A DNA stretch of 60,257 nucleotides, the filler included, from Sluysia triapertura (Eukaryota): the NCBI GenBank assembly GCA_046118255.1. It is 4 parts of 4 records of this genome, joined end to end, with 100 filler letters (N's around TTAATTAATTAA, not from the genome) between each part and the next. Parts side by side here need not be neighbours in the genome. Positions count along the whole stretch, not along the records: positions 49,228 to 60,257 come from JBJNIA010189886.1; 3 more parts are not named here. One strand, written 5' to 3'. The translations under genes were made by a program, and so were the position numbers. Below are positions 1 through 60,257 of the stretch, piece by piece (position 1 is the stretch's first letter; every line of letters starts with the position of its first letter). The notes under the pieces are model-generated. The model saw only the letters and a list, made by a program, of their open reading frames with translations, did no database searches and had not been told where the DNA came from.

Positions 1-647
1 GTATCACTCTTATTTGGATGGTTTAGTTTATTAAAAGATTCATAAATTGTTTATTTTAACTTTATTTAAGTATTTTTTAAGTTTAGATTCAATTTATGCA
101 AAAAACAAAACAAAATCAAAAAATTATTTATTAATGATTAGTTAAATATTTAATTTTATTAATAGTCCGTAGAAATAAAAATAAAACAATAAAGAGTTAC
201 TCACAATTAATGTTAACAAGTCTCGGAATTCCTTTATTAATATACTGGTTGAAGATATATAACTCGATCGACGAAGAACGGCTGGTAACGATAAATGATT
301 TGTTATGATTGGTAAAGAAAAATGACTGATAACTCGATCACAATATAGTAACTTTATCCACAAATTATAATAATGTCTTTTATGCTTACTGCCTCTCTTT
401 TTATATTCAATTTCAAAATTTAATTCTGTTGTATACAAAAAATCTAATTCTATACAATTTTTCTATAATTTTCTAAATATAAATTTTACAAAATTCTATA
501 CGGTAATAATTTTAATTGGTTAAATTTCTAATTTTCTAAATATAAAGTTAATTTTCTGAAATAATTTTTTAAACAGTACAAATAATTTTAATTGCAAATT
601 TTGTTCTGTCTAATTTTATTAGTTAATAGTAATAATTTTTTAAATAC

Positions 648-708
<61 letters not shown>

Positions 709-734
709 CTTAATACAGATTGAAAACATGAATT

Positions 735-774
<40 letters not shown>
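648..774. repeat. (AAT)n microsatellites, two tracts
   Basis: Direct reading: pure AAT runs at about 648-705 and 740-774. Confidence 0.95.
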
Positions 775-775
<1 letters not shown>

Positions 776-819
776 TTATTTATTGCTTTATTCTTAAATC
801 TACGAAATGAATATACTAC

Positions 820-1020
820 TGTTAAAATATTAAAATACTAAATAAATGAATTACTAATGTTATTTTTTAAAATTTATGAAATTAAAATACTAATACTAAT
901 GTTATTTTTATGAAATTAAAATACTAAATAAATGAATTAAAATACTAATACTATTTATGAAATTAAAATACTAATACTAATGTTATTTCTTAAAATTTAT
1001 GAAATTTATTATGGAATTTA
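820..1020. repeat. Degenerate AT-rich minisatellite
   Basis: TTATGAAATTAAAATACTAA(TACTAATGTTATT) recurs 3-4 times. Confidence 0.7.
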
Positions 1021-1173
1021 TGAATATTACATGACATGTATATAAATTTTAAAAACGATTATTCTTTAATAGAAGACACAAAGACGGTATAAACTATTTA
1101 TTAAAATAAATACAAAATGCGATCTTAAATCAAAATGTTATTTCGTAAATATTGATTCAAAAATTTAGATGTA

Positions 1174-1434
1174 CTTATAAAATGTCGTAAAAATAATACA
1201 ATAATGTTTAATAATATTAATTTTATAATTAATATTTAATTGTCTGAATTTATTAAATCAAGTTTATGTAAACGTTACTGAATTATAATCCAAAAGCTAC
1301 CTTATAAAATGTCACAAAAACAATACAATAATGTTTAATAATATTAATTTTATAATTAATATTTAACTGACTTAATTTATTAAACCAAGTTTATGTTGTA
1401 TGCAAATGTTACTGAATTATAATTTAAAAGTTAC
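1174..1434. repeat. Tandem duplication, unit about 127 bp
   Basis: CTTATAAAATGTC...AATACAATAATGTTTAATAATATTAATTTTATAATTAATATTTAA...GTTACTGAATTATAAT starts at 1174 and again at 1301. Confidence 0.9.
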
Positions 1435-2445
1435 GTGTATTTCATAAAACGGTTAAATTTAACTTAAAATAGTTAAAAACTAACGATTAGTCACAAAAAT
1501 ATAAAAATTGATTTCTCAATAAACTATAGTTTTCTACGAATACGAAATAACAATAAAATGCAGTTTTCTTCAAATATATCTTCTTAAAATGTAACGATTT
1601 AACAGATTCTTAAAAAATAATCAGTAAACACTATAACGATTAGCACTTGTGTATTATTGTTTTTTGTTGTACCTATTTATAGTTTTTTTCGTTGCTATTA
1701 TCCGTAAAAAACAATAATTTTTAAAACAATAATATTTTAAATNNNNNNNNNNNNNNNNNNNNNNNNNNNNNNNNNNNNNNNNNNNNNNNNNNNNNNNNNN
1801 NNNNNNNNNNNNNNNNNNNNNNNNNNNNNNNNNNNNNNNNNNNNNNNNNNNNNNNNNNNNNNNNNNNNNNNNNNNNNNNNNNNNNNNNTTTATCACATAA
1901 TTTTATTTTAATTTTACATTTTTACATTTGCAGAAAACTAGACGAAAAATAAGTGTATTATAAACTTTAATAATTAGGGAAGGCGAAGATTTGATAAACA
2001 TCAGATGGTCGAATGGACAATTTACAGCGTTATAGAAAATTTTCTTTAAATCGTGATATCTCAGAAAACAACATTTAAGACGTATTCGTGGAAAAATACG
2101 AAATACAATGTTCCACAATTTGATTACGTGGTAAACACTTGTAGATTAGATTAAAAATAATCATATCTACTATTTTATTTACATAATTTTTAAAATTGAA
2201 GATTATTTCGTTCTTGTGATCCTTAAGGGCTATTAAGTTGTCATAATAAGATTTAATTGATAAAAAAATTAACGTTCACTTTGTTATTCTCAGCCTTATG
2301 GGCTACGAAATTCTTTGTATGACATTTAATTGATAAAATATAAACGACAGCGACTATTTACTTTTTGTAACAAAAATGATTTCGAATTTGACAAACATGG
2401 AATATTTAATTTTTATAAAAAGATAACAACACTAAGGAATCGTTT

Positions 2446-3242
2446 TCAAATGTTATTTAAATAAAAAAGAATTGGTTCAAAGTGTAGATCTTGTGAATAA
2501 GTGTACCTAATTATGTTAGTAAATATTGACCAAAACTGATTGGTTAGAGCATAAGGTGTCCATACTCTCAGATCTAGGTTATCGTGTTTAAGGATTTTAA
2601 TTAATGGATAGATCATTTCTTCCTTCGAAAGTCTTATTTTACTTTTGTTGTTCACACAATCATCGATGATATAATTAGCAAACTTGATACAAAAAAGTTT
2701 CGTTATAGTTATACAACTGAATAAATGATGTAATTGAATCGTTTTCCGAAGCATCATTAACTCACATAGAAAACAGAATTGCAGACGATCCAGCGTGATA
2801 AGTTTTCATGAGCAGGTCGTTCTCGTACTCTAATTAGCAAATTTTGCATTACGTTTAGAATGTAGTTAGAATCAAAATTTGATTGATCTTCGTTAATCAT
2901 TTGCAAAAATTTCTTCCAACTTATAAATTTTGGTTGAATGTATTGCTCATACATAACAAGGTTCATAAAATTTAGTCATATATACCAAATTCTGTTTGAT
3001 ACTTTCACAATCGCCATCATTACATATTAATTTAGTATGTTGCCTTGAAAAAAATATAACATCTGGGAATGCATCAAAAGTTATATCATTGTGAGCTCCT
3101 TCTAAACCGTAACTGAACACAGAAAATCTGATACTATTTGATCTGAATAAATTGGCGTGTCCTGCGTTATTGATGAAACACTTGATATAAAGAAATACTT
3201 CAAACACTGTTTAATCGAAATGCTCCTTTCACATAAAGCCAT
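2446..3242 (-). pseudogene. Intronless orphan gene relic, frameshifted; may extend to about 1950
   Basis: Three abutting or overlapping minus-strand ORFs with coding-like composition. ATG at 3242 follows an AT-rich leader. No recognisable domain. Confidence 0.35.
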
Positions 3243-4611
3243 TTTTGTAAGACATTAAAAACTATATTGATTATATTTATTAAAAATTTTTATTATAATA
3301 ATTTTTATAATTACCAAACTTTATTTTTTAATTACGTTTGTTTCGCCGATTAATGATTCATTTATAGATTTATAAATACTGCATGACCTTAAAGATTACT
3401 TGTTTTATGTTTAGAAAATTTCTAATAAAACAATGAATTGAATATCGATGGAGATGAACTTACTTTTGAGGTATTTTGAGTACTTAAGTGGATCTGAATT
3501 TTCATCTGATGGAAAATTTCCTATTTTGTGATGAATGTTGAGTAACTGATCATAATTCAAATTATATATTTTATTTATACAAGACTGTTTTCTCTAGAGA
3601 ATTGATTGGTTCTAGATAATTCTCAATGTGAACAGTACGAAATGGCATTCACATATTCATACTACTTATTGTAAATTCGATCTATTATATGCATACTTTA
3701 ATAGAAAAAGTCCAAAATTCATTTAAATAATCAAGAACCACTACATCGAGATTTCTTTTAACTTTATGAAATCTTAACTGGTCTCCCCTATGATTATGTT
3801 CTCATACTTATAGCTTTATAAGATATCAGTTTCAATGAGTTCACTACTCGACTCCGGTGCTTTATCAATAAAATGTTTTTCTTTATCTTTATCTTTCAAA
3901 CTTGAAAAATTTATTCGTTAGAATTCATTTCCCAAAATTATGCCTTTTCCTTTTACTTTTCAATAGAATTTAATAAACAAATAATTATATTCAAATTTTA
4001 TTCACAACCTAAAACAAAGTTTACAGTAACATAAATTTGACTAAACAAACAATAAGAATAATATTTTTCGACAAATCGGTGTTTGTAATCATTCTCTTGA
4101 TTTTCGCGATAATTACTGTTATGATTTTATAACTTAATAGATCTGGTGAGTTCTCTACTATTCGAGTTCTCTACTATCCGCTATTCGAGACGGAAGTACA
4201 ATTAAAAATCATCAGAAGTTAATTCATAATAAAATATCTATTAATAATACATTAGATTTTAATTTAGTTAACTAATATTAACTCCTCTAATTGAATTGTC
4301 TCCGCGAGATATTGTTCCCCAGCTTTAATCGCTTTTGGTTTCCAATAAAATATTGTCTGTAGTCTTCTAATTTTCCTTACACGGTTTGAATGAATTTTGT
4401 TTATTTCTTTTTGTTGTGTTGATGGTAAAAATTTATCTCCTCTTTATATTCGGCTTTCGGTTAATTAAATTTCGTTTTAAAAATTTAGTAAATGAACATG
4501 CACGAAATTATATAAGTTATTATATTAAAGGCAAAATTATTTAGTACTTAATAACAAATTATTATATTAATAAAATAATTAGAGTTATTGAAATCATAAT
4601 TGTTGATTGTA

Positions 4612-5110
4612 CAGAGGTTCCCAAACTATTTTCTCTCATAGAACCCTTGTCATACTTTTCAATTTTAGATAGAGCTATTCACTTTGAAATATTTAAATTT
4701 CTAACAGTAATGAAGTACCTAGAGTGTGAAAAAATAAAAAACAACACATTTTTATACATTTATTAATTAAATTTAAAATTTATGAGTTGATGTAATGCGT
4801 GGCTATTTTCGCACGGCCTTATTGAAAGCACCGATCGTTCTTTCTCTTTTAGAAGACTCACAGCTCTGTGGAGTGAGTGAGACGCATAATGTAGAACGAG
4901 TGAAACGCTAAGTTAGGCGCGTACTATGGAGCGAGTGAGAAGTGTGTAAAATGCTCCGAGATCAGGTGAAAGCAGTTTTAGACAGACGATATTAATTATA
5001 TTAATAATATTATATTTTTGCAATTTTTGAAATTTCTTGCCATTGACCCCAATTTTTTTCGCCCACGTAGACCACTTGCAAGTTTTAATCGACCACTTTT
5101 GGAATCACTG
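4612..5110. mobile_element. Non-autonomous DNA transposon (MITE) with hAT-Charlie-like termini
   Basis: Left end is CAGAGGTTCCCAAAC; right end reverse complement is CAGTGATTCCAAAA. Internal GAGTGA(G/A)ACGC repeats. No matching 8-bp TSD; flanked by TA on both sides. Confidence 0.6.
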
Positions 5111-5843
5111 TACTAGATTATTGATATTCGGTTTACTATAATGCTATTTTGTGTTGATACAATGTTGAAGGTTTTATCATTTAATTTATTAACAATCATT
5201 CAAAGTTTAATGTTTATAAATTTTGATTGCGTATTATTTTTATACAATCTCGCTTTAAAATGATTTTATTTTCATTTTTTAAACATTTGATTAATATTCA
5301 AGCATAATCAGATCACCACAAAATATTAATTTTGTAATCTCATACGTTCCATCATTCGATTATTGTATAAACATTTACAATTATTAAATAATAACTTTAA
5401 GTATTATATGAGTATTATTTTATTAAATTATTAAATTTTATTAAATTAAACTTAAATTAGCTAGAATTAAAATTAAAATAATTTCCTCAATAAGTTAATT
5501 TCCAACAGATAAATTTGATTATTATAATCTCTGTAATAATTGATTCCACAATAAGTAGATCTCCAACAAATAATTTGACCCTTGTAGTTTCCTTTCAGTC
5601 GATATTTTTGTTTATGGTATTTTTTCTCGCAGCAATATTTTGGTATTTATACTTGTTTTAGTCATAATATTACAATTATAAACTGTAAATTTAATTCCAG
5701 CCAATGGTGTTGCATTTAAATTATCATATATTATACTATAAATTAAAATACTTAATATTAGTCAATTGTCATACAATAAATCACCATCATTTTCTTTTCT
5801 AACCAAATTGCGAAAATATTATATTATAAGTTGTTCTAATATA

Positions 5844-5845
<2 letters not shown>

Positions 5846-5909
<64 letters not shown>
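5846..5909. repeat. (ATT)n microsatellite
   Basis: Direct reading. Confidence 0.95.
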
Positions 5910-6039
5910 TTTGGGGTATTATGTAAAGTATTAAATGAAAAATAATTGATTAAACTGAAATTACTTTTATTAGTTTAAAACTTTGATAATTCCTTTTATT
6001 AATTTAAAATTATAAACATGTATAAAATAATATTTGATC

Positions 6040-6819
6040 TTTTAAAATGGAAAAAGATTAAATAATACCTCAGACTTTTTTAGTTACAACATGAATAAAA
6101 TTTATAGAATCATTATTAAATGTCAGTTTATCCAAAAAAATTGGTGGCTGACTCATATTTTGGCATAACACAAGTTGTAAAATGTGGAATAATCTTAATA
6201 AAAATAGAAAAACATGATTATGAACTAAAATTTCGATAATAATCATCATTTATCATAATTAATTGTCCTTTGTGTTTAACTAAATGAATGTCATGATTAA
6301 TTGATGAATTTTAAGCGTTTTTTTATTTGTAGCGAAGCCAATAGATTGAATAGATTCAAAGTCAGCATTAGGATTGTTATCATTATGTGACAAGTAACGC
6401 AATTCTGATACATTATGAGCATATGGGCAATGTTGGTTATGTTTGAGGCATGTCCCTAATTTTGTTTGTGGTTTTTATAGTAATTTAGATCATAATCATG
6501 TTCCAAATACTTGGTTGAAAAATAATTATGTTTGATTATAGGATTAATTTCTTTATCATAACTTTTTTAAGAATAAATGTATCCATCAAATGGGTAGAAT
6601 ATAGATGCTCGTTATACGGATAATATTTCATTTTATATAATACTTCGATACTCGATAGATTAATCATATCTGAGTCTAAATGATGAAATATTTGTTTCGT
6701 TTTCTTACGATGGTGTAAACGAGTATTATTAGTATCAAATTCATTGCTTTTATCTGGAACATAGTTTTGTCTAGTTTCATTAAAAGTTCCAATTCGGTTT
6801 TAAAGTTTTGATTACTCAT
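6040..6819 (-). pseudogene. Unkempt-like CCCH zinc-finger gene relic
   Basis: Manual translation across stops and frameshifts gives FDGYIYS ... LEHDYDLNYYK / GTCLKHNQHCPYAHNVSELR (6397-6456). This resembles the Unkempt segment DGTFNYS...ERRYHLRYYKT...GNCTKNGLHCAFAHGPHDLR as I recall it. Absent from the ORF track. Confidence 0.55.
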
Positions 6820-7395
6820 TTAAGATTGATCTTTATAGTCAGTATTACTAATTACGATATAAACTATGTTGATTATCAATATTTTCAGTGTATTATAATT
6901 ACACAATTATTGAGTTGATACTTTTATTCAGTAGAAATTGATTGCGTTGATTGTTTTATTTTTATTCAGAATAAGTTAATTATGTTAATCATCACTGTAT
7001 TGTGGTAAATATGTAACGATATTATGTGATTGTGATTGGATGACCAATACAATAACAATCAATAGTAGTAGTAGTAGTAGCGATATCGCACAATAAAATT
7101 AAATTAAAGATAATTAAAATGATGTTTAAAGTTACAGTCAATATAATTACTAACGTTGATAGTCAAATAATGGTGATGATAATGATTNNNNNNNNNNNNN
7201 NNNNNNNNNNNNNNNNNNNNNNNNNNNNNNNNNNNNNNNNNNNNNNNNNNNNNNNNNNNNNNNNNNNNNNNNNNNNNNNNNNNNNNNNNNNNNNNNNNNN
7301 NNNNNNNNNNNNNNNNNNNNNAAACTGAATAATAATAATAATAGTAATAAAAAATACATAATATTTTGTCTCTTTTCTTACACATATTTCTTTGT

Positions 7396-9183
7396 TTAGA
7401 TTATTATTTTTGGGTTTTTGTAGTAGAAGAAACGAAATTTGATGGAAGTACAGCATTCCACGATCATGAGTTTATGGTTAAATGATTGCATCTTGTTAAC
7501 CTTTTTTATTTTATTCACTAAGTATTCAACGAAATTATTAACAGTAGATCGTTTGTCTGTTGATTTAAAACTTTTAGCTATTATTTTTAGTTTAAAAACT
7601 TTCATTTCTACTTTAATTATACTCTTAAATAAACAATTAAAATTAACACAAAAGAAGAAATTCATTAAGTTATGATTTGAACTAAATTTTAGGTAACAAT
7701 TTTCTGGATTTTCCTAGTTAATCATGCCTCCATATATACATTTCGTTCTTACGTCCTGCCACATGTAATGAACCAGGTTCCTGGATTGGTTATCTAAAAT
7801 GAACAAAGCTATCGAATTGGAAATAAAAGAATAAAATTTTACTAATAATATTTTCTTGAAGTAATTACCTTCGATCTCGATCTCCATCTTCTTACTTAAA
7901 TCAGCAATTCCGTTCTGTTTGTTCATTTTTCTGAATTGATTCCACAGATTATGTAACTGAAGTTGACTATGAACTTTTCTCTCCTTAATACTCATTAGAT
8001 TGGAGCTTGGATAACTTTGATAGACTTTGAAATCACTTTGACTATACAGATAATGATATTGATTCACCTTATCAAATGCTTGTGAGAGTTTATTTGCAAT
8101 AATGATAATATCTTTTAGAAATGTGTAAAGAAAACATTTTACAATACTACACATCGGTTTATGTATTCGCACAATAGTTCGTCTAACTTTGTATACGATT
8201 TTCAGAGTTTTATCTTCCACTGTTTGAGCTACGTGACTCATTATACACTGAATAATTTAGATTCTAATAGCATTGTAATCACAACGTTTTACTACTTCGT
8301 TCAAAATATCATCTATGATTAAATCAAACAATTTCGATTGACGAGTTACTAGATTTTCTTTTGTCAAAACTAATGAACAGCTATCTGTTTTTAGTGTTAG
8401 ATTCTCATTTAGAAGAATTTTAAAACTAAATGTTACGACATTCAAACCATTGCTTAAACCTTTTAATAAATCTTGCATAATTTCATTCAAGTCTAAACTA
8501 ATTTTATATGCATTCTGACATTTTTTTTGTATATCTTGTTGATGATAAGAAATTATTTGAGTTGTTAGTATGTGGCGAGGAACTTGCAACGGAATTACCA
8601 ACATTAATCGAAATAATAGGTTTACGACATAACATAACTAATTCTTGATTACTTAATTTTCGAGCTGATACATCTGATTCAAATTCGAATGATTGTCTTT
8701 GTACGAATAATATATCAAGAACATTAGTTTTAAAAATGTAAATATTTGAAATTCCGTTCTGCTTAAGTTGCCTATCTAATATTAATACCATTCTAGAATT
8801 TAAATTTCGCATTTTGTTATGATACAACTTCCAACTTTTAACCCGAATGCGACTTGCATTTTGTACAAAGTAGTTTGGTGTAGATTCTGGGTTTTCGTTT
8901 AAACATACTATTACTTTATCTAAAACATGGTAATATTTACGAGATATATTTTTATGATGCTGCCAACGACGTTACCAGCACTACTTGTTGATATCGTTTC
9001 GATGTTTACTGATACTTGACTAAATAAGCAATATCTTGAAATCAATTCTGTTAGTAACATTAATTCTTCATTATTTCCAATGTTGGATAAATTTGGATCG
9101 GATCTATCAAGAGTAATATAATCTACATAAGCATCTTTTTGTGGACTGATTTTAAAATGAGATCTTGTTTTGGTATAATTCAT
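7396..9183 (-). pseudogene. Long intronless orphan gene (about 1.8 kb), broken into five ORFs
   Basis: ORFs 8920-9183, 8504-8827, 8257-8604, 7714-8241 and 7396-7665 tile one strand with frameshifts and stops. AAAAAAATG start context. No domain recognised. Confidence 0.5.
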
Positions 9184-9327
9184 TTTTTTGATATTGTTTT
9201 AAAATTTTATTTATTAATTTTTGTTTTTTAACTATCCTCTAAAAATAACAAATTAATCTTTTATTGTTTTCTTTCCAATTCGTTAAAATTTTTTAGTTTT
9301 TTAGTATTTGTTTTAAAAAACGTTATT

Positions 9328-9388
9328 ATTGGTCATCCAATCAGGCTTTTAATAACGATGAATGAGAATAATAAGTCCTGATTGGATG
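9328..9388. promoter_or_regulatory. Inverted pair of CCAAT boxes upstream of the 9183 gene
   Basis: Perfect 12-bp inverted repeat CATCCAATCAGG (9334-9345) / CCTGATTGGATG (9377-9388), plus an extra ATTGG at 9328. Confidence 0.5.
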
Positions 9389-9389
9389 G

Positions 9390-9592
9390 TAAAGTGTTGA
9401 GGGCGTCTTTAAGAACTCTATTCTTATTATCATTTTAAAACTTTTTGTATTTTTATATTTTTTAAATTTCCCAAAATTAATGTTTATTAAACGTGAACAA
9501 TTAACTAGTTTAACCTTAAAATTTATCAAAAAGGGCTTAAGGCCCGAATTAACTAACAAGAAAATCATAACTAGCTTATAACATACAGGATA
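9390..9592. repeat. Dispersed repeat shared with 60067-60257
   Basis: AAAGTGTTGAGGGCGT and AAAAGGGCTTAA(G/A)GCCCGAATTAA blocks are collinear at both sites. Confidence 0.75.
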
Positions 9593-10099
9593 TATTAACT
9601 TAAAAAATAAAAAATGTAATAAAATTGAATAAATAAACAAATGATGTAGATCAACACATGATTTCTCTTGACATAAATGTTTCGATTCCAAATCAGTATT
9701 CGAATAGCTCATTCTAATACTTTGAAGAGCTCTCTTAGCTGCTATTTTCTCTTTCTCGAAATAAAGTGCATATGATGCCAGAGGTGTACAAGATTTTAAT
9801 CCAACAGCTTTCAATAATGTTGTAGACTCATTTAACACAAACAAAAAATGATCATAAAAATTTATGAAATTCAATTGCATGTTTGCCTTTAGAGTGACAT
9901 AGATATTTCTAGTCATCAAATTCACAACAAATGGAACCTTATTAATTGAAAATACAATAAAGTGTCGACTTGACACACTATCAAACTTCGAAGCTTGATT
10001 CTCATATAAAACGTTTGAGTGCAACATGAACATTAATAAAAAAGGTAACTTTATGGTTTTATACGTAATCATAAGTTTTAAAAAAATAAATTTTATTGT

Positions 10100-10732
10100 T
10101 AATTTTTTAATTATTGTAATTTCAGGTTGAAAATGATCTAACACAATGAACAAATATAAGTAAACATAAGTTGAATATGAACCACACAAAAGATCTCCAT
10201 CATCTAACACAATGAACACATATAAATCAGCATAAACTGGATATGAACCATACAAAAGATCTCCGTCACTTTCAATAACATTATCAATTAATTTCTATAA
10301 ATGTCAAAAAATAATTTAATTAATATACCTGCAACAGTCTTGGCAAATAAGTCGAAATCAAAGTTTCTCTCGGCTCAACCTTCTCTTTTTTACATGCCTC
10401 ATGAATTATTTCAATTAGATAATTTAAAACATCTTCTACCTATAATAAAATATCATCATATTTTAAATATTATTTACTGCGCATGATGCACGATCAGCTT
10501 TATAAACATCGACTTCATTACGTCTATCTAAGCCATATTTTCGTGCAAAATATCTAGCTATTGCCATGTTTTCATTTAAATACTTCTCGTCAGGTAATTT
10601 AACAAGTGGTACTTGTCCAAATGGAATTGTGGATTTTAATTCTAACCACTCAGATAATTCAATGCGTTCACCATAAAAATTAGCATTAGAAGTATGCAAA
10701 ACCTGTTTTATTTTCGCCTTTAATTTTGACAT
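10100..10732 (-). pseudogene. Glutathione S-transferase (sigma-like) pseudogene
   Basis: N-domain EWLELKSTIPFGQVPLV...ENMAIARYFARKYGL; C-domain LLYGSYPVYADLYVFIVLD. Stops and frameshifts lie between them, the N-terminal catalytic-Tyr strand is missing, and there is a 66-bp internal duplication. Confidence 0.75.
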
Positions 10733-11326
10733 TAAACTAAGACAACATGGATTTTGAAATATCAATAATGAATGGATTATTTTTATTATTATTTTATATA
10801 ATTTTTAATTTCAGGTTTCTCAATTTCGGTTACTATTTTTCTTTTCTTTGTAAGACTCTTTTACGGAGTGGAGAAAAACTAAAAGCAACAAATACCAAAA
10901 TAATAAATAAAACGAAATAAAAGGTAAAATACGGAATAATGATAAATAATTAACATATTTTTATTTTTTAATGATAAAAGTAACTTTTAAAATGTGTATG
11001 TTGAAAAATAAAACATTTTCATTAACACAGAAATAACCTACCATATTATTTGAATTTGATTTTGCGGAAAAATTAGACTTTTGTAATCAAATAAGGTAGT
11101 TATTTTTTACGAATCGTCAATGTTGTCTTTTTCATAGTGAGACTTTTTAAGAGAATTAATTATTGAATCCATAATTTAACTCTTCTGTAGCTTCTAAATA
11201 ATTTATATCATTCTTAATTTAGTAAACAATCTAAATCATCCGTGTAACTTATAATTTTTTAGTCTTAATTCACTTACTCACTATTGTGAGTAAGTAAATT
11301 ATAACCAAAAATCAAAATTTATAATT

Positions 11327-12457
11327 TCAGGTATCTGGTGTTAAACAGCAATCAGCACGAAAGACCAATTCTAAAACTACATAATCAACGACACGATACA
11401 AATGATATCTGATAGAACTATTTGGAGTAATCAATAAACGTTGCAACAATGATGTTAAATGAGCATCACAGTTTGTACCACATATTGTTCTATTTAACAA
11501 TTGATAAACTTGATCACGATCCTTGAAACACTTATTAAGTATTTCTAATTTCTGATTACAATCTTCTTCATAGTCATCACTTTGAAAAACTGTTATATTA
11601 CGTGTAATATTATCGTCATTAAACTTTTCTAATTTATTAAATAATGGTATAATACCACAACGAACAAACTCTAATCGTAAATGCATACGATAACTTGGCT
11701 CTAGGGAAGAGTAACTAGAAGTATCATTAAAATTAGGATTTACAACGACATTTATAAACGTTAAAGTAATTATAATTAAATTATGATTATTTGAATCAAT
11801 AGCAACATTTAATATGTCAATAATAGGTTGAAAACGTTCTCCATAACCACGAGCTTTTGCGCTTAACATGAGAGCTTGTATAACATTAACATGCCCGTCA
11901 TAATTGAAAAAAATAAGTACAGATAAAAATTCTAAAGCTGGGTAAGCAATATTACTTCGATTAGGGTCTAAGCATACAGCTTTTACTAAATTCATTATTT
12001 CATACCCAAAATTACCAAATGCTCTTAAACATTTTAAACACTGAATTATTATCTCGGGATAAGAATTAAAAGTTTTCATAACCACTAATAACAGCTGGAT
12101 ACCATTATTTTCATTGAATTCTTTAGCCCATGATAAAGGTGAATTTTTTAATGATATTCGAATCGATTCTGTACAAGTTTTAACTTTACTTGATGTACCG
12201 TTCTCAACATGAGTTCTCAAGCTTTCAATTTTATCCATTGCTGTATTTTCTGCTAATAAATGAGTGTTATTAATAAGCATAATTTTTTCATCAGTTGATT
12301 TATTTAGTAAAGGTAGTTTTTTCTTATCGTCTAAATTTAATTGATCCAAAATGATCAAAAATGCATTTTCAACTTCTTTATCAGTCATAGATGAGCAATC
12401 TTTCACGATACCATATTGATTTCCCTTGTCTTGCGTACGACATTTTTTCTTGTCCAT
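11327..12457 (-). CDS. Diaphanous-related formin, N-terminal GBD + FH3/DID only (376 aa, no FH1/FH2)
   Basis: FLIILDQLNLDDKKKLPL, ESIRISLKNSPLSWAKEF, ERFQPII and RMHLRLEFVRCG match the Dia GBD/FH3 motifs. No polyproline or FH2 sequence downstream before the GST relic. Confidence 0.85.
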   Translation of the reverse strand: MDKKKCRTQDKGNQYGIVKDCSSMTDKEVENAFLIILDQLNLDDKKKLPLLNKSTDEKIMLINNTHLLAENTAMDKIESLRTHVENGTSSKVKTCTESIRISLKNSPLSWAKEFNENNGIQLLLVVMKTFNSYPEIIIQCLKCLRAFGNFGYEIMNLVKAVCLDPNRSNIAYPALEFLSVLIFFNYDGHVNVIQALMLSAKARGYGERFQPIIDILNVAIDSNNHNLIIITLTFINVVVNPNFNDTSSYSSLEPSYRMHLRLEFVRCGIIPLFNKLEKFNDDNITRNITVFQSDDYEEDCNQKLEILNKCFKDRDQVYQLLNRTICGTNCDAHLTSLLQRLLITPNSSIRYHLYRVVDYVVLELVFRADCCLTPDT

Positions 12458-13389
12458 TTCTTGCTACATTAAAAAATAGAAATTTTAAAGTTAATGAAGT
12501 TCAAGATTAAGATCACATGATAAATACACATTTTAACAAAAATAATAATACAAACAATTTAATTAATTGACACAAAATTATTTTAATATCTGAAAATATA
12601 AAATTAAAATTCCCACAATATGATTTCTTAAGTAAAAGGAAATATAAATTAATTAATTGTTTTTAAAATGAACTCTATGTATATTTAAATGTTGCATTAA
12701 TCTTATTATTAGACAAATTAATATATTAAAACATTTAATAACAAAGTTTACTTTATTAATAAAAGTTGCAAATTTTAATAATTGCGATACAACAAAATAT
12801 AAATTTAAGAACATATATTTTCAACATAGATTTGTTCTTACAGATGTTTAAGGGTAAAGTTTTATTATTAATATTAAAAATTTTTCACACTTTAATTTAA
12901 GTTCAAAATTTATTGTAAACAATTAAATTAAAGGTTTTTGAATTATTTATTTTATATAAATATACTATTTTGAAAATCAGACATTAGAATAAAATTATTA
13001 ATATTGCCGCACATTCTATATCCAAATTTTTCAATAATTTGTACATTTTTATAAATATTCTTTAGATTTTAGAAAGTTGCATATATGCGAATTTATGATT
13101 GCTGTGGTTTTCTTAATGCTAAACCTACGGCAAAATAAAAAATTGAGCAGGTCCGGTTAGAGTAAGTGACTTACAACTAGTAGTTTGAACATCTGTAACT
13201 AAGAAATTTAAAATCTTACTTAAATCACTTGAAAATATCACGTTAAAACGTTCCTATTATGAGAGTCTTAACTAATTGTGATAATTACACCAATTTATCA
13301 GGAATGAAAAACAACACTTAACTTTTGTTATTAAAATAGGTACACATTTAATAATATAATCAAAATAGTTCAATTATAATTAAAATTAA

Positions 13390-14610
13390 GAATATTTAAT
13401 TTAAATTGAAATTGTAATAATATAAAGTTCCTCTCATTACATCGAGGAAAAATAATAGTTAATTAAATATTTTAAAGTATTATTTTAATATTTTTATCTT
13501 CTCCGAGAAGATAAAAATCCCTTACAAAAACAAATTACCGTAAGCATTAAATAATTCCAAAATCCAATGAGTGTTAAATTTTCAGACCAAATATCGATAA
13601 TAAAAGAAAGTTCAAAACAGAATTTGTATAGTCTAGAACATTCTAGAACATTTTATTCTATTTATAGAAGCAAATTTTCTTTTTGGAAAATAATTTTTTC
13701 TTTTTTAGAAATTAAATGTTTTTTTGGATATTTGGAGACTTTAAAATATTTTTTAAATAATTTAAAAAATTTTTAATAATATTTTATGTAATTTTAGATG
13801 TTCGTGTTGGCAACCTAACATGATGTAGTTTATTAATAATAATATTAATAATAATAATAATGATGCGGTTTCTTATTACTTATCGTACAACAAAATAAAA
13901 TTTAAACAGGGTCTAATTACAGTAACGTCTTATATTGTAAAGAAGAAGCTTCTATAACTATACTCAAGCAAATGCAAATTTAATAAAAAAATTTCTACCA
14001 GTGAAGGTCTCTAATCTCAATGTACTTTGTAAATAACAACAATTAGTGCATAATAATTTTTATTAGTAACAGTCAAATAACAAAGGCAAATATTAAAGGT
14101 TTATATAAGTTCAAAGACAAATAATTAAATTAAAAATTAAAATCCTGATTGGTATTTAATTTTAAATTAAAAATATTCTCGTCATTACATCGGAGTAAAT
14201 AAAAACCGTTTAATTAAAGAGTTTTTTCCTTATCCGGGAAGATAAAAACACCTTAACAAAAACAACTTACCACACTCACAGAAATTAGATTGATGTTGAA
14301 ATGAGGCGAAGGAGAAGTAAAGCAAATATAATGATCCTATCGGAGATGTAAAACAATTGATGAGAAGCACAATGATTTAGTCTCAATAATTGCCCTTTAA
14401 AATTCACAGTAAGCTCCAAAATGAGGACTAAATTTTTTGAGATTAAGATTAATAGTTAAATCCAAAATGGTGCCTAAATTGTGATTGAATTATGATTACT
14501 GGAGCTACTTAAATAAACCAACAGCCAATCATAGAACATTCTAGAATCTTCGTTTCTATTTTTAGTATGGAATTTTCTTTTTAAGAAAATAAAGTTCTTT
14601 TTAGAAAATA
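13390..14610. repeat. Two diverged direct copies of a repeat (13390-13720 and 14155-14610), each with a heat-shock-element-like array
   Basis: Shared blocks TCATTACATCG, CCG(A/G)GAAGATAAAAA and TAGAACATTCTAGAA...AATTTTCTTTTT. Confidence 0.7.
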
Positions 14611-14879
14611 AGCTTAAATTAGTGTTGTAAGTTGTTTTTTGTTGTTGTTTTGTAATTTTAAATGTGTTGTGATGAATTTCTAATTTTAAAATGAAAAACT
14701 AAAATATAAAAATTAGAGGAGGAATTATGTTAATACTTATGTGATGTTTCAATTTCATCAATCAAAAAATAATGAGGCGAAATGAATGTATTAATTATTT
14801 TATGCTACAAACACCAACTTAAAATTATACTTTATTGAATTTAAAATTTAAAATAAAATAAAGGTTTTTTAAAAAACAT

Positions 14880-16310
14880 CATTCCACTCATTATACTGAT
14901 TACGTAAAATTAATACAATAGATTGACTGTGATTCAACTTCAGAACTTTCTCGCCACTCTAATCAGATAGTTCGTGTGATTTTGTCAGGAAAAATATTAA
15001 AATAAATTTATTGCTATTATAACCCATAGCTGTGAATTTCATGGTTGACAATGGTACAGGCATGGTTTTTAATGACGCTTTTGTTTTTGTTTCGACTACA
15101 CCACATTGAATTACTTTTAGAACATTTTTTGATATCGTTTTTCACACCATTCCAATATTTATTTCTTATTCTAGACAGAATTTTTTCTAGTAGACAAGTA
15201 TCGTTTAAATGACCATCATAGAATGGGATTAGTATAAGGTGGTCATCTTATCTTCGACCTTTCTCGAAATTGTCACAGCTTCCATGAAATTTATATTTTC
15301 TCTGCCGTGCATATTTGTCCTGATTTCCAGGTTTGTATATAATTTCTAAATCGAATTCGCAAAACTTAGAGAACCATTTCATCCAAATGATTTATGATCG
15401 TTATATAAATAAACTTTTTAGCCCAACAAATAATGTCTAAACAATTTACGTGAATATGCAATCGCTAAACATCCTCATTTCTTTAGTAGAAAAATTCAAT
15501 TCAACCTTATTCAGGCGGTTTGCATAAGCATAACTACTTCGAGCCTATTGTTATCTTTTTGTCCTAAAATTGCTCCAATAGTGTAATTACTTGTACGCTT
15601 TGATAACATGAAATGTTTGTTAACATCTGGATAAATTAATATTGGTGCCATTGTTAGTCTTTCCTTTAAATGTGTAAATGGAATTGTCCGTTACTCTTCC
15701 AATTTAAACGAAATATCCTTTTTAGTTAATTTCCTTAATGACTGCGAACTATGCAAATAATAATTATTCATATCCTTTCATAAGTTTAAAGTTTTACTTA
15801 GAAATGATTTACACAAGGAATCATTAAGAGGTATTCATTGCAATTAAACTTCAAAATACATGATGCTGTTGGATTTGAATTAAAGTTTTATCATAATGAA
15901 ATAATTCAAAATAAATGCTCTTGTAATTTTCTGCAAATTATAATTTAAAGTCTTTGTCATCACTTTATCAGTGATTATCCTAACTTAAAACAAGTATAAT
16001 TTCATTAATTAATTATTGTTAAAATTAATTATTGTTAAAGATCATTACATTGGTCATAATGATATCATTCTAATAAATTTTCTAAGTTGCCTAAATGCTA
16101 ATGTTAATTGTTCAATAAAAGCCACTCGGCTTAAATTCGATTCATTCGAAAGAGTAACAACTTTAGTGTACCGTTCTATTACAATGGCCATAAATAGCAA
16201 GCCATGTGTATTTTGTTGTAAGTCTGTTTATGTTATATATTTTATTGACCCTTATATGATTATGCCTTTTGTAACTTTAAGTTCCCTAAATGTGATTGCT
16301 CCATCCTCAT
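14880..16310 (-). mobile_element. Ty3/gypsy LTR retrotransposon pol relic (RT, RNase H, integrase zinc region)
   Basis: Broken translations in gypsy order: IY*NDIIM (YxDD), LRKLTKKDISF, LKERLTMAPILIYPD, SNYTIGAILGQ, LFRHYLLG, NDHKS, YKPG, WNGVKNDIKK. Confidence 0.8.
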
Positions 16311-16502
16311 AATATTGTGAGAATTTGGTTTATGACAATGTTAATGACACCGGGCTTACACACGCAGGGTCGATGCATAGATGTCAGCGTTAAAAAAATG
16401 GAAGTACTGGAGGTTAAAGAAAATATTATCAATTATGTTTCCGCGAGGTTAGATTTTGAAATAATTTAAATATGACCAAAAAAATGTTTTAAATCAAATT
16501 TA

Positions 16503-16591
16503 TGTTAGACTTCATAAAATGGACTGACCGGGGATCGAACCCGGGACCATCGTCTGCGCAGTGCGACTGCTCTACCACTGAGCTATCAGCC
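16503..16591 (-). mobile_element. tRNA-derived SINE head (pseudo-tRNA), cut by the assembly linker
   Basis: A box TAGCTCAGTGGTAGAGC, T arm CCGGG-TTCGATC-CCCGG and a paired acceptor stem, but the anticodon stem has two mismatches. The tail ATTTTATGAAGTCTAACA is shared with a decayed copy at 36966-37025. Confidence 0.65.
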
Positions 16592-16691
16592 NNNNNNNNN
16601 NNNNNNNNNNNNNNNNNNNNNNNNNNNNNNNNNNNTTAATTAATTAANNNNNNNNNNNNNNNNNNNNNNNNNNNNNNNNNNNNNNNNNNNN
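16592..16691. other. Artificial contig linker N44-TTAATTAATTAA-N44 (also 36089-36188 and 49128-49227)
   Basis: An identical 100-nt construct occurs three times. The 12-mer gives stop codons in all six frames. Confidence 0.95.
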
Positions 16692-16839
16692 CAATACATT
16701 AATAATTAAACTAAAAAAGTAGAAAAAGGAATAAGAGTGGTGAAGGTGAAAACATCTATAGCCTCCTGAGTACCTTATAAAGTATTTAACAACTTTATAA
16801 CCATGATAAAACCTTTAAACTTTGAATAAAATAAAATAA

Positions 16840-17460
16840 ATAAATTAATTAATTAAAATCTTAATTACTTAATTAAGGAAAATAACATTTGTGTGAATAA
16901 CTTTTGAATGATGAATGCTATGTTCAAACTGCAATTGTGTATGTATGTGTTTTAAAGAGACCTTTCGACGAAGATAGGGTTTGACCGAATTCATGCGAGG
17001 AAAGCCTCTATATTGAATAAAGTCGAATTTTAATTAATTTTAATTTAAAGTGCTGAAATTTCCATATTTAGAATGATGAAGAGATCATTACTATGAAATA
17101 GGAGAACCAAAAATGAGGTTGAAATTTTTGTGAAATTGTTCCTTTGGGAAAGAGAACCTTAAAGATTTTTCATTAAAAAATTGAGTGTGAGGAATTGAAA
17201 ATTAACTAAAATGTAAAACTAAAGTTAAATTCATTACTTTTAAGTATGTCAATAATGATAATTGTTATTTTAATGTAAGAAATGATTCATGAAAATCTAG
17301 ATAGAGTAGAGTAGAAGAAAAATGAGAGTTGATTGTTAATCGAATTGTTTTGTTTTTCTTGACAGGTCGTACCTTGTATGTGTCATTTTAATCTTTAAAA
17401 GAAGTTTTGATGATTTATGTAAGAGTAATTCTTGATTGCGAATGTGGAAATGATTGGATG
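16840..17460. repeat. Dispersed repeat, probable LINE fragment; second copy at about 36350-36950
   Basis: Collinear blocks TTAATTAAAATCTTAATTA, TGTGTATGTAT, ACCTTTCGA, TTCATGC(G/A)AGGAAAG and AGAACCTTAAA. Confidence 0.8.
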
Positions 17461-18019
17461 ACGTAAAATTATAAATTAGAACTCATAGGCATTTTGATAC
17501 ATACGTAAAAAGGAGACATTATTTGCAGTTGATCATAAAAAAGAAGATCCATTCTATTGGTAACTTTTATTTTATTTTATTTGTTTTTAAATATTAATTT
17601 TAATTAAGAATATTGTTGGGGTTGTCGAAAAATAAAATGACTGAAAGAATATTGCAGCTTCAGGTAAAGATATCAATATTTTATAAAAATTTTTCAAAAA
17701 ATTTATAAGTATATTAATTATGTTGAACATTGATATATTTAACAATATATACATTGATATATTTAACAATATATTGATTGGACGATTGTAACATTACACA
17801 TATTTATTATTGATTATTTAATACAATTATTATTCGAAATTATTAGTGATTATTTATTACAATTATTATTTATTTGGAATAATTTACAATTATTTTATTA
17901 TTTTTAAAGTACGTTATTTTTAATTTTTAATTAATTAATTTTTAATATTAATGTAACTATTGTAAAAAACATTTATAAAAAATATTTTATTTCAATAAAA
18001 AACATTTTAAAAAATATTT

Positions 18020-18780
18020 TAATAATAGTTTGTTTTAATCTGATATTTCAAGGTCGGATTAAAACACTATATAAGTAAGCTAATATTTGCAATCCACAAT
18101 AACTTGTTTATACAATTGTTTGAATTGAAAAAATTTTTCGTTGAAGAAGTTGTTAATTTTTCGAGAAATCAATTATTTAAATAGTCACGTTAGTTTAGTT
18201 ATCTTTAAGAACAGATATTATTTTAATATCATTAGTAATATTTTGAGGTAAACTCCTTTAATAAATGTGGACCATATAGAGGTCTGAAGTAAAATTCTTT
18301 TGTAAATTTTTGAAAACGTTATAACTAGTTTTATCTAGTTATTGTAAAATCATTATTATATTTTTAATTTTTTAAATCTATTGTATATTATTAATTAATA
18401 AATTATTTATTACTCGTATTATTTTTTGAACACAAAATTACTAAACTATCTGAAAAGCTTTCATACGCTAGATTTTAATTCTAGCAGGTAAAATCTTTTT
18501 AATCGATCCCATGTAACGGGGTTTACGAAAAATCATTGTTAGATATTTACATTTAATATTTAAATTAAATTAAATAAACCCAGACGTAAGGCAGATCAGC
18601 ATATAACAGTTAACTATCCATTTTTGTACTTAAAGCAAATTAATTAAACTGCAGATTCAGAGCACTAGACAGTGCTAACACTTTAATAAGTTAAATATTT
18701 ACTTTCGCATTAAAATCCAACGGCTAGCCCTCGCTGGTAAGTCCAGTACGTTGATGAACTCACGTTAAAATTTAAACACT
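18020..18780 (-). repeat. Copy 1 (inverted) of a 0.8-0.9 kb non-coding dispersed element
   Basis: The reverse complement contains TTAACGTGAGTTCATCAACGTACTGGACTTACCAG...GCCGTTGGAT and TAGAATTAAAATCTA, as in the copies at 29270 and 42220. Confidence 0.75.
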
Positions 18781-19804
18781 TTATTCTATATCACTCTTTT
18801 TTCACATTCTCACAATATTATTATGAGAGATTTTATCTCAAAAATATTCTAAAAATTTCCATTACTTTACAAAGTTACTCAAAGGTCTTAAACGTTTACG
18901 AAGATTGACATTGTCTTAAATTATTTGAAAGTTCACATGCTCAATGACATTTTAACGATTCAAAACGTTTTCCAAATAAATTTCAAGCTTCTTCAAGGAT
19001 CTCAACAAATTATAAAGGTCTGTGAAATTTCAAGGTATTTTGAATTCTCAAAATTATTCTAGATGCTATCATCTTCATCATTTTCATTCTAGCTATACTT
19101 TATTATGCTTTTCTCATCCTGCTTCTTTCAATCCCATATCTTTTTTATTCATCTATAAATATTTTGAAAAATCTAATATACTATAATGAATAACTTTGTT
19201 GCGTAATTTAAGAATTAAAATGCTTCTAAATGGTTTTTCAGCAATATTTTTCTTAAATTTGTTACTTCATTTTTAAAAAAATTTTTAATAATAAAATATA
19301 ACTGTTTTTTTGGATTCATTTCCAATAATTTTACAGGTTTTGGCTGGTCAGATAAAGCCAAATATTAGAAATAGATGCAGTTAAGAAATCAATTTATTAA
19401 ATAAAAATAATTTTCGACCATAATCGTTCAACTCAAGTTCTCATATTATCATAAATTATTTCAATAACTAGTAATAAATAGGCATATAATTGTGAATAAC
19501 CTTCTACTTCAAAATCATATTTTTGTGGAACAAATATATTTTAATTCTAGTTCTTCGTAATGGTTTTTATGTCAGTTGTATTATGTGTTATATTTTATTA
19601 AAATGATTCTTTGTAAAAATTTGTTTTTTTAATGCTTATTTTCAGTTAAGGATGTGCAGTTATTACTATTGTTAATATTTTATAATTAAAATTTAATTCT
19701 ACAAATTATTATCTTTAAAAAATGCAAAATAAAAATGAATAGGTATTTTGTTTAATTACATATTACAGTTTGTATTAATGCTTGATTTATAAATTATACA
19801 TAAT

Positions 19805-21965
19805 ATGTTGGAACAATTAATTCTTGAAAATGATAACGACATTGTTTCATTATTGGAGGACTTTGGAAAAGAACTAGAAAATGAAGAGTCTGTTGAATAT
19901 GGTAATGATATAATATAAATATTTAATGCTGTGTAGTTAAGAATTTCAGTTTTATTAATAATATCAGTCCAACAGTTCTTTGCAATCGAATTATGACATA
20001 CTTAACAAACAAAAAAATCAAAACAAACATAATTACTATTAAGATTCTTGAAGAATTTAAAAAAAGTTATTTTAGTTCAGATTTATTTCTAGATGATGAA
20101 CCAATATTAAAACTTGAAAATAAATCAAAGTAAATTATCGTTATAAGTAAATAAATAAATTAAAATATAGACGTAAAACTCAGCCTAGGCTTATTGAAAA
20201 TGATTTTATGGTTGATTATGTAGATTTTGATAAAGAAAATAGCCAAGATTACAATAATATCAGCACTTACAAAAACCTTGGTAATGATTTAGTATTTTAC
20301 GTAGATGACGATGAAGATTATACCTACATGTGTATGAATGATAATAAGTGCAATAATGGTTTGTATATTTCATTTGACCTTAAATATTTTAACAATGTAG
20401 ATTTCAAAACTGTATCTAAAAACATTTTAAAAACGTTATTTGAAATGGCTGTTAAAGATAATTTAATTCAAGATATTAGTCAGTTTTCTGAATTGGCACC
20501 AATAGGATGGTTATCCTATGAAGATGTATATATATGTGGTCAAATTATAGTAGAATATTCAAGAATAGAATGCAATCCTAATGAAACAAAATTAGAAGAC
20601 ATAAATGAAACTTCAAAAAATTATCAATTAACGCATGATACAATTGGATTAGCTAGTATTGACGAAAGTGTAACTAAAGTTGCTTTAAATGTAGATCAAT
20701 TAAATAGTTATTCATTTTATCCTGGTCAAAACGTAATTTTAAAAGGTTGCAGTTTGTCGAAAAACGAGTTTTTAGTCAAAGAAATTATACCCGTTAGTTC
20801 TATTAATTTAGTATCCTATGTATTTTAGAATTTAATTGAGCCTATTGCACTTATTGATAAAACACTTAACGGAGTTCTTAAAGATTTAAAAGTTCTCATA
20901 GCTGCTAATTTATTATATCATAACATAAATATTAATCAGCAGTCTAAAATTGTAGCAGTAGATTTGATTAAAAAAGCTTCTGAAATCGGATGTCATGCTG
21001 TTATCTTTTGTGGGCCTTTTCTTGGATGTAATTCACAGGTTTATTATAATTATTTTATAACATTTTATAATATAATATATATTAATTATGATCGGTACCA
21101 TGCAAGTAATATACAAGATAATATAAAAGTAATACTTATACCGAAAATTTTTTTAACGCGTCATGTTATTAGTAAACAAAGTGGGCAATTTCCAAAACTG
21201 AAAGTACATGGAAAGGAATGCAAGTAGCAAACAATATACTTTAAAAACGTTGAAGAATAGTCGGAAAGTTGAAAAGACTTACACTTCATTATTTTGTACT
21301 TTTAGTAAAAATTAGCTTAAAAGTATTGTTGGAAATTTGATAGAACATTTAGTAATATTCTAGTAAATCTATATTTGAACTGTAATAGTAGCAGTGTCAC
21401 AAAATGACTATTTTATTATGGTTAGCTATCGACAGTGTTAGCATGTAAGAAACTTGCATTACATTATTTTTATTTAGTATATTTTTCTTTGTACCATTAA
21501 GATAGTGATTAAATCAGTTCTTTTCAGAACCAACTCACGTCAATAAGTGCTTTGATTTTTAATGCTTAATTTTGTGTTTAAATGTTTTTCAGTATTAGAA
21601 CATAACAAATATTACTCGCAAAAATTAAGGCCAAATATTTAGGAATTTCGAAACTCTAGTTGTACATAAATGATATTAAAATTAATCAAGTTTGAGATTT
21701 ATTTATGTGCTTGTACGACATTTTAATTAACAATTTTAATTAATATTTTCAATAATAAACAAAAATATTAGTGATTAAAATTATTTATATCTTTATGTTT
21801 TAGTTGCATTTTACTGAACTGAATGCATTGGAAGCTGTGATGTTGCACGTTTATAAAGCAGCAAGTCAATATAAAATTCATACATTTATAATTCCAAATA
21901 GTCACGATCTGAATGGATTTGGAATTTTTCCACAAGCCAGAATTCAAGTTAATGAAGATTTTCTT
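19805..21965 (+). CDS. POLA2: DNA polymerase alpha subunit B, five exons visible (19805-19901, 19937-20129, 20171-20792, 20829-21038, 21804-21965); C-terminal exons not found
   Basis: Frame-preserving GT-AG introns of 35, 41, 36 and 765 nt. Motifs YSFYPGQNVILKG, VIFCGPFL and IIPNSHDL..IFPQ match the Pol alpha B OB-fold and phosphoesterase-like domain. Confidence 0.85.
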
Positions 21966-22499
21966 GTAAGTTTTAAATCTATATTTTATGTAATTATTTT
22001 CTTATTTATGACAAATAATATTTATGAAAATAAACTGATCCCATAAAATTTTTGAAAATTAGGAAATACTACAAATTAAGCGTTCAATTAAGATGTACCT
22101 AAAGTTATACCGATTATAAAATTGCTAATAATTTAATACAATGTTTTGTGCAAATTTAATTACTTTATAAAATCAATAAAACATGAAATTGTTTTAAAAT
22201 TTTATGTAGCGATTAATATGGAAATTTTTGTTTTCAGGGTTTGTAACTTTGTATGATTTTCAAAAAGTATTGTGACCTGATAAAAACAAAATTTAATAAA
22301 TACATGAAACAGATTTTAAACTATCGAAATGAATTAAATTTTTATCATTTATCATTTATCATTTTGATTTGTCTTCAAAAAATTTAATAGTTTTTTTTGA
22401 AATTCCTTTTTCTGATATGCTCTTTCAAATGAAAGAGGAAAAGTAAGTCACTTAGAGCAAGATTTTGAATGTCGGGCTTACGTAAAAGCTAAATAAATT

Positions 22500-23250
22500 C
22501 AGATTAGCCAATTGTATTGTTTTGTCCGAATCATTCTCCTATGGATGTATTACATAATCAACCCCATATAACATACAAAATTTCATTCGAAACACTTAGT
22601 AATGCACACTCCGCATGTATTGTCTCACATTATATCATTTTCCAAATTCTCCCCTTATTTACAAAATGTCTAAAACATTTCATGAGATACATTTAACTCA
22701 TAGTTTAACTAATAAAAATAAAGAAATTCAAAAAAATTTCTTACCGGTTATTCAAAGTAATTAACTATTAAAGAATTAAACTGACACAGTCGTTTTGTCA
22801 TCACAATTGATTTTTTATCAAATTAAGTGTTTATAGTAGCCAAACTTTGATTTCCGGACTTGTGATGGTTAATCATCTGGCTTACTTAATTCTATGCAAA
22901 AAGCTAACGTCATCTAATAGTTGGTTTCCTTTTAACCATTTGTCCACTTTAAGTTACTACAGTACAGATCTTACTTATATGAACTCATCGTGTTTCTTTG
23001 CCATTTATTCAAAATGACTTATTTCGTCCAAAAATTAGTCTTGTTCAGTTTTTCTAAGTCTGCAACAATTATGTTGAATTTTTTGGGTCCGCCTTTGATA
23101 TACGGTCTATATTATGTGAAAGACGTATTCACAAGATGTCAAAAACTACGAAAGGATTCCTTAAATCTTGCAGCAATCACTTAATTTTTCATGGAATAAT
23201 CAATTAACCCTATCAACGATTAATCACTTGAAATCCTAACAATTACTTAA
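22500..23250 (-). mobile_element. Highly decayed non-LTR retrotransposon fragment (R2/NeSL-like post-RT region)
   Basis: The broken translation DKWLKGNQLLDDVSFLHRIK*AR resembles the region before the CCHC finger in RLE elements. Weak. Confidence 0.35.
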
Positions 23251-23840
23251 TTAATTCTTCAATAATCTAACTCTTCTGATTATTGTTTTATAATTCTATA
23301 ACATTCGGGGAATATTTTATTCAATTCTCTCTTTAAATAAAATCTCTTGTAACAAAAGTAATTATTTTTTAATTTAATACTTTGTGTTTCTACCAATTTT
23401 AACTTAGAATTTCTTCAAAAATTATTCTTTAATTCTAATTTATTCCTTTAACAAAAATTATGTAACAAAACGAAGTATCTATTACAAATAAAAATAGTTT
23501 AATACAAATCGAATATATATGTATAACACAAATATAAGTATATTACAAAATAAATGTATAAAATTAATAATTCGTAAAGTTTAAAGCAGATTTTAACTCA
23601 GGCGAATGCTTGAGCTTTTTAAAAGTTTAACGATTTTACGTGGATTTTGAAGCAAAATATTAATGCCAGAAATATTTTCTGGCGCTATAGTGGACTACAC
23701 TTCTATTTGAATATTGGTATTATAAGAATATTATGAAAATTATGAAAAGTTTTATCGTTGATACTGGTAGCTTTCTCCGTAAAAAATAATTTTCCAGCTA
23801 ATTGTTATAATCTTATAACGTTATTTTGGAAGCTTATGAA

Positions 23841-24178
23841 TAGGGTTACCATTTTTTTCGCCAAACCGGGACGGTCAAATTTTTTTCAACACCCCTCCCC
23901 AAAAAAATTTTTTTGTTTTTCATTGTACATATATTAATTAATTACCTATATACTAAAAAGTTGAAAGTTAGAGGCACACATACGTCACACATATACGTAT
24001 GTGTTTGAGTCATACAGTATGACGCATCTAATATGTTTTCAAAATTTTTTTCACAAGTTTATTGGCGCCGGATAAATATATTTTGAATCAGTTGAAGAAC
24101 ATGGAAAACCGGGACATTTTTAACAACCGGCCGGGACGCCGGGACAAGTTCTTAAAACCGGGACGGTTGGAAACCCTA
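23841..24178. mobile_element. hAT (Blackjack-type) MITE
   Basis: TIRs TAGGGTTACCA / TGGAAACCCTA and five subterminal CCGGGAC motifs. The 8-bp flanks do not match. Confidence 0.75.
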
Positions 24179-25122
24179 TATTTAATCCATAGCTTTTCTT
24201 TCTGTCTAATTAAGTTTAGTAGATTCCACCACCTTTCATTCGTATTATTGTTTGTATTATTTCCTGATTTGTTTTAAATTTTTCTTAATAATATTTGAGT
24301 TACTGACACAAAATAAATGATTTATTTTATTTAATTAAATGATAATATATATACCACAATTTTATTAACGAAAGAATTATCGAGATAAAATCAAATCAGC
24401 TTCGTTGGAGCAGAGTTTAGATATATCAACATTACATTTCAAAATTGTCATCATCTTGTCCAATACAGAAATCATAGTACTTTGAATGATGTTGGAGTGT
24501 CATTTATTGAATTTCTTAAATATTGATACTTCTTGAGCTAGCAAATAAATCAAATTTTATATTATTACACATGTTATGGTTGGACGAGTAAATAATTTTA
24601 TTTCAGGAAAACAATTAAAATTTAGATCGCTTCTGTATATTGTTTTAAAAATTTCATCAGCTTCTACTTTCTCTTTTTTGTATTTTAATTTTATTTCGAT
24701 ATCATTTAGATATGCAGCACGATTAAGTGCCAAAAAGGTATAACCACGAAAAACATAATGCTAAATTATGTTTACAGTTAAGATCATTAAATAATGAGCA
24801 TTCGTAATAATAACAGCTTTCAAATAAATGATGAATTGAATTATTATCTAACAATTGAATTATCACAGAATTTAACATATGCTTAATTTTATTGAGTAAT
24901 AACTTTCAGTTGACGCACAAGTGTTCAGTTGTGATAGAGCTTTACGAATACTTATTCGAATTATAATTGTTGATTAATTAATGTTTTCGTATAGGCTTAT
25001 AGAAGCGCCTATCAGGCACGAACTACATCCCGAAATCATAATATTATTAATGTCATTAGATAAGGTTTAGGAAAAGCAATTTCTGTAACTAAATTTTATG
25101 TAACTTAGTTTAAACGAACGAA

Positions 25123-27235
25123 CCTTTTGACACCATCCATTTTAATTTGAAATTCAGAACGAGCAGCATTCATATTTGTAATCATCGAGCCAATATTACC
25201 GACTATGGCAGCAAATATTAATACACCGAGTAGAAAGTCGATGGTAACAAAAATAAATTCGAAATTCCTAACTGGTCTTGGAGTTTCACCAATTGTGGTC
25301 AAGGTTAATGTTGACCAATAATAACAATAGATGTATTGCGAGGAAAATTCCGTCCATGTACCCGTAACTGCTATTTTCTATATTAGTTCAATAATAATTA
25401 TTATTATAATTATAATTATAATTATAATAAATAAAAATAATAATAATAGTAATAATACTTCAGTTGATCCCTCGACATTTCTTGGTGGATAAACCCAAGA
25501 ATCGTGACCTAGTCCAATTTGTGTGGATAAGAAAAAATATAAACAAGCATTAATATGAATAATCACCAATATGTAGAAAATAAGTAAAAAAATACGAAAC
25601 ATGTTAGGATAAGTAATTCTAAATAAAATATTAATCGTTATTTTTTAAAGAGATTATTTACTTTCAAATATAAGTATTTTATAATATGATAAAAATTAAT
25701 ATAAAAACCTGGTTTCAGTTTTATCTGCAAATCGAAATATTTTGTATCCTTTAATTAAACGATTGAAACGAAAATAAACTACATCAAATCCACCAATTGG
25801 CGGTATAATACTGAATATTTCCAATGGTATTATACTAGCAAGGTCTAATCTGAAATCCCATTTTAGCAAATAATTTTTGCGTAATTTAACTATATCTGTC
25901 ACAATTAGACCTTGTTCTAAATAACCTGAATCAAATTAAACGTTGTTTTAATTTTGTTCGATATATTTGGAAGTCCTTTTTACAGTTCGTAATGCTTAAA
26001 AGGAAAATGTTAGCAATTTCTATGACAATATTCAAAAAATGACATTTTGTTTTGTCATCTCAAAAAACATAGAAATCATTTGTAGAAATATTTTGAATAT
26101 TAATTTATTTATTCACCATTTGGGCTTTGCATTTTTATTGCGCAGTGATTTAAATATCACCCGGAAAATATTCAACAACGTACCTGATATATTGTAATAA
26201 TTAAATGTATAGAAAGAATGTATATATTGCAATTCTCAGCCCTTTTTCTAAGGATATTTGTATGAAATACATATACCCTTTGTATATTTAAAATATTTTT
26301 CAATTATTAAAACCCTAAAACATATGAAAATAGTAATTTATAAAGACATTTATTAAGTGTTTCCAGTAGCACATTATCACAAATGCATGATAAAACTAAA
26401 GATTTATGTTTCACAATCATTTCTTAAATATTCAAAACAGAGTTTTATCAATAAAATTGTGGATTTTCAACCAATCAAAATTAACTCTATGCGGCCCTAT
26501 TTTATTTCTATTGAATCCTCTACAGGTTCTATTTAATTCCAGCGAAAACACAAAATTTTTACAATTAAACACAAATTCAAATCGAACTTAAATTATTTAT
26601 TTATTTATTTGATTACGTTTATGTTATATTATGTTTAATTAAACAAAATTCTAAATTCCAACTTATCAATATAATAATATAAATATTCCTATTTGTTTAC
26701 GATATTACACTTACATAACTCCGATAAAACTAATCTGCATACTTCACATATAGTACAGTCCTATTTTAGTGGTCCGGACTTGACCATAATGACGAGTTAG
26801 TGCATCTTCGACATATAACAGATTAAATAAACGTTTCAATGTTTATGTTAAATTAGCGCGTCTTGGCTGCCCCGACACTGGACCGAAAAAGGTTAATGTC
26901 AAATAGCAAAACAAGATGCAAACAATTATAAAAAAATTAATACGAAAATTAAAACAAAATATTAATTTATTTTAACAAATCCAAAATTGTCATTTGGTTT
27001 ATTTAATATACAAAACTAACCAATCCTTGAACTAATAAACATATCGATTACATTAAATATATCAATAAAATAATCAATAATAATCCAGAAAACACGGTGT
27101 TGCACATGAATATTTGGAAATATGGCACGTGGTAATAAAATGAGAATGTTGTATATTGATAAGATACTGATAATGCCTAACCATACATAGTACTTATTAC
27201 CGTTATTATCTACCACAAATTTGTTGATTATGCTG
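25123..27235 (-). CDS. Cyclic nucleotide-gated channel alpha subunit (CNGA/tax-4-like), S1-S6 exons (about 27021-27235, 25709-25925, 25459-25618, 25123-25377); C-linker and CNBD not found; possible N-terminal exons at 28150-28620
   Basis: [41 protein letters not shown] (CNGA pore) and [24 protein letters not shown] junctions preserve frame. Confidence 0.9.
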
Positions 27236-29044
27236 AGTAAATAATTACAATAATTATAATAATTAAAATATTAAAAATTTAGAGGAATTATATTAAATGA
27301 ATTTTATCATTCTTGAGCAAACAGATTATTCGCTTCAATGGTTCTTGTATTTCATCAGGTATATGGCAATAATCTCAAAATTTCAAAACAAGATATTTCA
27401 AAATCATGGAATCGAAAAAAGACGAAATATGTAATAAAACGAAATTATTTAAGGAATTTCGAATTAAACATTCTTAACATATTTAATAATTTAAATTCGT
27501 TATACTACAATAGACAGTAAGCGGGAAACCGGAATAAAAAAACCCATCCAATTGTAAAATCGATAGATTGAGTAACTGGAACTTGTTCAAGAAAAATTAA
27601 AAGTGATTATTAAAGAACGTTCGGAATATAATACTATAAAAGTGCTAAATTGTTTAAAATAAGTTTAAACCATACTTTTTCATCATTCCATATTTGAACA
27701 TAGAATAAGAAATTATATCAATCGATAGTACTGGAAGAACAGAAAATCCGTGATGTAATTAAAATTAAAATGAATAAACAAATACTAACAAGCTCAAACT
27801 AATACAAACCAACAAAGAATTACTGAATGGTTGCATAGAAATACATGAGTGAATTAAAATGTTAAGACATAGATTGTAGAAGAAGATTAATTAATATGTA
27901 TCAGTTAGTTTGTGAATTATTTTCTGATTGAAATCCAAATTATACTAAGTAAATTAAGATAAAATATAGAACGTCTATATTCAGTGATAAATTAAACGCT
28001 TTATAAACTAAAATACCTTTATTAATTTCTTTAAAACTTTATTTATTGCCATTTTTCTTTTAATGCCATAAAATAAGAAAGACGAAAGATGGCAATAAAT
28101 CAGATAACGTAAGAATTTATTCAAAACCAATAACTATTCTTCAAAAACCTTTCCAAAGTTTTCCTATTGGATCATAATGGAAAAATTCTTGTTGAACTTC
28201 TTCAACTTCATCGAATGACCCAAATAAGCAAGTTTTTATAAAGTGCTACATTGACCAGAAGAAACTGTAGTCATATGAAACAACGTCTAGAAAAGAGTCT
28301 GTGGCAGAACTTCCGAAATTTCCAGTTCTTCAATTTTGTTGCTGGTCATTGTATTGTCTTTTTGAAAGAAATTGCTTGGAAGCTCAACATTTGTGATTTC
28401 GTAATCAGACATCGAAAAATACAAACATTTGCATATCCAATCTCTACCATCTGAGACGAATTTAAAATTAAATTTTTTGATCTTGAGACTAATAAAACCT
28501 ACTCAAAATAAGATAAAACTCTATCATAATAATAAAAACAAAACCGTTCCATTTTTATTACTATTCGTTAAAGTTGTTTTGGTTATCGTATATCTATTTC
28601 CTTTATTCTTATCTCTACAAGGTAAGTTTAACTTAATATTCTGAGTCAGAGTTCTTATCCTTCCTGATCTTAGAATAATTATTGAATATTATTTTAAAAA
28701 ATTTTAATTTAATGTAAATTAACAATTATTTTTTGAGTGAAATATGACAATGAATAGAGTACTTTCTAGGATATAATGGTTTATTAATGTTAATGTACAA
28801 GCTATAACTGTAAAAATTATAACTTCTGACAAAATTAGAACAATAATAGTATCATAAACCTTTTTATTTATTTTTATTTGACTCATTCGTATTGCCATCT
28901 ATTACGTGGTCATGTTATTTTGTATAAAATATTATTATATCATTGTATCTATTTGTTATAAAATACATTATTACGGCCGACATCACATCATATATAAACT
29001 TGGTCATTCTCTATTATGTATGTTTAGAAAGCAACATAATTTAA

Positions 29045-29264
29045 CCCCTTAACGCGCAGAAACGTATTAACACGGGCGCGCAAAACCGGCCAAAATGTGC
29101 AGACACGTATATATACGGTCGGCGTCGCAACTTATGTCGCTAACATATATCCGGACATTAAATATTTTAAATATATATTGAAATTAAGGTCCAAATATGT
29201 ATTTTCTTAAATAAAAAAATTGATTTTTTTGGTCGGTTTTTTTTAAAAATTGTGCATTAAGGGG
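29045..29264. mobile_element. piggyBac-type MITE (220 bp)
   Basis: TTAA on both sides; TIR CCCCTTAACGCGCA / TGTGCATTAAGGGG. Confidence 0.85.
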
Positions 29265-29269
29265 TTAAT

Positions 29270-30200
29270 ACTATGGGATTTTAAAAGTAAGATAAGATCA
29301 TTATAGAATAAAATAAGATTTTAACGTGAGTCCACCAACGTATTTGGCTTACCAGTTAGGGCTAGCCGTTGGATTTGTAAAGAAAAGACTTGTTAAATAA
29401 AGGTGAAACAACTTCTTCAAGTGTCTATAAATTTAATAGGATGCTCTTAATTTAGTAATTTTGCGATTAATTCAGAATTTAAATATATATAGCCAATATC
29501 TGTTAATTTCTGGAGGTATTTTTAAAATGGGAGTCAGTGCAAACTAAATAGTATATGAACAACTGAAATTTAATATTTTATTAACTGAAAAAATATTATT
29601 AGGATTAGTTTACGTAGATCCTATGAAAAGGATCTGTAATAATTTATTTTCCGATATTAGAATCAAATTCTAATAGGAGAAATCACTGCTTTGGTATGGA
29701 TTTTATATTTGAAACTATAAAAATTCAAAAAATGAAACCTTTAATAAATTTATATTAAACACTAAATCTCTAACAAATTTATAAGGTAAAATAAAATGGG
29801 TATATTACGTAGATTTAATTTTAATTCTCAAAATAATAAAAATTCATCAGTGATTTTACGTGAAATCTCTTATAAGATTTCGGAAATGATTATAGAAAAT
29901 TAATTTACGTGTATTTTGAGAGGATATATTTTATATTCAAAACTTAACATCATAAACTAACCTATTTTTGTTGAAGGAGAAATTCAGTAAAAATTTAATT
30001 ATTCGTAGGAATTTTTTTCTTAGTCTTCAAAAGTTTGGCTCCTGTTTTGCTTCGTCGAAAAATATCAACAAAATTATGAGAAAGCTTTAGTCAACAAAAT
30101 TTGTGTTAACAAAAAATTGGGTTGCTTTGTTAAAATTTATAGCTATTTATAGTTACTCAAACTGGCCTTGGCCAGATTAAAACAAAATATTTATTTTATT
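29270..30200 (+). repeat. Copy 2 of the 0.8-0.9 kb dispersed element
   Basis: GTGAGTCCACCAACG core, GATCCTATGAAAAGGATCT, TTTATATTTGAAACTAT and CCTTGGCCAG are all shared with 42220-43060. Confidence 0.85.
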
Positions 30201-32669
30201 TATTAAAACAAAGTAATTTTAAATTTGATTAATTTTAAAGTTTATAATTTAAAATTTAATATAATTACTCACGTTAGCTTATAATCCAATTCGAAAATAA
30301 TCCAATTAATTAAAAAATCAATTCAATTAATAATCCAAAAATTATGACAAAAATTATAATATAAATCAATAAAATTACACATATATTATAAATAGTTAAA
30401 AATCAATATAACAAAACGAAAGTATGTTATCAGATCAATGTGTTATTTTATTTACAATCAAATCAATGTATTATTACAAATCAAAATGCTGCATGTGCTG
30501 TTAATAGTCATTGATATTAATAATCATTGATGTTTGTGCAATACAATAATAATAATTAAATGAAAATTATTAAATTGACCATTTTATTGGTGGTCGAATT
30601 TTCCCGTAAGGGAAAGTAATTTTCAGAATTATGTATATGTGTAAATGTTTTAAAACGTTTTATGTGTAAATATGTTTTGATTTTTTAAATTTGTAAATTA
30701 CTATTTTTATTATATTAAATATTAAAAAATATAAATAATTAAAAACAATAATAAATATTAAAAAGATTACTAAAAATATAATTAAATATTAAAATATTAG
30801 AAGAAAAAAATCATTAAGTAAAAATTTTGTTTTAATTCATTAATTTATTTAGAATTATAAAGAAAATTATCAAATAAAGAAAAAATTAAATTATTTAAGA
30901 TGTTGACTTAGGTTTAATATAAATAGATCGAAAATTTTTTAGAATGACACAAGAAGAAAATTAGAAACAGAGTTAGAACAGAATCATAATCCAAAAAAGT
31001 TTAATCAAGTTGCCGAAGAAAGAAAATCCATGACTACTAAGTAATTTTTTACATGATAAGTTTTAATATATTCACCACAATTTCTTGGCATATCAAAATC
31101 CACTAAAACTATTATAATCTTTTGTACCAACACCTTAAATAGGGCTGGGTAACCTATGTCTAAATTTCAGTATAATCATTTTACTAAAGTGAATTATTAA
31201 AATCCTTATTATTATATCGATGGTACATTTTTCATTTATTAGTCTCTGTATTTACTGTAGTTTATATTACTGTAGTTTAATATATCTTATAAGATTTACT
31301 TATTTAATTTCCGTCAAATAAAATATTAAGTTTGATTTCTAAACAGCACCTTAATAAAAGGGTTGTTTAATTTGTAAAATTTGAAATTAAATTAATTCAC
31401 ACTCTTAATCAATCATTAAACTGATTGTTGTCTAGATTGTAAAATACAAGCAAAAGCTTCCTAAGTTAAGTTATAAAATCCTAATAATACATCTCCAACA
31501 GTGGTATAAATCGTATATATTAGGCGGATCGACTCCTTAGGTAAGAATTAAAATTTTTAAGTTTCAATAAAAATAGTTGCAAATAATATATTTACATATT
31601 AGTTTCAAATCTTAAGGTCACTTTCCTTTAATCAAATACATATAAACAGTAGTTTGAAAAACTACTAATTGCCTAGATTGTCTGAATATATAAAAACTTT
31701 GTATACTATTTGTACCATTTTACGTGAATTTTCAAAATAACCTTGCTGAATTTTTAACATAATACGGATCAAAATTTAACCGATTTTATTATCTTGGTGT
31801 AATCGTTAGTTTCTTATTTAGTAGATATCTCATGGCTTTGTAAATGTGAAGTGAAATAAACTTAAAATTCTTATTTAATTTTTGTAACCGTTTAATTTTT
31901 TGGTTATCATAAAATTTTAGTTAATTTTTCTGATATAGCAGTTATTACTTATACAGTAATAATTGAGACAAACTTCTACATATATTTATAAAGCATCAAT
32001 TTTACGAATATTTTATAATTTAGTGTAACATTTATTTTTAACGTGTTATTGTCTGAAGTGATTAAGTTATTGTATTCGATTATTTTAATAAAGTTTTATT
32101 AGTTTAAGATTATTTGAAAATGAGTATACATTACATAACTTAAAAAATTCGTATTATCTTGATCACTTTAAATTACATTGAAATAAAATAGATTCAACAC
32201 TACATTTTTTAATCTTTTAATATCCTTACCATTAATTAATTCTCTGCGTATAAAATCAGACCATAAAATCCGAATTTCAGGTTCTGCTTAAATAGAATCT
32301 TATATAAACTCTATTCTTTAATTAATCTTCCTATAAAAGGGGATCGTAATTCCATTAATAAGTTAGCAATATAAACTAAATATAATTTCGCTTAGAAGCG
32401 GAATTAGAATTAATAACCAAACACAATCAACCTCCATTAAAGACATACTTCTTGAGAAATTGCATAACACTAAAACAATTCATAATTTGATGTTTATAAG
32501 ATAAGAACTAAAATAAGATTTTTAGAAAAACCCTATTATTGACTGCCATACAGTTTATAAAAATTACACGAATATATAATTAGTAATTAACCTTGAAGCG
32601 TAATCGACCTCTAACATTATTTCGAATTTAAAATCCTACGCAATCGGTGCAATATTAGGATGCTTAGTT

Positions 32670-34540
32670 TCTTAGAAACTGGTGGACCAATTGACTGCCG
32701 CGGTTGCTCGTGGGAAAATGGCTTGGTTTTTAAAGAATACTCCACGTGAGAATGTTCTGCCCAGTGGCGGGGGGGCCAGAAGATCGTCACATTTGGCCGC
32801 TTTAAATAATACTCTGCATGTCCGGCCCAGTCGCGGAGGAGCCAGAAGAAATTCTACAGTTCTTAAAGATACTTCGAAGATACTTTGGCTCCGAAAAATA
32901 TGCTCCGCTTGTACATTTTGGTCCCAGTAGCGGGGGGACCGAAGATCCAACCAATCATCATCCACCTCACTTCCCAACCTTGCTCCTGCTCCTGCCACCT
33001 CTCTTTGTCTGCTTCCTAAAACCGCTCCTGCTTGTTTCTGCCTACCGCATGCTACTTCTCTTAAACGGCATTCTACTTCTCCTCTTTCCTATACTCATCC
33101 ATCTAAATCTTCTAAAATAACCACTCTACTTCCTTCTACGAACCTACCATCTGTTTCTTCATCTAAAAACTTACACTCTGCTCTTCCACCGGTCCGGAAG
33201 TTACGCTCTGCTTTTCGGCATAAGTTTCTTCGTCCCATTCCCCCTACTGATGTTATCCCTCCTGTTATGCTCCTCCTTCCACTAATGTTGTCCGCAATGA
33301 AATTGCGTGCTCTCCTTCTACTTGCTCAGACAATGCCGAGCAGGGACCTGTTGATCCGGGCTTTGCAGCGTCCAAAACGTCTTCTTTTGATCCTTTTCAT
33401 CTTCTTTTTGATGACTCTTCTCGTCCTTTACCCATTGAGCAAAGATCTCCAAGTTTAAACAACTACACCTTTCTAAGAAAACTAACCCATCTGACATCTC
33501 CAATTCACAATATCTTTTTTCTTCTGATGACATTATAACTTTTGTAGATAACCTCAACCTGTCTCCAGACTTTCTCTTTGTACCTGACTATGCAAGTGAG
33601 TCTCTTTATCACAATTCTCCAATCTATCATACCTTTATTGATCACTCTAAGGTTCTTACTGCCACCAAAATCTTTTTCGTTCTTAACTTTAACAAACATT
33701 GGTTCCTTGTCTTTGCCGATAAAAGCACTGGAAAAGCCGAGCTTCTAGATCCTCTTTCCGCTGACCTTCATCCTTCTCGAACTGAGAAGGCTGCATTATT
33801 CTTTCTAAATTATCCTCACTTTATAATTAACCCTCCTTCTCTATCGTTACCGGTTGTAGTCACTCCCTTCAAACCAACTCTTTCGACTGTTGTCCTCTTC
33901 TTTGTGAATTCATTCAGAGCCTCTCTTCTAACAGACGTTGTACCCGTCTTAATGATACTTTTGTGCTCTTCATTCTTAAAGCTCTTTATTCCGAAAAACG
34001 GTTGGTTGGAGCTGGCGAACCTTCCCCGTCCTCCTTTTCTTTTTAATAATTCTATTTCTGCCACTCTGACTATCTTTTATATTGCCACATCAACCGTTGT
34101 GGCCAATCCTTTACTCCTACGGATACAAACAACAACATTGTAAAGCCATCTTGCTTCACATGACCTCAATTCTTCAGATACATCCTTCTTTTGCTTTCAC
34201 TGTCTCCGTGTCCTTTCCATCGGCTTTCTGTTTCACCACTTCCAATCCATTTCCATTGAAATCGACCCTTTAGTTGACCTGTGGCATCACGCTACAACAT
34301 ATAACACATATTTCATTCACTATTACCATCGACCACATAAACTTCATCACAAACAAATATTATATCAAAATAAAAAACACTTACAACATCTGCAGTATCA
34401 CACTTTATCTCCCATAAATCACAAACGCATAATAAAATCTCTTTATTAAAACCATTTTCAGTAATACTTTGTTAAACGTAACGCTTGTTGCCATTTCATC
34501 ATCACCAAGGCAATACCTTTTATTGTATTTTTATTGTACA
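32670..34540 (+). mobile_element. Internally deleted RLE-type non-LTR retrotransposon (NeSL/CRE-like): 5' motif array, Ulp1/C48 protease, C2H2-like finger, 3' end; no RT
   Basis: GC-richer island. Start-less open frame SSDDIITFV...NKHWFLVFADKSTGKAELLDPL (HW at 33697), then after a frameshift LQTNSFDC (C at 33888). YCHINRCGQSF finger relic. The 3' part SVIL..RNACC resembles the CRE-type QRGNA terminus. Clade assignment is inference. Confidence 0.65.
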
Positions 34541-36212
34541 TATTTTATCTGGTAAATTAGTACATTATTATTGTCACTGTTAGACCTCACACAATATACA
34601 CATACTCTGATTATAAAGACTTATAAAAATGGTCACAATGTGTCGAGCAGAAGTTTATATATCGTCTTCGAAATTGTAAGAATATCGATGATTGTTCACA
34701 AAACAATATTCAAATTATACTTTGTACTGATAAAGATAGCGTCAGATTTTTTAAAAAAACTTATCAACAACTGAAAAATATTCATTAAATCAATTATTAC
34801 CAGATATATTGTCTACGTCAATTATTTGGTTGTTAATTGCCGTCATTATATTTAATATAATCAATTGTCGTCGAAAACTAAAACGAAAAAATAACCATTG
34901 GCAAATAAATCGAAAAGACGCAGATCATGCTTCTCTATCTATCATTTTTAGACCAATTCCTTTAATTTCATTTAACGATTATATGATATGAATTATTATT
35001 TAATTTTTAAATGTTTAAATATTTATGTATAGATTTTTATGTTTAAACATTGCATATAAATAAATAATTAATCAATAATATCAAATGAATAAATTCTTCC
35101 TCGAGTTTTTATACATTATTGTTATTAGCAACACAACACTTGATACTGATTATAATACCTATAAATGGTAAATGTCATATTAGCCAATTCAAAAAGGTTT
35201 TCTGTAGTTGAAAATTATAACGAGATGTGTATTGTTTGAGTTATTATAAAGGTGTCTAGATAATCATAGATAACATATTTACTAAATGTTAAAAGTAGCT
35301 TTGTCTAATCGTTATTATGATTATGATTATTATTTTTTCAAATTGTTTTTAAAACTCATTATTGTTGCTATTGTTACTATTATTATTTTATTAATATTAT
35401 TTTTGTTATTATTACTAATTATTATTAATTCATTATTTTTATTTTTTTATTTTATTAATTATATTTTATTATTTTTTATTATTAATTTTATTTTATAAAA
35501 TTTTGTTATTTTTATCATTATTTTATTATTTTTTTACTATTAGTTTTATTAATCTATTATTACTATTATAACTACTACTTTGTTTAAATAATAAACTATT
35601 AGCCATTAGTAAAAAATTTTAAAAAAAGACAACAGTTTGAGAGACCCATTTGAATTTAAAATGTCACAATTTGAATATGATATGCATGATCCAGAACTAT
35701 CGATAGAATATTTATCAGGCGACAATTCAGAGCAGGATGTTGGGTTGGAAGATGCTAAGTCATTAGAAGAAGGAAACTCTTTAGTAGCTACAGGAGAATT
35801 ATTTATAATCTATTTCAGATTTATCATTCATAGAAATCATTCACAAGAACTAATTAACGCGATTTTAGATTATGTTTTTACATCAAGCCAGATTCAGACG
35901 CTGCGGATACCTTGTGCCATCACGTTAGATGTATTAAAAGGAGTCAGAGTTAGCGCCTCACAATAGATAAAAAATCAGCAGGCTCATATTTAGAATGTGA
36001 TTTAGTGACCTTTTTTTGTAGTTATCTTCAATAATTTTGATTTAGAATGGATGATTAGAATGTTCCAGAATGATTCTACGGCTCTTTCNNNNNNNNNNNN
36101 NNNNNNNNNNNNNNNNNNNNNNNNNNNNNNNNTTAATTAATTAANNNNNNNNNNNNNNNNNNNNNNNNNNNNNNNNNNNNNNNNNNNNTTGGAGGGTGTG
36201 ATGAGTGATGTT

Positions 36213-36321
36213 GTTTTATGTGATAAATTTTATTTTATTTTTAAGTTAAGGGGTTGGCCACTACAGTTTTATGTGATGATTTTTATTTTATTTTTTAAGT
36301 TAATGGGTTGGCCACTACAGT
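36213..36321. repeat. Tandem duplication of about 55 bp
   Basis: TTTATGTGAT..ATTTTATTTTTTAAGTTAA(G/T)GGGTTGGCCACTACAGT occurs twice. Confidence 0.85.
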
Positions 36322-37459
36322 CAGTAATTTTAAAAGACGCAACATAAAATTAGATTAATTAAAATCTTAATTAACTTAATTAAGGAAAAGTACGTTTGAA
36401 TGCGGAATGCCTGCCAAAGTGGAAAATGTGTATGTATTTGTCTTAAAAAACCTTTCGATAAAGGTATGGTTTGGCTGAGTTCATGCAAGGAAAGACTTAA
36501 CATTGAGCAAAGTCAAATTTTAATTAATTCTTATTTACGGAATGTTTTTTAATACTTAGAGTGATGAAAATATAATAATTTGAATATGAAATGATTGCTG
36601 TGAAAGAGGAGAATCTACAAGTGAATTTGAAATATCTATAAAGTGGTTTGTTTGAGAATAAGAACCTTAAACGTTTTCCACAAGAAAACTTGGTAAGCAA
36701 ATGTGAAAATCAATTTAAAAGTAAAGTAAATAGTAGATGATCATAATTCAATTTTTTGTGTTCCATATCTGGTAAAGTTTGACAGACCGTACAGTGTAAC
36801 TGTCAAAGTTATTATTTTCGGTTCAATTCTCAAAGAATATTGTAATGATTTGTGTGAGAGAATGTTTGTTTGTAAACTTTAAGAGTGATTAGATAATGAA
36901 AAAGTGTTGGGGTAAAATATCTAAAGTGCCATGATGGTATTATTGAATATAATAAATCTAAAATTGTTAGATATCTCAGTGGAAGAGCAACGAACCCTAG
37001 TCAGCCCATTCTATGAAGTCTAACAAATGTATAAATCGAGAACTTGGAAATTTGATGCTCATTAAGATTATAAACCGCATTATCAAGAAGAGGTCCAGTG
37101 CTGATTCCATGATGTGGTGAAAATTTTTATTTATACATTTTTTATGCAACATAATTTTGTTTGGGATACTAAATTAAAATTATAAATATATATATAAATT
37201 ATATTAGAAATAGCTATTTATTTTTAATTGCAAAAGGAATCCCCAAATTGTCTTAAATAAAGATTTTTAATAAATAAATATTTTTATTTGAAAATAGAAA
37301 GTGCATTTTTAATTGTGTATCACTTCTGGTTCTTTGGATAAATTATTATGTTCTTTGTATTGTCAAAATTATTTTCACTTAATTCATTTGTAGTATCGTT
37401 AAAATAAATTTAATTTTATTATGTATTTTTATTTAAAGAGAGAATTACGATTATTAGTT

Positions 37460-38900
37460 TTAAGTAGTACATCGTTATACCCTGCGGACGTAAGGTCCCA
37501 TACAAAACTAAACGCCAAAAATTAATATAAAAAAATAATTAAAATTATTATTTATTTTAATGATTGGGGACTTAATGTCCCTTATTAAAGTAAACACTAA
37601 GAACTTATAAATACATTTATAAATATATGTACTTATATAAGAACTGAAAAGCGCGTAGAATAAATCATTCATTATATACTTCTGAAACAGAAAGAACTTT
37701 GCCTTTTTTCTTAAATATTTCATAATCTTTCAGTAATTAGAAAATCTCTATTGTATATTTTTGAAACATAAAGAGTATATAGCATATCACCTAACTTATT
37801 ATCACTGTGGATTCTGTATAGATTATTATGTCTCAATGAAATATCAATCTTGGTTTCCAATTTTTTATTATTCAGGATTTTGTATGTAATGTATTCTAGT
37901 CTTTTTTTATTGCAACGAATGTAATTCCTTAAGATAAGGTGTTGCAAATCATTGTTAAAGTCAATGTTGGTAGTTATCAATGAATGAACAATAAGTTTCT
38001 TTATTAATAAACTTTCGAATATGTGATATTTTATTTAATTGATATTTACACTTTTTAACAATACAATATTATCTTCCACGTTCATTTTTGAATCCATATA
38101 ACAGCCTTTATTTCGAACTTCTTACATCGCATCTAGTGTGTCCTACCATCTACAATTAACTTTGTTTCATTTATTTTGGTATTGTGGCTATTTTTATTAC
38201 TGAAGATTATAAAGACTGACTTCTTCATTGTTGTAAAATTGCCTTTCAATCAATTTTAGTAAGAGTGTTATATTTGATAGGGGTCTGTAATTATTTAAAA
38301 GTAATGGATTACCATGTTTTAGATGAGGTAATATAACGGATACTTTTTCACTTGAAGGAAATTATAGACTTATTACTAATTTTAGAATTATTAATAATTT
38401 TCAATAAAATCGGAATAACTTTAGTCAAATTGAATTATTTCTGATAAGTTTAGTTTGTAATGGGTCAGTAATTTGCATTAAATCATCATCATTAATTTTC
38501 TTTAAAATTCGTTTATGTTCTTCTTCTTTTGCACTTCTAATTTCATATTTGATTTATTAATGATATTTCGTATGTTCCACTTTCGACAAAAAATTTTGAG
38601 TCATTTGACGCAATTTTATCATTTTCAAAATGATTTTCATTTTGTTTATTTAATAATCTATAAATAACTTTAATGTCTTATTATAAAAATCAATTTTTTT
38701 CTTTTTAATAGTATATTTTGTGTATTCATTCTTTGTTTCATCAGTTTTTTTACTTTTCCATTTCTTTTCTTTGCAGCGCTTTATATCTTCCGTAACTCAA
38801 TAATCTCATAATCAAACCCAATTTCTCATCACCACATTTTATAACATTTTTGTATTATAGAGTTGCATATTTATTTAAATAAAAGGATAATGGTATCTGT
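37460..38900 (-). mobile_element. CR1/L2-type LINE relic (RT N-terminal part and 3' end)
   Basis: PSSEKVSVILPHLKHGNPLLLNNYRPLSNITLLLKLIERQF at about 38233-38360 is the LINE RT NYRPISLL motif. ORF 37720-37980 fits a LINE C-terminus. Confidence 0.75.
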
Positions 38901-39779
38901 TGTATAAATTTTTATTGACTGTAAAATTTATAATTTTTCAAACTATACTAAGCTCTTCAATATTGTTCGATAAATTTCTGTATTTAATCTTTTTATACCA
39001 AACACAATTTGTAATCTTAAATTCTACTTTAAAAGTAAATAATAATGATCAGATATATCTAATAGGTCATTCACGTTTTTATCACTAACGATATTACTAT
39101 AAATATTGGTTATTAATAAATCTTATATCTTTACACAGAAAATACTATTAAATGATAAAATGGTTTAGAAATAAGTGAAAATCAATTTTCAAAATTTATA
39201 ATATTCAGCACTGAAATAAATAAAATAGTTATTTGTAAACGTTACGTTGTTAGAAAACTTAAAGTACGGAACACAAGATCCTACGTGGAAGAAAATATTA
39301 TTTGTATTGTTAGTGTAAATACCAATTAAAGAAAACCTGAATTAGAAAATTTATTGCTAATGATTTAGCAATAATTTATTAATTGATAATAATACAGATA
39401 TTGCATTCAATTCCATATGGAAAATTGCAATTACAGGTGAATCAATCAGCAAGATCTCGTAAGAATTACAGGAAATAATTCAAAATTATGACGATAATAG
39501 AATCCTTAATATCTACTGGGAATAAAAAATTTGTAAACCAAAAAGAATGTCTTTAAGATGAATATTTGTTTCTAAAATATATAACAAATTGCCAAAAAGT
39601 GCTACATTGCTAGAAAATTACGAATGATTTACATTAAGACTATATAAATTAATAAAACTAAGGAACGCTTCTTTACAACACTATATCCAACATATTATTT
39701 AAATAATTAAATAAAATCCATATTTATCGTGCAGTTACAAAATGTAGTAATTCTCGAAATTAACACAAAACATTTACTA

Positions 39780-40475
39780 AGTGATAGATTTTGAAATCAA
39801 ACCAAATGCTTCAAATATTAATGGAAAGGGTTCATTGCCAGACATCTAAGAATAAGATTTAATATCATTTAAATGTTCCACTAGTTAGAGTTGTAATTGA
39901 ATCGAAGCATACTCAATTTTATATTTTCAATCATATATGAATTATCACTTTAAATTCATAACTGATGTATTTCAATGCATTCAGTTCGATTTTTAAAAAA
40001 TCTGAAATGTAAAAATAACATATTTCATGAAATTACGATTCAAGAACTTTGTCACATTCATAATTTTGATATTTCAACAATTGTTCCATAAGATAATTGA
40101 CAACTTTAGGTACACTTCTTGCTTCTTCTGGTGGTTTATTTTGGGAAACTTTCTTTTCAGCTTCTTCATCAGCTTTACGAACCAAATCAACTTTCATTTC
40201 CGTTAAATTAGCTTTTTTTTGTGATCCGTAAATGCAGTTTTGGTCTTTTTAAAGTTCTTTTCTTTTGTTTTTGAATTCAATGTTTCATCATATTCATATC
40301 TTTTACGTTCATCTAATAAAATGTCAACAATGAATTTTAACTCTTGAAACTTTTTAGTCGTTCTACCATTGTTTTTATCAGGATGCAATTTTTTGCTTAA
40401 TTTTTTATAAGCTTTTTTAATTTCATCTGCAGTTGCATCTTTTGATACACATAAAAATGCATAATAATCTTTCAT
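39780..40475 (-). pseudogene. J-domain protein (DNAJC17/Cwc23-like), frameshifted
   Basis: DYYAFLCVSKDATADEIKKAYKKLSKKLHPDKN is an intact J domain with HPD. After an A8 run another frame continues (EMKVDLVRKADEEAEKK), then a short GT-AG intron and an exon with stops. Confidence 0.7.
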
Positions 40476-40589
40476 AAACGGTTATACAAATTCAATAAAT
40501 AAAAAACTTTTTATTTCAATAATAATAGCTTTTGTTGCTTTTATGTTTTTAATGCTTAGCAATTATGTATCATTATAAAAATTCAATAA

Positions 40590-40840
40590 AAAATACAATA
40601 AAAGGCAGTGCTACAGTGTTGATGGAGCGGCAATAAGCGTTACATGTTAAAAAGTATTAGAAAAATGATTTTGATGAAAAGGTTTTATTATGTGTTTGTA
40701 ATCTATCTGAGATAAGATGTGATACTGCGGATGTTTAAACTTGTTTTATTTTAATGTGATTTGTTTGCGATGAGTTGGTGTAATTGATGGTGATAGTGAA
40801 TGAAATATGTGATATATGTTGTAGTGTGACACTACAAAGA
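40590..40840 (-). mobile_element. Solo 3' fragment of the 32670-34540 element family
   Basis: The reverse complement aligns with 34280-34530 (CTACAACATAT..CACATATTTCATTCACTAT, GCAGTATCACA, GTAACGCTT.TTGCC, CCTTTTATTGTATTTT). Confidence 0.8.
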
Positions 40841-41276
40841 TTAATTCAATTTCAAAATTAATATGGAAAAATATCGGTAAGTATCAAATAATTTTAAAAA
40901 TATATAAATAGTTTGACACTCAATAAAAAAGGACATTAATCGTTAAACAATTATTTGAAGAATCAAGGAAAGATTAATTGCTCGAGCATCTGATTTGGAA
41001 ATCAAGGGAATTTTTAATTATTATTCAACAGTTGATCATTTGGAGAAAAACGTGCAACTGCTGGGACTATACTTTTAAATTAATTGACAAAATCGAATAA
41101 TGTTTTGGAACTAGACATCAATTTGCAGATATTTTTTCATAAGTATGCTATTTTTGTTAAGGCATTGTACTGATATATTTGCATTAAAATCAACTTAACA
41201 TCTTTTCATATTCCACTCAAGCATTCGCCTGAGATAAAAACAATCTAAATTCAATTATTTGATAAAACTCAAGGAG

Positions 41277-41278
<2 letters not shown>

Positions 41279-41312
<34 letters not shown>
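41279..41312. repeat. (AT)n microsatellite
   Basis: Direct reading. Confidence 0.95.
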
Positions 41313-41316
<4 letters not shown>

Positions 41317-42219
41317 TTATTATATTCGAATTTTGCATACATACATTTGTTAGTAATTTATTTTTCTTTGAATAATACATTTTGTTATTTTACTTCTTTG
41401 ACTTCAGTGTAGGTAAATTGACTTTGTACAGTAGGCTAAGTAGTATAGTTAATTAATTAAGCAAAACCTAATAGATTTAATTGATTTTAAGTTAATTAAA
41501 ATAAATAAAGTAAAATATAATAGTGTATTAACCCTCAGATTGAGTCAAATAAATTTATATTATCGCAAGATTGATTAAGGAATCTTTAACGTATCTTTTG
41601 ACATTTGACACCATGTGAATGCGTCTTTGTGCTCTATAAATCGTATATCATAGGCGAACCCGAAGAAATTAATAATATCATAATTGTTTAGTAAGAAAAT
41701 CTGAACAAATCTAATGCATTTTCTACTTTATGCAGTATAATAGTCAATAATAAAGTCAAAAACAACACTTGAATATATTTTAAACAATCTATAAAATAAC
41801 AATTTTCTGAAAATGAAATTATTAATAATTACCAAAAAAGAAATTAAAATCTATAATAATCATAAATATCAATCCTAATTTAATTATATCTAAATTAAAA
41901 TAAACAGAAATCCCGTAAAGCAACAAAATTGTCTACTAAATGTGAGAGAGTGAATCCCCCAAATATACTTTAGTTTTAACTAAATGTAGAAGAAAATAGA
42001 AAATGTTAGGACAAAGCATATCTTAATATTTATTTAAAATAAAATTTTTTTAAAGTAGCTCAATAATAAACTTTAAGTCACTATGACAAAATATTTCTTA
42101 ACAATATCTATTTAAAATAAGAAATTTACTTTAACCAGATCACTAACTACAAAATTTAACTATTATAGCAAAATATTCCTTATTAAATTAATATTTAAAA
42201 ATTTATTTTAAATAGATCA

Positions 42220-43060
42220 ATATGTGGGAATTTAAAGTAGAATAATGCAAAAGTTTAACGTGAGTCCACCAACGTACTGGGCTTACCAGTTAGGACCAGC
42301 CGTTAGATTTGTAGATAAAAGTAAAAGGTAAAAAGAATTGCCTCAAAATGTAGCGTAAGTTGAAATATTCTTTATCTAATTTTATTATTATTATTACTTT
42401 TTCGAATCTTTTAGAAGGTCTGGAAGTATTAAAAGTAATCAAAATAATTCAATAGGTATTTTAAGTGGATCCTATGAAAAGGATCTTTAATAGATATTTT
42501 ACGAAGTTAGAATTAAAATCTAACTAGGGAAATCGTTTCGAAGTATAAATTTTATATTTGAAACTATTTAATTTAATAATAGCAACAATAATTTTATGGA
42601 AAAATTTTATTAAGCAGTGAAAAATAAAATAAAATTTTACAAATTTGAATTATAATAATGATATAATTTTTTTCAATAAGATTTTTTTCAAAAGATTTTA
42701 CGAGGATCTGTTATAAGATCCAAATAATTATTAAGTAATTTGCGTATATTTTATGCTGACATCTTGTGGATATCTAAACCTTAATACAAATAAACTAACT
42801 GATTACTTTTTAAACGATTAAAGACGAATCTGACCAAGATGAAATCGATGCGTTAACTGCTTGAAAGTATTGTTTGTATTTCGACGAAACGGCCATAAAT
42901 GGGATGTGCGAATAATTTTAATGAGTGTTTTTACCAGTAAAAGAATTTTTGCTTAAAATTGTGTTGTTTCAGATCGTTATGAAAATTTTTGTGTGAAATT
43001 GTGATTTATGCTTACTTTATATATATAAATTTTTACTGACCTTGGCCAGGTCAATATTTC
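42220..43060 (+). repeat. Copy 3 of the 0.8-0.9 kb dispersed element
   Basis: Same blocks as 29270-30200; ends near the hairpin TGACCT-TGGCC-AGGTCA. Confidence 0.85.
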
Positions 43061-43952
43061 AAAATATATAAAATTTAATTTAATAAAACAAGATGCATAA
43101 ATTTTAGAAATTAATATTTAAAACATTAAATTACTTACAATTACAAAACAATAATATTAGACGTGCCGTTTAAAATAAATTTCAAATTAAAAATCCATAA
43201 AAACAATTATTCACATAAATTAAGTCCAAAAATCAATAATTGAATGTATAAATACGCAAGTACCAATTAAAAAATTAATAATTCAATATATAATGACCGA
43301 ATCAGTAACAACACATAATGTCTATCAATGTATGCATAACATAGAATAACATAATTATTGCAAGTGGTTTGAAACACCACAAAGGAGTCAAAATGTTCTG
43401 GAATTTTCCAAAAATTTGTAAGTATATGTATTAATTAATTTAATGAAAATTGTTTGAAAAACATTTTTACTCAATAAGTTTCTGCATAATACTTGCGTTT
43501 ATTTTACGAGATTAGATATTTTTGTTACACCAGTTGTATGGGTTTGATAATGCATACCTTTCTGACTTTTTATATAGTAGACTATTGAATTTATACATAT
43601 GGTTAGTTTAAACTATTATTTTACGGGTCCAATGAACTCGCAAGGGATGCAATGCATACTTACTCTTTTTGGTAGACAGAAAATTAAACATAATTCGATT
43701 TAAGAATATTTTAATAATGTATAATGTATTGCAGCATACAATATTAATATACAAAACTATTTATTATATTATTCCGAAGATGCACTATTATTTTAAACTT
43801 AATTTACCACATATGACCTACTAATTAGGTTATACTCTAATTTTTAATTTTACGAAGAATCAAATGACTAGAAAATTATAATAAAAGGAAATAATAATAT
43901 TATTATTAATAAAAATATAATAATGATGATAATAATTTAAACACTCATTAAA

Positions 43953-44240
43953 TCATTGATATACTTTTAATGCTCCATTAAAATCAGTCAAATAATCAGC
44001 GGATTGACCAGCTTCTATATTGATATCATTATTGAGATCGATCATATATTTAGATCTACATTTAGCTGCTCTTCTCATTACGTACATGCAGCAAGGATGA
44101 ATTGACGCATCTTTACTTTGCTCCTTGAAATCACAAGTATCCATATTACTACTAAATTTATCAATATTCTCATCATCACCACTATCGTCAATGTCTTCTA
44201 TTTTTTCAAAATAAAGTGTTTCTAATGAACTATCTGGCAT
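43953..44240 (-). CDS. Probable terminal exon of an unidentified gene
   Basis: 95-codon acidic, protein-like ORF directly after a TTCAG acceptor. No family recognised. Confidence 0.4.
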   Translation of the reverse strand: MPDSSLETLYFEKIEDIDDSGDDENIDKFSSNMDTCDFKEQSKDASIHPCCMYVMRRAAKCRSKYMIDLNNDINIEAGQSADYLTDFNGALKVYQ

Positions 44241-46099
44241 CTGAATTCAGATAATTATAATAGTAACTTTACTACACCATTCAAAGTTAAAAATTTAAAA
44301 ATACATTTGTTTATTTAGAGTTTCATTAGTAAAATAAATCTGTTTTAAGAAATTCAAACATATCATCTCATTAAACGAAAGTACAAACTATATTTAACCT
44401 TATAAATATTAAATATAAATTACAATGTAATATCTTAGAAAGATATCAAACATCAAATAATACTTTCCACGATATCTCATAGTAAAATATAAAGTTATCT
44501 CGAATTGAAATGTTATAGTTACTGGGTTATGTTATAATTCAATTAATTATATTGTACGTAATTGATGAGTCTATCAATGCATGAAACTAAGAAATTGATA
44601 TTTACGAAAATAATTATATCCAGGTGAACATAATACATATTTGATATTTTATTTATGTAAAATTCACAATAACATAGAACAGAAATTCTATTTGAACCAT
44701 AAAGAAAGAAGTAAAACGAACTAAGACATGATGATATAATAATAATATTATTAAATATTAATTTATTTTGTATAATACACCTGGTGGAGTCAAATATAAT
44801 TGAAAAATATTCATTCAAAAATCAATTAAAAAATTAAACTTAATTTTTTAAATTTAAATTGAAGTTAAACAGTTGCCATCTTTAAACAAAGAAAATAGTA
44901 TGTAAACAGAACCAATTCTACAATAAGCACGCAAATAAAAAAATTCACAAAACCAAGAACAAGCTCCATTTCTTCGTGAAATTCAAATTTATTAAGAGAA
45001 TCTTTATAACAAGATCAATGACTGGATAACAAATAAAAAGAATAAAATACATTATCTGGAATCAAAAAACATTATCACTAGTTTGAATTGTATTAAGTTT
45101 ATCACCATTTAACGGCGAATAAAACACTAAAAATCTTTCAACAATCTTTCACGGAATTTTTACAAATTAATTATGCTATATTTAAAGGTACAATTCTTTA
45201 AATATTTAACTTTATTTTGATATTGTTTTTTATTATTTTTGATATTGATAAATTTTTAAAATCTTTGTACACTTTGATTAAAATATTAATTTCAGTTATT
45301 TGAGAATTATATCATAACCCCAAAAAAGCATATGGCGTTTTCACTTCATTTTAAAATAGAGTTAAAATCCTAAGAAATTAATTATAAAATCATTCAAAAG
45401 CATTACCAAATTTTGCCTCTTGTTTTAAAAAGAGTAAAATCATTTTTTGTTTACCTCATTTTAAAGAGGTTAACGATTATTAAGAAATATATTAGTGTTG
45501 ATTACATATATTAATAAATAAATTAACTGTTTGAATGCACTAGATAAGCATTCTTAATGATGCATAAACCCTTAATGATGGATAAACCCTTATTCCTAAA
45601 TCTTAACTCAAATTTAATTTAATATCATGTAACTATTAGGCGATAGACTAAATGGAATTTTAAAATAATAAATTATTTAATTATTTTAATAATTAAAAAC
45701 ATTAATTATTTATAAATAAAATAAATTGTTTAACGAAGTTTTATTTTTTCCTTACATAAAAAACTGTAATTTTTTAGTTTTTTAAATTTTAATTATTATA
45801 ATCATCGAATTGAGAAAAGTTTACCGGCTCAAAAATCGAATGAAAGAAAATATGAATGCAAATAATATAGTGTTTAAGTTATGTATTTAATTAATTGTAA
45901 AATTTTAGTTAAACATATCAAGAATTTGTGATATAAAATATGTGAGAGCAGAAATCCATCTTAAGAAATAATAATAATAATAATAGTAATGTAACATAAT
46001 ATTAATCAATTTTTAAATAACACTAAAATTAATTTGAAATAAAAACCCAAAATAAAAGAAAATAATCGTTAATTATTATTAATGTACTTTGCTATTAAT

Positions 46100-46290
46100 A
46101 ATTTGTTATTGGTAATTACTATAGACTATACAGAATTTAAATTCTATTTGTAATTATTATAGTTAGACTATTTAAATTACATCTATTTGTTAATTATACA
46201 GAAGTTAGACTATACAGAATTTATTTGTTATTGGATTTAGACTATATTTATTATTGACTATATTCATTACTTCGTTATTATACATGAAAT
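46100..46290. repeat. Degenerate minisatellite, unit about 40 bp
   Basis: ATTTGT(T)A...TAGACTAT recurs four times. Confidence 0.65.
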
Positions 46291-47416
46291 ATTAGATTAT
46301 ATTAAAATAAAAAAGTATAAAAGGAGAACTAGGATTACGAAAAACGACAACTTACAATTTAGATATATGTCAACCTCCTTTGAAAGTAAAAAACAATAAC
46401 CCACGGTATTGAAAAATATTCAAACGTGAAAACAACGGTAATTGTGACGTGGAAGGAGTGTAATTGTTGGTATTGACAATAATCGAATCAGTAAGCAACT
46501 GTTTATTTTATTTTGGGTTAAAATAAATTCTATACATAAAATTGACTTTGTAAATTTTTTATTTAGTGTCATATATTTGAGTAAATATATATTTTTTAAT
46601 GAAGAATAAATAATTTGTTATAATTGATTTTCTTTTATCGTTGTAAAATTAATCGAGAGTAGGGTTACTACAGAGGACTTCATAAAATAAATTTTAATTC
46701 ACGTTTCCATTCCCGGACATTGGAACGAGTATTAGAGCTCCGATCTCTCGATATTAATAACACGCTTAATATTAGTAGATATAGAAGTGTTAATTTAAAC
46801 GATTATCGTTGTGAACAAATATAAGCTGCTCTTGTCTTTGTAAAATTATACAAATACGAACAATTTAATGCAATTTGCGCAAAATGTAATAGTTTTTTTA
46901 ACTTGTCAATCAATTGTGCATCAACTAATTAATCCTTGTCTGATTACTAAATTTCTTGTTTACTCACTTGTTTAATTTTCAACACCGCAGAATTATGCAA
47001 ATAAAATGGCACTCTTTATTATCTTTGTATCTCTTTATATAGTAGAATGACTACAAAGAGCCATATTAATAAATTTAATACATTTAAAGTATTTGTTATA
47101 GAGATTCTTTTTAATTAATTTTCAAAATAATTAAATTTTATTTTTAATTTTAATATAATTGTAATAATAGTTTTTTAACTAATAATAATTTTAATAATTT
47201 TTGTAATGTTTGTAATTTTAATAATATTCATAATTTTTACAATTTGTAAAACACATAACATATAAAATATAAATAAATTTTATATACAACTTTTCCATAA
47301 ATAAAAATGTTATTTTTTTATTTACAAATACATCCCATCATGGGAAAATTGACCCTCAAATCTTAGAAAAAATCATAAAAGTAAACAAAAACAAATCAAA
47401 TATTGTTAATGATCAA

Positions 47417-48515
47417 TTAACCACATAATCAATGATGTAGTCGTCAAGATCAACCGTGGCACCATCGTCAATCGATTCTGTCGTATTCGAATCGTGCTGG
47501 AAATTTCTCCCCATGTAAGACTACAGAGGGAATGTTGTGCCAGTTATTTCACGCGAATTGTCGATTGGAGGAGACGTCGGTGGTGAGATATTATATCGGC
47601 CTGACCAAGCGAAGGAAAAAGAGGGAAGTAAGCTACAATTTGGAATAAAAGAAAGATCATGCTCGCGAATATAGTCGAATAAATGGACCAACTCAGTCGC
47701 CATCCGCAAACAATCGAATCGTGGCAGAAATGGATGTAAAAGCTTAAATGTCTGCCGCGAACGAGCCATAATGCTTGGAGCAGGAAGAGAGACTAGATTA
47801 TGGTTAAGGCTGGGTTTAAAAGTTACTAAAATTTGTCGTGAAAATGAGTTAAATAACTTTGGGTATCAAATATCTTTCGCCGACTTCAAATCGTCTTCCT
47901 TAAGACCGTGCACATCAGTACGGAAGTTAGACATTCGGCAATAAGTCGAATATTGGTTTCAACGTGATAATACCTATTATACAATGTGCAGGCCAATTGA
48001 ATGATTCTTGGCGTGGTAACAGGCTACAAATAAAATTCGAACACAGATGAGGGCTTATGCGTGAAAAAATAACCCTCTGTCCATCGAGCGATGTTGTCTC
48101 CAACTTTCTCATAAAGGTTAGCCAAAAATGAATGCAACACTTTAAGCGAAAACTGAAAAAGAGCTAAAGATGTTGGAACTTCCTGAGCTTCAATATAAAT
48201 TACACAACGTTTGTTTAATTCGGACAAAGCATTTACTAGATGAGGTGCTAGTCTAAGAGTAATTGTGCTCAGTGTAGACTTTCGTGATTTTATTGATGGC
48301 TGCGTGATAATTATAGAGCAATTGTAACTTGATGTATTAGTTGAATGATTGTGTGATCGTGCGGTATCAGTAATATAGGTAACCTCAAAATTATAAGTGT
48401 CTAAATTTCTTTCCATTATAGATGTCGCAACTTTTAACGGTAGGGGAAGAATCGAAAAGAAAGAAAAGATAGTGAAAATGAAAACGGTGAGTACAGGGTT
48501 TGGTGACAACGCCAT
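47417..48515 (-). pseudogene. Intronless orphan gene relic with a hydrophobic signal-like N-terminus
   Basis: GC-richer 1.1-kb island. MALSPNPVLTVFIFTIFSFFSILPLPL start, in-frame TAG stops and frameshifts, acidic C-terminus. Confidence 0.5.
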
Positions 48516-49478
48516 ATTTTTGAGAGTTCTGAGGGAAATTGGACATACGGTCAGGTTGTATATTGAAAATTTGTATATTTTATACGTATTTATAAAATTT
48601 ATGTATTTGTTTTATGTATTTTATTAAGTAATTATTTTTATTATACAAATTTTAATAAAATATTAAATTTAAATATTTTTAATTTTGGTATAAAAAAATT
48701 AATTTTTAATATTAATATGAAACAAATTTTAAAATAAATATTAACTCAAATATTTTAAATTTTACTTTAAAATTTAATGCAAAATAAATTTTAATTAGTT
48801 CTTTTTTTACAAGTTTTATTAAATACTTTAATTAATCAATTTCAAAAATTAAAGTATTAATATAAATAGTTTTAAGTTTATTCAAGACAAATTTAGATAA
48901 ATTTAGAAGTGAAAACTCAGAAGATTTACATTCTGTTAATTGTACTAAATGTCGATGATAAAGTAATTTTTTCTTTATTAGGTTGTAAAATTCACCTTAT
49001 AAGGGAATTTTAAAATCCACTAAAAATCATTTTATTTTTTAAGCAAGAACTTAACTCATAACTGGCCACTAAAAATTCTTAATCGACTATTTGATGGCAA
49101 CACAAACAAAGTTATTCTGTCAAAAAANNNNNNNNNNNNNNNNNNNNNNNNNNNNNNNNNNNNNNNNNNNNTTAATTAATTAANNNNNNNNNNNNNNNNN
49201 NNNNNNNNNNNNNNNNNNNNNNNNNNNTAATAACCATGGTACATTTAAATTTCGGATTTTTAATTTGTACTTTTGATAAATAATAAATTAGTAATGTTTT
49301 TGTAATTAATAATAATAATAATGTTATTTTCATAAATAAACTAAAAAATAAATAACACAAATAAACTAAAAATAATGATAATTAATTTATACAATTTTAT
49401 TTCACTGTTCTTTTTTTTTAAAAAAAGAATTATTTATATTATACTAAAATTTGTATAATATTAATAATAATTTACTAC

Positions 49479-49515
<37 letters not shown>

Positions 49516-50723
49516 TGATTTTAATTTTCTTTTAAACTTAATCAAAAAATTAATTTTATTAATCTTATTCAAATAAGAAAAATAATATCGCTTACTATTT
49601 CAACAAAGTCGAAATTTTTAATTAAATTTTGTGCAACATATAATCAATTATTAGCCACAAATCAGTTCTTTAATTTAGTAATAAAACAATTTTAACTTCA
49701 ATAACAAATCAATTTTAACTCAACATGTAATTCAATTTGTCAAATTTTTCTTCGATTATAAATCAAATGTAATTCAATGAACCAATTTTATCCTCAATAC
49801 TTATAATCAATTTTGTCTTCTAATAGTGTTTGTTTTATTTTTATGACAGTGGTTTTTATACTACCTTTTATTAACATTAAGTAATTAATTTTTGTATCTA
49901 TAGTTTAATATTTTGTATGAATAAGTAATAGTTATACACACTAATATTTAAACATTCACTTCTAGTAATAGTTAATAATTAAGTAAAATAAATAATAATA
50001 AGTAATAGTTAAACATTCACTTTAGATATAATAATAACTAGTAATAGTTAATAATTAAGCAACATTAATTTTCTATCTGAATAATTTATTTTTATGTTCT
50101 ACCTAATCTTTAATTTAAATTAATTTTAATCGAGAATAACTTTTTTAAATTTTGATTACGTGCAATTTTTATTCATTCTTATTTTAAGATGATTTTTGTC
50201 GATTACAATGCTTTTAATTTTTGATATCACATTATTCTTTCACTCTGCTTAATCTTTAATTTAAGTTATTTTTGATCGAATATAATGTTATTAAATTTCG
50301 ATTTCATATCACTGTTATTGATTCTTAATTTGAAATGATTTGTTTGATGTTTATAAATTGTAATTTTATATTGTCTTTATAAAATCTCATTTTATAATGA
50401 ATATTTATACAATTTCAATTTAAAATTGATTGTTATTTGTTATCAAATTTATATAAATTCTATGTAATCTCATATAAAAGCATTATAATCTCAGTGATAA
50501 TGATTTTAATTTTATTTTGAAAATAAAGTAAATAATTTTAAATTAAAAATGAATAAAATTTAAAAAATTAAATAAGTGAACATTTTATTTAAAAATTTGA
50601 AAAATAAATGAATTTATAATTTATTAGATATTTATTGTTATCATAAAATTTATTAACCAATACTCGTGGTTGGAAGGGTGTTACGCATTGCCAGCACGAA
50701 TATATTCATGATATATTATATAG

Positions 50724-52160
50724 TACAGCCTGTGGAATTTACAAACCTTTTATGTCCACAAATATAAATGTGCAAGTGTTAAAACTTGAACAAAAGTTAC
50801 AAATAAATTTATTAGGCATTTATTATTCACGAATTTCATAGTTCAGCATTCATTTACATTATATTTGGCTCAATTACATTTACTCAATCCACACATTCGT
50901 AATTAATATTATATTTGGCTCACCATTGACTTCATTCATCAACTTTACATTTTATTAAAATTAGACATCGTTAAATTTATGTACAATTCATTATTTATTA
51001 AAATTCAATTTTATAAATTCAAACATCATATGTGTTAGATTAATTTATTGCAATTAGAATTTGTAATTTTAAAAATTCGTTCAAAATAAATATTTTTTGA
51101 ATAACATTAATTATAAAAGTTATTAATTATTAATTTCCATGTAAAAGTGTATTTTATTATGAATTTAATTTTTTTCGAATTTATTTTGATCACAATTTAA
51201 ACATTTGTAAAATGAAAATATGCATGCTGTCATTTTATTTGTTAATATTTATGAATAATTTATAAATTTCGTTATTTAATAAAATTAAAATATTTTCAGA
51301 TGAAATAAAACTTATTCAAGAAAATGCATCAGATGAAGGTTAGTATGTTCGATTTCTTCCGTAATAAGATAGACTTAATATGTAAGGTTATGACAAGCAG
51401 ATTTTTATTAATGAATAAACCAGTGACGTAATGAATAATATGATAAACGCCAAATACGTATTCAATAATTGTAACATGGAATCAAGTGGTCGTTTTTTAA
51501 TATTCATTAAATCTGGCAATAATTAAAATACAGATGGTACTGTAGTAGCAAGAATTTGATTAAATTCGTGTTTGAGAATTTTAGTGAGGATTTGTTAATT
51601 TTAAGGAATGTAATCTTAAAATATTTAGTTATATTTTTACTCTTGATTATTATATCAATATGCTTAAGAAACTGTCATAATATTATTTAAATTAAAGATG
51701 AAAAATAACAATATAACCTAATATATTAATAATAATTTCTAACTACGCTATATCTAATAAGAAATTGCACATTTATGGTTACTTATTCTAATAATAAAAC
51801 TAAAAAGCGATCGGTTTATATATGTACCTGTGATAAAAACACAACTCACAGAATTATATTCAAACACTCAATGACTTCCTCACCTCCGTCATAGGTCAAA
51901 TTGGATGCCGAAACTGGATCTTCCAACAAGACAATTGTTCAATCCATTGCTCCGCGGAGACAACTAAATGGTTTGAAGATAACCATATTCGGGTTTTGAG
52001 TTGGCCATCTTGTAGCCCTGACTTAAACCCCATTGAGAACCTCTGGGGTTTACTCGTTCGGAAGGTTTACCGCAATGGACGCCATTCTTTCTACTAGGGA
52101 AGAAATAAGCCTTGAGGAGATGAAAAATCTAGTTAGATCAATTATAGGTGCTTTGTTTTG
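50724..52160 (+). mobile_element. Tc1-family (DD34E) transposon relic
   Basis: IFSDE...SDEG*YVR near 51290. [11 protein letters not shown]...[23 protein letters not shown] at 51915-52070 has 34 residues between D and E. Candidate TA-CAG left end near 50724. Confidence 0.85.
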
Positions 52161-52249
52161 GCAGCATTTTATAGGGTATATCGAAGAAATTTGTTTTGAA
52201 TTAAGAATTACAATTTTAATGTTTATTTTAAAAAAATAAATTGAATTTG

Positions 52250-53838
52250 AATTTGAATTTGAGGGCGTTTTATAAATTTTATTACTAAAGACGAGATTAA
52301 GTAATATCTGGAAGTTTATCAATGTGCATGAAGAGTTTCTTATATAATTAATTGAACTGTAATTTAGAAATTGACGGAAGAATGTATTTATTATTTTATT
52401 CATCTTATTGGCTGTCATATTTCTTTGTGTCATAAAAAGTCCATTATAACTCTCAGAGTTACTAGCATAACAATACGTATTAAATCTTAGTTTTGTGTAA
52501 TTTTTTGTGACATATTTAAGTTTTGAGTCTATAAAACAATTTTTTATACAGAATTGAACAAATAAAACTAAAATTTTATTATCAAGGATTGTTATTATAA
52601 AATTACAATTATACGTACAAAATTTATTTTTAAAATTTTTATTAACATTTATTGACAAATCGCTTGCGTTACGGTTACCATTATCCTTGGTTCGCCAACA
52701 CTTCACGATCCTATAATTGTTTGAGTTCACTAAAAGATAATTAAAAGAGGGAATAAATTCAAAACTAACATCATTATCATATAAAAATTCGTAAAAATTG
52801 TTCGGTAAAGTATTTATTTCTTTGATTAATACCAAGAACCATGATAAACTCCCAGAATACTAGTAGATTCTAGTAACAAAGTAAGTTTCGTATTACTTAG
52901 CCAAATTATCTCGTAATTACATTCCATTTCGTCTATCATTGCAAGAGTTATACTGAAGCGACTCTGAATTATTTTTTTGAACATAGATCAACTCGGATGA
53001 CATACGGGGTTCTGTATAACCATTTACTAGACATTACTTGTAATAGATACAGTTTCGTATCGTCGTTAACTAATATTGTGTGATGGTTATCATATTTTAT
53101 TTCGATTAACTTGTAAGGGTCTGTCGGTGTACTTCTCATTATATCAAGTATTAAATCATCATTCTTAAGCAGTATGTTTTGTAATATTTGAGCTTCAACT
53201 AAATCTGATTTATTCTCCAAATCAGCAAATTCATACTGTTGTTACATTACTTTAAATATCAGGTCGATTGAAATTATTTTTACAGTCACATTTAGATCTA
53301 AACTACATCGCATTAGACTAGACTCATTTCTTTCATCATAACATACTGAAACTGGAAAACAATTATTGACAAGTGATCGAGAAGGCATGACAGTAATTTT
53401 AATATTAGTATTAAATGGAGTAGCGATTTATTTATCAGAATTGTGGATATTAAACCGTAGCAATTTTAGTAAGTGAGCCCACGTCCTTGATATAAAAGGT
53501 CTTGAAACTTCATGTTTTAGTTCGATTGTATTATAGAAGTTCCTAGAAATCTTGAAATTCGGTTTAGACAAGAATTGATACAAATCACATGCTCTATGGC
53601 AGTTGCGAACTTTAATTAAAATTAACATTAGATTGTTTAATTCATCAGTTGACTTTTTAGATAATTTCAAACTGTAAACTTTAGAGTCTTTAGATATTGG
53701 CGTGGTAGTGAAGCCGTTAACAAATTTTATGTTGTAAATATCTTGTGATATTGGATAAAATTCTTTATCTTTTTGTTCCATGACAAATAATATAGTATAA
53801 TGATTAGAATGACATAAAATTTCCATTAAGATGAGCAT
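52250..53838 (-). pseudogene. Long intronless orphan gene relic (about 1.6 kb)
   Basis: ORFs 53428-53838 and 52969-53220 share a frame separated by two TAA. A frameshift in an A-run leads to the 52835 frame, which has three more TAA/TAG. The 3' end abuts the Tc1 relic. Confidence 0.55.
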
Positions 53839-53965
53839 TAAAAATGATTTGCGATAAAAGGCAAAATTTATTTTGATTCGAAAAATTTTAATCGTGTCTG
53901 AAATTTTTATTTTTGTTGTCTATATTTTTCTAGACACAATAATTTTTATTAGGACTATTTTTATC

Positions 53966-54029
53966 TATCCAATCAGAGCATTGAAAAGTAAGTATTTATT
54001 ATTTTCTAAATTTGTGCTCTGATTGGATA
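53966..54029. promoter_or_regulatory. Inverted pair of CCAAT boxes upstream of the 53838 gene
   Basis: Perfect 15-bp inverted repeat TATCCAATCAGAGCA / TGCTCTGATTGGATA with a 34-bp spacer. Confidence 0.55.
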
Positions 54030-55101
54030 TTATTAGATAAATGGATTTAAATGATGATGACGAAAACTGGTGACTGATCACTGACCGTCATCAACGCTGA
54101 CCGTCATGAACATAGACTGTCATCGTTGGTGATGGCAGTAACCAGTGTGAACAGTGATGATTAAGTTTTTAATTATTTTTATTGTTATATTTAGACTATT
54201 AATAATAATAAAAGTACAATGATAGTAATAATAATAATAACAACAACAAGAACATTATTATTATTACTAAATAAAATTCGCATAAATCTTAAACATTCTT
54301 GAACAAGATCTTATTCTTTATATTTCTTTTAACTTTCTTTATATATATGAAATAAAAGAAAAGAAACGAATGTTATGCTGCGAAGGGACAACTAAGTTTA
54401 TAATGTATCATTTGTGGTTGTTGCTTCTTAGTATGATAATGAAATTTTTAAAGTTATTTAAAATTTGTTTTGAAAGTTGTGATGGTTTAGGTTGTAAGTG
54501 AAATGAAAGATGTTAGAATAATTCATTGAAATTTATTGAAGGTTTATAATTTGAAAACAAGATTTGTATATTAGATAGAATGGTTTGAAATGCTTACTGG
54601 AAGGTTGAAGTTATTTTAATTTTAAATGATGATTACAAAATAAATTTAAATATATTATAAAATTATTGCGAATAATTGTGAATGATGAATATGGTTATGT
54701 AAAGTGGATTTAGACCGATGTTGTTGATTATGGTTTTAGTTGGAAATGATCTATGCCTCTAAGGCACTTGTTGGCGTTGTTGAATAAAGTTGTTATGTTT
54801 ATGATTTGTATATTTTGTATTGTGGTTGTGGTTTGTTGAAATGTTTTGTGGGTAAATGTGAATTATTGTAGATTATATGTCGGGGTTTCTTATGATCTGC
54901 TACCTGTCTATGGATGGTTGAAATATTAATTGAATTGTTGATATATATGAGTTGATGAGGTGTTGAAGATGTCGGATATTATTTTATGATGTTTGTGTTA
55001 GTGTAGTTGAAAAGTAGAAAATGTCATTATTTTAAAATTTGAATTTTAGTGGAATTTGATTTGTAAATATTGATCAAAAAAAATTTTTGAATAATTTTAA
55101 A

Positions 55102-55960
55102 TTATGAGTGTTGACCACTACAGGATTGATCATGGTTAGTTGCATTAATCACCAAATCAGTTGTTACATCATCTGTTGCAATATGTGAGAATGTTGGAAC
55201 AAAATTCATATCTGTCAAGTATATCATAAGAATGTTACTTAATATTAAATATACATTAGAAGGATCTAAATTAAGTGATAATTCGTATTGATTAACATTT
55301 GATGAATTAACATACATGATTTCGATCGAATTACATTTTGTATTAATTTGCGTTTGAGTCGAGTATTGATATATGGGAATACGAGAAGACATTACTAAAT
55401 CGGACAAATTAAAATATTGAAATGAAGATTTGGATGAACTTGTAACGACAATAGTTATTGTTGAAATTATAGATGAATCTCTCGAACAACATAATTTCAT
55501 AGTATTATCATAAATATTTGAATTTATCAAAATACGTACCTCTTTGATATTTTGAGCTTGTTTCAAACATTTGTCATTATTACTGTCGCTTTTCAGCATC
55601 AGCTCAATCAAATATGCATAATTAAATTTTTTTTCTAAAAACTAGTTATCCAAATCTATTATTTGGGTTTCGTGTCGACACGGGAATATGATACGTATTT
55701 CAAATTGATCAACAAAATACGTTTTTGTTCTCTTTATTACTAATTGTTTGATCTCAGATGAATTTTGGATAGCTCTTATTTAAAATGAAACAACAATCCT
55801 TTATAATCATAATAAATTAACTTTTCATCGTTAACATTAATTTTTAATAATTTGAACATTGTTATGCCTAAATAAATTTTGATGACTACTAAAATAATTT
55901 TTAAAATGCTAATTCACTTTTTGTTATACATCGTAAAACTATGCCACTAATGCTAGCATT
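55102..55960 (-). pseudogene. Intronless orphan gene relic
   Basis: 169-codon open 3' part. The 5' part from ATG 55960 is full of stops. TGATTGGATGGCCAAT lies upstream. Confidence 0.4.
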
Positions 55961-58259
55961 AAATAAATTTTAATCTGTATCTCAATATTTGTGAGATTAA
56001 TGGTAAAATTAAATAAATGGCATTATTGGTCGAGAATTGATTGGATGGCCAATGATATTAGAAATAAATTAAATTTTTTGGATATGAGACTGTCAGTGAT
56101 TCTGTTGTGTACCAAGCAACAGTCACTAGTCGACAGTGGTGTGAATTGATGTTAATTGAAAATGTCGGTTAATGATAGGTTATATGACTGGAATTAATAG
56201 TGCCAAAATTGATAATAATAATAATAATAATAAAAATAAAAATAATAATGATAATAAAGATGTCGATAATAATGATTTAAATAATAATAATAAATGAAAT
56301 TAATAATAAATATAATAATAATAATAAAATAAAATAAAAAATGAAAATAAATAATGCAAAACATAAAAATTCTTTTTCTTTACATCTTTTTTTACATAAA
56401 ATACGTAAGTTCTTTTAAATTCTTTTAGATTCTTTTCTTTCTTTAAAAGCTTTCTTTTTCTTTTTAAAATATTTCTTCTAATTCTTATTGAATTTTTTAA
56501 GAATTTGTGTAATGTAAATTAATAAAGGTAACGACGTATTAAATGATGTTAAAAGAAATTAATAAAAGGATGTCTAAAGAAGATAATACGTAACTAAAAA
56601 TGTTAAAGAAGTTCCATTTTGATTCTAACGTTTAAAAATTATTTTGAAATGTGAATTTAATGTTTTTCAATGATGTTAATGACTGAATAGTGTACATTTG
56701 TGAACTTAAAATGTTTTAAAATTTGAAATGTACATTTAATGGTTTTCAATGTAAGTATAATTTTAATCTTATGAGATTGTGGATTTATAATGTTTTAAAA
56801 TGTAAAAGAATTTTAATGAATCTGAAAAATAAAATGTGACGTATGTATAAAAACGATTTAAATTTTGAATAAAAAGGTTGGCCAATGCAGTTACAATTCG
56901 TGTTTGGATTGCATTTAATTTGACATTTAATTCAACATACAGTGTATTTATTTTAGAATCAGGTTAACTATTCTTTATATTCGTATTAACATCAGAATCA
57001 TCACTCTCTAAGTTTAGATGATCGTTCAATATTTTTCAATATTTATATTTTGAATTTTTACTTTAAATTCGTTTTTCAAAAGTCTTTCTATCGAATAAAA
57101 GATAAATAATAATTTGAGAAAACATTAAGTTTATTGATATTCTTTATAAATTTTGCGTGAGTCTAACTCCTGTTTTTATTTTATATGTTTTGCAATGAAC
57201 TCATAGCTTCTCCTAATAATCTAAATTTCCTTATAATCTTTAATAATATTCTAAAGTTCTCTATTAATATTCTCACTTTGTATTAAATTTAACTGGAGGT
57301 ATAATCTTTAATGAATGTAAAATTTAAAACTCTTTAATTATAAAATGTTATTGTTATTTTTTTAATGGTTTTTGAATGGCTTTATTAATGTATTTGATAA
57401 TAATCTTTACTTATATGGATTATTATTCGTTAATAACAACTTAACTTTTCTAGTAATATTCTCACCTTGTATTACTACATGGATTCACCTTATCTAGAAG
57501 TGTGATTCCGTATACTCTCGTTCGATGGTCTGAAAAGGAAGTGCTTAATAAGATATTTGTTTAAATTTTGAATAGACTCTTAAATTTTATGTTGCATTAT
57601 TAAATTTGCTTAATTACTTTATGCAGACTTTAGTTGACGTTGAACATAAATTTTATTAAATTTTACTTGCAATTACAAAATCCAAAAAAATTTACTTAGC
57701 GTTACCTTGTGACTCATTTCTCAACACTTTTCTTAATACAAGAAATAAAAGAAACAAACGATTATTAATTAAACAAATTATAAATGAATATAGTTAATAT
57801 AATTTGAATTATAAAATTTATCTTCTATTTAAATAAAGTTTAGATTTAAATTTTATTTTTATTCGAGACTAGAAATAATTTTTACCTTTAAATTCAATGT
57901 CTTCGAAATAATCATCAGAATAAATGTGTCCGAAAACTTTTTCCACAGTCACTGGAACGGTTACAAGCAATACAAAAACGATTGTCAAATTTGTTGAAGA
58001 TTTTTTCCAAAAGTGATCGCCTCCAAGGTTTCTTGTTCTTGAGTACTTTTTCCAAATTATAAATAATCTATTTAGTTTGATGAATAAATTTATTATTATC
58101 TATCAGACAAATTATACATATAGAAAATTATTGATAGACAAATTATAAATGGGTCATTTAGTGTTAATACCAATCACGTAATGTTATTTCTGGTCTGATC
58201 TTGATAATTTTTTATCGAAAATAATGCTATTAATTTAATAATGCTAGTTCTATTTAATT

Positions 58260-60066
58260 TCAATTTAATGTGTGTGGAGGGTTAGAGTCAGACTTCGGAC
58301 TATCATGCTCAGCAATAAGATCTGAACAAACAGAGGAATAGTCGGAGTCAATATCGATAGATGAAGGTTCGGTTCCGGAAGTCAATGGGAATGGTTCATG
58401 GGGAGCAACTAAGAATGGTGTGACATCAGCCGACTGCTGAATAGTTGAGGTAATGTCTAGTCCAGGTTGCGCCTTCAAGCGCTGAAGATGTTTTAGTTTA
58501 AGAATTTTTGTATCAATCGTCATAGGTTTTGCATCAAAGATAAGGCGGAAGTCGTCACTGCAGTAGTGAAAAACAACAGAGTCAGAGTGAACACTCCCAT
58601 TTTTTACGATAAGGTCTGAGCTGACAGAGAACATCGCTATACAATGAGGATCAGGAGTTTCTTGGCGATTATCAGGATTATTATTTTAAAATATTTATTC
58701 CTAAGAGTCGAACAAAGTTTACGAATCGGTACGATAGTATTAGAAGAGAGTAATGGTAATGAGTCGACCACAGAATCCGGAGGATCAGAAATTGCATGGA
58801 GAGCGAAAGAAGAGGTTACAGCATCAGAAGAGTGCTGAACATGGAAATCAATATTGTTATTATGATTGTTGGTATCGTTTGCATCAGGTTTACGAACCGG
58901 GCGACAGTATTAGAAGAGGATAAAGACTTTGGGTCAGATGTGGTAGTGTTTTCCACAGCAGTTTGATGCGATGATTTTATTGATAATTTGGGTGAGATTT
59001 TGAAATACCTAGAAGGTCGCTGATTTTTAAGATAGAGATAAGAGATTCTAAGACGGCCGTAAAATGCTTACATTTTATTATTGATATGACTGAGGTAGAG
59101 CGATAATATGTGTACAAGCAGCCCGTTTGGAGAAGGGCACCGCGAGGATCTCCCTAATATGGTTACAAAAGGAGAGAGGAAATATTATATTGAAGGAGTG
59201 ATGTGATTCCGAAAGAAAGATGTGGTAATGGAGGAAGTTCCGAACTTCGGAGTGGAGCAGATCAAGGATGGATTGGAAGAAGGAGTTAAAGTAAGTGAAG
59301 GCGCAGCAATAGCCCTGAAAATAAACCTTTTTATTAAGAAAATTAATACAAGAATAAGAGCGGCACAAAAAACACAATCTAACGTTAGCCTTCTCAGAAC
59401 GACGAACGTCGGAAATAGATAAATGTTCACCGGTGCTCAGATTTCCGCGACCTCATGGCTTGTTTCTTGGATCTGAGGGCAACAGCAGGATTACCAGATT
59501 TTCTGGTCCCTCCGTTACTGGGCTTCATTATCGGAGTATTATTTAAGCAGCTCCTCGCGGTGCAGGTTTTGGAATTGTATGTCTTCGAGCAACCTGCTAC
59601 TGGACCGAGATGCGGAGTATTCTTTTGCTTCCGGAATCTTCGGGTTCCCGCGACTGGGTCCATCATGTACCCGTGAAGCCTGGAAGCCAAGTTTTGTCGG
59701 AAACTTCGGTGCCTCCGCGACTGGGACAGTCATGAACATGCGGAGTATTTGTGGATTTTCTTCGGAAACCCCTCGATTAGGTCCAGATCATTATTGATAA
59801 CGAGTACTATGTCATTATGTCAATAGCAAGTAAGGAAAAGTGGGAATTGATGTAGATCACCGCGCAAATCGTGGGGCAAGAATGGTACTCTTAAAAATAA
59901 GGGTCTTTTAATATGGGTCGCATAAAGAGGTCACGAGGATGATATTTGGGCAACGGAGGCAGGTGAAGAAGTACTCTATTTCATCTTCATATAGCCAAAG
60001 GTCTTTATTACTAGGATCACTCCCTAAGCGTATTTCACGATTTGGGAGGAAAGAGCGGATACGACT
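58260..60066 (-). mobile_element. Second, diverged relic of the same retroelement family as 32670-34540
   Basis: Same 5' motif (4-5 copies). DDFRLIFDAKPMTIDTKILKLKHL aligns with DPFHLLFDDSSRPLPIEQ/ISKFKQL of the first element. Shared CTGAGAAGGCT and a C2H2-like relic LICSTPK.GTS. Confidence 0.65.
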
Positions 60067-60257
60067 AAAGTGTTGAGGGCGTTATTAACAATTTTATTCC
60101 TCGTATCAATTTAATCCTTTTCTTTACTTTACATTTTTTTAGTTTTACAAAAATGATTTTAGTTAAAAGAAAACAATCAACTATTTTAAGTTTAAAATCT
60201 AACAAAAAGGGCTTAAAGCCCGAATTAATCAACGAAAAAAATATAATTAATTTATAA

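What the first reader, a model, noticed from the sequence alone, without database searches (positions are those of the whole stretch)
59500..59808. Independent second array of the same motif, minus strand, in a diverged element on another contig
Seen: units at 59704-59749 (AATACTCCGCATGTTCATGACTGTCCCAGTCGCGGAGGCACCGAAG), 59638-59680, 59583-59621, 59500-59540 and a weak one at 59759-59808. The two elements are otherwise only recognisable in short protein-level patches, yet the motif cores stay nearly identical while spacers and copy number differ (3 versus 4-5). The first stem is kept in the best units; the second stem is weaker here than in the first array. Inference: the motif and its multiplication were under selection in the active elements.
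Basis: partly seen in the sequence, partly recalled or inferred. Interest (0 to 1): 0.7.

Follow-up and report, generated by a model that had tools for sequence, protein, structure and literature searches.

The report
Repeated RNA motif in retrotransposon heads
Two decayed mobile elements in an animal genome carry three and four-to-five copies of the same 45-base motif while the DNA between the copies is unrelated, and the motif likely acts as a small folded RNA that would cut or shape the front end of the element's transcript, which is untested.

Summary
The array is real. A profile trained only on the three units at 32736-32944 finds three of the five units here at 28-44 bits, against a shuffled maximum of 20.6. 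Cores are 74% identical between arrays, up to 23 of 24 bases, while linkers do not align, so the constraint is on nucleotides. Structure is weaker than claimed: stem 1 pairs in 41 of 48 cells without covariation, and stem 2 is unsupported here. The array starts where a high-copy repeat stops matching (59817), so this locus is probably a chimera, not one element. The first array precedes a Ulp1-like protease, pointing to NeSL/R2-like retrotransposons; no reverse transcriptase was seen. No Rfam family matches. The words resemble schistosome twister ribozymes in order, but twister and HDV defining helices are missing. Best reading: a tandem 5′ RNA module, likely slowly self-cleaving (0.33). Rivals: non-catalytic RNA module, promoter monomers, Gly-Gly protease sites. 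The scan had not noted this sequence on other DNA.

The parts
59704..59749 (-). Unit U1, best preserved; 21-base spacer; stem 1 6/6
   Evidence: (44.2 bits, cross-trained); recruits extra contigs
59638..59680 (-). Unit U2; 3′ half kept, 5′ half decayed; one base missing in the G run
   Evidence: not recovered by the A-only profile
59583..59621 (-). Unit U3; 14-base spacer; 3′ half decayed
   Evidence: (27.9 bits)
59500..59540 (-). Unit U4; 15-base spacer; long-tail variant shared with A1 and A2
   Evidence: (38.9 bits)
59759..59808 (-). Weak unit U0 at the upstream junction; its 5′ half may belong to the upstream repeat
   Evidence: 13-15 of 24 core bases shared with A units; scores only when included in training
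59810..59825 (-). Imperfect 8-base tandem duplication at the point where related contigs stop matching; likely junction
   Evidence: sequence; record 2 and five further contigs end at 59817-59818 (tables 2, 3, 8)
59818..60065 (-). Fragment of a high-copy repeat family with coding-like frames; by eye the first half of a Ulp1-like domain
   Evidence: depth and pieces; no Pfam hit and no alignment to the other protease
58250..59490 (-). Decayed, frameshifted element body downstream of the array; Cys motif near 59380 (protease Cys box or zinc finger, undecided) and zinc-finger-like pieces near 59140, both by eye
   Evidence: composition, frames; no Pfam, homologue or fold hit
32736..32782 (+). Unit A1 of the first array
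32808..32848 (+). Unit A2 of the first array; 23 of 24 core bases identical to U1
32899..32944 (+). Unit A3; the only unit whose two crossing stems beat shuffles (p=0.005)
33505..33980 (+). Frameshifted Ulp1/C48-like protease domain of the first element
   Evidence: PF02902 E=0.021 and E=0.13, both under the family cut-off; 8 of the 10 best Foldseek rows are Ulp1/SENP or related ubiquitin-like proteases, all E>0.05, on a pLDDT 45 model

Best explanation
The unit is a nucleotide-level conserved motif repeated in tandem in two decayed mobile elements that are likely NeSL/R2-type retrotransposons, and it is predicted to work as a small folded RNA near the 5′ end of the element's transcript that would cut itself slowly just upstream of its first stem. 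Shown: the repeat, its conservation against the linkers, a 6-pair complementarity, and the junction at the head of this array. Inferred: stem 1 (CUCCGC with GCGGAG) stacks on a second short helix made with the bases that follow it, so that the conserved AUA leader leaves at the helix junction, where HDV-like ribozymes cut (PMC4908430); the conserved unpaired CAGU and GAAG would form the core. Cleavage would free the element from a host read-through transcript and allow cap-independent translation, as described for R2, L1Tc and Perere-3. Arrays would persist because cleavage is incomplete or because the reverse transcriptase jumps onto released upstream pieces.
For: Cores 74% identical between arrays, linkers unrelated. 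The codons a protein-only reading needs are rare in the elements' own frames (CCC 4 of 44 Pro, CCG 5 of 44, AGT 4 of 56 Ser) yet CCC is kept in 6 of 8 and AGT in 7 of 8 units. A one-base length variant of the tail occurs in both arrays. Stem 1 pairs in 41 of 48 cells on the sense strand and 37 of 48 on the antisense strand. A3 forms both stems, p=0.005. Three twister words from Table 1 of PMC8501958 match in order better than all 150 shuffles in 4 of 8 units (A2, U1, U3 and, by score 19 against 18, A3). The array begins within about 10-30 bases of a junction. Ribozymes at 5′ ends of such elements are established (PMC8501958, PMC6765202, PMC12203849).
Against: No covariation: 2 pairs change on both sides, 345 of 500 shuffles do as well; stem 2 pairs in 52.5% of cells; cognate halves pair no better than swapped ones (p=0.37). 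7 of 8 units and the majority sequence (p=0.16) do not beat shuffles as pseudoknots; no unit folds unusually (best z -1.63). Twister T1, P4 and the UAA leader are absent, and with the true stem planted 27 of 300 shuffles reach the same word score. No HDV fit in register. Efficient cutters in tandem would remove all upstream units at each transposition. One frame is nearly open through each array (1 stop in 122 and in 95 codons; p=0.06 and 0.085), and element-like sequence continues about 100 bases upstream of A1. No RNA data.
Confidence: 0.33

Rival explanations
1. Non-catalytic RNA module: each unit is a hairpin or pseudoknot inside the 5′ part of the translated region that binds the element's own protein, helps cap-independent initiation or shields the 5′ end, like the pseudoknotted 5′ RNA of silk-moth R2. 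Several copies add binding sites.
For: Explains tandem retention and the nearly open frame through both arrays, in which units are read in different registers. Same nucleotide-level conservation. Precedent in PMC12203849 and PMC11331408 (passages).
Against: Same lack of covariation. Open-frame signal is only suggestive (p=0.06, 0.085). Does not explain the twister-like word order.
Confidence: 0.27
2. DNA-level internal promoter monomers, as in rodent L1: each unit holds two inverted GC-rich factor sites around an initiator-like word, and copy number tunes transcription.
For: Tandem monomers at LINE 5′ ends are retained through transposition (PMC5381506, passages). The arrays are CpG- and G-rich against the element bodies. 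Needs no covariation. Likeness to a GC box and initiator is recalled, not tested.
Against: The T of the first half-site never varies (8 of 8) while its partner is A or G (3 and 5 of 8), as G-U wobble on the sense RNA allows. Spacing between half-sites differs by 6 bases. Rodent monomers are 200-650 bases and near-identical, these are 59-91 bases apart with unrelated linkers.
Confidence: 0.15
3. Coding repeats: units encode N-T-P-x(2-5)-P-S-x-G-G, di-glycine sites at which the element's Ulp1-like protease cuts its own polyprotein, possibly overlaid on an RNA signal.
For: Spacers are 15, 21 or 24 bases in 7 of 8 units and a related contig lacks a net 6 bases. A1 and A2 lie in frame with an ATG at 32718 and with the downstream coding frame. 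A Ulp1-like domain follows the first array.
Against: pN/pS is 0.81 in this frame and 0.61-1.39 in the other five. Rare codons are fixed and the third base of the NGC codon is kept while the first varies. Unit-to-unit distances are 72, 91, 59, 67, 61, 81; only two are multiples of three. The spacer classes reduce to about three length changes, so the triplet signal is weak. No protein homologue holds the peptide (weak search).
Confidence: 0.15
4. No function of the array as such: a 5′ piece was duplicated and passed between element families by recombination or template switching, then decayed.
For: Junction at the array head; no covariation; an unchecked note describes a satellite amplified from a retrotransposon's 5′ twister module (e1-7814003).
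Against: Recent transfer would carry linkers too, and they do not align.
Confidence: 0.1

Closest known systems
[quoted passage not shown]
   Same: Same order of words: CUCC-GC, then a GUCCCA-like word, then GGAG followed by G; similar size; same proposed place in a non-LTR element.
   Different: No P4 3′ strand, T1 pairs 0-1 of 3 in all 8 units, leader AUA instead of xAA, no P1; occurs in tandem; carrier is Ulp1/zinc-finger type, not RTE.
HDV-like ribozymes of R2 and L1Tc (PMC4908430, PMC6765202, PMC12203849; passages read)
   Same: A 5′ stem whose 3′ strand runs into a G-rich pair-forming step and then a C(A)GAA word; leader would leave at the helix junction.
   Different: P3 with a 7-8 base loop forms in 3 of 8 units, with P1.1 in 2 (U1, and A1 by three G-U pairs); no P2 or P4; no in-register descriptor hit; single copy in R2.
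5′ RNA pseudoknot in the ORF start of Bombyx mori R2 (PMC12203849; passages read)
   Same: Structured RNA near the start of the coding region of a restriction-endonuclease-type LINE.
   Different: Not repeated in tandem there; sequence and fold could not be compared (primary papers not held).
Rodent L1 5′ UTR monomers (PMC5381506; passages read)
   Same: Tandem CpG-rich units of variable number at a LINE 5′ end.
   Different: Much longer, homogeneous units; here only a 45-base core is shared.
NeSL and Utopia-1_TSP retrotransposons with an N-terminal Ulp1-like protease (PMC4640811; passages read)
   Same: Ulp1-like domain followed by a zinc-finger-like stretch in the first element.
   Different: No reverse transcriptase, endonuclease or target site is left to test; Ulp1 also occurs in Ginger1 and Mutator DNA transposons (PMC2836005, passages read).

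Membership tests
Twister ribozyme | P2 plus the GC pairing (CUCC-GC with GC and GGAG) | tested here: met
   41 of 48 cells pair, as one continuous 6-pair stem
Twister ribozyme | P4 hairpin closing loop L4 | tested here: not met
   no bases between the GC and GGAG strands in any of 8 units
Twister ribozyme | T1 pseudoknot, CCC with GGG | tested here: not met
   0 of 3 pairs in 5 units, 1 of 3 in 3 units
Twister ribozyme | xAA leader with the U-A cleavage step | tested here: not met
   leader is ATA in 5 of 8, never xAA
Twister ribozyme | Match to Rfam twister models | tested here: not met
   no twister hit at E up to 10
Twister ribozyme | Self-cleavage | not testable with these tools
   needs an in vitro assay
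HDV-like ribozyme | P1 stem starting at the cleavage site | tested here: inconclusive
   a 6-pair stem is present, but its role as P1 is assumed
HDV-like ribozyme | P3 with 7-8 base L3 and P1.1 | tested here: not met
   P3 3/3 in 3 of 8 units, together with P1.1 2/2 in 2 of 8
HDV-like ribozyme | P2 and P4 completing the nested double pseudoknot | tested here: not met
   descriptor finds no hit on this array's sense strand; two off-register sites elsewhere; no Rfam hit
Hammerhead ribozyme | Conserved core words | tested here: not met
   0 matches on either strand of both arrays (core pattern recalled)
NeSL/Utopia-type retrotransposon (carrier) | Ulp1-like protease ahead of zinc fingers | tested here: inconclusive
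   first element: weak Pfam hits for both halves and consistent fold rows; second locus: by eye only
NeSL/Utopia-type retrotransposon (carrier) | Reverse transcriptase and restriction-like endonuclease | tested here: inconclusive
   none in the translated fragments; both fragments end before they would be expected
NeSL/Utopia-type retrotransposon (carrier) | Target-site preference and target duplication | not testable with these tools
   no full copy and no genome held
L1-type promoter monomers | Promoter activity and capped starts in the units | not testable with these tools
   no RNA run to lay

The most novel reading that the evidence does not exclude
A previously undescribed class of very small (about 45-base) self-cleaving RNA, twister-derived but without P4 and P1 and with a rewired second pseudoknot, kept as tandem arrays at the 5′ ends of several Ulp1/zinc-finger retrotransposon families of one animal lineage.
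Probability: 0.17. Interest if true: 0.85.

Novelty: new variant of a known kind. Interest (0 to 1): 0.5.

Why it matters
How restriction-endonuclease-type LINEs outside rDNA make their RNA 5′ ends and start translation is largely open. A 45-base motif shared by otherwise unalignable elements is a cheap, direct test object. If it cleaves, it is a new small ribozyme fold, or shows that a twister core can be rewired, and tandem cutters would need a new account of how 5′ ends are rebuilt. If it does not, it is still an unrecorded cis-element of these elements. I found no description in nine searches of the held library; Repbase and subscription papers were not searchable.

Tried and rejected
Rfam, E up to 10, on 58000-60257, 32600-33100 and 59450-59850: only chance-level rows; a recalled likeness to SRP helix 8 got no SRP hit and is dropped. 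Pattern scans: 0 in viral contigs, 0 in prokaryote genomes; 27 loci in metagenomes, all single matches in 44-74% GC DNA; the two that looked best were read and lie in what I recognise from recall as isoamylase coding sequence, so all 27 were set aside as chance. Protein searches: none for the protease piece, the array peptide or 58263-58685; the representative library gave 2 unrelated repeat proteins; PDB by sequence gave nothing. The fold of 59081-59452 gave no coherent match. One run holds the stretch and may be the assembly's source; no RNA holder listed. A hit at 26850-26912 (19 bits) is within the null range. A -1 frameshift reading (UUUAAAG/U before A1 and A2) was set aside by inspection: the spacer is 4 bases, the -1 frame stops within six codons, and 6 of 8 units lack the heptamer. 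tRNA-derived origin: no tRNA call at either array. An intron reading of 59470-59807 was considered by eye and not tested. A codon-periodicity model was too weak to place frames in the array. Read depth for the first array is not available, so its 5′ boundary is open. PMC3256348, PMC2728621 and PMC3308841 were not held; no supplements were read, and those of PMC8501958 list further twister variants that may bear on the comparison.

Full report
Setting. The window is a chain of contigs joined by N-flanked linkers at 16592-16691, 36089-36188 and 49128-49227, about 24% G+C, with animal-type genes: a diaphanous formin, a glutathione transferase, a DNA polymerase alpha B subunit and an ion channel. 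Earlier notes on this genome call the host a planarian flatworm; I did not test that. No whole genome is held. Two stretches stand out as GC-richer and C-rich on one strand, about 32600-34300 (plus) and 58250-60065 (minus).

Observation. The five units are at the stated coordinates. A profile of two blocks with a free spacer, trained on the three units of the first array only, scores U1 44.2, U4 38.9 and U3 27.9 bits; the best of 500 shuffles of the element scores 20.6. Trained on U1-U4 it scores A1-A3 at 35.8-43.2 against 24.7. U2 and U0 are not among the 16 best hits of the A-only profile. So three units are independently secure, U2 keeps its 3′ half, and U0 is doubtful.

Motif against linkers. 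Over 24 core positions the 15 between-array pairs average 0.74 identity (best 23 of 24, A2 with U1), the 13 within-array pairs 0.67; of 28 linker pairs one reaches p=0.05. Outside the motif the two loci do not align as DNA or protein. In the one run that holds this DNA (possibly the assembly's own source, so not independent), depth is flat at 18.7 from 59344 to 59703 and at 59776-59811, and rises only over the U1 core, where one contig of depth 55 lacks 1+4+1 bases of the spacer. The motif therefore sits in at least one further place, again without shared linkers. Both arrays contain 15- and 21-base spacer classes and both tail variants, so they likely descend from one older array.

What carries it. 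Downstream of the first array lie a Ser/Pro-rich frame and a frameshifted Ulp1-like protease: PF02902 hits both halves weakly (E=0.021; E=0.13), and a low-confidence model (pLDDT 45) ranks Ulp1/SENP-type proteases in 8 of the 10 best Foldseek rows, all with E above 0.05 (best Z 4.5). A zinc-finger-like stretch follows, by eye. That order fits NeSL and Utopia-1_TSP (PMC4640811, passages), but no reverse transcriptase was seen, and Ulp1 also rides on DNA transposons (PMC2836005, passages). At the second locus, record 2 (953 bases, 37 other letters over 59818-60065) and five further contigs stop matching at 59817-59818, no listed piece or joint carries them on into or past the array, and an imperfect 8-base duplication marks the place (8 of 200 laid records were shown). 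The upstream piece reads by eye like the first half of a Ulp1 domain, without support from Pfam or pairwise alignment. I put about two to one on a nested or recombined locus in which the array heads the downstream element, against an array inserted inside one protease gene.

RNA structure. Stem 1 pairs in 41 of 48 cells, but only one of its six pairs changes on both sides, and shuffled partners do as well. Its variation is of the G-U type on the sense strand (41 against 37 cells on the antisense strand), a mild pointer to RNA. Stem 2 pairs in 52.5% of cells, and own halves pair no better than swapped halves (p=0.37). Only A3 beats shuffles as a pseudoknot (p=0.005; 1 of 8 units; majority sequence p=0.16). 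No unit has an unusual folding energy. All copies are decayed, so this is weak evidence either way, but the structure is not shown.

Coding reading. One frame gives a repeated peptide ending in Gly-Gly, a tempting site for the protease; spacers are multiples of three in 7 of 8 units and A1 and A2 follow an ATG in the frame of the downstream coding stretch. Against it: pN/pS 0.81, within the 0.61-1.39 of the other frames; rare codons fixed across arrays; a one-base tail variant in both arrays; and only 2 of 6 unit-to-unit distances in frame. A protein-only constraint cannot keep third positions while linkers are randomised. Still, one frame has a single stop through each array (p=0.06 and 0.085), so the arrays may be translated, with units read in different registers.

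Comparison. Rfam has no match. Three words of the schistosome twister consensus (PMC8501958, Table 1) match in order with p=0.007 in 4 of 8 units; with a shuffled stem planted, 2 of 300 controls reach 19 matches, with the true stem planted 27 of 300. Most of the likeness is thus the stem itself, and the comparison was chosen after seeing the motif. P4, T1 and the xAA leader are missing. An HDV-like fold lacks P2 and P4 and has P3 with P1.1 in 2 of 8 units. It is not a member of either family; it may work like them.

Mechanism. I commit to a slowly self-cleaving 5′ module (0.33): conserved unpaired bases gather at a predicted helix junction, the array heads its element at this locus, and such ribozymes are the rule at 5′ ends of promoter-less non-LTR elements (PMC8501958 sections; PMC6765202, PMC12203849, PMC11331408 passages). 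Cleavage alone can drive cap-independent translation (PMC13725137, abstract and section 13). Tandem retention is the main difficulty; weak cleavage, as reported for silk-moth R2, or template jumping would allow it. A non-catalytic RNA module (0.27), promoter monomers (0.15), Gly-Gly protease sites (0.15) and neutral duplication (0.10) remain.

Verdict. A real, selected, undescribed motif in tandem arrays of decayed elements; structure and function unproven. New variant of a known kind, interest 0.5; a new small ribozyme class has probability 0.17 and would deserve 0.85.

Noticed in passing
window 59818-60065 (-): Piece of a high-copy repeat family; many contigs match at about 82-86%, with summed depth up to several thousand against 18.7 for the array.
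   Followed up: partly
window 60066-60257 and 9390-9581; 34287-34536 and 40584-40829: Two other dispersed repeats (77% and 79% identical pairs) bound the two elements, one upstream of the second and one downstream of the first.
   Followed up: no
window 16519-16593 (-): tRNA-Arg(GCG)-like call at a contig end; perhaps part of the tRNA-bearing repeats that earlier notes describe in this genome.
   Followed up: no
window 18713-18790, 29304-29387, 42238-42321; 16842-17217 and 36347-36725: Further dispersed repeat families (70-86% identity).
   Followed up: no
window 32855-32900 (+): The A2-A3 linker holds what looks by eye like a collapsed unit (leader and tail without the middle).
   Followed up: no
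window 32927-32932 (+): The only stop in the long frame through the first array is a TAG inside unit A3, between the ATG at 32718 and the Ser/Pro-rich frame.
   Followed up: partly
window 26850-26912 (-): Partial motif-like word inside an ion-channel gene region; 19 bits, within the shuffled range.
   Followed up: yes
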